Source of the DNA: Chloroflexota bacterium | GTDB taxonomy: Bacteria; Chloroflexota; UBA11872 | Assembly (NCBI GenBank): GCA_022824865.1 | Contig: JAJDZD010000072.1 | Span: forward strand, 70,848-134,847 | Direction: 5' to 3' | Length of the DNA stretch: 64,000 nt | Shown here: positions 1-64,000 of the stretch, one piece after another | Numbering within the stretch: the stretch's first letter is position 1 | Layout of the letters: every line of letters begins with the position of its first letter | The notes under the pieces: generated by a model | The model's database searches: none | What the model was told of the DNA's origin: nothing | Seen by the model: the letters and a program-made list of their open reading frames with translations, nothing else | Translations under genes and position numbers: made by a program

Positions 1-137
1 ACGGCTGCCGGTTCGCGCTAGATGCATGGCAGGCGGGACACGCGACGAACGCTCATAGGTGCGTGAACGCGTCATAGTAGCGAGACCGACGATCGGCTTC
101 CCTATACTCGTCGCATCCCACCCGCAGGTGAAGCCCC

Positions 138-809
138 ATGGCATCGCGCCGCCGACGTCGCACCCGCCGCCAGACCGGCGGAGGTCAAAGCAGCCCCGCA
201 CGCGACGCCAGCCGCGCATCCGGGACGAAAAAGGCTGAGAAACGCGACCAGCGCAAGGGCAGGCAGGGCGGCCAGCAGAAGGGCGGCCTGGGACGCGGAT
301 TCTGGCTGTACATGATCGCGGTGATGGCCCTGTTCATTCCGCTCAACCTGTACTGCCTGAATCAGGCCAGCCCACCTGGCCCGGGCGAGGAGACCGACCA
401 ACAGGCGGCCACGGTTCTCAATTCCATCAACGACCCGCACGAGCCCTACGCCACGGATCCGCCGACCTCCGGGCCGCACGTGACGCAATTGGCCGCGCAC
501 GGCTACCGGACTGACACCCTGGTGGACGAGATTCAGGTCGCGAATCTTTCGCGCGGCTTCGTGATCGTCCACTTCAAGGACACCGGGTTGGAAGCCGAGA
601 TGCGGCAGCTGGCTGCGGAGTTCGAGGGACACGATGTGATCGTGCAGCCCGACGCCAGCCTGCCGGCCGAGACCGCCGTGGCGTTGACGGCCTGGGGCCG
701 GATCGAGCGCCTGGACGCCTACGACAAGGGCCGCGTCTACAACTTCGTGCGCAATTACGCCGGTCTTGGTCAGCCCGCGGCTTCGCCCCCTGCCGGAGGA
801 GGCGGCTGA
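138..809 (+). CDS. Membrane-anchored hypothetical protein, DUF3105-like
   Basis: 223-aa ORF with AGGTGA RBS at 126-131. Arg/Lys-rich N-terminus followed by one TM helix (FWLYMIAVMALFIPLNLY). Conserved SGPH...AHGY region resembles the DUF3105 family. Confidence 0.45.
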   Translation: MASRRRRRTRRQTGGGQSSPARDASRASGTKKAEKRDQRKGRQGGQQKGGLGRGFWLYMIAVMALFIPLNLYCLNQASPPGPGEETDQQAATVLNSINDPHEPYATDPPTSGPHVTQLAAHGYRTDTLVDEIQVANLSRGFVIVHFKDTGLEAEMRQLAAEFEGHDVIVQPDASLPAETAVALTAWGRIERLDAYDKGRVYNFVRNYAGLGQPAASPPAGGGG

Positions 810-3800
810 TTCACGCGCAACTGCACCGGGCCGAGTAATCCCGAAACCAGGGACTCGGCTTCAATGTTGTCCTCGTGCCAGTAGCGGTGCCATGCGTTCC
901 CCATCTTCGTCTCGTCCCGCTTCCAGCGCATTTCGTTGGCGTAGAGGTTGCTTACGCGAACCCGCAGACTATTGGATCCGGTCTGCACAAACCCGCTGAG
1001 GTCGAAGCGGTAGGGCGGCCATAGTCGCACGTCCACCCGCCGATTGTTGACCAGGACTTCGGCATGATGGCGCACGTCGCCGAGGTCCAGCGTCACCTCC
1101 GAATTCGCTTGCTCGGCCGTGAGCTCAAAGCTGCGCTCATAGATGCCGGTGCCGGAATACCAGCCGTATCCAAAGTCCGCCCACGGTTGCAGGGCAATGG
1201 TCGTTGGCCGCGTGAACAGCTCCAGCGGCGCCAAGATGCCGTTGGAGAAGTCGGCCGCCTCAATCTCGACGGTGAGCGTTCGACCGGTGGTGATGTTGTA
1301 AATGCCCTGGATGTCGGGCGTGCGTTCGCGCACGTCCACGTACACCTTGTGGGTGCCCTTGATGTTGGGGATGCCGATTCCAACGCACCCGGCCGGCAGG
1401 CGCTGTCGGTACACGAGCGTGCGGGGAAATGCGACCGGCTCGCCCAGCAGTGGAATGTGCCGCCACGGCTCGACGGGTGGACGTCCCCGCTCCCAGATCG
1501 CCAACGGAGTGTCGCGCTCAAAGGCCAGGCCTGACCACACCTCGGTTGGCGGGGCCTGCACGTCCCACGATTCATCGGACACGATGACGATGGAGCCACC
1601 CGAGCGCAGATCCACCTGGCCCTCGAACAGGAATGAAATCGGCTGGTCGGACACGCACTCCACGTCGGCGACGATGGTGTTCTGGCCCGGCCTGAGGTAG
1701 GGCATGATGTTGTAGGTGACAGGGCTAGACCAGTCCTCGGACTCGCCGAGTTGGGTGCCGTTCATATACACGGTCACTCGGTCCACACCCACGAATGTGG
1801 CCCATGCCTTGATTGGCGGCTCAGTGATTTCGATCGACCGCCGGAACCGCAGACGCCGGTGCTGGTCACTCTTACGCTTGACGGCCCAGCCCCCGTGCTT
1901 GTGGACGCCAGTGATCCAGCTGGCCCGCCAGTTGCCAATGGTGTCGGCCCCCGCCCGCACTAACCAAGTCTCCGGCCAGTCGGCATCGTCGAATTGCGGA
2001 TCGCGCAACTGCTCCAAGCGGCTCGCCCCCAACGAAAAGCTGGCGACTCGCATGACGGGCAACTCGAACCGTCGAATCGAACCCTGACCAGTCGGGGTCC
2101 CACCGCCCAATGCGAAGGTCCAGTCCGTCTTGAAGTCCAGATCCTTGGTCGGCGTCTTCTTGGGCCGTGAGACCCGACTGCGCGAGGCGCGGACGGACGT
2201 GTCGAACACGACGAAGCGAGCGGTGCGCGGAGGAAGCTCAAGCGTGAAGCGACGCTTCCCGCGCGAGCCGGTCGTCGGCAGCGCGGTGGTCTCACCGGTC
2301 TCCGGGTTCCAGACCTCGGGGCGGCCGGGCACGTCGGTGCTAACCGTGGGCGTTGTGTCCACAGCCGAGCGGTTGACGACCATCAAAACCTCGGCGCCGT
2401 CCAGCCGCCGTGGAACGACAAGCACGTCAGCCTCGCTGTCGACCTTGGTCCCCGGAGCCACGATTTCGGCGACGCACTCAAGCGTCTCTGGAAGTGACTC
2501 GGGGACCCGGAATGTCCGGCCCTTGCCAACAGCCGCGCCCGTGGGCGTGGCTGAGGCCTTCCCAAAGAGCGTTCCAACGGCCCGTGTAATCGAGCGGTGC
2601 TTCCAACCCCCGCTGCTGCTGCCGGAAGGACACTCGCCCACCACAATGAGATCGCCGCCCGAACGCACAAACGCGCCCAGGCGGCGCATTGCCTGTGGGC
2701 TGATGACGGGGGTTGGCGGCATAACCAGGGTCGTGATGGTGAGCGCACCCTGCCGGAGGCGGCCGTTTTCGAGGCGCGCGTTCCCATGGCTAATGAACCG
2801 TTCGTCCACGATCTGCACGTCGATGCTGAGGTCGGTCAGACCGTCGATGAGCCCCTCGTACGCCTCCGCGATTTCCCGCGCTCGCGCGTTGGGCCGGCCG
2901 TCCGCGGTATTGGCGGCAATGCTGGTCCACGGGTACAGCACGCCGACGGTGGTTGCGGATCTGGAATGGCCCACTACCGCCGACAGGCGGGCCACGTAGT
3001 CCGACAGACCCTTGAAGTGAGACCAGTACGGATTCTGGTGGCCAAAACTCGGCGGCCAATCGTCGGCCGCCTCGGCGGTGGCCATGGAGTAGAAGAGCCC
3101 GTGGAGCACCAGCATGTTGACGCCGTAGGCGGCCAGCAAGTTGGCGCCGTGCCGAATCTCGTCCAGCGTGACGCCCCAGCCGGCACCGCCGAAGGCCTCC
3201 GCCATCACGCGCGGCCGCCCCGTCATGGCCGCGACCGACACGGCCGGTTTGACCTCGGCCGCTTGCACGGTTCGCGGTCGGGCGTAGCGGAAGCCGTGGT
3301 GATCGGTGCCCGGGATCGTGAGATGGCGCAGGCCGCGGAAGTAGTCGCCTTGCCGGGTCGGATGGGAGGCCACATGCTCTTCGGTGTGACCCGTCCACTC
3401 CAGGCCGTGGCGTTGGCACCACGCGCTGATCTGCGCGAACCACGCCTCCTCGTACAGCGCGGCCACGGTGTCGTAGAAGTCACAGCGGACCTTGACGGTG
3501 TTGTTCCCACCCCGCAGCACCAGCAGCGGGAGTGAGGTCAGCAGGTCGTACCCCTTGTCCTGCTCGAAGCGCGCCGGCAGATCGTCGGTCCAGGGCAGCG
3601 GCTCCGCCGTGATGTAGGGCTCGTCGAAGAAGACCCCGGGAATACCGTCGCCGAAGGCGGCCTGGTGGCGCTGGGCGTAGCCCTCGTAGGCGATATCGAG
3701 GAAGGCCTTCACCGTTGCCGGCCGCAGGTAGTCGATGCGGTCCTCGATCGTGCGGACGGCGAAGCTGAGGACGCGCCATGTCCCTTCCGGGCACTCCCAG

Positions 3801-4327
3801 GTATTGGCTTTGGTCACGTCCACCAGCGTCTCGGGGTCCAGATCGCCATCCGCGTCAAGCCGGGCGGCCACCTGGACCAGCGGCGTCCCGGTTGGGTAGC
3901 GGCCTTCCAGCCCGATCTCAGCCGGACCTTCGACCTCGTGGATCATGCGCGTCAGCGTCTTGGCGTAGTGCTCGCTGCCCCGGGCCAGGACGGCGGACTC
4001 GGTCTGACCGTTACGGCCGCCGGGCGAACCTGCGGCTCCGCTGGGCCAGGCGTACTCGTCGTAGATCCAGGTCTTGAGGCCGGCGTCGCGACCCTTGCGG
4101 ACGGCAAAGTCAACCGCATCCCACCACCGCTCGCCAAAGTACGGGGTCTGCAGGCTTTCGCGCGCGTGCATGAACACGCCGCCGATGCCCTTGTCCGCGA
4201 ACTCCTTAATCTGTCGACCAAGCTCGGCTTCGTGCAGCCGGCCGTTCCAAAACCAGAGCGCCAGCGGCGCATATTCGGGGTCGGGCTGGCCAAAGGACGT
4301 TCGCAGACGATCAAGTGCTCGGCTCAC
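770..4327 (-). CDS. Large glycoside hydrolase-like protein (1185 aa), family unassigned
   Basis: Long ORF with uniform codon usage. N-terminal LALWFWNG...DEYAWPSG resembles the start of a TIM-barrel glycosidase. C-terminal VLVNNRRVDVRLWPPYRFDLSGFV resembles a GH2-type sugar-binding/galactose-binding-like domain. Confidence 0.55.
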   Translation of the reverse strand: MSRALDRLRTSFGQPDPEYAPLALWFWNGRLHEAELGRQIKEFADKGIGGVFMHARESLQTPYFGERWWDAVDFAVRKGRDAGLKTWIYDEYAWPSGAAGSPGGRNGQTESAVLARGSEHYAKTLTRMIHEVEGPAEIGLEGRYPTGTPLVQVAARLDADGDLDPETLVDVTKANTWECPEGTWRVLSFAVRTIEDRIDYLRPATVKAFLDIAYEGYAQRHQAAFGDGIPGVFFDEPYITAEPLPWTDDLPARFEQDKGYDLLTSLPLLVLRGGNNTVKVRCDFYDTVAALYEEAWFAQISAWCQRHGLEWTGHTEEHVASHPTRQGDYFRGLRHLTIPGTDHHGFRYARPRTVQAAEVKPAVSVAAMTGRPRVMAEAFGGAGWGVTLDEIRHGANLLAAYGVNMLVLHGLFYSMATAEAADDWPPSFGHQNPYWSHFKGLSDYVARLSAVVGHSRSATTVGVLYPWTSIAANTADGRPNARAREIAEAYEGLIDGLTDLSIDVQIVDERFISHGNARLENGRLRQGALTITTLVMPPTPVISPQAMRRLGAFVRSGGDLIVVGECPSGSSSGGWKHRSITRAVGTLFGKASATPTGAAVGKGRTFRVPESLPETLECVAEIVAPGTKVDSEADVLVVPRRLDGAEVLMVVNRSAVDTTPTVSTDVPGRPEVWNPETGETTALPTTGSRGKRRFTLELPPRTARFVVFDTSVRASRSRVSRPKKTPTKDLDFKTDWTFALGGGTPTGQGSIRRFELPVMRVASFSLGASRLEQLRDPQFDDADWPETWLVRAGADTIGNWRASWITGVHKHGGWAVKRKSDQHRRLRFRRSIEITEPPIKAWATFVGVDRVTVYMNGTQLGESEDWSSPVTYNIMPYLRPGQNTIVADVECVSDQPISFLFEGQVDLRSGGSIVIVSDESWDVQAPPTEVWSGLAFERDTPLAIWERGRPPVEPWRHIPLLGEPVAFPRTLVYRQRLPAGCVGIGIPNIKGTHKVYVDVRERTPDIQGIYNITTGRTLTVEIEAADFSNGILAPLELFTRPTTIALQPWADFGYGWYSGTGIYERSFELTAEQANSEVTLDLGDVRHHAEVLVNNRRVDVRLWPPYRFDLSGFVQTGSNSLRVRVSNLYANEMRWKRDETKMGNAWHRYWHEDNIEAESLVSGLLGPVQLRVNQPPPPAGGEAAG

Positions 4328-4600
4328 GGGTGTTCAGTCCTGACGAGGGAGCGCGGACGGCGCGCTTCGGCGGGTCATCGTCAGCGCAGGTGCGTGTTGG
4401 GAGGCGCGACGAGGGGGTTGAAAAATGCGAAGGAAGATCGCGCCGGAGCGGCACGCAAGGCCCATTATAAGAGCCACCTCAAAATTACACCAAATTGCTT
4501 GACATAACTTCAATTTTGACGCGTGCCAGGCCGATCGCTTTCGTTCGCACCGCTGGCCCCGGGCACATGTATCCAGGACCAGCGGCGGCGAAGCGCTTTG

Positions 4601-5689
4601 CTATTCCACCGGCCAACCGTCAGGCGTCTCGTTGGCGTCCAGGGCCGACTGAATGGCAGTGGCCGCGTCAGCCGTAACCCAGCCGGTCCAGATACCGGGG
4701 CTGCTCTTGAGCCACCAGAGGGCCACGTCATTGGTACTCGCGTCCGGGTTATCGCGCTGCCATCGGGCAATCGTCTGGTACACCTCAATGTTGAGATCCC
4801 AGGATCTCAGCATCTCCACGACGTCCGGCGCGCCAGTCAGGACGTCGGGATGTACCGCGATCAGGATTGTCGCGTCCTCGTACCCGCACGCCTTGGTGGT
4901 GAACCAGCATTCGTCGCTGTATGCCGGCTCCTTCAGCCGCACCAGGTCCAGCACCAGCGACGGATCGTTCGTACCCCACTGGTACCCCAGCCACGGCTCG
5001 CGCCGCTCATACGCGCCGTAGAGGTCGGCGTTCGCGGCCGCGCTATCCCCCGGATTGACGATGTGTACGTGATCGGTGAGGCCGTAGGCCTCGATCTGGG
5101 CGGCATTCACCTCTTCACAGGCCCAACCGATCATGCACGAGACAAGGCGCGCCTTGTCTCCGGATTCTGTCGTTTGGAACAACGCCTTGTACTGCTCGTC
5201 CTTGAGGTCCTCAACGCTGTCCAACTCTGGATACTCTTCCTGCAGGTAGGCTGGAATTACAAATGCCGACTGCCAGTCCTTGCCCAGACTTTCGCCAATA
5301 GAAACCACCTCGCCGGCCGTCTGCGCCTCCGCCCAGGCTTCATCCTGGTTTGGCAGCCAGATTTCCATTGTGATGTGGCTGTCGCCGCGGCGCAGGCCCT
5401 GAAACAACGGGAGCGTAGCGCCGAACACTACGTCGGTGGGATATCCGTAGCCCTTTTCAACGATATACTGGGCAATCCGGTTCTGTATCTGGGCGCTGGT
5501 CCAGTTGAGGTCGCTAAAGACGAGGGTCTGTTTCTCTCCGGGCGGCGCCTCGACCGTCTTTTCGACACCCACTTCCTGAGTAGCGGTCTTCTCGACAACC
5601 TGCGTCTCGCCGCACGCGGCTGCCACAACGGCGCCGGCAAAGCCTAGTGTCCCTAAGCGCAACATCCGTCGTCGGCTGATGTATTTCAT
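4601..5689 (-). CDS. proX: Glycine betaine/proline ABC transporter substrate-binding lipoprotein
   Basis: Start at ATG 5689 (MKYISRRRMLRLG, Tat/lipoprotein signal ending AAACGETQVVE), preceded by a GAGGAG RBS. OpuAC/ProX-type fold motifs are present. Last gene of the proVWX cluster. Confidence 0.8.
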   Translation of the reverse strand: MKYISRRRMLRLGTLGFAGAVVAAACGETQVVEKTATQEVGVEKTVEAPPGEKQTLVFSDLNWTSAQIQNRIAQYIVEKGYGYPTDVVFGATLPLFQGLRRGDSHITMEIWLPNQDEAWAEAQTAGEVVSIGESLGKDWQSAFVIPAYLQEEYPELDSVEDLKDEQYKALFQTTESGDKARLVSCMIGWACEEVNAAQIEAYGLTDHVHIVNPGDSAAANADLYGAYERREPWLGYQWGTNDPSLVLDLVRLKEPAYSDECWFTTKACGYEDATILIAVHPDVLTGAPDVVEMLRSWDLNIEVYQTIARWQRDNPDASTNDVALWWLKSSPGIWTGWVTADAATAIQSALDANETPDGWPVE

Positions 5690-5936
5690 GAAATAATCTT
5701 CACTCCTCGAGGGTCGACCTTGTCGGCCACCATCGCACTGAGCTGCCGCAAACATGCCTTGGTGCATCAAGACTACTGCTATGCACAACACTTCTTTGTG
5801 CAACTTGCACAACAGCAACCTGTATGCTCACGCTACCTGACGAACGCATACCTGTCAATGCAGTGGTCGATGTGTCTCTCAAATCGCCGACACAAGTCAT
5901 ATTATCCGCGTAATTACGTCAACTATTCAGCGACAA

Positions 5937-7001
5937 CTACCCTACGGATCTCAGCATTTCCTGCCGGCTGCGCGATACGGCTTGTGTAAGACGATCGATG
6001 ATGATGGCCATGAACACAATGGCCAGCCCGGCAATGGCCCCGTTGCCCGGCTGATTCTTTTGCAGCGCCCGCAGCACGTTGTCGCCCAGGCCGCCGGCGG
6101 CCACCATGCTGGCGATGGTCACCATGGACAACGCCATCAGGGTGGTTTGATTGATCCCCGCCATGATCGTCGGTAGCGCCATCGGGATCTGAACTTTCGC
6201 CAGGATTTGCAGCGGCGATGCGCCGAACGATCGAACAGCCTCGATCGTCTCGCTCGGAACCTGGCGGATTCCCAGGTTCGTCAACCGGATGACGGGTGGA
6301 ATAGCGTAGATGATCGTGGCGAAAATCCCGGCTGGCTTCCCCAGGCCAAAGGCCAGAATGCCCGGCAGAAGATAGACAAAGCTCGGCATGGTCTGCATCG
6401 CATCCAAAATGGGGCGCAGCAGGTTGTCGGCGAGCCGGCTCCGCGAACTCCAAATCCCCAGGGGCAGGCCGATCAACACGGCAGTAACCACGGCCACCAC
6501 CATCAGCGCAATGGTGTCGATCATGTTTTCCCACAGGTCCATGAAGCCCACGAAGAGCAGCGCGGCCGCCGTAAACCCCACGAGCCGCCATCCGCCCGCC
6601 GCAAAGGACAGGAAAGCCAGTCCGGTCACAATCGCCGGCCACGGCACCCATTTCAGTCCGCCCTCAATCTGGACCAATACAATGTCCACGGCTGCGCTGA
6701 GTCCGTCGAACAGCCAGCTGCCGTCCTTCGTGATCCGATCAACCGCATCGTCAATGGCTCCGCTTGTGACTTCGCGCACGGTGCGGTCCAGCGTGAGGGA
6801 ACCGCCGCCCGAGGTCGGGATTTCCGAACTGGACACCGTCGTCGGAAAGCCCATATCCACGCCCCATAGCAGCAAGCTGATCAGCAGCACGACGCCAACC
6901 GTCGCCAGCCCCGCCAGCCAGGCGTAGTGACGCCGGAGCAGGTGGATCGGCTTGTGCGGCGTCGAAGTTCGTTGGTCAGGCGCACGGTCGACTTGTGCCA
7001 T
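5937..7001 (-). CDS. proW: Glycine betaine ABC transporter permease
   Basis: Multi-TM permease carrying the EAA-type ABC permease motif region (IYAIPPVIRLTNLGIRQVP). Lies immediately downstream of the ATPase gene. Confidence 0.85.
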   Translation of the reverse strand: MAQVDRAPDQRTSTPHKPIHLLRRHYAWLAGLATVGVVLLISLLLWGVDMGFPTTVSSSEIPTSGGGSLTLDRTVREVTSGAIDDAVDRITKDGSWLFDGLSAAVDIVLVQIEGGLKWVPWPAIVTGLAFLSFAAGGWRLVGFTAAALLFVGFMDLWENMIDTIALMVVAVVTAVLIGLPLGIWSSRSRLADNLLRPILDAMQTMPSFVYLLPGILAFGLGKPAGIFATIIYAIPPVIRLTNLGIRQVPSETIEAVRSFGASPLQILAKVQIPMALPTIMAGINQTTLMALSMVTIASMVAAGGLGDNVLRALQKNQPGNGAIAGLAIVFMAIIIDRLTQAVSRSRQEMLRSVG

Positions 7002-7003
7002 GT

Positions 7004-8206
7004 TTAAGTCTCCTGCTGGCCTTCAGACATTCCGGTGAGCAGCGCCCCGGACCGAATCTCGCCCAACAACGCTTGCGTGTCGCCAACCACGGCGATCGGA
7101 TGCCGGGAGCGCGCCGCGATTGGGATGATGTCTTCGATCAAGGCGTCAGGAGTCGTTGTGGTTGCTGGATCGACTTCCGCGCCCTCGAGGGTACGCTGCC
7201 TCTCATCGATCAGCTCCATAACTGAGTCCTTCGTCAGTACCCCCCGTAGCGTGAAGTCGCGCGCGATCAGGAACACCGCCTCCAGGCTGTGACTATCCAT
7301 AAGGTGCAACGCCGCGCGCGGTCCCTGCCGTTCGTAAACGACGACTTCAGGCTCCTGCATCATGGCTTTGGCCTGTATGACCTTGGCTCGAGAAACGTCC
7401 TGCACGAATTCAGTCACGTATTCGTCCGATGGCAGCGTTACGATCTCCTCCGGCGAGCCCTCCTGGATGATCTCCCCATCCCGCATCACGGCAATGCGGT
7501 CGCCGATCTTCAGCGCTTCGTTCAGATCGTGCGTAATAAACACGATGGTCTTTTGCAGCTTGGTTTGCAGCGAGATAAGTTCGTCTTGCAGTTCCCTGCG
7601 AATGAGTGGGTCCAGCCCGCTGAACGGCTCATCCATCAGCAGCATGTCGGGATTCACGGCCAGCGCGCGGGCGAGCCCGACGCGCTGCTGCATCCCGCCG
7701 CTCATCTCGCGCGGGCGATAGTTTTCCCAGCCGCCAAGCCCCACGGTTTCAATGCTGTCCGACGCCATTCGATAGCGCGTTTCCTTGTCGAGCCCGCGTA
7801 TCTCAAGCCCAAGGGCAACGTTGTCGAGCACCGAACGATGCGGGAGCAGCCCGTAGTTCTGAAACACCATCGCGATCTTCTGTCGACGGAACTGCATCAG
7901 CTGGTTCGTTGAATACGACAGCACATCCTCACCATCGATCGATATGCTGCCGCGCGTGGGTTCCACGAGCCTGATCAGGGCGCGTACTAGGGTTGACTTG
8001 CCGCTGCCCGAAAGCCCCATGACGACGAAGATCTGTCCCCGCTCCACGCTGAACGACACGTCGCGCAGCGCCACGACAAGTCCAAGCTCGTCCTGAATCT
8101 CGCTTCGAGACTTCGAGCTATAGGCGGGATCCAGGGCGCGCTCCGGCTTGTTGCCGAACACCTTCCAGAGTCCCTGCACGTCAACCTGAGGCGCTGACCG
8201 GTGCAT
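7004..8206 (-). CDS. proV: Glycine betaine ABC transporter ATP-binding protein with C-terminal CBS domains
   Basis: Walker A GLSGSGKST, signature LSGGMQQRVGLARAL, Walker B LLMDEPFSGLD. C-terminal tandem CBS-like region is typical of ProV/OpuAA. Confidence 0.9.
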   Translation of the reverse strand: MHRSAPQVDVQGLWKVFGNKPERALDPAYSSKSRSEIQDELGLVVALRDVSFSVERGQIFVVMGLSGSGKSTLVRALIRLVEPTRGSISIDGEDVLSYSTNQLMQFRRQKIAMVFQNYGLLPHRSVLDNVALGLEIRGLDKETRYRMASDSIETVGLGGWENYRPREMSGGMQQRVGLARALAVNPDMLLMDEPFSGLDPLIRRELQDELISLQTKLQKTIVFITHDLNEALKIGDRIAVMRDGEIIQEGSPEEIVTLPSDEYVTEFVQDVSRAKVIQAKAMMQEPEVVVYERQGPRAALHLMDSHSLEAVFLIARDFTLRGVLTKDSVMELIDERQRTLEGAEVDPATTTTPDALIEDIIPIAARSRHPIAVVGDTQALLGEIRSGALLTGMSEGQQET

Positions 8207-8349
8207 GGTGGCAAGTCCCTCGGTCGTCCTCGTCGGCTACCGGTGCCGGGCGGCTGGCGTCCGCTTGCGCTCGATCACGGCTTCCGTCCGACAAGGAACA
8301 AGACGCTGCCCATACTGCCCGAAGACTCCACGGCTTTCATGCCTCGGTC

Positions 8350-9321
8350 GTGAGTGCCGGCTGCAACCAGGGCCGCGTGACAGAATCCAGCAAAGTCGCC
8401 CTGACCAGACGCAATCGATATGACGATGACGCCTCGCCGACGCCGCGCACGATGACTGCCGGGAAGTCCACTCCGCCCGACGACCGGGCAGTTCGGGCCA
8501 TGGTGGACATGCTGGCCGATCACGATCCGGCCATCCGTGCGCGAGTCGTCGCACATCTCGCGCAGGCCGGCGAGCGAGCGGTGGTCGTGCTGAAGGCGGC
8601 CGAACGCACGACCCCGCATCCGGACCGCATTGAGGAGGCGCTGACGGCGATCCACCGCGAACAAGCGCTGCGAGGGCTCGACCGGTTCCGCTCCGTTGAA
8701 CCGGCCGGAGCGGCTGAAACCGGGGCGCTGCTGGTGGCGCGGGTGCTGGATCCGCGCATCGATGCGGACCAAGTGCTTCGGTTCCTTGACAAGCTTGCGG
8801 AGGCAGCGCCGGGCCCGATGCGGGAGGCCGACCCGGCGCAGGCGCTGCGAACGCTGGCCGTCTACATGTACAGCGTGTGCGGGTTCGACGGCGCTCGCAA
8901 CGACTATCCGAACCCGGCCAACAGCCTGCTGGACCAGGTCGTCACCCGCCGCACCGGGCTGCCCATCACCCTCGGCGTCGTCTACCTGGCCGTGGCTCAG
9001 CGGGTCGGGATTCCCTTGGAAGGCGTGGGCCTGCCGGCGCACTTCGTCCTGCGGCATCCCGACGTTGCCGATCGTTCGTACCTCGACCCGTTCAACCGCG
9101 CCCGGCTACTCAACGAGGACGACTGCGCGGAGATCGTCCAGGCCCACGGCTTCTCGATGGGCCCTGAGCATCTGGCTGCGGTCAGCCCACAGGAAATCGC
9201 CGCGCGCATCTGTCGAAACCTGATCCTGGCCTATCGACGCCGGCGGGATGTCGAGCGCGAGGGTCTGGCCCGCGACGCGCATCGCCGGCTGCGCCCCGGC
9301 CAGGACATGCTGACGGTATGA
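8350..9321 (+). CDS. Transglutaminase-like/SirB1 (YchA) family protein
   Basis: Core NSLLDQVVTRRTGLPITLGVVYLAVAQRVGIPLEGVGLPAHFVLRH matches the UPF0162/SirB1_N transglutaminase-like family. True start is uncertain (alternative Met at about 8452 or 8500). Confidence 0.6.
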   Translation: MSAGCNQGRVTESSKVALTRRNRYDDDASPTPRTMTAGKSTPPDDRAVRAMVDMLADHDPAIRARVVAHLAQAGERAVVVLKAAERTTPHPDRIEEALTAIHREQALRGLDRFRSVEPAGAAETGALLVARVLDPRIDADQVLRFLDKLAEAAPGPMREADPAQALRTLAVYMYSVCGFDGARNDYPNPANSLLDQVVTRRTGLPITLGVVYLAVAQRVGIPLEGVGLPAHFVLRHPDVADRSYLDPFNRARLLNEDDCAEIVQAHGFSMGPEHLAAVSPQEIAARICRNLILAYRRRRDVEREGLARDAHRRLRPGQDMLTV

Positions 9322-9415
9322 GGCCGCCACCCGCCGTTGGCGTAGCAGTGTTCGCGAGAGTCGCCTGAACGAACGGCCGCCGACCCGCGTCGGTTTTCAC
9401 GACTGGCAGCTTGGC

Positions 9416-10132
9416 TTGATCGACGTCCAGCGCGTGTACGCGGCGCTGGACGTGGGTTGCGGCGAAGGGCGGATGACTGCAGCCCTCCGCGCGCGAGCCG
9501 CACCTGGCGCCTGGATTGTGGCCCTGGACGTGCAGCCGGACGCCGTGGCCCTCACGCGGGCACAACACCAGGCGGACGGCTTGCAGGCCAGCATCGCATC
9601 CCTGCCGCTGAGCTCCGGTCAGTTCGAACTCGTGACGGCCGGACACGTGCTGCCGTCCGCGGTGGACATCCCGCGCGCCCTGCGCGAGTTGCGGCGCGTG
9701 CTGTCCCCGGGTGGCGTCTTACTGGCTAGCGCCGACAGCGAATCGTCAGGCCGGCGACTACTGGATTGGCACGTGGAGGCCTGCCGGCGGGCCGGCTTGA
9801 CCGATCAGGCCTCGCGAGCCGCCGCGCCATCGGCCCGCGGCAGATTCACATTGGAAAACGGCGCGCACACGCTGTCGCGTACCTTCGATACGGTGGAAGT
9901 CCATGCCCGAGACGACGTGCTGGCGTTCCCTTCGGTCGACACGCTGCTGCGGCTCTATGCCACCGGGCTGCACCTGCGCGGCGCGCCTGCCTTGAACGAT
10001 CCCGGCGACGCTGACGCGCTGGCGGACAAACTGCGACCGCACCTGCGAAACATCGCGTCCGCCGCCGCCGGACCGGACGGCCGCGTGATCGTGCCTCGCC
10101 GTTCCGGTTGCTTCGTCGCTCGAACGCTCTAG
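9416..10132 (+). CDS. Class I SAM-dependent methyltransferase
   Basis: Motif I LDVGCGEG and motif post-I/II (LSPGGVLLAS) are present. Starts with TTG in the track; the frame is open back to 9314, so the N-terminus may be longer. Confidence 0.6.
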   Translation: MIDVQRVYAALDVGCGEGRMTAALRARAAPGAWIVALDVQPDAVALTRAQHQADGLQASIASLPLSSGQFELVTAGHVLPSAVDIPRALRELRRVLSPGGVLLASADSESSGRRLLDWHVEACRRAGLTDQASRAAAPSARGRFTLENGAHTLSRTFDTVEVHARDDVLAFPSVDTLLRLYATGLHLRGAPALNDPGDADALADKLRPHLRNIASAAAGPDGRVIVPRRSGCFVARTL

Positions 10133-10184
10133 TTGTAGACCTCGCAGGCGCCCGCGTAGGCTCACCCTCAAGGAGGCGTCAATC

Positions 10185-10652
10185 ATGTCGGATACAGCAC
10201 AGACCGGGGTTGGACAGGCAATCCGAGGGGTGGCCGGACTCGCCACGCTTGGCACGCTGCTAGCCGCAATTATCGTCACGATTCTGGGGATCGTCGGCGT
10301 CGTTGAAATGGACTGGATCGTTGCCGATCAGACCGTCAGCTTCGCCTACATCGTTGGCATTGGAACCGTCGCGCTCAGCCCGCTCGTCGCGGTCGGAATC
10401 GTCGCGATCGGCCTGGGCAACGCCATCGGCATCGTCGCCATCAGTGCTGGGAACGCCAGCGGCATCATCGCCATCTCCGGCGATAACGCCAGCGGCATCA
10501 TTGCCATCAGCGCCGGCGGCCGGGCCAACGGCATGCTGGTCGGCATCGGCGACGAGGCGCGGGGCGCGTTGGCCGTCGCCTACTCGGGACGCACGGCTGG
10601 GGCCTTCGGCAACTGGCCGGCTTGGCCGGGCGGCGAGTCTTCATCCGCCTGA
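10185..10652 (+). CDS. Small membrane protein with three tandem 13-aa repeats (NA[IS]GI[VI]AIS[AG])
   Basis: AAGGAGG RBS at 10170-10176. Hydrophobic Gly/Ala/Ile-rich sequence. Three tandem 39-bp nucleotide repeats at about 10417-10520. Confidence 0.5.
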   Translation: MSDTAQTGVGQAIRGVAGLATLGTLLAAIIVTILGIVGVVEMDWIVADQTVSFAYIVGIGTVALSPLVAVGIVAIGLGNAIGIVAISAGNASGIIAISGDNASGIIAISAGGRANGMLVGIGDEARGALAVAYSGRTAGAFGNWPAWPGGESSSA

Positions 10653-10868
10653 CTCCAGGGAGCTTCGAGGCGGCTCGTACCCAGCCGCGCGCCACTTACG
10701 GCATTCGTAGCAACCTGGGCTGAGCCACGCCCTCCCGGCAGCTAAGCCTGAACCGACTACAATCCAGCCGACGCCGGGGCGTCGGGCGCGCGCCCACCGG
10801 GCAGCGTGTAGCGGCGGGCACTGGTCGTGGTATGCCCTGGGATCTTGGGGGGCCCGCAAGCAGCACTC

Positions 10869-12941
10869 ATGTCCACCAGCCGCGCGCTAACAATCGCCGC
10901 CATCGTCGGGACCATCCTGCTGATCCCGGTGCTCGTCATCCTGGCGCTGGGCCTTTACGGCTCGTCCATCACCGGCGACTTCCCCCTGGCCGAGGATCAC
11001 GGCCCCGAACTGCAGATCGAACCGCCCAGCGGCGCGGCCGGGTCCGATATCACCATTCGCGGCGTGGACTGGGTGCCGCGAACGCTCGTGCGGGTGGAGA
11101 TGATCGTGGCCTCGGGCCGTCCGTCCCTGACCGCGGACGGTCAGATTGATACGGCCCGATTGTCATCGCCGGCCGTGTACGTCGGCGAGGTCATCGCCTC
11201 ACGGGCCGGAACATTCACCGTCGAGACGCAACTGCCCACCACACTGCCGCTCACCGCTCAATCAGCCATCAGCTTTCGCGCCGAAGCCAGCTACCGCGCC
11301 GGAGAGTTTGCCGGCGCCTCGGAAACCGAATTCGACGTCATCGCCGGCCCCGGCGTCATCGAAGCCACCGTGGTGGACGAAGCGAGCGGCCGACCGCTCG
11401 CCGACGGCTTTGTGGATTTACTTGGCCTGCGCGGCGATGTGCTGGCCATCGTGCCGATTGCGGCCGACGGCACCGCCGCCTTCACCGGGCTGGCGCCGGG
11501 CCAGGGCTATGACGTGCGGGTTCGCGTGCCCGGATACCAGGCGTTGCGGTCCGCCGGAGTCACCGTGGCGGAGACCGAACCTTCGACTGTGCGCTTCGAA
11601 ATGCCGGCCGGCCGGGCCGGCCGGATCGTGGCGGGCGGCGTGCCGCTGGTCGGCGCTCCCGCCTCGACCACGATGGCGGTTATCGATTTACCCTCGCTTA
11701 CGCCATTGCCGCCGGCCGCGGCCAGCGCTTTGCCGGCGGCCTGGGCCATCGCCTCGGATCCTGACCGCGGCCGTGCCTTCACCGTCGACGAAGTCGCCAC
11801 GCACGTCGAGGTGATCGAGGCTGAGGCCGGCGCCGCAGGACCGCCGATCCCGCTCACCTTCTCGCTGGAGGTGCGCGTCGTCGACACCGAAGAAGAGCCG
11901 GTGCCCGACGCCTTCGTGCGGCTGTTCTGGAACGTTCGCGGCACCCGCGTCTTCGTCAAGTCGGAGCGGACCGACGACCAGGGCCGCATCCGTGTTTCCG
12001 ACCTGATCAGCGGCAGCCGGTATGAGGTGTTGGCCACCGCCGACAGCCACTTTCAACCCTTGGGCGAACGCGTGTCCGTCGTGATCAAGCCCAACGTCAT
12101 CTCCACCGCCACCGTCATCATGCGCCGGGAGCCCCGGACCGAGCAGAGCCTTTGGTCGGGCGAGCCGGCCAGGGGATCCGGCGAGCCGGGGTCGGCCGGC
12201 GGCATCGGGTCGCTGTTCCGTCTGGCGCCCCTGGCGGGAACCGACCGCGCGCCTGCCACGGCATTGGTCACCGCGGACATCGCCGTGGAGCCCGCGAACG
12301 GCCGCGTATACGTCACCGGCTCAGACCTCGACCGCGGTCACCTCTTCGTGCTGGACCCGGACACTCGCCAGGTTATCCACGACTGGGAGGTTCCGGCCGG
12401 CGTCGGGGACATCGTGCCGACGGGCGACGGCAAAACCGTCTACCTGGCCAACCGCCCGTTCTCTACGGTGGTTCGCTTCAACGTGGAGACCGGTGAGCAA
12501 GAAGCGCGGGCCGTGGTGCCCTCCTGGCCCGAGGCCCTGATCCGTGACGCCACGGGCCGCCTGTTCGTGGCCAGCCTGCGCGACGGCAGCGTGAGTCGGC
12601 TGGACCCCGACACCCTCGAAGTGCAGCTCACGCGCCGCCTGGAGGAGGGCATCAACCGCCTGGCCATGGACGAACGCACGTCCACCGTCTTCGCCACAAA
12701 CCTCTGGACCGACACGGTGACCGGCCTGGACGCCGAGACCCTGGCCATGCGCTTTCTGTTGCCGGTGGCCAAGTCGCCGCGAGCGGTTGCGCTGGATCCC
12801 GCCAGCGGGTCGCTGATTGTCGGCAGCGCCGACCAGGGCACTGTGGCCATCTACAGCCCCCAGACGTTCGAACTGGCGCAGGCCCTGCGGCTGCACATCC
12901 CGATCAACGACATCGTGACCGTCGCCACGACCGACGCTTGA
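10869..12941 (+). CDS. Membrane-anchored protein with carboxypeptidase-regulatory-like beta domains and C-terminal YVTN-type beta-propeller repeats
   Basis: Start chosen at ATG 10869 (MSTSRALTIAAIVGTILLIPVLVILALGLY signal anchor). Repeated VxVxG beta-sandwich-like segments. C-terminal repeats (RVYVTGSDLDRGHLFVLD, KTVYLANRPFSTVVRFN, LFVASLRDGSVSRLD, LIVGSADQGTVAIY) typical of YVTN/40-residue beta-propeller family. Confidence 0.55.
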   Translation: MSTSRALTIAAIVGTILLIPVLVILALGLYGSSITGDFPLAEDHGPELQIEPPSGAAGSDITIRGVDWVPRTLVRVEMIVASGRPSLTADGQIDTARLSSPAVYVGEVIASRAGTFTVETQLPTTLPLTAQSAISFRAEASYRAGEFAGASETEFDVIAGPGVIEATVVDEASGRPLADGFVDLLGLRGDVLAIVPIAADGTAAFTGLAPGQGYDVRVRVPGYQALRSAGVTVAETEPSTVRFEMPAGRAGRIVAGGVPLVGAPASTTMAVIDLPSLTPLPPAAASALPAAWAIASDPDRGRAFTVDEVATHVEVIEAEAGAAGPPIPLTFSLEVRVVDTEEEPVPDAFVRLFWNVRGTRVFVKSERTDDQGRIRVSDLISGSRYEVLATADSHFQPLGERVSVVIKPNVISTATVIMRREPRTEQSLWSGEPARGSGEPGSAGGIGSLFRLAPLAGTDRAPATALVTADIAVEPANGRVYVTGSDLDRGHLFVLDPDTRQVIHDWEVPAGVGDIVPTGDGKTVYLANRPFSTVVRFNVETGEQEARAVVPSWPEALIRDATGRLFVASLRDGSVSRLDPDTLEVQLTRRLEEGINRLAMDERTSTVFATNLWTDTVTGLDAETLAMRFLLPVAKSPRAVALDPASGSLIVGSADQGTVAIYSPQTFELAQALRLHIPINDIVTVATTDA

Positions 12942-14056
12942 TGGACTGGCGATTTGTGGGCAACGCCCACGCCGTGCGGGTCGTCCGGGGCTCGTTGCGG
13001 GCGGGCCGGGCCGCCCAGACCTATCTGATCGTCGGACCGCCGGGCGTGGGCCGCCGTACCTTTGCCATCCGGCTGGCGCAGGAGATTTGGTGCGCCGGGC
13101 TGCCCGAACCGGTCGAAGGGTCCGACGCGTACCGGTTCCTGGACGACGCCAACGCCATGTGGCGAACCGCCGTGCGGCGCGGCCACCCCGACGAAGAGCC
13201 CGATCCGGACAGACTCACGACTGGGGAAGGCCGGCGCGTGGACCTGCGCTTCGTGCTCACCGCCTACAACGACCTGCACGTGCTGCGTCGCGCGGATCAC
13301 GCACGGGACATCGTGATCGATGGCGTGCGCGAGTGGGGCGCCGGGCTATACCGCACGCCCGCCACCCAACCCATGCGCATCGGCATGATTGACGCGGCGC
13401 ACGAGATCAACGTATTGGCCGCCAACGCGCTGCTGAAAACGCTTGAGGAACCGGGCGCGCACGCCATCCTAATCCTCATGGCGCCCCGAGCTGCCGACGT
13501 GCTGCCGACCATCGTGTCCCGCTGTCGCGTCATCGAGTTGGGTCCGGTGCCGGTGGCCGATATCGCGGCGCATCTGACCGCGATCTCCTCGCTGTCCCCC
13601 GACTCGGCGGGTCAGATCGCGCAGGCGGCTCGTGGGCGGCCCGGCTGGGCGATCCGCATGGCGCGCGACCCGCAGGCTTGGGAGGCCTACCGGAGCGCCC
13701 GCAATGAGGCCGCCGACTTTGAGGAAGCGCCCGTGCCCGCGCGCTTTCGCTCCGTGGACGGCCTGCTGCCGCGTGGCCGTATGGTGGCGCAGACCAACGA
13801 GGCCCTGGCTTGGCTGCGGACGGTCGAGGAGGCGCAGTCGCATACACTGCGCTCAGCGATGCGGGGCCTTCCGCGCGGCGCTCCCGCCGAGCGTCGGGCA
13901 GCCTTGGCGGGTGCCGTCGGGCGTCTGGCCCGACTGCGCGAAACGCAGCGGGCGCTGATCGCCAACGTTTCGCCGCGGCTCGCGCTGGAGGATCTGGCCC
14001 TGCGGCCGGAGCCCGACCCGGGCGACGCTCAAGGAGGTGGTCGTGGTCGCCGCTGA
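12938..14056 (+). CDS. holB: DNA polymerase III subunit delta prime
   Basis: AAA+ clamp-loader signature: GPPGVGRRTFA (P-loop), NALLKTLEEP, SRC motif (TIVSRCRV). Overlaps the preceding gene by 4 nt. Confidence 0.8.
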   Translation: MMDWRFVGNAHAVRVVRGSLRAGRAAQTYLIVGPPGVGRRTFAIRLAQEIWCAGLPEPVEGSDAYRFLDDANAMWRTAVRRGHPDEEPDPDRLTTGEGRRVDLRFVLTAYNDLHVLRRADHARDIVIDGVREWGAGLYRTPATQPMRIGMIDAAHEINVLAANALLKTLEEPGAHAILILMAPRAADVLPTIVSRCRVIELGPVPVADIAAHLTAISSLSPDSAGQIAQAARGRPGWAIRMARDPQAWEAYRSARNEAADFEEAPVPARFRSVDGLLPRGRMVAQTNEALAWLRTVEEAQSHTLRSAMRGLPRGAPAERRAALAGAVGRLARLRETQRALIANVSPRLALEDLALRPEPDPGDAQGGGRGRR

Positions 14057-15059
14057 TGCCCCCGCCAGGACCGCCAGCGCCATTGGCGTTCGCTTTCGCC
14101 GTGCCGGACGGCTCTACTACTACGACCCGGGCGATGCCGACTTGGCCGTCGGCGACTACGTGATCGTCGAGACGCCGCGCGGCCTCACCGCCGCGCGCGT
14201 GGTCATGCCCGCCACCGAGGTCGATCTTGACGACCTGCGCGGGGAGCTGAAGCCGATCGTCCGGCGGGCCACCGACGACGACCTCGTCAGCATGACCAAC
14301 TACCGCACGGAGGAAGTCGAAGCCGAGCGCGTGTTCGCCAGGGCCATCATGGAGAAGCGGCTCCCTATGCAGGCGGTGAAGGCGGAATACACCTTCGACG
14401 GCGCCACTCTCACCCTGCACTTCTCGTCGCGCGAGGCCAGGCTCGAATTGGGCGACCTGGTGGCCGAGATGGCGGCCCGCTTCCGCACGCGTGTGGAGCT
14501 TCGCCAAGTCGGCCCGCGTGAGCGGGCCGCCATGCGCACCGGCATGGGGCGCTGTGGCCGCGAGCTGTGCTGCGCGACGTTCCTGTCGGAATTGGACACC
14601 GTCTCGCTGCGGATGGCCAAGGACCAGAACCTGCCGCTGAACCCCGACAAGATCTCCGGCGCCTGCGGGCGGCTGCTCTGCTGTTTGCAGTACGAACACG
14701 CCGGGTACGTGGAGGACAAGCTGGCGGCCGAGGAGGCGCAGGGCGGTGGCGGCTGCGCCACCAGCGGCGCCTGCGATAGCTGCGGGGTGCACGAACTGAA
14801 GGACGTGCTGGGCCAGGCGGTGGCGCCGGGCCATGAGCCGGAGCCCCAGCCGGAAGCGCCTGAGCCTGAGCGGGCGGAACCGCGACAGCGGAACCGCAAC
14901 AGCCCGCGGCCGGCGCGTGGACGCGAAGCGGGGAGCGATCCGGCGAAAAAGAGCGAGGCTGATTCAGGGCAGGAGACCAGGTCTTCCAGCCCACGGCCAC
15001 GACGGCGCGCACGCCGACGGCGTCGCGGGCGGACGCAGCGGCGGCCGCAGTCCAATTAA
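14037..15059 (+). CDS. ricT: PSP1 domain protein (RicT/YaaT-like) with Arg-rich C-terminal tail
   Basis: PSP1 C-terminal domain with a Cys cluster (CGRELCCATFL...CGRLLCCLQYE). The holB-yaaT adjacency is a widely conserved neighbourhood. Confidence 0.7.
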   Translation: MVVVAADAPARTASAIGVRFRRAGRLYYYDPGDADLAVGDYVIVETPRGLTAARVVMPATEVDLDDLRGELKPIVRRATDDDLVSMTNYRTEEVEAERVFARAIMEKRLPMQAVKAEYTFDGATLTLHFSSREARLELGDLVAEMAARFRTRVELRQVGPRERAAMRTGMGRCGRELCCATFLSELDTVSLRMAKDQNLPLNPDKISGACGRLLCCLQYEHAGYVEDKLAAEEAQGGGGCATSGACDSCGVHELKDVLGQAVAPGHEPEPQPEAPEPERAEPRQRNRNSPRPARGREAGSDPAKKSEADSGQETRSSSPRPRRRARRRRRGRTQRRPQSN

Positions 15060-15112
15060 CCCTCGCGGCCCCCGTTGCCGGGGGCCGCGAGAGTTGAAGC
15101 TGAGGCTCGACG

Positions 15113-16555
15113 CTACGCGTCGTAGTAGAGCATGAACTCGTACGGGTGCGGCCGCAGGTTGACCTCGTCGGCCTCGCGCGTGCGCTTATATTCAAGCCAG
15201 GTGTCAATGACGTCCTGGGTGAACACGTCGCCGACCAGCAGGAACTCGTGGTCGGCTTCCAGCGCGTCCAGTACCTCGTAGAGGGAGCCCGGCACCGACT
15301 GGATCTTGGCCGCTTCCTCGGGTTCCAGCTCGTACAGGTCCATGTCGGCCGGCGGGGGCGGCTCGATCTTGTTGCGAATCCCGTCCAGCCCGGCCATCAG
15401 CAAGGCGGCGAACGCCAGGTACGGGTTCGCCGTCGGGTCGGGCGGGCGGAATTCCACGCGCCGCGCCGCCGGGCTGTTGGAGTACGTGGGAATGCGAATG
15501 CACGCGCTGCGGTTGCGCATGGAGTAAACCAGGTTGACCGGAGCCTCGAAGCCCGGCACCAGGCGCCGGTACGAGTTGGTGGTCGGCGCCGCGAATGCCA
15601 GCAACGACGGCGCGTGCCGCAGCAGCCCGCCGATGTAGTGACGGGCCGTCTCGCTCAACATGGCGTAGCCGGTCTCGTCGTAGAACAGCGGCGTGCCGTC
15701 CTTCCAGAGGCTCTGGTGGACGTGCATGCCCGACCCGTTGTCGCCGAAGATCGGCTTGGGCATGAACGTGACCGTGTACCCGGCCTTCTGCGCCACGTTC
15801 TTGACGATGTACTTGTACAGCATGATCCCGTCGGCGGACTTGACCAGCGGCGCGTACACCAGGTCGATTTCGGCCTGACCGGCGGTGGCGACCTCGTGGT
15901 GGTGCACCTCCACGTCAAGCCCGACTTCGCCAAGCGCCAGCACCATCTGGGTGCGCAGGTCCTGCAGCTTGTCGTTTGGCGGGACGGGGAAGTAGCCCAT
16001 CTTGTGCCGCGGACGGTGACCCAGGTTGGCCACGTGCATGTCGTCGGCGCCGGTGTTCCAGACACCTTCTTCGCTGTCGATGAAGAAGTAGCCGGTGTTG
16101 GCCGTCTGGTCGTAGCGGATGCTGTTGAAGATGAAGAACTCAGCCTCGGGACCCCAGTAGCTGGTGTCGGCGATGCCGCTGTCGATCAGGTGCTGCTCGG
16201 CCTTGCGGGCGATGTTGCGCGGATCGCGGGTGTAGGACTCACCGGTGATCGGGTCGCGGATGTCACAGGACATCACCAGGGTCGGGACTTCCGGAATCGG
16301 GTCCACGAACGCCGTGGCCGGGTCCGGCACCACCAGCATGTCGCTTTCCTGGATCTGCTGGAAGCCGCGGACGCTGGACCCGTCAAAGCCGAGGCCGTCG
16401 TCGAAGAGGTCTTCTTCGAGCTTGTCGATCGGCAGCGAGAAATGCTGCCAGGTGCCCGGCAGGTCCGTGAACCGGAGGTCGAAAATCCGGCAGTCGGCGT
16501 CGCGCGCCTTGCGCATGACGCTTTGGATGAGATCGTCTCGAGAGGGCTCAGACAT
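15113..16555 (-). CDS. glnA: Glutamine synthetase type I
   Basis: 480 aa with a canonical GSI sequence throughout (e.g. [11 protein letters not shown], adenylylation-region NPY). Confidence 0.9.
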
Positions 16556-16910
16556 TGCGATGCCGCTCCTCGCGTTGGCAGCCCGCCCGCCTCCTGCGGC
16601 CTGGCCTGCCGGCTATATATGAAAAACGCCCCGGGGCATCACTGCCATACGGGGCGGGAGGATCAACGTCCCAACGCTCCCACGCTGGAGCGCCGATAGC
16701 CGACATGCATTGCCGACTTGCGGCAATTGTAGGCGGGGGCGCGCTCGACTGTCTACGGGTGGTGGGTCACGTTGATCAGACGCCAGTCCCGGGAGTGATT
16801 CGTGGCCTTTCCACCTCTCGCGAGTAGAGCAACGGTGGGCGTTGAGAGTTCATCTGCGGGGATGCCGATCTTCCCCTCTCTCCCCTTCTTCCAATGTGTA
16901 TCCTCGGTGT

Positions 16911-17120
16911 ATGTCACGCACCAACATCGACATCGACGATCACGCCTGCGCCGAAGTCATGCGCCGCTATCGACTTCCCACCAAGCGCGCCGCCGTCAAC
17001 TTCGCCCTCCGGACCCTCGCGGCCGAGCCCTTGTCCATCGACGAGGCTCGGGCCCTTCGCGGCAGCGGCTGGGAAGGCGATCTTGAGACCATGCGTTCCC
17101 CCCGCCCGCCGTGGTCCTGA
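16911..17120 (+). CDS. vapB: Type II antitoxin VapB ([10 protein letters not shown] family)
   Basis: Start ATG 16911 gives [20 protein letters not shown], typical of VapB-family antitoxins. Overlaps the downstream PIN gene by 10 nt. Confidence 0.75.
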
Positions 17121-17509
17121 TCGACACCTCAGCCTGGATCGAGTTCCTGCGCGACACCGGGTCTCCCGCCTGCCGACACGTCGACGACCTGCTGGACCGC
17201 GACATCGCCATCTGCGATCCCATTCGCATGGAGGTGCTGGCCGGCGCGCGGGACGAGTCCCATCTGCTGAACCTCCGGCGCCTGCTCGCTCGCGCCGTGG
17301 TAATACCAATGCGCCCCACCGACTACGAGGACGCCGCTGCCCTCTATCGCCGCTGCCGCCGCCAGGGCGCCACAGTCCGCAAGCTGATCGACTGCCTCAT
17401 CGCCGCCGTCGCCATTCGCGCCGGCACGCCCGTACTTCATCACGACGCCGACTTCCACATCCTCGCCCGCCACACCAACCTCCAAACCCACGCACCCGCC
17501 CCCAGCTAA
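17111..17509 (+). CDS. vapC: PIN-domain ribonuclease toxin VapC
   Basis: GTG start overlapping the vapB stop. [10 protein letters not shown] (acidic D in beta1), later conserved acidic residues and a HHDADF C-terminal motif. Confidence 0.8.
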
Positions 17510-17785
17510 CCAGAACCACGCCTAGCCTTTCCCCAACCGAGGCCCACGCTATTTCAAGCTGAACCTGCGAAGAGCCTGTCGAGGGGGATCCAACCGTTCG
17601 TGGTGAGCCGGAGCGCCGTCCCCTGCGCCCCGTGTCGAACCACAGCCTCCAGCATCCAAGCCACTCAGGCCATCCTCCCCCTCCTCATCTCAGTTCGCTC
17701 AGCTAGTCCCTCTCGCTCAGGCGCTAGCGCACTTTCCGTTCGCACTCGAAACTTGGGCAGCCCCGCACACATTCGAGGCACTCAC

Positions 17786-18598
17786 ATGCCCCCATTCGCT
17801 GAACTCAACAACCGCGTCGCCATCGTCACCGGCGCCGCCCAGGGCATCGGCCGCAACTCCGCCGTCACCCTCGCCCGCCACGGCATGCCCGTCGTCCTCG
17901 CCGACCTCAACGACGATCGCGGCCATCGCGTCGAGTCCGAAATCCAAGAAGCCGGCGGCCGCGCCGCCTACGTCCACGCCGACGTCGGAACCATGGCCGG
18001 CTGCGAACTGATGGTCCAAACCGCCCTCGACCAGTTCGGCGGCATCTACGCCCTCGTCAACAACGCCCGCTGGCACCCCCACGACAAGCTGGTGGACGTT
18101 ACCGAGGCCGACTGGGACCGCAGCCAGGACGTGCTCATCAAGTCCCACTTCATGGCCTGCAAGCTCGCCATTCCCCACATGATCGCCGGCGGAGGCGGCT
18201 CCATCGTCGGCATCTCATCCGCCCACGCCATCCAGGCCAACGCCATCGAGGGTCCCTACGAAGCCGCCAAGGCCGCCATCAACGCCCTCATGCGTAACGT
18301 CGCCGTCGCCTACGGCGAACACAACATCCGCGCCAACAGCATCCTGCCCGGCGGCATCATGACCGACGTCAAATACGAAGCCGCCGCCCGTGCGCCTACG
18401 CCCGAGCTGGATGCTCGCCAGGCTCTTCAGAACCCCATCTGCCGACGCGGCGACGCCCAGGACATCGCCAACGCCGTGCTATTCCTCGTCTCCGACCTCG
18501 CCAGCTTCGTCACCGGCGAATCCCTCGTCGTCGACGGCGGCCTCTCCATCGAACTCCCCGGCTCCGCCACCAGCCGAATGACCGGTCTCGACGTCTAA
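17786..18598 (+). CDS. SDR-family oxidoreductase
   Basis: Start ATG 17786 (MPPFAELNNRVAIVTGAAQGIGR = TGxxxGxG Rossmann motif). Catalytic YxxxK region (YEAAKAAI) and NAR motif are present. Confidence 0.8.
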   Translation: MPPFAELNNRVAIVTGAAQGIGRNSAVTLARHGMPVVLADLNDDRGHRVESEIQEAGGRAAYVHADVGTMAGCELMVQTALDQFGGIYALVNNARWHPHDKLVDVTEADWDRSQDVLIKSHFMACKLAIPHMIAGGGGSIVGISSAHAIQANAIEGPYEAAKAAINALMRNVAVAYGEHNIRANSILPGGIMTDVKYEAAARAPTPELDARQALQNPICRRGDAQDIANAVLFLVSDLASFVTGESLVVDGGLSIELPGSATSRMTGLDV

Positions 18599-18719
18599 CT
18601 GCCAGCCTTCTGGGTCAGACGACCAAACACTCGGCCGAGGATTCTTGGCGATACGAACGCAGTCACTGCTATAACAACATGATCTGGGAGACAAAGGCGC
18701 CACCATCGCCAGCATCATC

Positions 18720-18950
18720 TTGCGCAACCTCGACGAAGGGCTGAAGCGCCGGCTGAGCATCCGGGCGGCTCAAAATAGTCGATCCATAGAGGACGAAGTC
18801 CGCGACATCCTGCAGACGGCGCTCGGCCACCAGCCCGCGGTGCCGGAGAACCTGGCAACCGCCATTCGCGCCCGCTTCGCGCCCCTGGGCGGCGTTGAGC
18901 TGGACCTGCCGCCACGCTCACCCATGCGCAAGCCGCCCCGATTCGACTGA
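18720..18950 (+). CDS. FitA/VapB-like ribbon-helix-helix antitoxin
   Basis: ILRNLDEGLKRRLSIRAAQNSRSIEDEVRDILQ matches the FitA/plasmid-stability-protein RHH family. Track start is TTG 18720. The in-frame region is open from 18675, so the start is uncertain. Confidence 0.65.
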   Translation: MRNLDEGLKRRLSIRAAQNSRSIEDEVRDILQTALGHQPAVPENLATAIRARFAPLGGVELDLPPRSPMRKPPRFD

Positions 18951-18960
18951 AGCGGCCGCG

Positions 18961-19377
18961 ATGATCGTCCTGGACACCAACGTCGTCTCGGAGTTGATGC
19001 GCCCGAATCCCAGTTCCCGCGTCATGGACTGGGTGGCCGGACAGTCGGTTCTACGCTTGTTCCTCTCCACCGTCAGCGAAGCCGAGTTGCGCTACGGCGT
19101 GGATATCCTCCCACCCGGTAAACGACGAACCCAATTGCTGGACCAGATTGAAGGAATGCTCTCGGAAGACTTCGCCGGCCGCATCCTTCCCTTTGACCGT
19201 GCGGCGGCTCAGGCCTACGCCGTTATAGCTGCCACTCGACGCGCTGCCGGGCGTCCCATCAACCACGCTGACTGCCAGATCGCGGCCGTAGCCGGTTGCC
19301 GAGGAGCGTCAGTGGCAACCCGGGACGCCACCGGCTTCGAGGGGAGTGGGATTGACGTGATTGACCTCTGGGGCTGA
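18961..19377 (+). CDS. PIN-domain toxin (VapC/FitB-like)
   Basis: Start ATG 18961 (MIVLDTNVVSELMRP, classic PIN beta1). Lies 11 nt after the antitoxin stop. C-terminal HADCQIAAVA...ATRD motifs. Confidence 0.8.
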   Translation: MIVLDTNVVSELMRPNPSSRVMDWVAGQSVLRLFLSTVSEAELRYGVDILPPGKRRTQLLDQIEGMLSEDFAGRILPFDRAAAQAYAVIAATRRAAGRPINHADCQIAAVAGCRGASVATRDATGFEGSGIDVIDLWG

Positions 19378-19608
19378 TGGCAGATCGCAGGACTCAAGGT
19401 CAATCGTGCCCATCCGCGCCGTCCACGGGCGCCCGGCATCTATGATCTGCAAGCGCAACGGCTGCGATGCTGAGGCGTAAGGGCCGGATGTGACCAGCGG
19501 TCGGATGTACCGGAATCGTCTGACGATGTCCGAGGTCGCCATTGATCCGCGCTTGCCCCCGGCGGAAACCCTCAATCACTCGCCACGGCTACATCCGAGG
19601 AATCCGCT

Positions 19609-20325
19609 ATGCGGGTGACCGAAAAGCAGCTCGGCGGCTGGTCATTGTTGCTTGGCACTGCGGCGGTGGGATTGGGCTACCTCCTCTCGCCCGGCCGCGG
19701 CGCGGTGGACACGGTGCCCAGCACCAGCCTCAACGACCTTACGCTGGCCATGGCCCGCAACGCCACGCTGTCCTACACCGTGCCCGTCGTGATCATCTGC
19801 GGCGCCCTGCTCATGCTCAACGGATTCCTGACCCTGCGGCGCTATGCCGGTCCAGTCCCCCGGCTCGGCCTTCTGGCAATGGCCATCGCGCTGGTCCTGC
19901 AAATGACCATGCGCGGACTCGACTACATGATCGTCGGCATGGGGCTGGCGGCGCTGGAGAGCGACACCGTGCGGTCGGAGGAATGGCTGCAATCGGCGCT
20001 GGGAATGCAGCGAATGGTGTGGGGGCTGCACTTCACGTCCAGCGTCGCCGGCTACATCGGGATCGTGATTCTGGCCGTGGGTCTCGCATTCCGGCCTGAG
20101 CCCGTGCGTCTCCCACCCACCCTGAACGTCATCGTCGCCGTGCTGGCCGTAGCCTCGCTGGTGGTCTTCATCTCCGCCTGGCATTCGGACGCACTGGAAC
20201 TGGCCTTCGCCCCCGTGTTCGCCGCAATGTCCGTCGCCGGCCTCGTCTACATGGGCTTGTTGGGCCGGGGGTTGGCATCATCCACAGACCACCAGCCCAC
20301 CAAACCGGAAGCCGAACCCAACTGA
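19609..20325 (+). CDS. Hypothetical polytopic membrane protein
   Basis: GAGGAA RBS before the ATG. At least six predicted TM helices. No recognisable motif. Confidence 0.5.
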   Translation: MRVTEKQLGGWSLLLGTAAVGLGYLLSPGRGAVDTVPSTSLNDLTLAMARNATLSYTVPVVIICGALLMLNGFLTLRRYAGPVPRLGLLAMAIALVLQMTMRGLDYMIVGMGLAALESDTVRSEEWLQSALGMQRMVWGLHFTSSVAGYIGIVILAVGLAFRPEPVRLPPTLNVIVAVLAVASLVVFISAWHSDALELAFAPVFAAMSVAGLVYMGLLGRGLASSTDHQPTKPEAEPN

Positions 20326-20387
20326 TCGACACCGAGTCCCTCGCCCGCGAGTTCCGCGCCCGCGTCAATGCCCTGTCGTCCGCCAAG

Positions 20388-20984
20388 GTGCCGCGCGTCC
20401 GGCCCATCCGCCGCGAATTCTCCAGGAAAATCGCATCCGCCCAGCCGGAGCAAGTACTCGAGTTCGCCGCGCGCCTGATAGACCTCGACCTGCGAATCTG
20501 GGCCTACGAGATCGTCCATTACCACCGCCCCACCCTCAGGGCGCTTGACGCCGCAACAATTGAGAACCTCGGTCAGGGCCTCGCCGATTGGGCCTCGGTC
20601 GACGTCTTCGGTGGCTACGTGGCCGGCCCCGCCTGGGTGAATCGCCAGATCAGCGATCAGGACGTTCACCGCTGGGCCAGGTCCCCCGATCGCTGGTGGC
20701 GGCGCACCGCCCTGGTCGCCACCGTCGGCCTCAACACCAAGACCCGCGGCGGCTACGGCGACACCCCCCGCACCCTCGCCGTCTGCGAACTACTGGCCGA
20801 CGACCGCGACGACATGGTCGTCAAAGCCCTCTCCTGGGCCCTCCGAGTCCTCGCCCCCCACGACCACACAGCCGTCCAACACTTCCTCACAACCAACGAG
20901 CCCCGCCTCGCCGCCCGAATAAAACGCGAAACCCACAACAAACTAACCACCGGCCTCAAAAACCCCCGTAAGACATACGTCTGA
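20388..20984 (+). CDS. DNA alkylation repair enzyme (AlkD-like HEAT-repeat protein)
   Basis: Matches the DNA alkylation repair family (IWAYEIVHYHRP..., WWRRTALVATVGLN). The frame is open back to about 20322 and upstream residues (ESLAREFRARVNALSS) also look family-like, so the true start is probably upstream of the GTG at 20388. Confidence 0.6.
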   Translation: MPRVRPIRREFSRKIASAQPEQVLEFAARLIDLDLRIWAYEIVHYHRPTLRALDAATIENLGQGLADWASVDVFGGYVAGPAWVNRQISDQDVHRWARSPDRWWRRTALVATVGLNTKTRGGYGDTPRTLAVCELLADDRDDMVVKALSWALRVLAPHDHTAVQHFLTTNEPRLAARIKRETHNKLTTGLKNPRKTYV

Positions 20985-21039
20985 CCGGCCCATAGGTCTA
21001 GGTGTATTCCTTGCTCACGACCCTGATCACGGCGCATCC

Positions 21040-21627
21040 GTGTCTCCGACCCCCGAGACGGCATTGCGACTGATGTCTGGCCGGGACGAGGCGATGGCCT
21101 CATCGGTTGGTGGCACAGTGGAGCGATGCGCGACCTGGCGAATAGCGGTCACGGCATTGGTAGGTGTCGTCGGCTGCGTGTCGGGCCTCGCGTGGCGACA
21201 TGCGCGGCTGGGCGGACTGGACTTGCTCGATAGTCGGGGCTGGTACACGCCCGCAGACGCGGCGGCCCTGTTCGACGCTCTCGACCGGCTCGACGCGAGC
21301 GCAAGAGTCGTCTATGCAACGACCGCGCTCACCATCGATATGGTCTTTCCGGCCTCCTACGGCCTGCTATTCGCAATCCTGCTGTACCGGCTGTTTCAAG
21401 GCGGCGCGCCGCTATATCTGCTGCCGTTGGCGCTTGCTTCGGCGGATGCGCTGGAGAACGTCACCGTCGCGGCGCTGGCGCTAAGCCATGACGGTCCACC
21501 GTCTCAGCTGGCATGGCTGGCCGCCGTGTTCACCGCGGTCAAGACTGTGCTGATTGTGGCGACGCTGGCTGTGATATGCGTTGGCGGCGTGCGCTGGCTG
21601 TGGACGCGCATACGTCACGTGAGCTGA
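21040..21627 (+). CDS. Hypothetical membrane protein
   Basis: 195-aa ORF with four predicted TM helices. No known motif recognised. Confidence 0.45.
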   Translation: MSPTPETALRLMSGRDEAMASSVGGTVERCATWRIAVTALVGVVGCVSGLAWRHARLGGLDLLDSRGWYTPADAAALFDALDRLDASARVVYATTALTIDMVFPASYGLLFAILLYRLFQGGAPLYLLPLALASADALENVTVAALALSHDGPPSQLAWLAAVFTAVKTVLIVATLAVICVGGVRWLWTRIRHVS

Positions 21628-21969
21628 CCAGGGCCCGTGCCCTTCTTTAGCGGCGCTTCGTACGGATAGCAGCAACCTTTCGCTTTGATTACTCAAGACT
21701 CCGATAGACGTACAGTGCCGCCTCCCACCGATTAGTTCGAAATCCCGTCCTAAGCGCCCCGCCAGTCCAAAGCCAAGAACTTGAAGAGACCGAAACTTTG
21801 GAGTCGCGCCGGGATCAGGTTGGAGACTGACGAACGAGTTAAGCCGAATGATCGCTGACGCAGGTACGGGAAGTGTCGCTTTGAAGGCCAGAAACACTCC
21901 ATGGAGCAACCGTTTCCGGAGACGGCCCGGCACCTTGCCAAACTTTGCCAACCTCATTAACTTTGCATC

Positions 21970-22209
21970 ATGAGCACCATGAACATCTCGCTCCCCCAGG
22001 CCCTCAAGTCTTTTGTGGACCGGCAAGTCACGTCCCGCGGCTACAGCTCGTCGAGCGAATACGTCCGCGAACTGATCCGCAAAGACCAGGATCGTCAGCA
22101 CCTGCGCGGCCTCCTCCTCGAAGGCGCGGCCTCGCCGCCAGCAGGTACCGCCGACACTGCCTACTTCGACCAGCTTCGCGATCGCCTTCGCGAAGCCGGC
22201 CGGCGGTGA
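21970..22209 (+). CDS. parD: ParD-family antitoxin
   Basis: MSTMNISLPQALKSFVDRQVTSRGYSSSSEYVRELIRKDQDRQ is near-identical in pattern to ParD/RHH antitoxins. Confidence 0.8.
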   Translation: MSTMNISLPQALKSFVDRQVTSRGYSSSSEYVRELIRKDQDRQHLRGLLLEGAASPPAGTADTAYFDQLRDRLREAGRR

Positions 22210-22535
22210 CTGAAAAGCCTGTCGAACTTCGCGAACGGGCGCGGCGCGATATCGACGAAGCCGTCGACCACTATCTGACCGACGCTGGGACGTCGATTGC
22301 GCTGGCCTTCATCGACGCGCTGGAAGAAGCGTTCCGCCGAATCGGCCAGCATCCCGCCAGCGGCTCGCCCCGGTACGCACAGGAACTGAGTCTCCCCGGT
22401 CTGCGCTCCCGGATCCTCAGCGGGTTCCCGTATCTGGTCTTCTACGTCGAGCGAGAGGCCGACATCGACGTTTGGAGAGTCCTGCACACGGCGCGCGACG
22501 TCCCCGTCTGGCTGCGGGAACCACCCAACGACTGA
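22206..22535 (+). CDS. parE: ParE/RelE-family toxin
   Basis: GTG start overlaps the parD stop (gtga). Conserved ParE features (AxxDIDEAVDHYL, FPYLVFYVEREADIDVWRVLH). Confidence 0.75.
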   Translation: MTEKPVELRERARRDIDEAVDHYLTDAGTSIALAFIDALEEAFRRIGQHPASGSPRYAQELSLPGLRSRILSGFPYLVFYVEREADIDVWRVLHTARDVPVWLREPPND

Positions 22536-22593
22536 TCATTCCCGACCCACATGGCACCATCCAACCCAATCCACCCCTTCAACCACCTGACCC

Positions 22594-23628
22594 ATGCCCC
22601 CCGACTACGACTGGCAAGCCCTCCACCGCGACGCCCTCGTCATCGACTCCCACAACGACACCATCGTTGGCCTCATCCGTCGTGATGGGCAGAGCATGGC
22701 CGGGCCCGACGCCCCGTCCCGTGACACCCCCGAGAGCCTGATCGGCTACCTGCGCGGACCCGTCGACACCGCTGAAATCCCCATCCAGTCCGACCTCCCC
22801 GCCATGCGCGAAGGCGGCCTGGACTGCGGCTACTTTGCCGTTGACAACACCCGCGCCTGGGGCAACCACCTGGCCTACGTGCTGGATGGATTTGGTTGGT
22901 TTCACGCCGAAATCCAGGCCCATGCGGACCAGATCGCCCTGGCCTTCACCGCCGACGACATCCTGGCCGCCAAGGCCGCCGGCAAAGTCGCCGTCGTCCT
23001 CGCCATTGAGAACTCCGAAGCCCTCGAACGCAGCCTCTACGTCCTGCCCATGCTCTACCAGGTCGGCGTCCGCACCATGACCATCACCCACTCCATCCGC
23101 ACCTACGCCGGCGACGGCGAGCGCGCCCACCGTTCAGGCGGCGGCCTCACCGAATTCGGCCACGACCTCATCGCCTCAATGAACGACCTCGGCATGCTCG
23201 TCGACGTCTCCCACCTCAGCGTCCCCGCCTTCTGGCACGCCATGCGGGCTACCAACGCCCCCGTCATCGCCAGCCACAGCTCCTGCCGCGCCCTCAACGA
23301 ACACGGCCGCAACCTCCACGACGACCAGATGAAAGCCATTGCCGACGGCGGCGGCGTCATCGGTGTCAGTTGCGTCCACCACTTCGTCCACTGGACCAAC
23401 CCCACCCTCGAGCTCTACCTCGACCACGTCGAACACGCCGTCAACGTCGTCGGCATCGACCACGTCGGCTTCGGCTCCGACTTTGACGGCGGCTCATACC
23501 TCCTCGACGACGCCCGCCAGGTCCCCCAGATCACCCGGGGCCTCGCCGCCCGCGGCTGGACCGAACCCCACCTCCGCAAATTCCTCGGCCTCAACCACCT
23601 CCGTGTCTTCCGCGACGTCTGCGGCTGA
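22594..23628 (+). CDS. Membrane dipeptidase (peptidase family M19, renal dipeptidase-like)
   Basis: VIDSHNDT metal-binding start, VDVSHLS, HSSCRAL and GFGSDFDGG motifs typical of M19 dipeptidases. Confidence 0.85.
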   Translation: MPPDYDWQALHRDALVIDSHNDTIVGLIRRDGQSMAGPDAPSRDTPESLIGYLRGPVDTAEIPIQSDLPAMREGGLDCGYFAVDNTRAWGNHLAYVLDGFGWFHAEIQAHADQIALAFTADDILAAKAAGKVAVVLAIENSEALERSLYVLPMLYQVGVRTMTITHSIRTYAGDGERAHRSGGGLTEFGHDLIASMNDLGMLVDVSHLSVPAFWHAMRATNAPVIASHSSCRALNEHGRNLHDDQMKAIADGGGVIGVSCVHHFVHWTNPTLELYLDHVEHAVNVVGIDHVGFGSDFDGGSYLLDDARQVPQITRGLAARGWTEPHLRKFLGLNHLRVFRDVCG

Positions 23629-23783
23629 ACCGACTGCATGTGACGTTGCCGGCGCCGAGCGCTAAGGTTTCGGCTCGGCTGGTTGAGGCGCACATCCGCG
23701 GGCGGTCGGATAAGCGCAGTCACACGTACTCTGGCCGAGCGTCCCTTCTGACTGGGTAGAAGTCTCCCCGGAGGTTCGAGACC

Positions 23784-24572
23784 ATGCGTGTAATCCGTGC
23801 GCTCGTTATCGCGGCTCTGACCGCGATTCTGCTTTCAACACCTGCGCTGGCCCAATGGCCAACCACCTGCGTGTCCCTCAACGACATCGTTGAGAATCAC
23901 CTCGGGAACTACAACAACGTCGGCATCTACCAGCGCGTATTCGGTGATCAGGCCGAACAGGCGTGTCAAAACGACCATCGTGACGATGTTCGCGGTGTGT
24001 TTGCCTGGGCATTCCCCGAAGGCGTTGGACTCGTTGTCCCGGTGCCCGCGCCCGGCGCCACGTCGCCATCCATAACGCCTGCCGAGCTTGAAGCCAAGAT
24101 CGACGGGTTCTTGCACGCCAGCGCGGCGCATACCAACACCGGGAATGAGAGTGTCCAAGAGGCAAATGCGGAGATAATCAGCGCCACCGCGGCTATTCGA
24201 GCCGGCAATGTTGATACTGCGTCAACAGCGGTTTTGCGTGCCGGCGCACACTGGGCTGACGCTGATGACAGCCTCAGAAAGGCGGCTACCGAGATATCCG
24301 CGGCAGCCGCAACGGCGGCGACGGACGATTACGTGGAGACTTCCCGCCTCCTCTACTCGGTCTCGACTTCCCTCTTCGTCGCGGCCGGATTTGCGCGTCA
24401 GATCAGCGATATCAACCTGGAGGTTGCCGAGTTGCTTGCCGCCAGGGACTTCAATCGGGTTGGTCCGCTCCTGGCTGAGAGTCAGAGAATCTCCACGTCG
24501 CTGGCTGAACTCATGGCTGCCGGTGCCGATGAGCTTAGGGCTGCCGGCGTCGCGCTCTCTGAAGGCCGCTAG
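23784..24572 (+). CDS. Secreted hypothetical protein (Sec signal, 4-Cys N-domain, Ala-rich helical C-domain), paralog A
   Basis: Signal peptide MRVIRALVIAALTAILLSTPALA. About 90% identical paralog at 25263-26051. Confidence 0.6.
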   Translation: MRVIRALVIAALTAILLSTPALAQWPTTCVSLNDIVENHLGNYNNVGIYQRVFGDQAEQACQNDHRDDVRGVFAWAFPEGVGLVVPVPAPGATSPSITPAELEAKIDGFLHASAAHTNTGNESVQEANAEIISATAAIRAGNVDTASTAVLRAGAHWADADDSLRKAATEISAAAATAATDDYVETSRLLYSVSTSLFVAAGFARQISDINLEVAELLAARDFNRVGPLLAESQRISTSLAELMAAGADELRAAGVALSEGR

Positions 24573-24687
24573 TCTGTGACCTGCGCCAGGGGCATCCGCC
24601 CCTTGGCGCAGGTCCAACGACTTCAGCACCGCCAGCCTGCTCGCGAGCAGCGCTTGGCGCGCGGCTATCACTTCCGCGCGCCTGCCC

Positions 24688-24800
24688 TCAGTCCCGACTC
24701 ACCCGAATCGCAGCCCTCACGCCCAGCTCCGCCCACGCCCGCTCCGACGTCACCGCCGGCAACCCCTGCATTGCCGCCAGCGTCAAACACGCCCGGTCGC
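24688..24800 (-). pseudogene. Remnant of a VapC PIN-toxin C-terminus (truncated paralog of 26168-26554)
   Basis: Encodes ...GDRACLTLAAMQGLPAVTSERAWAELGVRAAIRVSRD, matching the C-terminal 37 aa of the two intact VapC paralogs. No N-terminal PIN half is present. Confidence 0.5.
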
Positions 24801-24837
24801 CAGGCGCGAGACCTCTGCGCCGATCGAACGCACCCCC

Positions 24838-25107
24838 ATGTCCTCCCCCATGCTCTACCGGGTCGGCGTCCGCACCACGACCATCACCCACGCAGTCCGC
24901 ACCAACGCCGGCGAATTCATCGCCCTCAACTGCGTCAACCACGTCGGCTTCGGCTCCGACTTTGACGGCGGCTCATACCTTCTCGACGACGCCCGCCAGG
25001 TCCCCAAGATCACCCGGGGCCTCGCCGCCCGCGGCTGGCCCGAACCCAACCTCCGCAAATTCCTCGGCCTCAACCACCTCCGCGTCTTCCGCGAAGTCTG
25101 CGGCTAG
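24838..25107 (+). pseudogene. Internally deleted fragment of the M19 dipeptidase gene
   Basis: Encodes MLYRVGVRTTTITHAVRT...HVGFGSDFDGGSYLLDDARQVPKITRGLAARGWPEPNLRKFLGLNHLRVFREVCG, a copy of dipeptidase segments 23050-23100 and 23450-23628 with the middle missing. Confidence 0.6.
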
Positions 25108-25262
25108 CCCGACTACAAGTGACCTAGCCAGCTTCAGACGCTAAGGTTTCGGCTCGGCTGGTTGAGGCGCACATCCGCGGGCGGTCGGATCAGCGCAGTC
25201 ACACGTGCTCTGGCCGAGCGTCCCCGCTGACTGGGCAGAAGTGTCCCGGGAGGTCCGTAACC

Positions 25263-26051
25263 ATGCGTGTAATCCGCGCCCTTTTCATCGCGGCTCTGAC
25301 CGCGATCTTGCTTTCGTCACCTGCGCTGGCCCAATGGCCAACCACCTGCGTGTCACTCAACGACATCGTTGAGAATCACCTCGGGAACCACAACAACGTC
25401 GGCATCTACCAGCGTGTGTTCGGCGATCAGGCCGAACAGGCGTGTCAGAACGACCACCGTGACGATGTTCGCGGTGTCTTTGCCTGGGCATTTCCCGAAG
25501 GCGGTGGACTCGTCGTGCCGGTGCCCGCGACCAGCGCCACGTCGCCATCCATAACGCCTGCCGAGCTTGAAGCAAAGATCGCCGGCTTCTTGCAGGCCGG
25601 CACCGCGCACTTGAATGACGCCAGCGCGAGCATCGGCATGGCCACCCAGGAGATCAACGCCGCCACGGCGGCTACCCAGGCCGGCGACATCAATGCGGCC
25701 ACAAGTGCCATCCGGCGCTCAAGCGCACACTGGGCTGACGTCGACAACAGTCTGAGAGCCTCGGCCATCGAGACGACGAAGGCCGCAGCCGCGGCGGCGG
25801 CGGACAACTTCCCGGAAACGTCCCGACTCCTCTACTCAACCTCAACCACCGTTTTCATCGCGGCCGGAAAAGCACGCCAAATCAGCGACAACAGCTTGGT
25901 AATAGCCGATGAGTTTGCGGACATCAACTCTGAACGGGTCGCTCCGCTCCTGGCCGAGAACCAGAGCCTGTCAATGTCGCTGGCTGACCTCATGGCGGCC
26001 GGCGCCGATGAGAGTCTTCAAGTCGCAGCCGCTCTGGCGGCTGGCCGCTAG
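25263..26051 (+). CDS. Secreted hypothetical protein, paralog B
   Basis: Same signal peptide and domain layout as 23784-24572. The upstream 150 bp is also duplicated. Confidence 0.6.
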   Translation: MRVIRALFIAALTAILLSSPALAQWPTTCVSLNDIVENHLGNHNNVGIYQRVFGDQAEQACQNDHRDDVRGVFAWAFPEGGGLVVPVPATSATSPSITPAELEAKIAGFLQAGTAHLNDASASIGMATQEINAATAATQAGDINAATSAIRRSSAHWADVDNSLRASAIETTKAAAAAAADNFPETSRLLYSTSTTVFIAAGKARQISDNSLVIADEFADINSERVAPLLAENQSLSMSLADLMAAGADESLQVAAALAAGR

Positions 26052-26167
26052 TTCCGGGTCGGCGCCAGGGGACATGCTTCCTTGGCGCCGGCCGGCGGCT
26101 CGTGGATCCGGCGCATCCGTTTGCCCCGGGAGTCGGTTGCACGCCTGGTCCCACCGCGCACCGCCCC

Positions 26168-26554
26168 TCAGTCCCGAATCACCCGCACCTCAACCCCAAC
26201 CTCCAACCCTGCCCACGCCCGATCCGCCGTCACCGCCGGCAGCCCCCGCACTGCCGCCAACTGCAAACACGCCCGATCACCCAGCGAAAGACCTCGGTGC
26301 CTGGTCGGATTCCGTAGCCGACCCGACGCAATTGCCTGGTTCTCGTCAAAGGCAACGACTTCGAGTTCAAGCATCGCCAGGGCGTAGTGCCACTCCGCCG
26401 CGTTCAAGCCCTCATCGGAAAGCCTGGAAACGACCTCTGCGACATTGACCGACGAAGCCACGGCGTCGCCTCGGTATCCCGCCACCACGTCGGCCCCGCG
26501 TTCGCCACGGAAAAGAGCCAACATCGCCGAGGCGTCCAGGACGGCTCGGCTCAC
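26168..26554 (-). CDS. vapC: PIN-domain toxin VapC
   Basis: MSRAVLDASAMLALFRGE (PIN beta1 D) ...LSLGDRACLQLAAVRGLPAVTADRAW. Stop overlaps the upstream antitoxin by 4 nt. Confidence 0.75.
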   Translation of the reverse strand: MSRAVLDASAMLALFRGERGADVVAGYRGDAVASSVNVAEVVSRLSDEGLNAAEWHYALAMLELEVVAFDENQAIASGRLRNPTRHRGLSLGDRACLQLAAVRGLPAVTADRAWAGLEVGVEVRVIRD

Positions 26555-27126
26555 GTGGGCTCCGTCGTCACAGCCTTGGCCCGCCTCGCCTTGATCTCGG
26601 CAATTTCGGCCTCCTCGGCCGCAGCTTCCCGACGTCGCTCGGCAATCAGTTCATCCACCAGGCTCACACCCTCCGGCACGTAGCTGGCAATCATCTGCTG
26701 AACGCGCTTGAACTCCTTCTCGTCATTCACCACCCGCAACTCGTCCCCATCCATCTGCATCACGATGTAATCGCCCTCTTCGACCTCCAGCGCCTTTCGA
26801 TACGCCGCCGGAATCACCACCCGCCCTCCCGGCCCAATCGCCGTTCGCACCAGCACCGGCAGCGAGTCCCCGGCCTCGCCGTCCGCAGCCGGCATCGTCC
26901 GGCTTAACTGGGTCTCCATAAACCCGCTCTGCACCAGCACATTCCGCACATGCTGATAGCGGATACCCAGGAACCCCGCGATCTCCGACCGGCTATATCC
27001 CGCCCGGAACAGCGCCCGAATCTTGTCGGCCTTCGTCGTCAGCCCCGCCACCACCTCATCCGCCGGCTCCCGACAGCACGCACACACACAGCACTCGTCA
27101 TCACAGCAGCAGTCACAACACGCCAT
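26551..27126 (-). CDS. Antitoxin with Cys-rich N-terminal tag, HTH domain and SpoVT/AbrB swapped-hairpin domain
   Basis: Start ATG 27126 has a strong AAGGAGAG RBS. N-terminus is MACCDCCCDDECCVCACC. HTH segment KIRALFRAGYSRSEIAGFLGIRYQHVRNVL. AbrB/MazE-like GRVVIPAAYRKALEVEEGDYIVMQMDGDELRV. Acidic C-terminal tail. Confidence 0.65.
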   Translation of the reverse strand: MACCDCCCDDECCVCACCREPADEVVAGLTTKADKIRALFRAGYSRSEIAGFLGIRYQHVRNVLVQSGFMETQLSRTMPAADGEAGDSLPVLVRTAIGPGGRVVIPAAYRKALEVEEGDYIVMQMDGDELRVVNDEKEFKRVQQMIASYVPEGVSLVDELIAERRREAAAEEAEIAEIKARRAKAVTTEPT

Positions 27127-27231
27127 TAGGTCTCTCCTTCGACCGCCGTGCAATCCACGCGCAGTATGTCCGAATATGGCAAACAAACCAGTCTTTGCCA
27201 AGTGATAGGTTTATATTTTTCGGCTACTGCC

Positions 27232-27618
27232 TCAGTCCCGAATCAACCTCACTTCCACTCCCAGCTCCAACTCCGCCCACGCCCGATCCGCCGTCACCGC
27301 CGGCAACCCCCGCTGCGCCGCCAGCTGCAAGCAAGCTCGGTCAGCGAGCGAGAGACCGAGGTGACGGGTCGCGAGGCGAATTTCGGTGGTGGCTAGTGCC
27401 AGCTCTCTGTCAAGAGGCACGATGTCCAGCGACATACGAACGATGTACTGCCTTACTTCGGTCCTGGACAGACCAAGATCAACTAGCCGGGCCCCGACCT
27501 CGGCGACATTGACCGCCGAGGCCAGAGAACTGCCCAAATATCCGACAACAACCTCCCCGCCGGGCTCGCCTCGCAAAAAAGCCAGCATCGCCGAGGCGTC
27601 CAATACGGCCCGGCTCAC
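27232..27618 (-). CDS. vapC: PIN-domain toxin VapC, paralog
   Basis: About 70% identical to 26168-26554 (MSRAVLDASAMLAFLRGE...). 4-nt overlap with its antitoxin. Confidence 0.75.
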   Translation of the reverse strand: MSRAVLDASAMLAFLRGEPGGEVVVGYLGSSLASAVNVAEVGARLVDLGLSRTEVRQYIVRMSLDIVPLDRELALATTEIRLATRHLGLSLADRACLQLAAQRGLPAVTADRAWAELELGVEVRLIRD

Positions 27619-28232
27619 AAAGCGTCTTCGGCCGCGGCTTCGCGTCGGCGATCGCGAATCAATTCGTCGACCAGGCTCACCCCCTCGGGCACATATCGAG
27701 CGAGCCTCTCCCGAATCCGAAGGGTCTCGGTATCGAAGTTCACCAACCGCAACTCCTCACCCTCGATTCGCATGCTCACGGCGTCGCCCACCTCCAGGCC
27801 TAGCGCCTCACGAAACGCTAACGGGATGACCACCCGTCCGCCGGGGCCTACGACGCCTCGGACCGGATCCATCAGCGGATCCGCGTCCGGAAAGATGCCG
27901 ACCCCTCTGCGCTCTTCGCTGGCAATGCCCTGCCGATCTTTGGGCTGGGCCCGAGCGATCTGACAGATCGTTTCGAGCTTCCGAAGATCCGGCTCACGAG
28001 CAACTCGCCACTGATAGCGGGTGTATTTCTGTCGGTCGGATTCGACATAGGTTCGCAGTAGGCGGCGCAAAGCGTTCGTTCGGCCCCTGTGGCTCTGGTC
28101 CGGCCAAAGCGCTGCGGCTAACTCCTTCGGCGTTATGACTCCATCCGATCTGGCGATTGCGCGGAAGTCGATGCCAGTGTCAGCCGCTGTGGTCGGCGGC
28201 CGGCGGTAGGTGTATCCATGAGTCGCCACCAT
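27615..28232 (-). CDS. AbrB/SpoVT-domain antitoxin, paralog without the Cys-rich tag
   Basis: Start ATG 28232 with a GAAGGAG RBS. GRVVIPLAFREALGLEVGDAVSMRIEGEELRLV swapped-hairpin domain. C-terminal YVPEGVSLVDELIRDRRREAAAE is shared with 26551-27126. Confidence 0.65.
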   Translation of the reverse strand: MVATHGYTYRRPPTTAADTGIDFRAIARSDGVITPKELAAALWPDQSHRGRTNALRRLLRTYVESDRQKYTRYQWRVAREPDLRKLETICQIARAQPKDRQGIASEERRGVGIFPDADPLMDPVRGVVGPGGRVVIPLAFREALGLEVGDAVSMRIEGEELRLVNFDTETLRIRERLARYVPEGVSLVDELIRDRRREAAAEDAL

Positions 28233-28420
28233 GTAGCTCCTTCCCCTGGCGAAGAGCATCTTGAACCTTTCCGAATAATCTTAGAAAAGATTCCAGTTTT
28301 TGGCAAGATCATGACAACTCGTGAATCTTTCGGGCCGACGTTGAGTTCCAGCGGCCAATCCTCCCTTCATTTCCTCGGCGACTACACTGTCCTCCCTACC
28401 CCCATGCCGAGGCCCCACCC

Positions 28421-29305
28421 ATGCAACGCCGCAAACTCGGCCGCATAGACCACCACAGTTCCGTCGTCACCCTCGGCGCCGCCGGCCTTGGCCGCCAGGA
28501 CCTTCCCCAGGCCGTGGTCGACACGGCCGTCCAGCAATCCCTCGCCGCCGGCGTCAACCACCTGGATATCGCCCCCACCTACGGCAACGCCATGGAACAC
28601 ATGGCCCCCTGGATGCCCCGCCTGCTGGACGAAGGCTGGTTCATCGGCGCCAAAACCCGCGGCCGCACCCGTGAGGAAGCCTGGGACAACATCCGCTCCT
28701 GCCAGCAACGCCTCGGAGTCGAGACCTTCGACCTCTTCCAGCTCCACTCCGTCGTCGATTTCGACGACCTCGACCAGGTCACCCAACCCGGCGGCGCCAT
28801 CGAAGCCCTCGTCGAAATGCGTGACCAGGGCCTCACCCGCTACATCGGCATCACCGGCCACGGCCCCCTCGCCCCCGCCGTGCAGCTTCAGGCCCTCAAC
28901 CGCTTCGACTTCGACACCGTCATGTTCCCCCTCGCCGCCGCCATCTACCTCAACCCCGACTACTGCCGCGACGCCCAGGCCCTGCTGGCGGCCTGCCGGG
29001 AACGCAACGTCGGCGTCCAGACCATCAAAATGCTCGCCCGCGGCGGCTGGGGCGATGGCCCCCAGGAACTCAGCTGCTGGTACGACCCCCATCGCGAGCA
29101 GCCCCAGATCGACCAGGCCCTCTGGTGGGTCCTTTCCCAGCCCGTCCACACCGCCCCTTCCACCGGCGAAACCACCCTCCTCCCCCGCATCTTCGACGCG
29201 GCAAGACGCTTCCGCCCCCTCACCCCCGCCCAACAAACCGCCGCCCTCGCCGCCCAACACCCCCCACGCCCCGAACCCCGCCTCGCCATCCCCGCCGTCG
29301 CCTAG
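28421..29305 (+). CDS. Aldo/keto reductase
   Basis: AKR fold motifs (LDIAPTYGN, FDLFQLHSV, GITGHG). Confidence 0.8.
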   Translation: MQRRKLGRIDHHSSVVTLGAAGLGRQDLPQAVVDTAVQQSLAAGVNHLDIAPTYGNAMEHMAPWMPRLLDEGWFIGAKTRGRTREEAWDNIRSCQQRLGVETFDLFQLHSVVDFDDLDQVTQPGGAIEALVEMRDQGLTRYIGITGHGPLAPAVQLQALNRFDFDTVMFPLAAAIYLNPDYCRDAQALLAACRERNVGVQTIKMLARGGWGDGPQELSCWYDPHREQPQIDQALWWVLSQPVHTAPSTGETTLLPRIFDAARRFRPLTPAQQTAALAAQHPPRPEPRLAIPAVA

Positions 29306-29359
29306 CTCGAGACGCGGCGAGCGGCGTGCAGCTACGCGTGTCGGTCTGGTGCCAGCTGT

Positions 29360-29656
29360 CTACGAACCGGCCGCTTGCCGTTCAGCTTGCTCCACGTGCG
29401 AACGCAGCGCCCGGTTGATGTCCGTCTGATACCCGCGACCGTCCGGAGCCTGCTGCTTGAACCACGCCACCACGTCCGCGTCCAGCCGCAGCGTGATCTG
29501 CTGTTTCACCGGCCGGTAGAACAGCCCGCGCTTGGCGCCGGACCAGTCCAGCGTCTCGGGGATGTCCGACGTGTCGATCTGGTCGTCCGGCAACGCCTCA
29601 AGCGCGTCAAGCTCCGCTCGCTGGGCCGCTGTCAGATCAGAAGTGTCCTTCTGCAT
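29360..29656 (-). CDS. brnA: BrnA antitoxin
   Basis: Start ATG 29656 (MQKDTSDL...). YRPVKQQITLRLDADVVAWFK is the BrnA CopG-like signature. Overlaps brnT. Confidence 0.7.
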   Translation of the reverse strand: MQKDTSDLTAAQRAELDALEALPDDQIDTSDIPETLDWSGAKRGLFYRPVKQQITLRLDADVVAWFKQQAPDGRGYQTDINRALRSHVEQAERQAAGS

Positions 29657-29939
29657 AAGCCATCCTTTCGTGAGCCGTGGCCTTCCGTGCGCTGATGATC
29701 CGGCCCACATCGTCACCGGTCGGCCAGTCGTCCTCGGGCCATGTGTGAACGATCAGCACAATCGCCGCACCCACGGTCCCAATCGTTCGCAAGCGATGTT
29801 CACCTTCATACGGGTCACTCCGCGTCATGGCCATGGGATCATCGAAGACACGCGCCGCAGTCTGGAAACTCAGCCCGTGCTTCAGTCGATTGGCTCGATC
29901 CTTCTCCCGATCCCATGTCCAGCGAAGTCGCCCGACCAT
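29637..29939 (-). CDS. brnT: BrnT toxin (DUF497 ribonuclease)
   Basis: WTWDREKDRANRLKHGLSFQTAARVFDDPMAMTRSDP...RIISARKATAHER matches the BrnT family closely. Confidence 0.8.
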   Translation of the reverse strand: MVGRLRWTWDREKDRANRLKHGLSFQTAARVFDDPMAMTRSDPYEGEHRLRTIGTVGAAIVLIVHTWPEDDWPTGDDVGRIISARKATAHERMAYAEGHF

Positions 29940-30008
29940 GCGTAACTACACTATTGTAGTTACAGAGGCCGAGGCATGCAACCGCGCTAAACGACTCGGA
30001 ATCAGTGG

Positions 30009-30836
30009 TTGCGCGTTCCCCTCGACCCGAACAGATCCGAGAAATCGCCGTGGCGTTCGAAAGCTCGGCATGCGGCACTCCCCGTGAGTGATGTCCCGTC
30101 GGCCGCTCGCCCGTGCCGCACGTCAGTGCCGGCCAGCCTCCGCGCCCATTATCGCTGGCTCCTCACCCTCCCCACCCCACCACCCCGGCGCCTCCTTGAC
30201 GTCGGCGCTGGCGACGGCCGCCTCCTCCAAGTCGCCGCCGACCTGGGCATCCCCCACCTAACCGGCCTCGAACGCAAACGCCGCTGGAACCCCGCCAACC
30301 GCGACTTCGCCCCCACCATCGCCGACGCCCACCGCCTCCCCTTCCCAAACGACTCCTTCGACTGCGTCGTCGAAAACGAATCCCTCGAATGGATCAAAAG
30401 CCCCATCCGCTACCTCAAGGAAGCCGCCCGCGTATGCACCCCCAGCGGCCTCGTCATCACCGACGACTCCGACTGGGACACCCTCGTCTACGCCGTCCGG
30501 GACACCGCCCTCGCCCGCCGCGTCTTGCGAGCCTTCTGCGACACCGGCCCCAACGGCTGGATCGGCCGCGCGGCGCCGTCACTCATGCGTCAGGCAGGCC
30601 TGCGCGACATCCAGGTCCACGTCCGCGTCATCACCGAGCGCGAATTCGCCCCCCACACCCTCGGCCACCACCAGGCCCAGATCATCGACGACTGGCTCCG
30701 CCAAACCGGCAACATCACCCCCACCCGACTCGACGACTTCCAGGCCGACCTCCACCACACCGCCCACCGCGGCGATTACCTCTTCACCCTCAACCGCTAC
30801 ATCTGCCTCGGTCGTCCGGCTCCACACTCCTCGTAG
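30009..30836 (+). CDS. Class I SAM-dependent methyltransferase
   Basis: LLDVGAGDGRLL (motif I) and the FDCVVENESLEW region. The start may be the GTG near 30084. Confidence 0.6.
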   Translation: MRVPLDPNRSEKSPWRSKARHAALPVSDVPSAARPCRTSVPASLRAHYRWLLTLPTPPPRRLLDVGAGDGRLLQVAADLGIPHLTGLERKRRWNPANRDFAPTIADAHRLPFPNDSFDCVVENESLEWIKSPIRYLKEAARVCTPSGLVITDDSDWDTLVYAVRDTALARRVLRAFCDTGPNGWIGRAAPSLMRQAGLRDIQVHVRVITEREFAPHTLGHHQAQIIDDWLRQTGNITPTRLDDFQADLHHTAHRGDYLFTLNRYICLGRPAPHSS

Positions 30837-30973
30837 AGTCGGGTCTGAGACCCGCCTCGATCGTCCGCCGCCCAACTCCGTTCGTGGTGAGCCGGCCCGT
30901 AGTCTTCGAAGGGCCGTGTCGAACCACCGGCACGGAGCCTGACCCTGGCCAAAGAGCCCCCTCAAACCACCCG

Positions 30974-31189
30974 CTACCGCCGCCGCCTATCCGGCAGCGA
31001 CATTGCAATCACCAACCCAATTGGTCCCAGGAAAAACCCTACAAAGAACCAGATCGGAACCCACAAATTGCCCCAGACCTCCGGCTCTTCCTTCTTCGAC
31101 GCCACATTTGACGTAGCCACCCCAAACCCAACCGCCACCAGGAACAACACGAAAAACAACGGCTCCGGAATCGCCATCCGCCTGCTCAT
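30974..31189 (-). CDS. Small two-TM membrane protein
   Basis: 71-aa ORF with two hydrophobic helices. Weak support. Confidence 0.35.
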   Translation of the reverse strand: MSRRMAIPEPLFFVLFLVAVGFGVATSNVASKKEEPEVWGNLWVPIWFFVGFFLGPIGLVIAMSLPDRRRR

Positions 31190-31493
31190 TTCGCTGAGCT
31201 AGTCCCCCAACCCTACGCCCCGGCCCTGCGTCTCTCACCCTCCCCGCCCCATTCGTAAGGAGCCCGTCCACGGTGCCAGCCCCCGTTCGTGGTGAGCCGG
31301 TCCGGAGTCTTCGGCGGACCGTGTCGAACCACATCCGTAAGCACCCAACCGCGTATTCTTCCAACCACAACAACCCTCCAGAACTTTTCCCATCCACTTC
31401 CCCTTCGCCGAATTCATCGGTGCCCCTTACGACCTCGGCCTCCAGCACGGCCAGCGTTTCCGCGACCTCGTCCGCCTCCAGCTCGCCGAGACC

Positions 31494-32423
31494 ATGCAAG
31501 GCGCCGCCGACAGCGGCCTCACCGCCGCGGCCGCCCTTGAGTGGGCCCGCCAGCAGCAACCCGCCGTCGAAGCTATTGGCCCCCACTGGATCGACGAGCT
31601 TCAGGGCCTCGCCGACGGCGCCGGCATCCAGTTCGACGAAGCCCTCGCCCTCCAGCTCCGCCCCGGCACCGGCGGACTCCCCGAAGGCTGCACCTCATTC
31701 GCCGCCGTTGGATCCGCCACCGTCGACCGCCAGACCATCTGCGGCCAGAACCGCGACCTCGGCGAGCCCTACCTCCACCGCATGTTCCTCGCCGCGTTCA
31801 GGCCCACCCACGGCCCCCACATCCTCATGCACTGCGTCCCCGGCGAACTCGGCGGCGTCGGCCTCAACAGCCACGGCGTCTGCGTCTTCGCCAACTCCCT
31901 CTGGGGCAAATCCGGTCGCACCTGGATGGCCCCGCCCATCCTCCGCCGCGCCGCCCTCGAATTAGACACGGCCGAAGCTGCCACTCAGCGCATCCGTGCC
32001 ATGTCCGGACCCGCCGTCGGCAACTTCCTCATCGCCGATACCCGCCATGCCCGCAACCTCGAAATCCTGGCCGAAGGCCTCCACGTCACCAATGTCGACG
32101 ACGGCGTCTACGCCCACGCCAACAACTGCACCTCGTCCATCCTCCTCCCCCACGAAGCCACCCGCCGGCCCCTCCCCTACTCCGAAGGCCGCCGCGTCTC
32201 CCTCCAGACCGCCCTCGAGCACCACGCCGGCGCCATCGACACCACCGTCTGCCGCCGCCTCCTCAGCGACGAATCCGGCCGCCCCGAACCCGTCTGCCGC
32301 CCCTTTCGGTCCGGCGACCCCTTCGCCACCATCGCCGCCCTCATCGCCGTCCCCCACACCCAAACCCTCCACCTCAGCTACGGCCCACCCAGCAATAACC
32401 ACTTCACCACCTACCGCCTCTAA
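31494..32423 (+). CDS. Peptidase C45 / acyl-CoA:6-aminopenicillanic-acid acyltransferase-like (Ntn hydrolase); 5-prime end unresolved
   Basis: Gly-Cys autoprocessing site (PEGCTSFAAVG) and downstream family-like sequence. The same frame is open back to 31341 and encodes family-like FAEFIGAPYDLGLQHGQRF, but contains no ATG/GTG/TTG start codon. Confidence 0.55.
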   Translation: MQGAADSGLTAAAALEWARQQQPAVEAIGPHWIDELQGLADGAGIQFDEALALQLRPGTGGLPEGCTSFAAVGSATVDRQTICGQNRDLGEPYLHRMFLAAFRPTHGPHILMHCVPGELGGVGLNSHGVCVFANSLWGKSGRTWMAPPILRRAALELDTAEAATQRIRAMSGPAVGNFLIADTRHARNLEILAEGLHVTNVDDGVYAHANNCTSSILLPHEATRRPLPYSEGRRVSLQTALEHHAGAIDTTVCRRLLSDESGRPEPVCRPFRSGDPFATIAALIAVPHTQTLHLSYGPPSNNHFTTYRL

Positions 32424-32472
32424 CCGCCCCCTCCGCGTCCGCATCCTTGACTCTCGTAGGGGCGCGGTCTCT

Positions 32473-32603
32473 GAGCCTGTTTCATAAGTCGCTCAACCCG
32501 GCGAATTCATGGGTCGACAGGCTCGCCACGAATGGTCCTGAACCTGTAACGCTCGTCCAGAGCTTGTCGAAGGACGAGATTTGGCGACTTATGAAACACC
32601 CTC
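32473..32603. mobile_element. 131-bp MITE-like non-autonomous derivative of the IS at 37998-39667
   Basis: Left end GAGCCTGTTTCATAAG. Right end CTTATGAAACACCCTC, the degenerate inverted copy. Flanked by TCTCT on both sides. Inserted in the loop of a REP-like hairpin (gggcgcggtctct / ctctgacccgccc). Confidence 0.55.
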
Positions 32604-32829
32604 TCTCTGACCCGCCCGTCTTCCTCCACCCTTCTCCGCACTCCCTCTTTGCTCTCACCGCCCACTCCTCTCAGCTCACTCCTTCCTCACCCCCCGTTCG
32701 TGATGATCCTGTCCTGAGCCTGCCGAAGTGGCCGGCCCGGAGTCCTCGGAATGCCGTGTCGAACCATCCCTGTCATTCCGACGGTCCCCCGAGGAATCTC
32801 GACTTTTCCCCTCCCCCTCCTCCTCTTTC

Positions 32830-34284
32830 TCACTGCTCTCCCCTCTTCCCTCTCCCCTTCCCCGGAACAAACATCCCATGCGGCTGCCCAACCACCAGCC
32901 CGCCGTCCCGGCTGAACCCCTCCGGCCGCTCCGCAAGCTCTTGCGCCAACCGCCCTCGCCAGGGCGCAAGACTCGCTTCTGAAGCCAAATCCCGCTCCTC
33001 GTTCGGATCGTCCACCACGTCAAACAAATGCTCCTCGCCCGTCTGGCTGAACCAGATGTACTTATGCCGCTCGTTCACAATCCAGTGATTCCCGTCCGCC
33101 TCCCGGTACTGGCCCGCATGCTCCCCGTGCAGCACGTCCCGCCATTCCGGCGTTTCGCCGCGCATCCACGGCAGCACACTCCGACCCGTCACCGACTCGG
33201 GAATCTCACAGCCCGCCGCGTCCAGCAGCGTCGGCATCACGTCCTGCAGCCCCACCGGCGCCGCCACCTCGACTTGCCTCGGCAACCCCATCGACCGCGG
33301 CGCCCGCGCCAGGAACGGGACGCGGACCGAGGCCTCATACGGCCACGTCTTCGCGAATAGGTGATGATCCCCCAGCATCTCCCCGTGATCCGACACGAAC
33401 ATGATGAACGTGTCGTACAGCAACCCGCGGTCGCGCATGTACTGGAACAGCCGGTTCAACTGCATGTCCACGTGATTCACCAGCCCGTAATAGCCCGCCC
33501 GGCAGTGATGCATCGGCGCCGCGTCCAGGTGCAGCCGTCGGCTCCACCGCTCCATGTCCTCCGAAAGCTCCGGATCCATCCCGCGCCGCGGCCCCTCAAA
33601 CGGCGGAACCCAGTCCCCAACCACCGGTTCCGGCAAATCCATGCGCTCGTACCGGTCAAAGAAGAACGATGGCGGCGTAAACGGCGGATGCGGGTCCATG
33701 AACGACACGTTCAGAAAAAACGGTGCCGTCGGATCGCGCGTTTCCAGGAAATCGATCGCGCGCGACACCGTCCAGAATGTCAGCGTCTTCTCCTCCGGCA
33801 AGTGCGTCGGACGGCCGATCCATCCGTTGGAAGGCGCCCCATTTGCCATCGCCCAGCGGTGCGGCGGAGCCTCGCCGCGCAGCCACGTCAGGTAATCGTT
33901 GTCGCGGCCGCGCGAGCTCTCCGCCAGGTCCATCGCGTCAAAGCCGAATCGGCGCCGCGTCGGTTGCAGGTGCAGCTTGCCGCACAGGTGCGTTTCGTAG
34001 CCCGCGTCTCGCAACTCCCCCGCCAGCGTCGCCGGCGGATCCCACTCCGGATGCCCGGTCATCCCCACCATCCCGTTCGCCGAGGGCGCCTGCCCCGACA
34101 TCAGCACCCGGCGCGCCGGAACGCACGACGGACACTCCGAATACCCGCGCCGGAAATGCGTCCCCGAAGCCCCGATCCAATCCATCGCCGGCGTCTCCAA
34201 CACCGGATGCCCATCCAACCCCAGCGCATCTCCCCGCTGCTGATCCGTCACAACCAACAAAACATTCGGCCGCCCCTCACCCAT
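32830..34284 (-). CDS. Sulfatase (arylsulfatase family), copy 1
   Basis: Start ATG 34284 with a GGAAGGAG RBS. Sulfatase motif SCVPARRVLMSGQ (C-x-P-x-R) and VLLVVTDQQRGD. About 90% identical to 36419-37876. Confidence 0.8.
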   Translation of the reverse strand: MGEGRPNVLLVVTDQQRGDALGLDGHPVLETPAMDWIGASGTHFRRGYSECPSCVPARRVLMSGQAPSANGMVGMTGHPEWDPPATLAGELRDAGYETHLCGKLHLQPTRRRFGFDAMDLAESSRGRDNDYLTWLRGEAPPHRWAMANGAPSNGWIGRPTHLPEEKTLTFWTVSRAIDFLETRDPTAPFFLNVSFMDPHPPFTPPSFFFDRYERMDLPEPVVGDWVPPFEGPRRGMDPELSEDMERWSRRLHLDAAPMHHCRAGYYGLVNHVDMQLNRLFQYMRDRGLLYDTFIMFVSDHGEMLGDHHLFAKTWPYEASVRVPFLARAPRSMGLPRQVEVAAPVGLQDVMPTLLDAAGCEIPESVTGRSVLPWMRGETPEWRDVLHGEHAGQYREADGNHWIVNERHKYIWFSQTGEEHLFDVVDDPNEERDLASEASLAPWRGRLAQELAERPEGFSRDGGLVVGQPHGMFVPGKGRGKRGEQ

Positions 34285-34365
34285 CACCCCTACTCCTTCC
34301 CCGTCCAACCCTCACGACTCCCCCCACCACAAACCCTATACCCCCATCCGGCCCCTCTTTCGTAC

Positions 34366-34386
34366 GGGCGGGTCTCTGACCCGCCC
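34366..34386. repeat. REP-like perfect hairpin GGGCGGGTC-TCT-GACCCGCCC (intact copy)
   Basis: 9-bp stem and 3-nt loop, followed by the conserved GTCTTCCGCTCGTGATC tail. The same unit recurs at 36169-36189 and, interrupted, at 32459-32616 and 37985-39680. Confidence 0.7.
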
Positions 34387-34642
34387 GTCTTCCGCTCGTG
34401 ATCTACTGGCCGCCCCCGCATATTTCGTACAGACCGCCTTTCGATCCCGCCCGTCGTCCTCTTCCTCTTCCTCGGCCACCCGCGAATCATTACCCTCTCC
34501 TGGGAGACCTTTGCAAAACGCCTCTCGACCTCGAAAATGTGTCCGCTCTTAATCCCTCTCCTGGGGGAGAGGGTTGGGGTGAGGGGTCTTCCGCGCAACC
34601 AACGATGGGTTACGCAAAGGTCTCATTAGGGAGAGATATGTC

Positions 34643-36127
34643 GTGAGCCACACGCCCGCAAACGCGCGCAGCCCCAACGTCCTCATCGTCCTCTGCGACC
34701 AGCTCCAACGCGACTTCGTCGGCGCCTACGGCCATCCCCTCGCCCACACCCCCAACATCGACCGCCTGGCTGCCCGCGGCGTCAAGCTCGCCCATGCCTA
34801 CGTGCCCAAGCCCCAGTGCGCCCCTGCCCGCGCCTCCATGTTCACCGGCCGCTATCCCCACCAGCACCAGCTCATGATGAACAACGCCGCCATCACCTGG
34901 CAGACCCCCGTCGGCCCCCTCGCCAACCGCCCCGACCTGCCCGAGACTGTCCCCTCCCTCGGCCAGGCCTTCCAGGCCGCCGGCTACCGACTCGGCTACA
35001 CCGGCCCCTGGCACATGGGCAACGACGAAACCCCCCAGCACGGCTTCACCGACTTCTGGCGCACCTATCGCTACTGGCAAGACGGCCGCGACTACTACGT
35101 CCAGTACCTGGAAAAGCTCGGCCTGGACCAACTATTTCACGACGAGCATCAGCGCGCCAACATGGCCCGCGCCGCCCGCACCGATCACGCCCAGCCGTCC
35201 ATGGCCACCGAGATCCCAACGGAGCACACCCGCACCGCCTGGGCCGTCAGGCAGACCCTGGAGTTCCTCGATAGCGCCGACACCCGCCCCTGGCTCTTCT
35301 GCTGCTCCATCAAAGACCCCCATCCCCCCGTCCTGCCGCCCCCCGAATTCGCCGACCTCGTCTCACCCGACGACGTCCGCTTCGTCCCCTCCTGGGTCGA
35401 CGACCTCTCGGACAAACCCGCCCTCCAGCGCGACTCCGCCAGCGTCCGCTGGACCTCCTACATGACCGACGACCAGTGGCGTCAATACATCGCCCACTAC
35501 CACGGCCTCAACGCCCACATCGACACCGAAGTCGGTCGGCTACTACAGGGCCTCGACCAGCGCGGCCTCACCGGCAACACCCTCGTCATCTTCCTCTCCG
35601 ACCACGGCGAAATGATGGGCTCCCACCACATGGCCCACAAAGGCCCCTACATGTACGAAGACGTCTACGCCATCCCCTTCATCGCCCACTGGCCCGGCCA
35701 TGTCGAAGGCGGCCGTACCCACCCCGACCTCTTCTCCACCGTCGACTTCACCCCCTCCCTCGGCGCCCTCTGTGGCGTGCCCGTCGATGCCGGCGCCGGC
35801 CTCGACCAGTCCGCCGTGCTCACCGATGGCGAGACGGGCCCCCGCGACGCCATCTTCGCCGAGTTCTACGGCCAGGGCTCCGAGGCCGAACGCGGCCTCA
35901 TGGCCATCAAATCCATCCGCACCCACGACTGGAAACTCAACATCTACCTCAACGACCGCTCCGAGCTCTACCACCTCGCCACCGACCCCCACGAACTCAC
36001 CAACCTCATCGACCACCCCGACCACCAGGCCACCAAACGCCACCTCGCCCACCGCATCCTCCACTGGCTCCGCCAAACCGACGACCCCCTAACCGAGGTC
36101 TTCGCCAACGAAGCCGTATCCACCTAG
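34643..36127 (+). CDS. Sulfatase (arylsulfatase family), distinct subfamily
   Basis: GTG start 34643 with a GGGAGAG RBS. PQCAPARASMFTGRYP (C-x-P-x-R), VLIVLCDQLQRD, DHGEMMGSHH. Confidence 0.85.
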   Translation: MSHTPANARSPNVLIVLCDQLQRDFVGAYGHPLAHTPNIDRLAARGVKLAHAYVPKPQCAPARASMFTGRYPHQHQLMMNNAAITWQTPVGPLANRPDLPETVPSLGQAFQAAGYRLGYTGPWHMGNDETPQHGFTDFWRTYRYWQDGRDYYVQYLEKLGLDQLFHDEHQRANMARAARTDHAQPSMATEIPTEHTRTAWAVRQTLEFLDSADTRPWLFCCSIKDPHPPVLPPPEFADLVSPDDVRFVPSWVDDLSDKPALQRDSASVRWTSYMTDDQWRQYIAHYHGLNAHIDTEVGRLLQGLDQRGLTGNTLVIFLSDHGEMMGSHHMAHKGPYMYEDVYAIPFIAHWPGHVEGGRTHPDLFSTVDFTPSLGALCGVPVDAGAGLDQSAVLTDGETGPRDAIFAEFYGQGSEAERGLMAIKSIRTHDWKLNIYLNDRSELYHLATDPHELTNLIDHPDHQATKRHLAHRILHWLRQTDDPLTEVFANEAVST

Positions 36128-36418
36128 CACGTCAAGTCAGAACCCCGCCCTGATTCCGTCTGTCGTAGGGGCGGGTCCTCGACCCGCCCGTCTTCCGCGC
36201 AACCACCAGCCCCTACCCATTCGTGGTGAGCCGGTCCGCTGCCGTGTGGCCCAGGCTGCGCCCAACCTGGGACCCTCCGCCGGGGACCACACCCCCGCAC
36301 TACCCAACCCACCCCGCCAATCCCCCTCCGTCATCCCGGCGTCCCCAGAGAGCCTGCCCTGAGCTTGCCGAAGAGCCTGCCCTGAGCCTGTCGAAGGGGG
36401 ATCCAGTCTTCCTCCCCT

Positions 36419-37876
36419 CTAACTCCTCTTCCCTCTCCCCTCTCCCTTTCCGCCCGGAACAAACATCCCATGCGGCTGCCCAACAACCAGGCCACCGTCC
36501 CGGCTAAACCCCTCCGGCCGATCCGCCAGCTCCTCCGCTAACCGCCCCCGCCACGGACCAAGATCGGTGTTTGGTGCCAGATCCCGCTCCTCATTCGGAT
36601 CCTCCACCACGTCAAACAAATGCTCCTCGCCCGTCTGGCTGAACCAGATGTACTTGTGCCGCTCATTCACGATCCAGTGATTCCCGTCCGCCTCCCGGTA
36701 CTGCCCCGCGTGCTCCCCGTGCAGCACGTCGCGCCACTCCGGTGATTCCCCACGCATCCACGGCAGCACGCTGCGACCCGTCACCGATTCCGGAATCTCA
36801 CAGCCCGCCGCATCCAGCAGCGTCGGCATCACGTCCTGCAGACCCACCGGCGCCGCCACCTCCACCTGGCTGGGGAATCCCATCGACCGCGGCGCCCGCG
36901 CCAGGAACGGCACCCGAACCGACGCCTCGTACGGCCACGTCTTTGCGAATAAGTGGTGATCGCCCAGCATCTCCCCGTGATCCGACACAAACATGATGAA
37001 CGTGTCATACAGCAAGCCCTTATCCCGCATGTACTGGAACAACCGGTTCAGCTGCATGTCCACGTGATTCACCAGCCCGTAATAGCCCGCCCGGCAGTGG
37101 TGCATCGGCGCCGGGTCCAGGTGCAGTCGACGGCTCCATCGCTCGGTGTGCTCGGAAAGCTCCGGATCCATCCCGCGCCGCGGCCCCGGGAACTCCGGCA
37201 CCCAGTCGCCAATCACCGGCTCCGGCAGGTCCATGCGCTCATACCGGTCGAAAAAGAACGCCGGCGGCGTAAACGGCGGATGCGGATCCATGAACGAGAC
37301 GTTCAGGAAGAACGGCGCCGTCGGATCGCGCCTCTCAAGGAAGTCGATTGCTCGCGACACCGTCCAGAACGTCTGCGTTTTCTCCTCCGGCAGATGCGTC
37401 GGACGTCCGATCCATCCGTTCGAGGGCGCCCCATGGGCCATCGCCCAGCGGTGCGGCGGCGCCTCGCCCCGCAGCCACGTCAGGTAATCGTTGTCCAGGG
37501 TGCGCGAGCTGTTCGCCAGGTCCATCGCCTCAAACCCAAAGCGCCGCCGCGTCGGTTGCAGGTCCAGCTTGCCGCTCATGTGTGTTTCATAGCCCACGTC
37601 GCGCAACTCGCCTGCCACCGTCGCCGCCGGATCCCATTCCGGGTGCGAGATCATCCCCGCCATCCCGTTCGCCGACGGCGCCTGCCCCGACATCAGCACC
37701 CGGCGCGCCGGAGCACACGACGGATACTCCGTGTACCCCCGCCGGAAATGCGTCCCCGAAGCCCCAATCCAATCCATCGCCGGCGTCTCCAGCACCGCAT
37801 GCCCATCCAACCCCAGCGCATCCCCCCGCTGCTGATCCGTCACAATCAACAAGACATTCGGCTGCCCCTCACCCAT
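36419..37876 (-). CDS. Sulfatase, copy 2 (paralog of 32830-34284)
   Basis: Start ATG 37876 (MGEGQPNVLLIVTDQQRGD). SCAPARRVLMSGQ motif. The flanking non-coding sequence is also duplicated. Confidence 0.8.
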   Translation of the reverse strand: MGEGQPNVLLIVTDQQRGDALGLDGHAVLETPAMDWIGASGTHFRRGYTEYPSCAPARRVLMSGQAPSANGMAGMISHPEWDPAATVAGELRDVGYETHMSGKLDLQPTRRRFGFEAMDLANSSRTLDNDYLTWLRGEAPPHRWAMAHGAPSNGWIGRPTHLPEEKTQTFWTVSRAIDFLERRDPTAPFFLNVSFMDPHPPFTPPAFFFDRYERMDLPEPVIGDWVPEFPGPRRGMDPELSEHTERWSRRLHLDPAPMHHCRAGYYGLVNHVDMQLNRLFQYMRDKGLLYDTFIMFVSDHGEMLGDHHLFAKTWPYEASVRVPFLARAPRSMGFPSQVEVAAPVGLQDVMPTLLDAAGCEIPESVTGRSVLPWMRGESPEWRDVLHGEHAGQYREADGNHWIVNERHKYIWFSQTGEEHLFDVVEDPNEERDLAPNTDLGPWRGRLAEELADRPEGFSRDGGLVVGQPHGMFVPGGKGEGRGKRS

Positions 37877-37997
37877 CACCCCTACTCCTTCCCCATCCAA
37901 CCCTCGCCAATCCCCCACCACAAACCCTATACCCCCATCCGTTCGTGGTGAGCCCTGTCGAACCACCCGGCCCCTATCTTCGTAGGGGCGGGTCTCT

Positions 37998-39667
37998 GAG
38001 CCTGTTTCATAAAGTGGGTGGTGTTGCGTGACGGCGCCGCCGGCCAGCGGGCCGGCGTGGGTGGAGGTGAGGGGGTATGCCGCATCGACCGATGAGCCGC
38101 GAGCAGCAATGGCTGCTGCCTCCGAGCCTGGACGAGCTGGTGCCGGCCGATCATCCGGCCCGCTTCGTGGCCGAGTTCGTCGATGCCCTCGACGGCGGCG
38201 CCTGGGCTGCCATGGGCATCGACCTCGCCGGGGATCCCCTGGGCGCGCCGGCCTACCACCCGCGGGCGCTGCTGAGTGTCTGGGTGTACGGCTTCATGAC
38301 CGGGGTCCGGTCGAGTCGGAAGTTGGAGGCGGCCTGCCGGGAGCAACTGCCGTACCTGTGGCTGACGGGGTGCCAGACGCCGGATCACATCACCTTGTGG
38401 CGGTTCTACGCCGTCCATCGAGCCGGGATGCGGCAGCTGTTCACGCGCACGGTCCGGATGGCGCTGCGGCTGCAGCTGGTGGCGTTGGCGGTGCAGGCCG
38501 TGGACGGCACCAAAGTCGACGCCAACGCCAGCGGGGCCCGGACCTACGATTCGGCGGGGCTGCGCCGGCTGCTGGACCGGGTGGAGGGCGCGATCGACGA
38601 CCTGGAAGCGCAGCACGAAGCGGGCGACGAGCCGCGGCCAGCCCGGCTGCCGGCGGCCTTGGCCACCCGGCGGCGGTTACGCACGCAGGTGCGGACGGCC
38701 CTCGCGACGCTGGACCAGCCCACGTCGCCCACGCGGATCAATCTGACCGATGCGGACGCGCCGCTGATGAAGACGCGGCAGGGGGTGCGGCCGGCCTACA
38801 ACGCCCAGGCGATGGTCGCGCCGGTGGCCCGGGGGGCCGCGGGCGGCGGCCGCCTGATCACCGCGGTCGCGGTGGTGGATGACCCGGCCGATGCGGCGCA
38901 GTTGCCGCCCATGCTGGCGCAGGCCGAGGCCGCGACCGGTACGCCAGCGGACCTGACGGTGGCCGATGCGGGCTATCACTCGGGGGCGGCGCTGGCGGCC
39001 TGTGCGCGCCGCGGCCACCGCGTGGCCATGCCGGAGGCGCAGGCGCGGGCCCTGCAGCAGCCGTATCACAAGGACCGCTTCAGCTACGAGGCGGCGCGCG
39101 ACCGCTATCGCTGTCCGGCCGGGCAGTGGCTGCGCTTCACGCGCACGAAGACCACGCAGGGCACCGCCATGCGGCTCTACCGGGCCTCCGGGGCCGTCTG
39201 CCGGGCCTGTCCGGCCTTCGGAATCTGTACGACCGACGGGCGGCATGGACGCGGCTTGGAAATCGGGCCGCACGACGCCCTGCTACGGCGGCATCGGGCC
39301 TGGATGGCCACGCGCGCGGCCCAGCACTGGGTAGCGCAGCGCCCGGCCCTCGTCGAACCCGTCTTCGGCATCATCAAAGACCAGCAAGGGGCTCGCCGCT
39401 TCCTGCTGCGCGGGCTGGCCAATGTCAAGGCCGAGTGGGCCCTGCTCGCCACCGCCTTCAACCTGCGCACGCTCTGGCGGCTCTGGCGGGCGCCACCCAC
39501 CGAACCCGCCGGGTGGGATGCGGCGATGACCACCGCTGGCGCGCCCGCCTAGCCCCCGGTGACGCCTCAGCGCGTCGGCGCAGCCTCGTCACATCGCCGG
39601 AAGCCACCCGTCCAGGCCGCACGATGGCGTGAGCCTGCCCCCTGAATACGCCTAATGAAACAGGCTC
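37998..39667 (+). mobile_element. IS element (1670 bp), IS5/IS1182-family, with 13-bp terminal inverted repeats and 4-bp CTCT target-site duplication
   Basis: TIR GAGCCTGTTTCAT at 37998-38010 and its reverse complement ATGAAACAGGCTC at 39655-39667. CTCT at 37994-37997 and 39668-39671. Removing the element plus one CTCT regenerates the REP hairpin GGGCGGGTCTCTGACCCGCCC. Confidence 0.7.
38077..39552 (+). CDS. DDE transposase, IS5/IS1182 family (DUF772-type N-terminus)
   Basis: 491 aa. N-terminal LPPSLDELVPADHPARFV and WLTGCQTPDHITLWRF. DDE region with DAGYHS. C-terminal LLRGLANVKAEWALLATAFNLRTL is typical of this family. Confidence 0.8.
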   Translation: MPHRPMSREQQWLLPPSLDELVPADHPARFVAEFVDALDGGAWAAMGIDLAGDPLGAPAYHPRALLSVWVYGFMTGVRSSRKLEAACREQLPYLWLTGCQTPDHITLWRFYAVHRAGMRQLFTRTVRMALRLQLVALAVQAVDGTKVDANASGARTYDSAGLRRLLDRVEGAIDDLEAQHEAGDEPRPARLPAALATRRRLRTQVRTALATLDQPTSPTRINLTDADAPLMKTRQGVRPAYNAQAMVAPVARGAAGGGRLITAVAVVDDPADAAQLPPMLAQAEAATGTPADLTVADAGYHSGAALAACARRGHRVAMPEAQARALQQPYHKDRFSYEAARDRYRCPAGQWLRFTRTKTTQGTAMRLYRASGAVCRACPAFGICTTDGRHGRGLEIGPHDALLRRHRAWMATRAAQHWVAQRPALVEPVFGIIKDQQGARRFLLRGLANVKAEWALLATAFNLRTLWRLWRAPPTEPAGWDAAMTTAGAPA

Positions 39668-40001
39668 CTCTGACCCGCCCGTCTTCCGCTCGTGATCGAC
39701 GGGCCGCCCCCGCCTCTTTCGCAGGCGCGTCATCTCCGACCCGCCCGTCTTCCTCTTCCTCCGCCATCCCGGCGTCTCCGGCCGGGACCCAGCAGCACCC
39801 AACAACCCGAACGCATCCAAGCCATCCCTGGCAACCCACCCAGACCAAATGCTCCCAACCGTCCCCTCCGCCTCCCACTACTCACTGCTCTCCGCTCACT
39901 CCCTCCCCACCCGCCATCGCCCTGTCCCACGCCGCCGTCATCGGCGACGGTGACCGCCGACGCTACAATCGGATCACCGGACGGGTCACTGGAGAGCTTC
40001 A

Positions 40002-40298
40002 ATGGATGTACGCGAGGCTGCACGCACAGCCAAGACGTATATCGCCAATGTCTTTGCCGACGAGGCTATTGATGAAGTCGGACTCGAGGAAGTCGACTTT
40101 GACGACCATTCGAATCTCTGGAAGATAACCATCAGCTTCCTGCGTCCCAGGGGCGAAATGGACAGATTCCAGGCTGCGGCATCAGGCTATCCGGCCGGTA
40201 CCCCCACAATGCGTCGTTCCTTCAAGGTTGTGAACATCGACGACGGGTCCGGCAGCGTCGTTTCCGTCAAGCACCGGGTGGTGGAAGGCGCCGACTGA
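40002..40298 (+). CDS. Small acidic hypothetical protein (98 aa), upstream partner of a PIN-like gene
   Basis: GGAGAG RBS. Highly acidic (ADEAIDEVGLEEVDFDDHS). Ends 4 nt before the next ORF. No known family recognised. Confidence 0.5.
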   Translation: MDVREAARTAKTYIANVFADEAIDEVGLEEVDFDDHSNLWKITISFLRPRGEMDRFQAAASGYPAGTPTMRRSFKVVNIDDGSGSVVSVKHRVVEGAD

Positions 40299-40302
40299 CT
40301 CG

Positions 40303-40761
40303 TTGCCCGCCGCATGCTATCTCGACGCCAATCTGCTCGTGCTCCTCGTTGTCGGCGCCACGGATCAAGCCCTGGTACGTAGGCATCGTCGCCTGCAAGC
40401 ATTCGACCCTGATGACTATGAGCTTCTGGTCGAATTGCTCGGGAATTACCCGCAAGTACTGGTAACGCCAAATACACTCACCGAAACGTCCAATCTGCTA
40501 AGTCAACATGCCGAACCCCAGCGATCCAGGTTCTTTGAAACGTTCCGATCACTAATCGAAATCAACAAGGAAATAGTCGTGGAAAGCCGGCAAGCCTCAG
40601 GAAACGCATCTTTCAAGCGCCTGGGACTGACCGATGCCGCGCTTCTTGAGGTAGTCACCGCGGACACCCCGCTGATCACGGTGGACCTGGACTTATACGT
40701 GGCAGCCTTAGCAAAGTCGCCAGGTGCAGCCATAAACTTCACGCATCTCCAGCACCTCTAG
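40303..40761 (+). CDS. PIN-like domain protein
   Basis: CYLDANLLVLL (beta1 Asp), then LTETSN, LTDAALLEV and ITVDLDLYVAA acidic positions, consistent with a divergent PIN fold. Confidence 0.5.
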   Translation: MPAACYLDANLLVLLVVGATDQALVRRHRRLQAFDPDDYELLVELLGNYPQVLVTPNTLTETSNLLSQHAEPQRSRFFETFRSLIEINKEIVVESRQASGNASFKRLGLTDAALLEVVTADTPLITVDLDLYVAALAKSPGAAINFTHLQHL

Positions 40762-40987
40762 TCGTCCCCCTCTTGCGTAGGTGCCGCGTTTCCAACCGGC
40801 CTCTTCCGCGCAACCACGCCCGAAGTACGCAGAGGTCTCCCGTTACGACACCGTCCCTGCCCCCGCAGTCCTCTTCTCCCCTCCGCCTCTTTTCTCAACG
40901 CTCACTACTCTCAGCTCACTCCTTCCTCCGGCGTCCATCCTCAACCCGCCCCAAGTAAGCTAGCCCGACCCCCACGCCACCTCTCGC

Positions 40988-43936
40988 ATGCCCCGCACCG
41001 CCGAACACACCGTCAACGTCGAACTCGCCCGCCTCCTGCGCACTAGGCACCCGCGTTGGCGCAACGGCATCGGCGTTGAACAGACCGGCGTGCTGGCCGA
41101 CGCCCCCGCCCAGCGCCCCGACATCCTCATCCAGCATCCCGGCGGCCTGCCCGTCGTCATCGAGACCGAGTACCGCCCGGCTCGCGAAGTTGAACAGGAC
41201 GCCAGCAGCCGCCTCGGCGCGGTCGTCGCGGCCACCGGCGAAGCAATAGAGCAAGCCGTCGCCCTCCGCGTGCCCGTGGAACTCCGCGGCGTCAACCAGG
41301 CCCAACTGCCCCAACGCGTCGCCGAGGCCGCCTTCGACTACTGCGTCTTCACCGAGGGTGCCGAAGGCCCCGACCGCTGGCCCGCCAGCGGCTGGCTTAC
41401 CGGCGGCGTCGACGACCTCGCCGGCTTCATTGAACACACCGCCCTATCGGAGCGCCGCATCGCCCGCGGGACCTTAATTCTTGAAGTCGGCGTTCGTCAG
41501 GCCGCGGGTCGTCTTGAGGCCATGCTGCTAGAACCGGAAGGGATATTGGGCCGACGAGCGGCCGTCCTGCACCAGCAGCCCGGAGAGCAAACCGAGCGCA
41601 TGGCCATGGCGATCGTGGCCAACGCCATGACCTTTCACGCCACGCTCGTCGCAGCCAAGCTTGATGTCCGCTCGTTCGACGATCTGCGCCGGGATTCCTC
41701 GCTCAACCGTCTGAGCCGATCCATAGTCCTCGGGGAATGGCGCCGAATCCTCAGGGAGATCAACTACTGGCCGATCTTCCGGATTGCCGATGAGCTCATG
41801 TCGCCGGTCTCGGCCCGCGAAGCCTCGTCAATCCTCGAGCACTTGGCCAAAGTCGCCGACGAGCTGCACCAAATCGGCACGTCCACCACCCACGACCTCT
41901 CCGGCCAGATGTTCGGCCGTCTGATTACGGACCGGAAGTTCCTGGCCACCTTCTACACGCTTCCTGCCTCCGCCTCGCTACTGGCCGAACTGGCGGCGAC
42001 TCGTCTCGAAGTCGATTGGGCGGATTCCGTAGCTTTCACCGACCTGCGGATTGCCGATCTGGCCTGCGGCACCGGTGCCCTGCTGGCCTCGGCTTACCGC
42101 GCGGTGGCGTCCCGCCATCGCCGCGCCGGCGGCGACGATGCTCCGCTCCACGCAACCATGATGGAGCACTCACTCATCGGTGCCGACATCATGCCGGCCG
42201 CCTCCCACCTCACCGCCTCCACGCTCTCCAGCGCGCATCCCGGTGTGCCGTTTGATCGTACCCGCATACACACCATGCCCTACGGCGACCCAGAGCCTGA
42301 CGATCCCAGCGGGCGCGGTACCGCCATCGGCTCCCTGGATCTGATCCTCAGCGACGCCCAGCCGTCCCTCTTCGGTACCGGCCAGCACGCCGTCCGGGGC
42401 CGCGACCCGTCCCTAAGCGCCGAATCCTCGCCGGCGCATGTGCGGCAGGGCGACGAACTTCATGTGCCCCAGGGCTCGGTTGATCTCATGATCATGAATC
42501 CACCGTTCACCAGCCCGACAAATCACGCAGCGCAAAATAATGTCCCGATACCTTCGTTTGCTGGATTCGCCACCGGCGAGGACGAACAGCGAAGGATGTC
42601 GGAGGTACTCCGAGAGATTCGGAGGTGCCTGGAGCATCCTGTAGGTCACGGCAACGCCGGCCTCGCTTCCAACTTCATTGACCTCGCACACGCGAAGACA
42701 AAGCCGGGCGGGGTGCTCGCCCTTGTCTTGCCGCTGGCGGTGGTCTCAGGAAGCGCATGGTCATCGGCGCGGCGGATGCTGGCCCGCGACTACAGCGATC
42801 TGATAATCGTCACGATCGCGGCCGTCGGTGACACTGATCGTGCGTTCTCGTCGGACACCAGCATCGGCGAGGCGCTCGTTGTCGCAACACGGCGGGATGG
42901 CCCGGTCCACACAGACGAATCTGCGGCCGAAACGCTCTATGTGAGTCTCGGCAGGCGACCGCAGAGTCTGGCTGAGGCATCAGAGATCGCCCGCGCGGCT
43001 CGTTGTCTGCCAGATTCAGGTGGCGGGCTCTTTCAAATCGGTGACGAGACAGTCGGCTGTTTCATCCGCGCCACACTTGCTGACAGCGGATGCGCTGCGG
43101 TGCGTGAGCCGGGTGTCGCACAAGCTGCGCTTGCGGTGAGAGAGGGCTCGTTGCGCCTGCCTCGTATGCGCGAGGCGCACTCTTTGCCAATAGCTCTGCT
43201 GGCTGAACTTGGCCACCGCGGGCTGGTTCACCGCGACATCAACGGTAGAAACTCTGACGGTTCTCCCCGTGGCCCCTTCGATGTCATGCCGCGACTCGGC
43301 GCGGCGTCGGCGTACCCAATGCTCTGGCAACACGGCGCTAAACGTGAGCGGCGGCTCCGCGTAGAACCGGATACGGAGGGCCGCGTTCGGCAAGACTGTG
43401 AAACCAAAGCCATTGACGTATGGGAAACAGCAACTCGGCTCCATTTGACCCTGGACTTCCGCCTCAACTCGCAAAGCTTGGCCGTCTGCCTCACCCCCGA
43501 ACCTTCGATCGGAGGCCGAGCCTGGCCTAACTTTCGGCTATTGAACGCCGCAGGCGAAGAGGCGGTCGCGCTCTGGGCGAACAGCACCTTGGGACTGATG
43601 AGCTTTTGGTTGACTGGCGGGCGCCAGCAGCAGGGTCGCTCGATCATGACCATTTCTCAGTTGCCCGAACTGCCAACACTCGACGTACGCCAACTCAGCA
43701 TGGAACAGATCGAGCGATCCCACCGCATCTTCGCCGACTTCCTCGACTATGAATTCCTCCCCGCCAACGAGGCCTACCACGACCCTGTCCGCCAGGCACT
43801 CGACCAGGCCGTCCTCATCGACCTCCTCGGCCTCCCCGAATCCATCCTCGATCCCCTCGCCCTCCTCCGCCTTCAATGGTGCGCCGAACCCACCGTCCAC
43901 GGCGGCAAATCCACTAAGCCCCCTGAGCTACCGTAG
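40988..43936 (+). CDS. Large N6-adenine DNA methyltransferase fused to an HSDR_N-like nuclease-fold N-terminal domain (Type IIG/IIL-like single-chain restriction-modification candidate, 982 aa)
   Basis: N-terminal RPDILIQHPGGLPVVIETEY resembles the HSDR_N PD-(D/E)xK-fold domain, but the Lys is replaced. Motif I LRIADLACGTGALL. Motif IV VDLMIMNPPFTSPT (NPPF). I-then-IV order indicates gamma class. About 450 aa of C-terminal domain could be a target-recognition domain. Confidence 0.65.
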   Translation: MPRTAEHTVNVELARLLRTRHPRWRNGIGVEQTGVLADAPAQRPDILIQHPGGLPVVIETEYRPAREVEQDASSRLGAVVAATGEAIEQAVALRVPVELRGVNQAQLPQRVAEAAFDYCVFTEGAEGPDRWPASGWLTGGVDDLAGFIEHTALSERRIARGTLILEVGVRQAAGRLEAMLLEPEGILGRRAAVLHQQPGEQTERMAMAIVANAMTFHATLVAAKLDVRSFDDLRRDSSLNRLSRSIVLGEWRRILREINYWPIFRIADELMSPVSAREASSILEHLAKVADELHQIGTSTTHDLSGQMFGRLITDRKFLATFYTLPASASLLAELAATRLEVDWADSVAFTDLRIADLACGTGALLASAYRAVASRHRRAGGDDAPLHATMMEHSLIGADIMPAASHLTASTLSSAHPGVPFDRTRIHTMPYGDPEPDDPSGRGTAIGSLDLILSDAQPSLFGTGQHAVRGRDPSLSAESSPAHVRQGDELHVPQGSVDLMIMNPPFTSPTNHAAQNNVPIPSFAGFATGEDEQRRMSEVLREIRRCLEHPVGHGNAGLASNFIDLAHAKTKPGGVLALVLPLAVVSGSAWSSARRMLARDYSDLIIVTIAAVGDTDRAFSSDTSIGEALVVATRRDGPVHTDESAAETLYVSLGRRPQSLAEASEIARAARCLPDSGGGLFQIGDETVGCFIRATLADSGCAAVREPGVAQAALAVREGSLRLPRMREAHSLPIALLAELGHRGLVHRDINGRNSDGSPRGPFDVMPRLGAASAYPMLWQHGAKRERRLRVEPDTEGRVRQDCETKAIDVWETATRLHLTLDFRLNSQSLAVCLTPEPSIGGRAWPNFRLLNAAGEEAVALWANSTLGLMSFWLTGGRQQQGRSIMTISQLPELPTLDVRQLSMEQIERSHRIFADFLDYEFLPANEAYHDPVRQALDQAVLIDLLGLPESILDPLALLRLQWCAEPTVHGGKSTKPPELP

Positions 43937-44084
43937 ATTTTTCCGTCGCGCACTCAATTCCAGCAACGAAACGGAAGAGAACGATGGTGATCACTTGACA
44001 CCAGGCACGAATCCTAGCGACTCATCTATTTCGATACAGGACCTTCATGAAGATGAACTAGAGCATGTAATCAGAGTTTTTTCA

Positions 44085-45029
44085 ATGCGTATCGGATTGG
44101 ATCGGATCATCAAGAGCGCATCCGTCTCAAAGATTGTTCCAATAGACGATTTACTCGAAGCACTATCGTTGGATGAATGGCCAGCTGAAAGCGCAACACT
44201 TGACGAGCTTATATGGTGCTCGGAGCCACTCACACATGAGGACTTCAAGCGCTTACGTGAATATTCTGTGCACTGGCAGAAGACTAGTCAAGACTGGCGA
44301 CTTTGGATAGCTCGTGAGCCTTCGTTGCCGGCAGACGATAGAATGTTCTTTGACAAGCGTCGAATAATGATTAGTATATTCACCGTATATCGGATCTATA
44401 TAGATGCAGCGCATCAGAAACAATATCGATCCGCCCTGAGGCTTTGGCACCTAAAGAGATTGGCACCCACGATCCTTTTTACTGTAATTGTTCTAATTGT
44501 TATAGCCCTCAACAGCTGGCAGGCATCCGAGACGCTTACGCTGGATTTCTGGAAGACTATTCTGTTTCAGTACGTGGCATTTGGCGCGGTAATCTACACT
44601 TCACACTACATGACAGGAAAGCTCGGCTTTATCCACGGAGTGCTAACACTAACTGTCGTTTGGTTGTTCCCTTTCCACTTTTTCTTATTTGGAACGATTG
44701 AGGCTCTTGCAATCGACGTGCCACAATGGCAAACCGAACTGATGTCTTTAGGACTTAGCGTGCTAGTTGGGTTATTGATGGCGGAATTAAGGCACCCTTT
44801 AAAGAGCGTCAGTCAAATGCATTCAGAAGGCGGATGGGCGATAGTTTACAAAAATGTGTTGGCGACTCCGGCACTCGTGATGGCGCCGACCTACGGAGCC
44901 ATTAAGATAGTTGAATACTTGATCAGGGTATCGGTTCACAACAATCAGTTGGCAATTGTAGCAGTTCCTATCGGACTAATTGTCATCGTGGCGAGTGCGG
45001 AATTGATACGACGTGAGCTAAGTCGTTAG
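44085..45029 (+). CDS. Hypothetical membrane protein (N-terminal soluble domain plus 5 TM helices) encoded in an AT-rich insert
   Basis: First in-frame ATG after the upstream stop is 44085. GC content of 43937-45330 drops to roughly 45-48% against about 67% background. Five hydrophobic helices in the C-terminal 200 aa. Confidence 0.5.
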   Translation: MRIGLDRIIKSASVSKIVPIDDLLEALSLDEWPAESATLDELIWCSEPLTHEDFKRLREYSVHWQKTSQDWRLWIAREPSLPADDRMFFDKRRIMISIFTVYRIYIDAAHQKQYRSALRLWHLKRLAPTILFTVIVLIVIALNSWQASETLTLDFWKTILFQYVAFGAVIYTSHYMTGKLGFIHGVLTLTVVWLFPFHFFLFGTIEALAIDVPQWQTELMSLGLSVLVGLLMAELRHPLKSVSQMHSEGGWAIVYKNVLATPALVMAPTYGAIKIVEYLIRVSVHNNQLAIVAVPIGLIVIVASAELIRRELSR

Positions 45030-45289
45030 AAGGTGGGCTGAGCAATACAATGGATAGGAGGCTATAGCGACACGGATTGATAGACCGTGCTTTCAACGAC
45101 AGAATCGATGGAGATATGGCATTCGGACCGAAGCGTGAGCGCACAACGACTAACACTTGAGAAGATTGCAAACCACTCGAAGCGCAGAATGGATGAAATC
45201 GTTATATCCGTTGACTCTCGATCGATTCATAAGTCGAAGCGAGCGGTGCTCCCGTCGCTGAAGACTGGTTTCGTTCGTCGATTACGTGA

Positions 45290-45649
45290 TCAGCCTTCGA
45301 CTATCGAGTCAGGATGGCGGCAAGGAACCCTATAAATTCCAAGGACATTCAAGACGCTGACCAGCAGTAGGCTGACTATCCAGGTCTTGAGATTCTCAAC
45401 ATCGGCCTTTGTCGCGCACTGCCGAAACAATTCACCGCGGAGCCGATCAAACTCCTCGCGTAACTCCGCCCGCGTCAACGGCGGATCCCCGGCGTTCAAC
45501 TCGGCCGTTCGGACGCTTCCCCTCCTAAGTGGCGCAATCACCGCGCCCGCTGAAGGATTCCCAAGCTGCCCGAACAATCCTCTCGCTCGATCACACCCGC
45601 CCGACCCCGCCGGGACCTCGCCTCCACGCCGGCATCCCCGGCGCCGCAC
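45290..45649 (-). CDS. Small coiled-coil protein with C-terminal TM anchor, paralog A (start uncertain)
   Basis: Shares GNPSAGAVIAPLR...PLTRAELREEFDRLRGELFR.CATKAD...LK.W followed by a hydrophobic helix with 46706-46981. Its partner starts at the position aligned to Leu here, so a non-ATG start or the upstream ATG at 45649 are both possible. Confidence 0.45.
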   Translation of the reverse strand: MRRRGCRRGGEVPAGSGGCDRARGLFGQLGNPSAGAVIAPLRRGSVRTAELNAGDPPLTRAELREEFDRLRGELFRQCATKADVENLKTWIVSLLLVSVLNVLGIYRVPCRHPDSIVEG

Positions 45650-45704
45650 CGCCCCATCTATTCGCTTGATCAGTCAGGTCCGATAGACTGAATGACTCAC
45701 TTCG

Positions 45705-45980
45705 ATGCGAGTCCGTGAAATGGCCACGCTCCAGGTCGGCGTGCCTCCAAATGACCCCGAAGTCATGCTTGCCGAGATGCAACGCGAGCTGGATGACGTT
45801 CGTTGGATCGAGGACAACATGGCCGCGCTCGTCGAGGAGTACGGCATCAAGTTTGTCGCGGTCCGTCACCGCAAGGTTATTGGCTCGTCACACCGACTCA
45901 CCCTGCTTCTTGAAGACCTCAGGGAGCGCGACATTGCCCCAGGATCGGCCTCCATCGAAGTGCTCTACCGCCAGGAATAG
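45705..45980 (+). CDS. Small hypothetical protein (91 aa), upstream partner of a retropepsin-like protease
   Basis: Ends 6 nt before the protease ORF. No family recognised. Confidence 0.45.
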   Translation: MRVREMATLQVGVPPNDPEVMLAEMQRELDDVRWIEDNMAALVEEYGIKFVAVRHRKVIGSSHRLTLLLEDLRERDIAPGSASIEVLYRQE

Positions 45981-45986
45981 CCGACC

Positions 45987-46463
45987 GTGGCAATCCTTGG
46001 CACGGCAAGGCCTCCGAGCCCGGGGGCAAGTCCCGCGCCGTACATCCCTACCTGGGTCTACGCGCGCTACCCGGGAGCCGACAGGCGGCAGCACGTGACG
46101 GTTTCCTTCATGGTCGACACTGGAGCCGACCGAACCGTTCTGTCCCTTCGCAAGGCACGCGATCTCATAGGCGCCGATTGGAACGCTGTCTGTCAGACAT
46201 CCGTCACCCTCGAGGGCATTGGTGGTGCTCAGCCCTATTGGGAAGTTCCCATGCGGATCTGGTTCAGGGACGCCTCGGTCCAACGCTTTGTCTCTGTCGA
46301 GTCGCAAGTCCTGGTTCCGTTCTATTCAGAAGTTCAGGACTTGGCCGAACGCTCGAGTGAGCGCCGAGGTCGCGAACCGATCTCTTTACTGGGTCGCGAC
46401 GTCTTCGGCCACATGCGTCTCGAATTCGACCTTTCCCAGCCTGAGCAAGTAGTTCTGCGCTAG
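45987..46463 (+). CDS. Retropepsin-like (clan AA) aspartic protease, small single-domain bacterial/archaeal type
   Basis: FMVDTGADRTVLS contains the D-T-G-A catalytic signature of retroviral-type aspartic proteases. Size (158 aa) matches the small AF_0612-like family. LLGRDVF near the C-terminus is like the dimerisation strand. Confidence 0.55.
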   Translation: MAILGTARPPSPGASPAPYIPTWVYARYPGADRRQHVTVSFMVDTGADRTVLSLRKARDLIGADWNAVCQTSVTLEGIGGAQPYWEVPMRIWFRDASVQRFVSVESQVLVPFYSEVQDLAERSSERRGREPISLLGRDVFGHMRLEFDLSQPEQVVLR

Positions 46464-46705
46464 CGGCGGCCGTCAGTCGCCTCGGTGTCGCCGAGCCGAG
46501 GGCGAACTGCAAACGCGTGCTCAATTCGGATTACAAGACTCCCGATTAGGTCCCCGAAGCCATCGCGCACTAGACTATGACGATTGCGACTGGCTAGGTC
46601 TTGAAGGCGTTGCGGCCTGTAGCGCGATACTAACGGGCGATAAGCCTGTCCGCTTCGCGGTATCGGAAGTTCGCGAACTCCGCAATCATCGCCTGCCGCC
46701 GCGAC

Positions 46706-46981
46706 CTAGCGAGTCAGTAGAGTTGCGATTACCCCGGCCGTTCCAAGGAGATTAAGCACAACGACCAATAAGACACCAACCAGCCACGCTTTGAGATCCG
46801 CAAAGTCCGCCTTCGTCGCGCAGTGTCGAAACAGCTCACCACGGAGCCGATCAAACTCCTCACGCAACTCCGCCCGCGTCAGCGGGGCAGCCGAGGTCTT
46901 CGAGTCTGCCACTCGGACGTTTCCCTTCCTAAGTGGCGCAATCACCGCGCCCGCTGAAGGATTCCCATGCCGCCCGAACAA
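46706..46981 (-). CDS. Small coiled-coil protein with C-terminal TM anchor, paralog B
   Basis: MFGRHGNPSAGAVIAPLRKGNV...PLTRAELREEFDRLRGELFRHCATKADFADLKAWLVGVLLVVVLNLLG. Same architecture as 45290-45649. Confidence 0.5.
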   Translation of the reverse strand: MFGRHGNPSAGAVIAPLRKGNVRVADSKTSAAPLTRAELREEFDRLRGELFRHCATKADFADLKAWLVGVLLVVVLNLLGTAGVIATLLTR

Positions 46982-47299
46982 TCCTCTCGACCAATGCTAC
47001 CCAAACAACCCCGCCAAAGTTCCGGACGACCCCACCAGCGGTTCACCTTGATCGCAGCTGCGGCCGCTCTCAATCCCTTGTACCTTCCGCCGGCCTTGGA
47101 TTGACCAAGGCCACAGAGAGCGGGCCGGGACAGACCGAAAATCCCCGGGTCCGGTGAGACCGGAGGAGAGCAGGGTCGTCCCGGCCCTGACGCTGCCCCA
47201 GAGCCTGCAACCGCAAGGCTTAGTGCGGGGTCAACGTCCCTCGAGCCTACCCAATCGCCCCACCACCCCAAATCCCCGTCGGCATCCATACGCCCAGGC

Positions 47300-47400
47300 G
47301 CCACCCGCACCTCACCCCCAGCCCCCGACCCCATCCCATCCCTTTCCCTTCCCTTCCCCTCCCCCTCTCACTCCTCTGCCCTCTCCCCTCTACCCTTCTT
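47300..47400. repeat. Pyrimidine-rich direct repeat, copy A (about 100 bp)
   Basis: CCACCCGCACCTCACCCCCAGCCCCCGACCCCATCCCATCCCTTTCCCTTCCCTTCCCCTCCCCCTCTCACTCCTCTGCCCTCTCCCCTCT. Repeats at 47583-47685 with more than 90% identity. Confidence 0.7.
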
Positions 47401-47582
47401 CAAGTCCCCCACGTGCCACCGCCACCCTTGCCGGGACTGCCGGCACTCGCAGCACGGCCTGCACTGACTGCGTTGCCAGCAACGCTGGCAGCCCCCTGGT
47501 CGGCGACAGTCCGCCCACCACCCACCCGAAGGCCTTGCGGCCGGCGGGGTCCAAGTCTTCCCAAGCCCGCCAAACCTTCAAC

Positions 47583-47685
47583 CGCACGCGCACCTCGCCC
47601 CCAGCCCCCGACCCCATCCCATCCCTTTCCCTTCCCTTCCCATCCCCCTCTCACTTCTCTCCCCTCTCCCCTCTCCCCTTCCTCC
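47583..47685. repeat. Pyrimidine-rich direct repeat, copy B
   Basis: Second copy 283 bp downstream of copy A. The top strand is more than 90% C/T. Confidence 0.7.
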
Positions 47686-47801
47686 CCGGCACTTGAACCA
47701 GCCCATCGTTGACGCTTCAATTCACCCCGAGCCCCGATTGCCCGTTACCCCGGGGAGCTAACCCATTGCCCCGTCACCCCGGCCAACCTCTTGCCGAGGC
47801 C

Positions 47802-48428
47802 ATGGACGCCACTAGCGAGATAGGCCCAAGACTCTGGCTCTGGTGGACCCTTGCCACCGTCGCTGGCTGGGCCGTGGGCGAGTTCTTCTTCCGGGCGTCT
47901 GGTGAGTTTGTATGGGCTGCCATCCTGTTCAGGGGCGCCCACGTGCTGGGCGTCGGCGGGGCCGTGCTGCAAGCCCTTGTGCTTCGCCGGCATCTGCCGC
48001 GAGCCGCCTGGTGGGTTCTGGCAACCGGCGTTGCCGCCGTCCTGGGTGGTATCGCGGTGCTCGCCGCTATTGTCGACGTGCCCTACCTCACGCGAGGATT
48101 CGAAGTGCCGTCCATCGCGCTCATCCTGTTGTCCGTCCTTGCAAGCGGACTTCTCGTCGGCGCTTTCCAGTGGCTGATCTTGCGTCGGCACGTCGCTCGG
48201 GCTGGCTGGTGGGTTCCCGCCAGCGGCCTCAGCCTCACCCTCGGCTGGCTCGTCGGCGCCGTCGTGGTCGAAATCGCACTCGACCCCCGGTACCACCCCG
48301 CCGCAGTCGATCTAATCGCCGGCCTCGTGAGCGCCACCATCTACGGCGCCCTCACCGGCCATACCCTGTCTCGCCTTCTCCAATCCAGGAAGCCCAACCC
48401 CCACAACACCCAGCCCGTCCCGCACTGA
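47802..48428 (+). CDS. Hypothetical membrane protein with internal two-fold repeat (LRRH.xRAxWWV)
   Basis: Start chosen at MDATSEIGPRLWLWW. Two homologous halves each contain LxLRRHxxRAxWWV followed by TM helices. Confidence 0.45.
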   Translation: MDATSEIGPRLWLWWTLATVAGWAVGEFFFRASGEFVWAAILFRGAHVLGVGGAVLQALVLRRHLPRAAWWVLATGVAAVLGGIAVLAAIVDVPYLTRGFEVPSIALILLSVLASGLLVGAFQWLILRRHVARAGWWVPASGLSLTLGWLVGAVVVEIALDPRYHPAAVDLIAGLVSATIYGALTGHTLSRLLQSRKPNPHNTQPVPH

Positions 48429-48990
48429 CACCCCGTTCACGCCATCAGCGTCTCGATCGCTCAGCCCAACCCACCCGTCACGCCTAACCAACAGCCGACA
48501 AACCCCACACGCCGGCACAGCCCTCCACGCCCAGCGAGTTCACCGCACCCCCGGCACCCGTCGGTCACCCTGACACTTGCCCCTCGTCCTCCGAGAGTGT
48601 ACACTACTGGTACACCGTTCGCAACCTCACCCGGAGTCCCCATTGTCCACGCCACCAATCCGCCACCCACCATCGCCGGCCCCCGAAACAGCCGTCCGCG
48701 CCCAGTCGTCCAGCCCCCGGACCGCCATCAGCGCAGCGATTCGCCTGCTCTGGATCCTCCTCACCCTCACACCCCTCTCGCTCACCTGGATCCCCGCCAC
48801 TCTGGGTTTTCTCCCACCCGCGCTGCGCCCATCCCCCGACGCCGCCACTCCGCTCCCATCCCCGTCAAACCCACCCATCCACCCACCCCTACCCCACCGC
48901 CCAACCCCCGCATTGGCCTCGCCTCCCCGCACCAAATCGCCGCCCCCGAACGCCCTCCAGACCCCGCCAAAACACACCCCGCGCCGCCTC

Positions 48991-49014
48991 AAGAGTTTTT
49001 TGGAAAAAACTCTT
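48991..49014. promoter_or_regulatory. Perfect AT-rich palindrome AAGAGTTTTTT-gg-AAAAAACTCTT, 210 bp upstream of the isomerase/oxidoreductase/aminotransferase operon
   Basis: 11-bp inverted repeat with a 2-bp spacer, embedded in 65-70% GC pyrimidine-rich DNA. Candidate operator. It is a poor intrinsic terminator because the stem is AT-only. Confidence 0.4.
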
Positions 49015-49225
49015 ATGCGCGCGAGGCCCCCCATTTCGACCCCTCCAGCCACCCGCGTCAGCACCCACCCGCGGCTGCGGCCGCCGTTTCCCGTTCCTCC
49101 GTCCCCGTCTTCTCTCACTGCTCACTGCTCTCAGCTCACTCCTTCCGCCCCACCCGGCCTCGGTTGACATCCCACCCCACCCCGGCACGATTGACGCAGC
49201 CCGCATCCCGGAGCGCAACACCTCC

Positions 49226-50086
49226 ATGCCCTACCGCCTCGCCGCCCTCACCATCCCCTACGCCCGCGACGGCCTCTCCCGCCGCCGCGCCTACGCCGGC
49301 ATCGCCCGCGTCGGCTTCACCCACGTCGGTCTCTACGACCGCCACGACGAAGGCCCCCTCTGGCCCGATGGCGCCGATGCCTCCGCGGCCCGCGCCGCCG
49401 TCCAGCCCGCCCTTGACGCCGGCCTCCAGGTCGACCACAAGTCCCACGGCGGGGTCACTTCCGACCCCGGGGAACCCGAACGCTTCCTCATGGCCATCGA
49501 GCTCGCCGCCGAATCCGGCGTGCCCGCCCTGGTCTGCTGGGGCCCCTACGAATACCCGGCCGATGGTTTCCCCGACCATCCCAAGTCCGGTCCCGCCTGG
49601 CAGGCGGAGGTCGACGGCTTCTACGCCGCCTTTGAACCCGGCGTGCGCGCCGCCGAGGATGCGGGCGTCCTGCTGCTGCCCAAGCCCCACACGGGCGTCG
49701 GCAAGCACGGCGCCGCCCTGCGCGAGTTGCACGACCGCTTCGACTCGCCGGCGGTCGGCGTCTGTTACGACACCGGCAACGTCCACTATTACGAGGGCCT
49801 GGACCCGGTGGAGGACATCGCTCCCGTGGCCGGCCTCTGCCGCCAGCTCATCATGAAGGACCACATCGGCCCCCGCGGCGCGCCCGTCTTCCGCACTCCC
49901 GGCGACGGCGATATCGACCACCAGGCCGTCATTGCCAGGCTTGCCGCCGCCGGTTTCGACGGCACGCTGACCAACGAACGTGTGGACGTTTCGGGCGCCG
50001 AGGCGATCGACGTCGAACTCGGTCGCGCCCGCCGTCATATGCTGGCGGTGGCCGACGCCGCGTTCGGGGAGTCCACCGGTGCCTGA
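49226..50086 (+). CDS. Sugar phosphate isomerase/epimerase (xylose-isomerase-like TIM barrel)
   Basis: 286 aa with an AP-endonuclease-2/xylose-isomerase-like TIM-barrel pattern (metal-binding E/D/H positions, e.g. CYDTGNVHYYEG). Confidence 0.7.
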   Translation: MPYRLAALTIPYARDGLSRRRAYAGIARVGFTHVGLYDRHDEGPLWPDGADASAARAAVQPALDAGLQVDHKSHGGVTSDPGEPERFLMAIELAAESGVPALVCWGPYEYPADGFPDHPKSGPAWQAEVDGFYAAFEPGVRAAEDAGVLLLPKPHTGVGKHGAALRELHDRFDSPAVGVCYDTGNVHYYEGLDPVEDIAPVAGLCRQLIMKDHIGPRGAPVFRTPGDGDIDHQAVIARLAAAGFDGTLTNERVDVSGAEAIDVELGRARRHMLAVADAAFGESTGA

Positions 50087-51164
50087 GACTGTTGGCGTCG
50101 GCATGCTCGGCTACGGCTTCATGGCCGCCGCCCACCTGTCCGGCCTCAGGCAGGTGCCCGGCGCCCGCGTCACCGCCATCGCCGGCCCCAACCGGGAACG
50201 CGCCTCGACTGTGGCCGCCGCCCACGGCGTTCCGTCCGTCTACCCCGACGAGCACACGTTGCTGGCCGATCCGTCCGTTGACGCCGTCGTGATTACCTCA
50301 CCCGACGACCAGCACTACGCGCAGACCATGGCCTGCATCGAGGCCGGCAAGCATGTCTTCGTCGAGAAGCCGATCTCGCTGGACGCCATGCAGGCCCGCG
50401 AGATGTACATGGCCGCCATGTCGGCCGGCGTTCGGACGGGAGTCGGGTTCACCCTGCGTTGGAACCCGCTGATCGAGCGCATCGCCGCGATGGTCCAGGC
50501 CGGCGAGTTGGGCCAGTTAGTCAGCGTGCACTGCCAGCGGTTCAACCGGCGCTTGCTGGGCGACGTTCCCGTGATGGAGTGGCGCTACGACCCGAGCCGC
50601 GGCCGCAGCGGCGTCCTGGGCGACCTGGGCAGCCACATGATCGACCTGGCCCAGTTCCTGGCGGGACCGATTACCGCGGTGGCCGCCGACCTGAACACTG
50701 TGCGGCCGCACGCCCTGGATCCCGAGAGCGGCGCCGAGGTTCCGCTTACGCTGGACGACGATGCGGTGCTCAGCGTCCGCTTCGCCAGTGGCGCCCACGG
50801 CACGATTTCCACCAGCCGCGTCGGCGCCGTGGACTCGCACCTGCCGCTGGGCCGCAGCAGCTTCCTGATCAACGGCACGGAGGCCGGCGTGCTGACCGAC
50901 TGCGTTTTGCAGGCCACGATCAACCGGGTTGGGCAGGAGCCCGAACTGGTCGACCCCGGCCTGCCGCTGGACGACGCCGATCACGCCGGCATCCTGGCCT
51001 TTTTCGGCGAGCGCATGATGCGCGGCTTCGTGGACTCAATCCTTGAGGATCGCGACGTGCCGCCCACACTCATGGACGGACTGCGCACCCAGGAGGTCAT
51101 CGACTGTGCCCTGGAAGCCGCGCGGACCCGCCGCTGGGTTGACGTGCCCCCGACTCATGGCTGA
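50079..51164 (+). CDS. Gfo/Idh/MocA-family NAD(P)-dependent oxidoreductase
   Basis: GTG 50079 overlaps the upstream stop. N-terminal Rossmann GMLGYGFMAAAH, EKP motif (VFVEKPISLD) and a C-terminal alpha/beta domain. Confidence 0.8.
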   Translation: MPETVGVGMLGYGFMAAAHLSGLRQVPGARVTAIAGPNRERASTVAAAHGVPSVYPDEHTLLADPSVDAVVITSPDDQHYAQTMACIEAGKHVFVEKPISLDAMQAREMYMAAMSAGVRTGVGFTLRWNPLIERIAAMVQAGELGQLVSVHCQRFNRRLLGDVPVMEWRYDPSRGRSGVLGDLGSHMIDLAQFLAGPITAVAADLNTVRPHALDPESGAEVPLTLDDDAVLSVRFASGAHGTISTSRVGAVDSHLPLGRSSFLINGTEAGVLTDCVLQATINRVGQEPELVDPGLPLDDADHAGILAFFGERMMRGFVDSILEDRDVPPTLMDGLRTQEVIDCALEAARTRRWVDVPPTHG

Positions 51165-52326
51165 CACCAGCACGTTTGCCAAGTTGAGGGAGGCGATTCC
51201 CGCCATCCGCCACTACCACTGCCTCAACTCGGGCGGCGTCGCGCCGACTCCGCAAGCCACGATCGATCTGCAGCAGGCGCTATACGACCGCGAAGCGGTT
51301 ATGACCACGACGAATCCCGACCTGCGTGAGATCTACAGCAAGGAACTCGCTGCGCTGCGAAGCGAAATTGCGGTGCTTATCAACGCCGACCCCGATGAGA
51401 TCGCACTCATCCGCGCCGTCTCCGAGGCCGTCTCATTCGTCGCCGCCGCCCTCCGGTTGCAGCGCGGCGACCGGGTCATCCTCACGGCCGCGGAGCATCC
51501 CAGCGGCTACCTGGCCTGGCTGACGCTGCGGGATCGGATTGGTTTGGAACTCGTGGCCATCGAAGCCGACGGCCATGACGATGCCTTTGTGAGCGACGTG
51601 GAAAAGGCGATGACGCCGAACACGCGCGCGTTCTGCCTGAGCCACGTCACCACGGAGCGCGGCATTGTGTTGCCGGTGGACAGGGTGTCCGCGCTGGCCC
51701 GCGAGCGCGGCGTCGTGACCGTGGTGGACGCCGCCCAGTCCTTCGGCGCTCGGCCCACCGACATGCGGCAGCTTGGCTGCGACGTGTACACCTTCCCCGC
51801 CTTCAAGTGGAGCATGGGTCCCTACGGCGTGGGCGCCATGTACGTGCGTCGCGACGCCCAGAAGCGTCTGCATCCCTGGGGCAGCGGGGCCGGGGCGGTG
51901 TCGCAGTCGAGCTTCCCGCCCGGCGAGGCCCATCTGCACGAGAACGCCCAGCGCTATGAGTTTGGGGCCCGGCCCTTTGCCCTCTACGCGGCCTGGCGCG
52001 CCTCGATCAAGATCCTCGGTGACCTGGGACTTGAAGCCATCCAGCAGCGCAGCGCGGCACAGGCGGCCGAGGCTCGAGCGGTGTTCAGCGACCTGCCCGG
52101 CGCCAGTATCCGAACACCCGAGCAAGGCGATGCGCGCTCAGGGATCTTCACGGTCGGGCTGGAAGGCGCCGACGGCATGGCGCTGGCCAACCACTGTCTG
52201 AAAGCTCACCGCATCCTCTGCCGAGCGGCGGACCATCACACGGCGGTGCGCCTCTCCTTCCACGCCTTCAACGACGCGAGCGACATCCAGGCGGCGGCCA
52301 ACGCCTTCGAGGACTTCCCGGCCTAG
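51157..52326 (+). CDS. Aminotransferase class V (cysteine desulfurase/isopenicillin-N-epimerase-like PLP enzyme)
   Basis: Start ATG 51157 overlaps the upstream stop by 8 nt. Fold-type I PLP pattern with a lysine in TFPAFKWSMGPYGVGAMYV. Confidence 0.7.
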   Translation: MADTSTFAKLREAIPAIRHYHCLNSGGVAPTPQATIDLQQALYDREAVMTTTNPDLREIYSKELAALRSEIAVLINADPDEIALIRAVSEAVSFVAAALRLQRGDRVILTAAEHPSGYLAWLTLRDRIGLELVAIEADGHDDAFVSDVEKAMTPNTRAFCLSHVTTERGIVLPVDRVSALARERGVVTVVDAAQSFGARPTDMRQLGCDVYTFPAFKWSMGPYGVGAMYVRRDAQKRLHPWGSGAGAVSQSSFPPGEAHLHENAQRYEFGARPFALYAAWRASIKILGDLGLEAIQQRSAAQAAEARAVFSDLPGASIRTPEQGDARSGIFTVGLEGADGMALANHCLKAHRILCRAADHHTAVRLSFHAFNDASDIQAAANAFEDFPA

Positions 52327-52814
52327 ACCCCGCGAATCTGCTCGAGGCTGCGGGCCATGGCGATGGCGGCAAGGGCCGCGTCGCCGCCGCGGTTGCCGAA
52401 CTTGCCGCCGCAGCGGTTGATGGCCTGCTCGACTGTTTCGGCGGTCACGATCCCGTAGATCACCGGCGTCTTGGAGTTCAGCGCCACCTGGGCGATTCCC
52501 CGCGCCGACTCCTGCGCGACGTGGTCGTAATGCGTGGTTTCCCCACGGATGATGCAGCCCAGGCAGATCACAACATCCGGCTTCTCGGCCTCGATCAGGT
52601 CCCGCGCCGCCACCGGCAACTCGAAGGAACCCGGAACCCAGGCGATCGTCTGGTCGCCCTCGGCCACGCCGTGACGCCGCAGTTCGCGCTGGCAGGCCTC
52701 CAACAGGTGGCTCACGAAGAACTCGTTGAAGCGCGCGGCGGCGATGCTCACCCGCAACCCTTCGCCGTCCAGCGGCGGATCGATCACTCGCGATTCGTTC
52801 GTTTGCTCGCTCAT
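52323..52814 (-). CDS. ribH: 6,7-dimethyl-8-ribityllumazine synthase
   Basis: Start ATG 52814 (MSEQTNESRV...). RVSIAAARFNEFFVSHLLEAC and WVPGSFELP lumazine synthase motifs. Overlaps the ribBA stop. Confidence 0.85.
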   Translation of the reverse strand: MSEQTNESRVIDPPLDGEGLRVSIAAARFNEFFVSHLLEACQRELRRHGVAEGDQTIAWVPGSFELPVAARDLIEAEKPDVVICLGCIIRGETTHYDHVAQESARGIAQVALNSKTPVIYGIVTAETVEQAINRCGGKFGNRGGDAALAAIAMARSLEQIRGV

Positions 52815-54004
52815 AGCTCGTGCCCCATTCGTGCGCGCTTGGTTTCCAGGTAGCGGCGGTTGTGCGCGCCCGGCTCCACTGCCAGTGGCAACTGTTCGAC
52901 GACCTTCAGTCCGTAGGCCCGGAAGCCTGCGGTTTTCTTGGGGTTGTTGGTCAGCAGGCGCAGGCCGCTGATGCCAAGCTCGCGCAGGATCTGCGCGCCG
53001 ACGCCGTAGTCGCGCAGGTCGGCGGCGAATCCCAGGTGACGGTTGGCGTCCACGGTGTCCAGGCCCCGATCTTGCAGTTCGTAGGTGCGCAGCTTGTTGG
53101 CCAAGCCGATGCCGCGGCCTTCCTGCCGCATGTACAGCACCACGCCGCGGCCTTCGTTGGCGATCCTCGCCAGGGCGGCGTCCAGCTGGTCGCCGCAGTC
53201 GCAGCGCATCGAGCCGAAGACGTCGCCGGTGAGGCACTCGGAATGCACTCGCACCAGCGGCGGCGAGTCTCCGGTCAGATCGCCAAGCGTCAGCGCCACG
53301 TGGTCTTCTCCGGTTGTCGTGTCATGAAAGGCCACGGCCTGGAAGGACCCACTGGCCGTCGGCAATTTGGCGGCGGCGACCTGATAGACGACGCGCTCAT
53401 TGGCCCGCCGGTGGTGGACGATCTGGCTGATGCGCACGACGGGGATGCGTGAATCGCCCGATGTCGAGGTCAGCCAGGGTTCCTGGAAGGCTGCGGCGTC
53501 CGGCGTGTCGACGTGTGAGAGCACGGCCACGGGCGCAAGTCCCGCCAGCACGGACAGGTCGACGGCGGCTTCAGTGTGTCCCAGGCGTCGGAGTACGCCA
53601 CCTTCGCGTGCCCGAATCGGCGTGACGGGACCTGGCGATTGGAAGTCGGCGCCATTGCGAATGGACGCCAGGGCCCGCACCACCGCGGCCGTTTGCTCGT
53701 CGCCGGTCGCCGCAGAATCGTCGGCGAGGCCCACGGATGCGGCCAGCGCCGGGCGCCGTGCCAGCGGGTCTTCCGAATCCGGCAGCTGTTCGGTTAGCCC
53801 AAGATCGTCGAGCCGGCGTGCGGCGGCAGGGGCGTAAATCTCGCCGTTGCCCAGGTCGCGCAGGTGGTTCAAGGTCTCGGCTCGCAGGTTCTCACCGGCT
53901 GCCACAACGTCCAGATCCGGTTGCGCCAGGCCGTCGTCGACGACCGCCACAATGCCGCCGCGCCTGATGCACTCAGTCGCGGTGGCAACCGCGTTGTGGG
54001 TCAT
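52811..54004 (-). CDS. ribBA: Bifunctional 3,4-dihydroxy-2-butanone-4-phosphate synthase / GTP cyclohydrolase II
   Basis: DHBP synthase N-half (VVDDGLAQPDLDVV..) and GTP cyclohydrolase II C-half with a CxxC zinc site (CLTGDVFGSMRCDCG). Confidence 0.9.
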   Translation of the reverse strand: MTHNAVATATECIRRGGIVAVVDDGLAQPDLDVVAAGENLRAETLNHLRDLGNGEIYAPAAARRLDDLGLTEQLPDSEDPLARRPALAASVGLADDSAATGDEQTAAVVRALASIRNGADFQSPGPVTPIRAREGGVLRRLGHTEAAVDLSVLAGLAPVAVLSHVDTPDAAAFQEPWLTSTSGDSRIPVVRISQIVHHRRANERVVYQVAAAKLPTASGSFQAVAFHDTTTGEDHVALTLGDLTGDSPPLVRVHSECLTGDVFGSMRCDCGDQLDAALARIANEGRGVVLYMRQEGRGIGLANKLRTYELQDRGLDTVDANRHLGFAADLRDYGVGAQILRELGISGLRLLTNNPKKTAGFRAYGLKVVEQLPLAVEPGAHNRRYLETKRARMGHEL

Positions 54005-54651
54005 CGTGTTTCGTCCAGCTTGTAGCCGGCGGCCCGCAACTGTTCGATGGATGGACCACTCTCTTGCTCGGGCTCCGGCACGCGTCCGTACTTGGCCAGG
54101 ATGTCGACTTCAAGGTTGGCCCGGTAGCCGATTGGCGCGTGGCCCAGGGTGACGGAACGCAACGTGTGCGGGATCAGAGCCACTGCGAACGTCGCTTCGT
54201 GCGGATCGACGACGGTCAGGCTTGCGCCGTCGAGCGCCACGAAGCCCTTGGAGACGATGTACCGCATGAGGTCCGGTGGGACGGCAAATCGCACGAGGTC
54301 CGAGTCGCCGTCAGGTTGGCGTTCGATCAGTTCGGCCGTGGCATCCACGTGGCCCTGCACGTAGTGCCCGCCCATGCGGTCGCCGTAGGCGAGCGGGCGT
54401 TCCAGGTTGACGGGACTGTCGACGGCGAGCTGACCGAGGTTCGTCAGTCGCAGAGTCTCGGGGACGGCCTCCACTGAAATCTCGTTAATCGTCACGTTGA
54501 CGGCGGTCAGGCAGGCGCCGTTGACCGCGATGGAGTCGCCGACGCGCACACCGCCGGCGCAGATGTCCGACCGAAGGGTGAGCCGGCGTAAGCCCTCGGC
54601 GTCCTCTAAGCGAACTACGCGTCCGAGGTCCTCAACGATGCCGGTGAACAC
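54001..54651 (-). CDS. ribE: Riboflavin synthase alpha subunit
   Basis: MFTGIVEDLG start and duplicated lumazine-binding half-domains (SLTV.. twice). Confidence 0.85.
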   Translation of the reverse strand: MFTGIVEDLGRVVRLEDAEGLRRLTLRSDICAGGVRVGDSIAVNGACLTAVNVTINEISVEAVPETLRLTNLGQLAVDSPVNLERPLAYGDRMGGHYVQGHVDATAELIERQPDGDSDLVRFAVPPDLMRYIVSKGFVALDGASLTVVDPHEATFAVALIPHTLRSVTLGHAPIGYRANLEVDILAKYGRVPEPEQESGPSIEQLRAAGYKLDETR

Positions 54652-54652
54652 T

Positions 54653-55738
54653 TCAGTTCACCGCCGGTCCGTAGCGCTGCAGGTCGCCCTCGATCAGGGT
54701 GTCCTCGCCGACGCTGCTCAGCTGCGGGCGGTCCAGCAGTGATTCGACATCAGCGGGCGCTGAGAGGCCGTCCCGCATGGTCCAGGGCGCGACGAAGACC
54801 GCTAGGCTGTCGACGGCGCCGGTGGCCAGAAATGCCCCGGTAAGGGTTGGTCCGGCCTCAAGCAGCACGGTAGAGAGACGAAGTGCGCCAAGGGCCTCCA
54901 ACGCTGCATTGATGTCAACGCGTCCGGCGGCTGTGTGCGGGCAGATCAGCACCTCAGCGCCGGCTTCGTTGAGTTGGCCGACGCGCTGGGATGGCACGGC
55001 TGCCGTTGTCAGTATGAGCGAGCGGCCGTCGTGACCAACGACTCGAGACGACGGCGAGGTGCGCGCCAGGGAATCAACAACCACGCGGAGGGGCTGCCGG
55101 CCGTCGGTGGGCGGCGGGCGCACGGTGAGGCGCGAGTCGTCGACCAGAATCGAATCGACGCCGGTGATGATGGCGTCGGCCGCGTTGCGCATTGCGTGGA
55201 CGCGCCGCCAGGCGGAATCGCCGGTGATCCGGCCGCCGCCGGACGGCCTGGCAACCTTGCCGTCTGAGGTCACGGCCCACTTGGCAGTCACGTAGGGACG
55301 GCCGGTGTCGGCGAGCTTGAAGTGACCCTGTGCGAGGTCGCTGGCCGCCCGCGCGCCGACGCCGGTCACGACTTGCACCCCGTGACCGCGCAGGTAGTCG
55401 AAGCCGCCGCCGCGGACTCCGGGGTTCGTGTCGGGAATCGCCGCGACTACGCGCCTGATGCCGGCGCGCAGGATCGCCTCGGTGCATGGGGGCGTGTGTC
55501 CGTGGTGATTGCAGGGTTCGAGCGTGACGGCCAGCGTGGCGCCGCGCGCGCGGGGACCGGCGGCCCGCAAGGCCATGACTTCGGCGTGGTCGCCTCCGGC
55601 TGGTTGGGTGGCGCCTTCGCCGAGGATGGTTCCATCGTTATCGACGACGACGGCGCCAACCGGTGGGTTGGGGTGCGTACGGCCCCGCGCCTGGCGCGCC
55701 ACATCCAGGGCACGAGCCATGGCGGACTCGTGTCTCAT
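54653..55738 (-). CDS. ribD: Bifunctional diaminohydroxyphosphoribosylaminopyrimidine deaminase / 5-amino-6-(5-phosphoribosylamino)uracil reductase
   Basis: CMP/dCMP deaminase zinc motif (HAEVMAL...PCNHHGHTPPC) and C-terminal RibD reductase domain. Confidence 0.85.
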   Translation of the reverse strand: MRHESAMARALDVARQARGRTHPNPPVGAVVVDNDGTILGEGATQPAGGDHAEVMALRAAGPRARGATLAVTLEPCNHHGHTPPCTEAILRAGIRRVVAAIPDTNPGVRGGGFDYLRGHGVQVVTGVGARAASDLAQGHFKLADTGRPYVTAKWAVTSDGKVARPSGGGRITGDSAWRRVHAMRNAADAIITGVDSILVDDSRLTVRPPPTDGRQPLRVVVDSLARTSPSSRVVGHDGRSLILTTAAVPSQRVGQLNEAGAEVLICPHTAAGRVDINAALEALGALRLSTVLLEAGPTLTGAFLATGAVDSLAVFVAPWTMRDGLSAPADVESLLDRPQLSSVGEDTLIEGDLQRYGPAVN

Positions 55739-55842
55739 TGCGGCGTGGGCGCTCTGGCGTTCGCTCAGGGCAGTCGTCAGGTCGCGGGCCCCCGACGCGT
55801 CGAACCGCCGGGGCGCGGACGTGCACGCGTAGCACGCCCACG

Positions 55843-55986
55843 GCGCCTTCTCCCTTCCGGACTGTACCGTCGGCTCCGGATTCGCACCGGATCAGCCGGC
55901 GAACGCCGGCTCGCGGGCTTGGCCTCGGGCCTCACCGCCGGTCGGGAATTTCCAGGCGCGAGCGCCGGGATCACCCTGCCCCGAAG
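55843..55986 (-). ncRNA. FMN riboswitch (RFN element) leader of the rib operon
   Basis: Minus-strand sequence reads GGGGCAGGGTGA..GGAAATTCCCGACCGGCGGTGAGG...GGTGCGAATCCGGAGCCGACGGTACAGTCCGGAAGGGAGAAGG. It contains the conserved RFN cores GGGCAGGGTGAAATTCCCGACCGGCGGT and GATTC.GAGCCGACGGTA.AGTCCGGA.GGGAGAAGG. Located about 105 nt upstream of the ribD start. Confidence 0.75.
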
Positions 55987-56090
55987 GCACGTATGTGCGT
56001 GGGTCAAGCATACGCCCGTGCATCGCGGCGTCCAATCGCCGCCGTATGCTCCGACAACGAACATACGACTGTCGGCCGGAGCGAGGCGTG

Positions 56091-56735
56091 ATGATGCCGG
56101 ACGATCACATCGTGATCGGGTTGACCGGAAACCTGGGCGCCGGCAAGTCGACCGTCGGGCGGATTGCGGGTGAGTTGGGCGCGCGCGTCATCGATTCCGA
56201 TCAGACAGTGCGCGACCTGCTGGCGAACGATCCGGAGTTGGCGGGGAGCATCCGAAACGCGTTTGGCTCCGAGGTCATGCTGGACGGCCGACCGGACCGT
56301 GCGGCGCTGGCGGGGATCGTGTTCAACGATTCGGACGCCCTCGCGCGCCTGGAAGAACTCATCTATCCGCGGGTCGGTGAGCGAACGGCCGAATTGTTGG
56401 CGGAACCGACCACGGCGCCCGCCACCATCATTGAGGCCATCAAGGTGGTAGAGGGTCCGAGCGTGCAACGGTTGGACGCTCTGTGGATCGTGGAATCGAC
56501 GCCTGAACTCCAGGTCGAGCGAGCGGCTGCCACGGGTCGCATCACGCCGGCCGAGGCGCGCCGCCGAATGGCCGTGCAATCCAGCGCCGACGACAAGGAA
56601 CGCCTGTTCAGGAACCGACGACCTGGACGACCCGTTTGGCGCATCGACAACAGCGCCGACCTGAAGGCGCTGCAGGAGCGAGTCGCGCTCGTGTGGCAGG
56701 AGAGCCTGGCGCTCTCTACCGAACCGCCGAAGTAG
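56091..56735 (+). CDS. coaE: Dephospho-CoA kinase
   Basis: MMPDDHIVIGLTGNLGAGKSTV (P-loop GxxGxGKST) and the CoaE fold. Confidence 0.8.
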   Translation: MMPDDHIVIGLTGNLGAGKSTVGRIAGELGARVIDSDQTVRDLLANDPELAGSIRNAFGSEVMLDGRPDRAALAGIVFNDSDALARLEELIYPRVGERTAELLAEPTTAPATIIEAIKVVEGPSVQRLDALWIVESTPELQVERAAATGRITPAEARRRMAVQSSADDKERLFRNRRPGRPVWRIDNSADLKALQERVALVWQESLALSTEPPK

Positions 56736-56777
56736 CCGTCCCGTCAGCGACCGCGTAGGGCGGTCAGAAGCGTCGGC

Positions 56778-57764
56778 TCAGGCGCAGAGTTCGTGGCTGT
56801 TGTCCCAGCGGTGGGCGCGGATCGGCACTGGGTTGTCCATGAGCCGATGCAGCGTGTCCTCCCACGACTGCTTCCAGGCCGCTGCGTCGTGCAACTCCGT
56901 CTCCGGGTTCGCGCGGCTGCGCGCCACCCAGCTTGGGAAGTAGGTGCGACCGGTGGATTGGCCGGTGGGGTTGTAGCGCAGGTCAAAGCTCCAGCGGACG
57001 CTATCGCTGTGATTGGTCAGCGAGGCGTGCATGCAACCCTTGTGCATCAGCAGCACGTCGCCCGGCGACATGGGCAGCGGCCTGGCGCGTTCCTTGGGAA
57101 TCAACTGGGTCGGAATGGTGGTCGCATTGAGCCCTCGCTCGTTGGGCATCGTGCAGTGCACCTGCAGGCCGTCCCGGTAACTTCCGGGCACGACCATCAG
57201 GCAGCCGTTGCGCTCCGTGGCTTCGGTTAGCGGCAACCAGACCGTGAGCATATTGGTGTCGTCGGCTTCCTCGTGGACCACGCCGTTGTCCTGGTGCCAG
57301 CCGGTGGTCGTGACCAGGCCGGTTCCCTCGTTCTTGGTGACGTAGCGTTCCGGCGGCTTGATGCGCACGTGCTGGACCGGGTTGGAGGTGATCTCGGGGC
57401 CGATCAAGGACTCAACGGCGTCCAGCAAGCGCTCGTTGCGCAGCAGGGCAAATACGGCCGGTCCAAAGTGGTATTTGGTGTCCGAATTGATCGAGGCGGT
57501 GTTGATCGGAATGGTGATGTCGAACGGCCGTGGGTCAAGCAGCCCGGCTTCGCGGGTGATGGCGATCGTGCGCCGGTCAAAGGGCAACTCGTCATAGGTG
57601 CTGGAGATCTCGCCGTCGCGGAACATGCGCTCGGCTTCCCGGTCGAGAATCTCGGCGTACTCGTCCATGACCGGTTGCAGGTCCTCTTCGGGGGACAAGA
57701 TGCCGCGGGCGACGACGAATCCGTCGCGGTCGAAATCGGCCAGTTGTTCGGCTGTGAGGTGCAT
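56778..57764 (-). CDS. Phytanoyl-CoA dioxygenase (PhyH)-family Fe(II)/2-oxoglutarate oxygenase
   Basis: PhyH family pattern with an HxD...H facial triad (WHQDNGVV ... HKGCMHAS). Confidence 0.7.
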   Translation of the reverse strand: MHLTAEQLADFDRDGFVVARGILSPEEDLQPVMDEYAEILDREAERMFRDGEISSTYDELPFDRRTIAITREAGLLDPRPFDITIPINTASINSDTKYHFGPAVFALLRNERLLDAVESLIGPEITSNPVQHVRIKPPERYVTKNEGTGLVTTTGWHQDNGVVHEEADDTNMLTVWLPLTEATERNGCLMVVPGSYRDGLQVHCTMPNERGLNATTIPTQLIPKERARPLPMSPGDVLLMHKGCMHASLTNHSDSVRWSFDLRYNPTGQSTGRTYFPSWVARSRANPETELHDAAAWKQSWEDTLHRLMDNPVPIRAHRWDNSHELCA

Positions 57765-57854
57765 GGTGGTATATCGGAGTCGAAGTTCTTGAGAGTCTAG
57801 CCCAAACCGACGGGCATTTTGCGACTTTGGCCGGGTTTATTCGGTGCCTTCTGC

Positions 57855-58154
57855 CTAGGTTCGGCTGAGTGCCACGAGCAGGATGGCCGCGGCGAATCCG
57901 CCGACTCCAACGGCGATCGCCAGGGCACTGCTGAAAAGCAGCACCCCGGCGGACTGTCCGCGCTGCCCGCTGGGATTCGGCGCGTTCAAGGCCAGGTAGG
58001 CGGCGAGGGCCACGATCGCTGCTACGAGTATGGCGCCGCCCGCCCGCACGTTCTCGATGAGGAAGTACGTTCCGGCCAGCACGACTCCGAACGCCAGCGC
58101 ACTGGCCACCAGCGTGCGCCGCCAGCGAATTCTCAGGTTCACGAAATCGAGCAT
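57855..58154 (-). CDS. Small 3-TM membrane protein (weak)
   Basis: 99-aa hydrophobic ORF. It occupies the region that the six-frame track assigns to an N-terminal extension of the TPP enzyme. Confidence 0.35.
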   Translation of the reverse strand: MLDFVNLRIRWRRTLVASALAFGVVLAGTYFLIENVRAGGAILVAAIVALAAYLALNAPNPSGQRGQSAGVLLFSSALAIAVGVGGFAAAILLVALSRT

Positions 58155-58262
58155 ACGCTAGCCATTGCGCTGTCTTTGGGGGCTCCGGTTGCCGTGCCGG
58201 GTGCGGCGTGTCACCGTAGGCGCACGACCGCTCGGAAGCGCGTGCCCGGAAGGACGAACGAC

Positions 58263-59921
58263 GTGACTGGCGCCGATGCCCTGGTCCAGATCCTCAAAGC
58301 CGAAGGCGTGAAGCAGGTGTTCTGCTTTCCCTACACGCCGGTCATGGAAGCCATGGCCCGCGCCGATCTCCGCATCCTGCTGACCCGGCAGGAACGGGTG
58401 GCCGGCAACATGGCCGACGGCGTATCCCGCTCGACGAACGGGCGCGAGATCGGCACCTGGACCGTGCAACAGTCGGCCGGCGTGGAAAACGCGTTTGCCG
58501 CGATTGCGCACTCCTACACGGACTCGACGCCGGTGCTGTTCGTGCCCGGCCACCCCGGCATGCCCAAGACCAGCGTCCCGCCGGCCTTCGAAGGCGTGCG
58601 GAATTACCAGGCCACCATTCGCCACGGGGCCGTCGTGGGCTCGGCGGCCGAGGTGCCGCAGCGGGCGCGCATGGCGTTCACGGCCCTGCGGTCGGGCCGT
58701 CCCGGACCGGTGATGTTGGAAATGCCGGTGGAGGTCTGCGCGGAGGAGTTCACCGGGCCGCTCGACTACACGCCGATCCGCCCCGCCCGCTCGGCGGCCG
58801 ATAGCGGCGCGGTATCGGAAACCGCGGACCTGCTGCTGCGAGCCGGGTCCATCCTCATCTGGGCCGGCCAGGGCGTGCTCTACGCCGAGGCTTCAGACGA
58901 ATTGCAGGAAGTCGCCGAACTGCTGGGCGCACCCGTCATGTGCACCCTGCAGGGCAAGAGCGCCATTTCCGAGAAGCACGAGCTCTCGGCCGGCGTTGGC
59001 GCCTATGTGCGTACGGCCATGGCCGCCCACTACCTGGAGACGGCGGACACCGTGCTGGTGGTCGGCTCGAGTCTCAGCCGCATGTCGTTCACGCCCGATC
59101 TGCCCGAAGGCAAGACCATCATTCACGCCACCAACGACTCGGTGGACCTGAACAAGAGCTACGAGACGGCGGTTCCCATTCTCGCCGACGCCAAGCTGTT
59201 CCTGCGCCAGCTGGCCGATGAGCTGCGCGTGCGCGTTGGCGATGGTCGCGAAGCCGAGCGCCAGCAGACGGCGGCAGACATCGCCACCATGAAGCGCAAC
59301 TGGTTCGCGGACTACACCGCCCACTTCAACGACGACTCAGAGCCGATCAACGCCTACCGCATGCTGCGTGAACTCTGGAGTGTGCTGGACCCGGACACGA
59401 GCATGCTGACGCACGAGTCCGGCGCGTCGCGCGACATCCAGAGCGTGTTCTACCAGTCGACGGTTCCCCGCAGCTATCTCGGTTGGGGACAGTCGTCCCA
59501 GCTTGGCTTCTCGATCGGCCTGGCGATGGGAGCCAAGATCGCCAATCCCGACAAGACCATCGTCAACGTCATGGGCGACGGGGCCGTGGGGATGACGGGC
59601 ATGGACTGGGAGACGGCGGCGCGGGAGAACCTGCCGATCCTCAGCGTCATCAAGCACGATGCCATTTTCAGCGGCTACGACAAGAACATTCCGGAGTCGA
59701 TCGAAAAGTTCGGCTCGTCGACGCTGCACGGCGACTACGCCGGCGTGGCCGCGGCGCTGGGATGCCACGCGGAGTCGGTGTCCGCCATCGGCGACTTGCG
59801 ACCGGCGCTGTTGCGCGGCCTGCGCGCGGTGAAGGAGGGACAGCCCGCCGTGGTGGACGTATCCACCGCCGAAACGCGGGAGTTGTCGATGGCGCCCGGG
59901 GCTCGCCTGTACGACCGGTAA
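58263..59921 (+). CDS. Thiamine-pyrophosphate-dependent enzyme (acetolactate-synthase-like family)
   Basis: GTG start 58263 (VTGADALVQILKAEGVKQVFCFP). TPP-binding GDGAVGMTGMDWETAARENLPI motif (GDG...N). Confidence 0.75.
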   Translation: MTGADALVQILKAEGVKQVFCFPYTPVMEAMARADLRILLTRQERVAGNMADGVSRSTNGREIGTWTVQQSAGVENAFAAIAHSYTDSTPVLFVPGHPGMPKTSVPPAFEGVRNYQATIRHGAVVGSAAEVPQRARMAFTALRSGRPGPVMLEMPVEVCAEEFTGPLDYTPIRPARSAADSGAVSETADLLLRAGSILIWAGQGVLYAEASDELQEVAELLGAPVMCTLQGKSAISEKHELSAGVGAYVRTAMAAHYLETADTVLVVGSSLSRMSFTPDLPEGKTIIHATNDSVDLNKSYETAVPILADAKLFLRQLADELRVRVGDGREAERQQTAADIATMKRNWFADYTAHFNDDSEPINAYRMLRELWSVLDPDTSMLTHESGASRDIQSVFYQSTVPRSYLGWGQSSQLGFSIGLAMGAKIANPDKTIVNVMGDGAVGMTGMDWETAARENLPILSVIKHDAIFSGYDKNIPESIEKFGSSTLHGDYAGVAAALGCHAESVSAIGDLRPALLRGLRAVKEGQPAVVDVSTAETRELSMAPGARLYDR

Positions 59922-60061
59922 CTTCGAAGCGCGTCGGCGGTGACGCTTCCGTAGCGCGGCGGGCTGGTCGGGCTATGGCGCACGCTCAGTGCGCCGTGCA
60001 TGTCCTCGCACCCTAGACTGCCGACGCCGTATACGCCTGCCTGCCGTCCTGGAGAGCCGCA

Positions 60062-60385
60062 ATGCCTGAGGTCACCGTGATAGCCACCATCCATCCCAAG
60101 CCCGGTCATACCGACGAGTTGATTCGCAAAATGCAGGACAACGTGCGCAACGTGCACGAGGAGGACGGCTGCCTGCACTACACGTATCACCGGGGCCTTG
60201 ACGACCCCGACGCCCTGGTCGTGATCGAGCGTTGGGAGTCGGAGGAACACCTGGCCGCGCACGCGGCCGCGCCGCACATGAAGGCGTTCGGCGAACTGGC
60301 CGCCGAACACCGGGCCGCCCCGTCCGAGGTCGTTCGCTACCGGATGGTTGACACCGACGGCGATCCGGAGAAGTCGCACTTCTAG
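60062..60385 (+). CDS. Antibiotic biosynthesis monooxygenase (ABM) family protein
   Basis: 107-aa ferredoxin-like ABM pattern (VIATIHPKPG..., ERWESEEHLAAH). Confidence 0.7.
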   Translation: MPEVTVIATIHPKPGHTDELIRKMQDNVRNVHEEDGCLHYTYHRGLDDPDALVVIERWESEEHLAAHAAAPHMKAFGELAAEHRAAPSEVVRYRMVDTDGDPEKSHF

Positions 60386-60435
60386 CCGGCTGATCCAGCC
60401 TCGGGCCGGATTCAGGTTCGGCTCGCGCCCTTACG

Positions 60436-61737
60436 TCACTTCGGGGCTGTCATCCCGGCCAGCATCGCGTCGGTGATGAATCGGCCCAGCCCGAACATCT
60501 TGCGGTCCGAATACCAGAGGGTGCGCTCGCCGTTGTGCTCAGTGAGGCTGGCGTACATGGAAAGCCACGGGCGGTAAAAGGGCGGTACGCCAACGCCGTT
60601 GGTGTCGAACAGAAACTTCGGGTCACTGAACCATATGGGCTGGTGAGCCCCGGGACGAAATTCGCCCACCGATATGAACTGCGGCCGTCTGGCGTTGGTG
60701 TTGTCGGTTGGACCGGCAGCGCCATGACTCCAGCCATCGTGGTTCTGGAGGAATTGCAGGTAGCGGCCATCCCGCAGGCGGTAGAGCGGCGTTGGGGACA
60801 CCGGGTTTTCCATCGGCGCTCCTCCGTCCTTGAAGCGCAGCATCTCGGTGGGCCGCCAGGAGTGGCCGTGGTCGTCGGACACCGTGTACCAGATCTGTCC
60901 GTTGCGGGTGCGCATGACCGTAAACAGGCGGTCGTCCGGTAGCAGCGCCACCGCTGGCTCCTGGCAGAACGACAAGTCCGGCGGCGCGTCCGGATCGGTT
61001 GTGATGGGGACTGAAATGAGCTCTTCGCTGTCCGGAAGCCAGGTAATCCGCACCTCGTGCGGCTCGGGTCCCTCGTCGATATTGTCGAAGCGCATGAACT
61101 GGCAGCGGCACTCGCTGTTGAAGATCTTGGCCGCGCCGTCCGGCTTACGGACGACGAGCGGTCGTGCGGCCGCGGCGGATGACCACTCGGTGTATCCCAC
61201 CAGCACGCGGTCGCGCGCGTCCCGGATCGGCTTCTGCCACACCAGGGCATTGGTGCCCACGCTCGGGTCGGGGTGGCTCAGGATGGTTCGTCGGTACGGA
61301 ATGCCGACGTTGCCGGGCGTCCAGGTTCGGCCATCGTCATCGGAGTAGCTGCAGCGCATGAAGCTGGTTGTGTAGTCGGTCCCGACGGCCGTCGCCTTGT
61401 TGTAGAAGACGTAGATGCGGCCCGCGCGGCTGATCACCGGAAACCCGAAGCAGGCCACCTGGCCGTACTTTGGGCCCGGCGGATCAAACTCGCCAGGCTC
61501 GGACCAGGTGCGGCCGCCGTCTTCGCTGCGCGCATGGAGCACGGTCTGGTCCGAGGCGTCGGCCTTAGCGCCGTATGTCCAAACGGCCAGTAGATCTCCC
61601 TCCGGGGTCACATCTACCAGGACGTGATCAACCGCCTCGACAAACTGCGGCGGTTGCCTGGGCAGGAAGAGAACCAGATCAGGGTTGGTGCGGCGCCAGT
61701 CGTCGCTGAAGCACTCAAAGTCGCCGGCGACTGGCAT
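60436..61737 (-). CDS. BNR/Asp-box repeat protein (sialidase/exo-alpha-sialidase-like beta-propeller glycosidase)
   Basis: Three Asp-box motifs: SEDGGRTWS, SDDDGRTWT, SDDHGHSWR. Confidence 0.65.
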   Translation of the reverse strand: MPVAGDFECFSDDWRRTNPDLVLFLPRQPPQFVEAVDHVLVDVTPEGDLLAVWTYGAKADASDQTVLHARSEDGGRTWSEPGEFDPPGPKYGQVACFGFPVISRAGRIYVFYNKATAVGTDYTTSFMRCSYSDDDGRTWTPGNVGIPYRRTILSHPDPSVGTNALVWQKPIRDARDRVLVGYTEWSSAAAARPLVVRKPDGAAKIFNSECRCQFMRFDNIDEGPEPHEVRITWLPDSEELISVPITTDPDAPPDLSFCQEPAVALLPDDRLFTVMRTRNGQIWYTVSDDHGHSWRPTEMLRFKDGGAPMENPVSPTPLYRLRDGRYLQFLQNHDGWSHGAAGPTDNTNARRPQFISVGEFRPGAHQPIWFSDPKFLFDTNGVGVPPFYRPWLSMYASLTEHNGERTLWYSDRKMFGLGRFITDAMLAGMTAPK

Positions 61738-62083
61738 CGGACGCCCCCGCTTGCCATTACCGCGGACGCGCCGCCCGGGCAGCGGCAGCCTAGATCGTCG
61801 TCCGCCCCCGAGCGAACCGCTCGGGCTGAATGCGGCAGGTAGTACATACGGAGACGTAAGCGACCAGGGAGCTCGCCGCGACTCCCACCTGTCTCAGCCC
61901 GCGTCGTGCGTTGGCCTGGGCTCGATCGCCCAGCGAAATTGAGCGCCTCCGGCACCGCTCAGCCATCAGGACGCGCCCAAACCTGATGAGTGAACAATCG
62001 ATGCTCTTGACAATGAGTGCTAAGGCAACTACTATGACTCTTGTTGGGTTGATAGCGAAGGGCAAAGGGGCCCGAGGCGCGTA

Positions 62084-62554
62084 GTGGCGGAAGAGCAGAA
62101 GGAGCCGACTAGGCCGATAGGTCTTGTGGCCAGCACTGTCGTTGCAGCCCACGCCAAGTTGGCGGGTGACGTGCTGGCACCCTTCAAGATCGTGCCGGTC
62201 CAGTGGGCCATCCTTGAGCAGTGTGTCCCCGCTCAGGGCACCACGGCCACGTTGCTGGCGCGAGTCATTCCAATCGACTCCGCCTCCATCAGCCGCAACG
62301 TAGAGCGGCTGGTACGGCTCGGCCTGCTGCAACGGCAACGGCTTGAGCGCGACCGGCGCATCGTACGTTTGACTCTCACGGACGACGGCCGAGCCATCCT
62401 CCCGGAAATCATGAAGCGGATGAAGGTCGTCGACGCTACGCTCTTGGACGGGGTGACGGAGCAAGAGCTTGACGGTTTTCTTCGGACTGTGCGCAAGGTC
62501 GCGGCCAACGTGGCGCGCTCCGCCGAGCTAGCCGATCCCGGCGGCCCCGGCTAA
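62084..62554 (+). CDS. MarR-family transcriptional regulator
   Basis: Winged-helix MarR pattern (QWAILEQC..., ISRNVERLVRLGLLQRQRLERDRRIVRLTLTDDG). Confidence 0.75.
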   Translation: MAEEQKEPTRPIGLVASTVVAAHAKLAGDVLAPFKIVPVQWAILEQCVPAQGTTATLLARVIPIDSASISRNVERLVRLGLLQRQRLERDRRIVRLTLTDDGRAILPEIMKRMKVVDATLLDGVTEQELDGFLRTVRKVAANVARSAELADPGGPG

Positions 62555-62698
62555 GCCAGGCCGAGCGTCCTGAGACGCTTTGGCTGGTGATCCCGCTCTT
62601 GTCCAGAGTCCTTTGCACGTCAAGGAACAGGGGCTGGAGCGTGTCTTACGCCGCATGGCAGCGCTTCCCGCCCCTCGCCCGTTGAGGGACTCCCCGGG

Positions 62699-62793
62699 CG
62701 GAGGTGCATGGGAGTCGAACCCACCTGGAACGCTCACCAGCGCCCCACAACGGTTTTGAAGACCGCGAGGACCACCCGGCCCCGTCCACCTCC
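62699..62793 (-). tRNA. selC: Candidate selenocysteine tRNA (tRNA-Sec, anticodon UCA), 95 nt
   Basis: Minus-strand sequence is GGAGGTGGACGGGGCCGGGTGGTCCTCGCGGTCTTCAAAACCGTTGTGGGGCGCTGGTGAGCGTTCCAGGTGGGTTCGACTCCCATGCACCTCCG. Acceptor is 8 nt (one G.G mismatch at pair 8). 6-bp D-stem with 4-nt loop. Anticodon loop CTTCAAA is identical to E. coli selC. Long variable arm. T-loop TTCGACT is identical to E. coli selC. Discriminator is G. Confidence 0.55.
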
Positions 62794-63119
62794 ACGTCCA
62801 CGCTAGCAGGTTTGGAGGGGAAATCCGGGACGCCAGCGACCGCGCCCGACCGTTCGCGTGAGCGGGAAGATCATGCGGCATGCACGCTGCTCAGCCGGGC
62901 GCCACCGCGGGTGATCCTCATGCTCGCGAACGGCATCAACGGGCTGTGAACCCAGATATGAGGGCAGAGACGTGGATTGTTGCGCTGGGTTGGTCCGACC
63001 TTGCGACTGTGCCCGAGCCCAGACGCAGTTTGTCGCCTGACAGTTTGTCGACGAATTGCCGTCGCGGTAGACTAATTCGGGTCGGGATCTTTGTACGATG
63101 AATTGACCGGGAGGTCGCT

Positions 63120-64000
63120 ATGTCCCCAACGATGACGCGTCGCCGAATGCTTGCCGGGGCCGCGGGTACGGTTGGCGCCACCGTATTGGCGGCCTGTGGC
63201 GAGACCCAGGTCGTAGAGGTGGAGAAGATCGTTACCCAGGAGGTGATCAAGGAAGTCCCGGTCGAGAAGATTGTGACGCAGACGCAGATCAAGGAAGTTG
63301 CAGTCGAGAAGATTGTGACGCAGACGCAAATCAAGGAAGTCCAGGTGGACCGGGTCGTAACCCAGGTCGTCGAGAAGGTCGTTGAGGCGCCGCCAGCGGC
63401 CCGCACGGTGAAGTTCAATTTTGAGACGGACCATACGGCCGGTCCTCGAGGCAAGTCGACGCAGTGGGCGATTGATCGCTACAACCAGATCAAGCCGAAC
63501 ACGATCGTCAAGTTCATTGCGCAGCCGGATCAATTCACTGAAAAAATCAATATTCAGGCGGTCGCCGGCACTCTTTCCGAGATCAGTCTGCTGAGCGACC
63601 GGGTATTCCAGCAGTGGGTTGACGCCGGAACGTGGCTGCAGATCAACGATCTTCTAGCCAAGAACCCTGACTTCACGCCCGCGGAGTACCACTTCTCAGG
63701 CGAGGTGTATACGGACAACAAGGAGCTGCCCGGCCCGCTGCCCTACGACGACACGATGCGCGGACCGCAATACGGCATGCCCTACCAGGGCGCTGGAATC
63801 GCGGCCTTCATCTACAACGTCGATCTCCTGAATGCCGCCGGCGTTCCGGAGCCCACGGATGGCTGGTCGTACGACGACATGCTTGAGGGCGCCATGAAGG
63901 TCCGTGATCAGGAGACAGGGGTCTGGGGACTCAACTCCGGCATCCTTGGCATGCAGCACCAGTGTTGGGGCTTTAACGGGCTCCAGAAATACATCCTGGG
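63120..64000 (+). CDS. ABC transporter extracellular solute-binding lipoprotein (sugar-type), 3-prime partial at window end
   Basis: GGGAGG RBS. Tat-lipoprotein signal MSPTMTRRRMLAGAAGTVGATVLAACGETQVVE. Three tandem 13-aa linker repeats (VEKIVTQTQIKEV). SBP family-1-like body. The ORF runs off the window end. Confidence 0.75.
   Translation, partial: MSPTMTRRRMLAGAAGTVGATVLAACGETQVVEVEKIVTQEVIKEVPVEKIVTQTQIKEVAVEKIVTQTQIKEVQVDRVVTQVVEKVVEAPPAARTVKFNFETDHTAGPRGKSTQWAIDRYNQIKPNTIVKFIAQPDQFTEKINIQAVAGTLSEISLLSDRVFQQWVDAGTWLQINDLLAKNPDFTPAEYHFSGEVYTDNKELPGPLPYDDTMRGPQYGMPYQGAGIAAFIYNVDLLNAAGVPEPTDGWSYDDMLEGAMKVRDQETGVWGLNSGILGMQHQCWGFNGLQKYIL

Follow-up and report, generated by a model that had tools for sequence, protein, structure and literature searches.

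The minus strand of the window (the whole stretch of 64,000 nucleotides analysed here) carries a functional, single-gene selC of an uncultured Chloroflexota bacterium, whose tRNA-Sec has a G.G apposition at the innermost acceptor position as a normal variant, and which does not serve as the attachment site of an island; the probability of this reading is put at about 0.9. The gene is an ordinary addition to the well-known tRNA-Sec family, and its identity, structure, conservation and synteny are directly observed. The only tRNA that ARAGORN detects in the 64 kb of the window is a tRNA-SeC with the anticodon tca at position 35 (62697..62793, minus strand), and RF01852, the Rfam tRNA-Sec model, is matched over its full length (62700..62793, minus strand) with 71.2 bits and an E value of 1.4e-12, that is 24 bits above the gathering score of 47 bits; the only other Rfam match in the window is one FMN riboswitch. 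The earlier note had proposed here a candidate tRNA-Sec with a UCA anticodon, to be checked with tRNA predictors; this check has been run and ARAGORN accepts the gene as tRNA-SeC, so that the proposal is upheld by the predictor, by the covariance model (71.2 versus 47 bits) and by the near-invariance of the sequence in 16 related species (see below). The span then given for the tRNA (62699..62793) is also right, since it ends at the discriminator base: nucleotides 1-95 of the mature molecule correspond to 62793..62699 on the minus strand, and the gene proper extends to 62697 because it includes an encoded CC (62698..62697). The following base is C and the terminal A of the CCA end is not encoded, so that a CCA-adding enzyme is required.

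The RNAfold z-score of the tRNA (-1.78) is unremarkable by itself; it is the covariance-model score, together with conservation, that makes it more than a chance fold. Aligned with selC of E. coli K-12 (L018:723-817), the window tRNA is identical at 57 of 97 positions, and the two loops of seven nucleotides for which identity with E. coli selC had been claimed, the anticodon loop and the T loop, have indeed the same sequence in both genes. A blastn search of the tRNA against E. coli genomes gives no match, the query being too short and too diverged.

The architecture of the molecule, with all its arms on the minus strand, can be followed from the 5' end. The acceptor stem pairs the 5' strand GGAGGUGG (62786..62793) with the 3' strand GCACCUCC (62700..62707) through seven Watson-Crick pairs, to which is added, at the junction with the T arm, G8 (62786) facing G87 (62707). 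A linker of 2 nt leads to the D arm (62768..62783), which has a 6-bp stem, GGGGCC/GGUCCU, containing two G.U pairs, and a 4-nt loop, GGGU; in the anticodon arm a 5-bp stem carries the 7-nt loop CUUCAAA (62755..62761), within which the anticodon UCA (tRNA nucleotides 35-37) occupies 62757..62759. The variable arm (62726..62747) is 22 nt long, with a 9-bp stem and the 4-nt loop GGUG, and the T arm (62708..62724) has a 5-bp stem, GUGGG/CCCAU, which opens with a G.U pair like that of E. coli, and the loop UUCGACU. The acceptor/T branch has therefore 8 + 5 = 13 positions, with 12 standard pairs and G.G at the eighth acceptor position; the discriminator is G73 (62699), followed by CC and then C, and G73 is the identity base of SerRS (PMC5389517, PMC13449736). 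Read from the sequence in this way, the 8-nt acceptor, the 6-bp D stem with its 4-nt loop and the long variable arm are all present as the earlier note had described them. The Rfam model draws a 9/4 pairing, in which an A9-U pair replaces the G.U first pair of the T stem; this is equally possible on paper, applies to the E. coli molecule too and leaves the conclusion unaffected. The 17 near-identical sequences available from this lineage supply no covariation, and support for the fold comes from the Rfam model and from more distant metagenomic relatives.

Among the known forms of the molecule, the window tRNA is closest in description to the bacterial 8/5 type (E. coli, Aquifex aeolicus; RF01852), with which it shares the UCA anticodon, the 8 + 5 branch, G73, the 6-bp D stem with a 4-nt loop, a long variable arm as well as the G.U first pair of the T stem; it differs in the innermost acceptor pair, which is G.G here and C-G there, in encoding only the CC of CCA and in being unlinked to selAB, while its variable arm is 3 nt longer than that of E. 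coli selC in the alignment. Two minor forms with a 12-bp branch have been described, namely an 8/4 form with a bulged A51a in Actinobacteria and Chloroflexi, and a 7/5 form of the Cloacimonetes type (PMC5389517, PMC5330540). The overall tRNA-Sec architecture is common to these forms and to the window tRNA, and Chloroflexi are among the 8/4 groups; however, the T stem of the window tRNA is free of a bulge and is separated from G73 by 8 nucleotides instead of 7, and for these reasons the molecule is to be described as the standard 13-position form with one non-Watson-Crick pair.

The conservation of the gene was assessed in 16 GTDB species-representative MAGs of Chloroflexota (or Chloroflexi), which were taken as relatives because they contain the exact 51-nt 5' half of the tRNA; the names of several of them look like those of sponge-microbiome bins. 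All 16 are called as tRNA-SeC and by RF01852. Closed chromosomes on which the identical tRNA is found are OY764080.1, OZ240251.1, OZ244802.1, OZ253587.1 and OZ242271.1. In the alignment of the 17 sequences the mean pairwise identity is 99.7% over the tRNA, compared with 59.6% over the 140 nt upstream and 53.1% downstream, the neighbouring genes being 81-95% identical among relatives (blastn); the sole variable site of the tRNA is nucleotide 65, in the variable arm, where U or C is found and a G.U pair becomes G-C. Such a difference between the tRNA (99.7%) and its flanks (53-60%) indicates that strong purifying selection acts on selC and that the gene is no relic, as judged from these alignments.

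The neighbourhood of the gene is conserved as well. The order is an ABC solute-binding protein (plus strand), selC (minus), a MarR-family gene (plus), a BNR_2 gene (minus), an ABM monooxygenase, a TPP enzyme, PhyH, CoaE and an FMN riboswitch with ribD-ribE-ribBA, and all 16 related loci are collinear with the window over whatever part of this order each covers (blastn). The divergent neighbour of selC, on the plus strand, is an ABC-transporter solute-binding lipoprotein (63120..64000, Pfam SBP_bac_1/SBP_bac_8) cut by the window end; the complete protein has 528 aa in L017, an 11,961-bp contig which encodes an identical MarR protein and which supplied 5.4 kb of sequence beyond the window end. 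Between its signal/lipobox (…LAACGE) and the SBP_bac_1 domain, this lipoprotein contains imperfect repeats of ~14 aa (VEKIVTQTQIKEV…; 63180-63400, plus strand). On the other side, the MarR-family gene (62084..62554, plus strand; Pfam MarR/MarR_2) is convergent with selC and is followed by the gene of a BNR_2 (sialidase-like) protein (60436..61737, minus strand), assigned by Pfam and synteny; the presence of a MarR regulator and of a BNR protein beside the tRNA, as noticed earlier, is thus confirmed by Pfam. The FMN riboswitch (55841-55992, minus strand; RF00050, 96.4 bits) lies upstream of ribD-ribE-ribBA, and it is found at the same distance from selC in L004, L005, L014 and L016, four of the related genomes.

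The selC gene is a classic site of island insertion in enterobacteria, and the earlier note had considered it a possible integration hotspot, flanked by a MarR and a BNR gene of differing context; on this explanation, the 3' end of selC would be an active integration site and the MarR gene (and the BNR gene) the cargo of a small integrated element. The only variation seen at the tRNA could be taken in this sense: a segment of 0.84 kb containing the MarR gene (61859..62695) is present in 12 of the 17 genomes and absent from L003, L014, L004, L010 and L016, its right-hand breakpoint abuts exactly the 3' end of the tRNA, and L014 and L003, the closest relatives of the window by the BNR gene, are without it. 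Against integration, no integrase or recombinase (Phage_integrase) is matched by Pfam among the scanned ORFs of the window and of the extension contig, and a search for att-like repeats that reached 62.7 kb downstream of the tRNA did not find its 3' end repeated in the window, whether as a 25-mer with as many as 3 mismatches or as a 16-mer with as many as 2. The exact breakpoint is also expected from selection against damage to the tRNA. The BNR gene is in place in every related genome whose locus reaches that far, and the MarR region of the window is 81-85% identical to that of the other MarR-bearing genomes, a value similar to that of the flanking genes; since the divergence of MarR and BNR from their orthologues is about equal to that of the surrounding genes, both appear to be vertically inherited. 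A neighbour-joining tree built from the BNR gene separates the genomes without MarR into two groups, L003 with L014 and L004 with L010 and L016, and places the MarR-bearing window as sister to the first; the simplest reading of these sequences would be vertical descent with two independent deletions of the segment, whereas its gain without an integrase is less likely, nothing in the data pointing that way. The likeness to the selC islands of Enterobacteriaceae (LEE, SHI-2 and others) is thus limited to a presence/absence polymorphism which starts exactly at the selC 3' end, whereas what varies here is one 0.84-kb regulator gene, without integrase or att repeats, and probably lost rather than gained. 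Given synteny in 16 relatives, and with neither an integrase in the ORFs scanned nor a repeated tRNA 3' end, the hotspot proposal is not supported and active integration is regarded as improbable: in this genome, no island uses selC as its attachment site. As a separate observation, the MarR-less L003 (4547-4590) and L014 have a 22-nt perfect palindrome, GAATGTTTCACGTGAAACATTC, 3' of the tRNA, and a diverged version of this palindrome sequence is found in the window at ~61860-61895, at the far end of the MarR segment.

The G.G at the acceptor/T junction had been noticed earlier and reported as a mismatch; it is really there, the position being non-Watson-Crick in more than half of the relatives surveyed. 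The survey drew on a scan of metagenomes for tRNA-Sec genes with the same anticodon arm, which returned 120 loci (L019-L138), 114 of them called tRNA-SeC by ARAGORN, and the set used for the pair itself consisted of the 87 unique sequences in which the T stem and seven acceptor pairs are clean. Of these 87, 40 have a standard eighth acceptor pair and 47 a non-standard one, the non-standard combinations being G.A (12), U.C (12), G.G (8), A.A (5), C.U (4), C.A (3), A.C (2) and A.G (1). With E. coli SelA, SelB and SelD (from L139 and L140) as tblastn queries, SelA was detected beside the tRNA in 21, SelB in 27 and SelD in 23 of the 120 loci; 15 loci with a non-standard eighth pair carry selA, selB or selD, and in one of them, L101, a tRNA of the G.G type lies between selD and selA-selB. 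Because the position is non-Watson-Crick in 47 of 87 sequences, including tRNAs within sel clusters, G.G is an ordinary state of the innermost acceptor pair, a normal variant and no defect; it follows for annotation that a mismatch at this pair is no ground for rejecting candidates for bacterial tRNA-Sec.

These results bear also on the possibility that the gene is an orphan or decaying tRNA-Sec, that is a pseudogene or att remnant left without function after loss of the Sec trait. Such a relic could be suspected from the acceptor-stem mismatch, from the incomplete CCA end and from the lack of Sec machinery and of selenoprotein genes within the window. The mismatch, however, occupies a position that is non-Watson-Crick in about half of bona fide tRNA-Sec, some of them within sel clusters; moreover, a neutral relic would have diverged like its flanks, which are only 53-60% identical, whereas in 17 genomes the 97 nt of the gene have accepted a single, structure-preserving substitution. 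Decay is accordingly a very improbable explanation. Least probable of all is that the gene is a tRNA-Sec look-alike, either a selC* tRNA-Cys(UCA) recoding UGA as cysteine or an allo-tRNA, given that the selC* family is defined by a U73 discriminator, the identity base of CysRS (PMC5389517), and the window tRNA has G73, that the groups from which selC* is reported are Firmicutes, Thermodesulfobacteria, Nitrospirae and Proteobacteria and do not include Chloroflexi, that no selB*/cysS* gene pair adjoins the tRNA in the 16 loci, that allo-tRNAs have a 12-bp acceptor branch (8/4 or 9/3) as opposed to the 13 positions (8 nt and a 5-bp T stem) seen here, and that the RF01852 score lies as far over its threshold as stated above.

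The absence of selA, selB and selD from the window, already remarked in the earlier note, was confirmed by Pfam scans, which detected no SelA, SelB or SelD domain in ~60 ORFs of the window and of the 5.4 kb beyond its end. Two scans of the same stretch, the window and the 5.4 kb after it, for TGA-interrupted ORFs, one requiring long flanks and the other allowing short N-terminal parts and CxxU-type contexts, yielded no selenoprotein candidate; the matches that they returned were dismissed as antisense or out-of-frame artefacts, or as TGA codons that precede the real start. Chloroflexota rich in selenoproteins (Dehalococcoidia) have been recorded (BSepDB, PMC13326102), and this precedent within the phylum, together with the conservation of the tRNA, makes it probable that the present lineage uses selenocysteine. 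If the pathway runs as in other bacteria, the 95-nt tRNA-Sec would be charged with serine by SerRS, the seryl form would be converted to Sec-tRNA(Sec) by SelA at the expense of selenophosphate provided by SelD, and SelB would deliver Sec-tRNA(Sec) to those in-frame UGA codons that precede a SECIS hairpin. The selC gene itself stands alone, unlinked to selA, selB and selD, between the ABC solute-binding-protein gene and the MarR/BNR cluster. A practical implication concerns the annotation of the lineage, in which in-frame UGA codons of oxidoreductase genes should not be turned into stops or pseudogenes.

Upstream of the tRNA, a block of 13 nt, ACCTGCTAGCGTG (positions -18 to -6; 62799..62811, minus strand), is invariant in 17 of 17 sequences and represents a putative selC promoter. 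It contains an extended -10-like element, TGcTAGCGT (TGnTAnnnT), with TG at 62807..62808 and the hexamer TAGCGT at 62800..62805, the hexamer ending 6 nt before the +1 of the tRNA; the 4 nt adjoining the tRNA and the remaining flank vary. Scans around selC for a strict sigma-70 promoter consensus and for terminators returned no site. In the metagenomic collection, TAnnnT is placed 6 or 7 nt from +1 in 27 of 85 tRNA-Sec loci (10 and 17, respectively), against a background of ~1.7 per offset over the other 43 offsets, a background computed upstream of tRNA-Sec genes only; the matches at 6-7 nt come from 17 of 59 tRNA sequence clusters, and many of them make good -10 boxes, for instance TAGAAT, TACAAT and TATACT. 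In one locus, L112, the same CCAACCTGCTAGCGT block is found 29 nt upstream, a placement which suggests that it may behave as a movable promoter. Judging from these sequence patterns, selC probably has its own extended -10 promoter directly upstream, and because the hexamer ends 6 nt before +1, transcription is predicted to start at or beside the mature 5' G.

It is conceivable, although we hold it only as a tentative proposal and would sooner bet against it, that in this lineage and in about one third of the sampled metagenomic selC genes a -10 box at 6-7 nt would direct the synthesis of a leaderless transcript, whose 5'-triphosphate G1 would already be the mature end. Eukaryotic tRNA-Sec genes are transcribed from +1, without a 5' leader. 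The predicted start of the window gene, derived from the position of the -10-like box, likewise coincides with the mature 5' end, whereas the promoter is of a different kind, a putative extended -10 of the sigma-70 type here and a Pol III type 3 upstream promoter in eukaryotes. In E. coli, on the other hand, selC is transcribed from -25 and its 25-nt leader is removed by RNase P (PMC12439589), whereas the putative promoter of the window gene abuts the mature 5' end. If the proposal were true, a tRNA-Sec made without a leader would have no need of the unusual RNase P cleavage by which an 8-bp acceptor stem is otherwise produced, and the bacterial gene, being leaderless, would depart from the textbook E. 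coli case and parallel the eukaryotic tRNA-Sec gene.

Apart from selC, the window contains a region of ~33 kb (17000-50000) in which the plus strand has a GC skew of -0.15 to -0.41 per kb, both flanks being at ~0. When third codon positions are taken alone, the skew amounts to -0.53 to -0.77 in plus-strand genes and +0.19 to +0.47 in minus-strand genes, and because its sign switches between the strands, the bias follows the DNA strand and not the direction of transcription. This block, which contains three PIN genes, antitoxin genes of the FitA-like, MazE and BrnA types and three sulfatases, and which also includes a low-GC patch and duplicated segments, looks like DNA of a different replication or mutation history; no integrase is found in it by Pfam, and no contigs encoding the GlnA of the window, in which alternative contexts of the block might be seen, are on record. 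Within the block lies a DDE transposase gene (DDE_Tnp_1_6, DUF772; 38071-39549) that shows no GC skew and has a GC content of 0.72. It overlaps a sulfatase ORF of the opposite strand at the 5' end of that ORF, and is probably a later IS insertion. Two plus-strand ORFs, 40964-43933 (~980 aa) and 43749-45029 (426 aa), have no Pfam match, the latter being located in the low-GC patch (GC 0.46 at 44-45 kb).

Several kinds of repeats accompany the block. The gene of an M19 membrane dipeptidase (22591..23625) is followed by a partial duplicate (region 22591-26048), with repeats spaced 1479 nt apart (23453-23752 versus 24932-25231, 92%) and an ORF for a C-terminal fragment (24580..25104) in a frame that differs from that of the preceding ORF, an arrangement that suggests a tandem duplication in which one copy is frameshifted. 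An intergenic element, CCGTTCGTGGTGAGCC...GTGTCGAACCAC, is repeated inside the block at 17588-17659, 30872-30943, 31277-31348, 32688-32766, 36210-36244 and 37932-37954; it has conserved outer arms, GTGGTGA / TC..ACCAC, around a variable GC-rich hairpin, and differs from integron attC sites in its polarity, which is opposite (GTTCG first, CGAAC last). Finally, two C/T-rich direct repeats of 100 nt (47302-47401 and 47585-47684) are 93% identical and lie 283 nt apart, and C/T-rich segments of 62 nt are dispersed in the block at 32635, 39855, 40875 and 49095.
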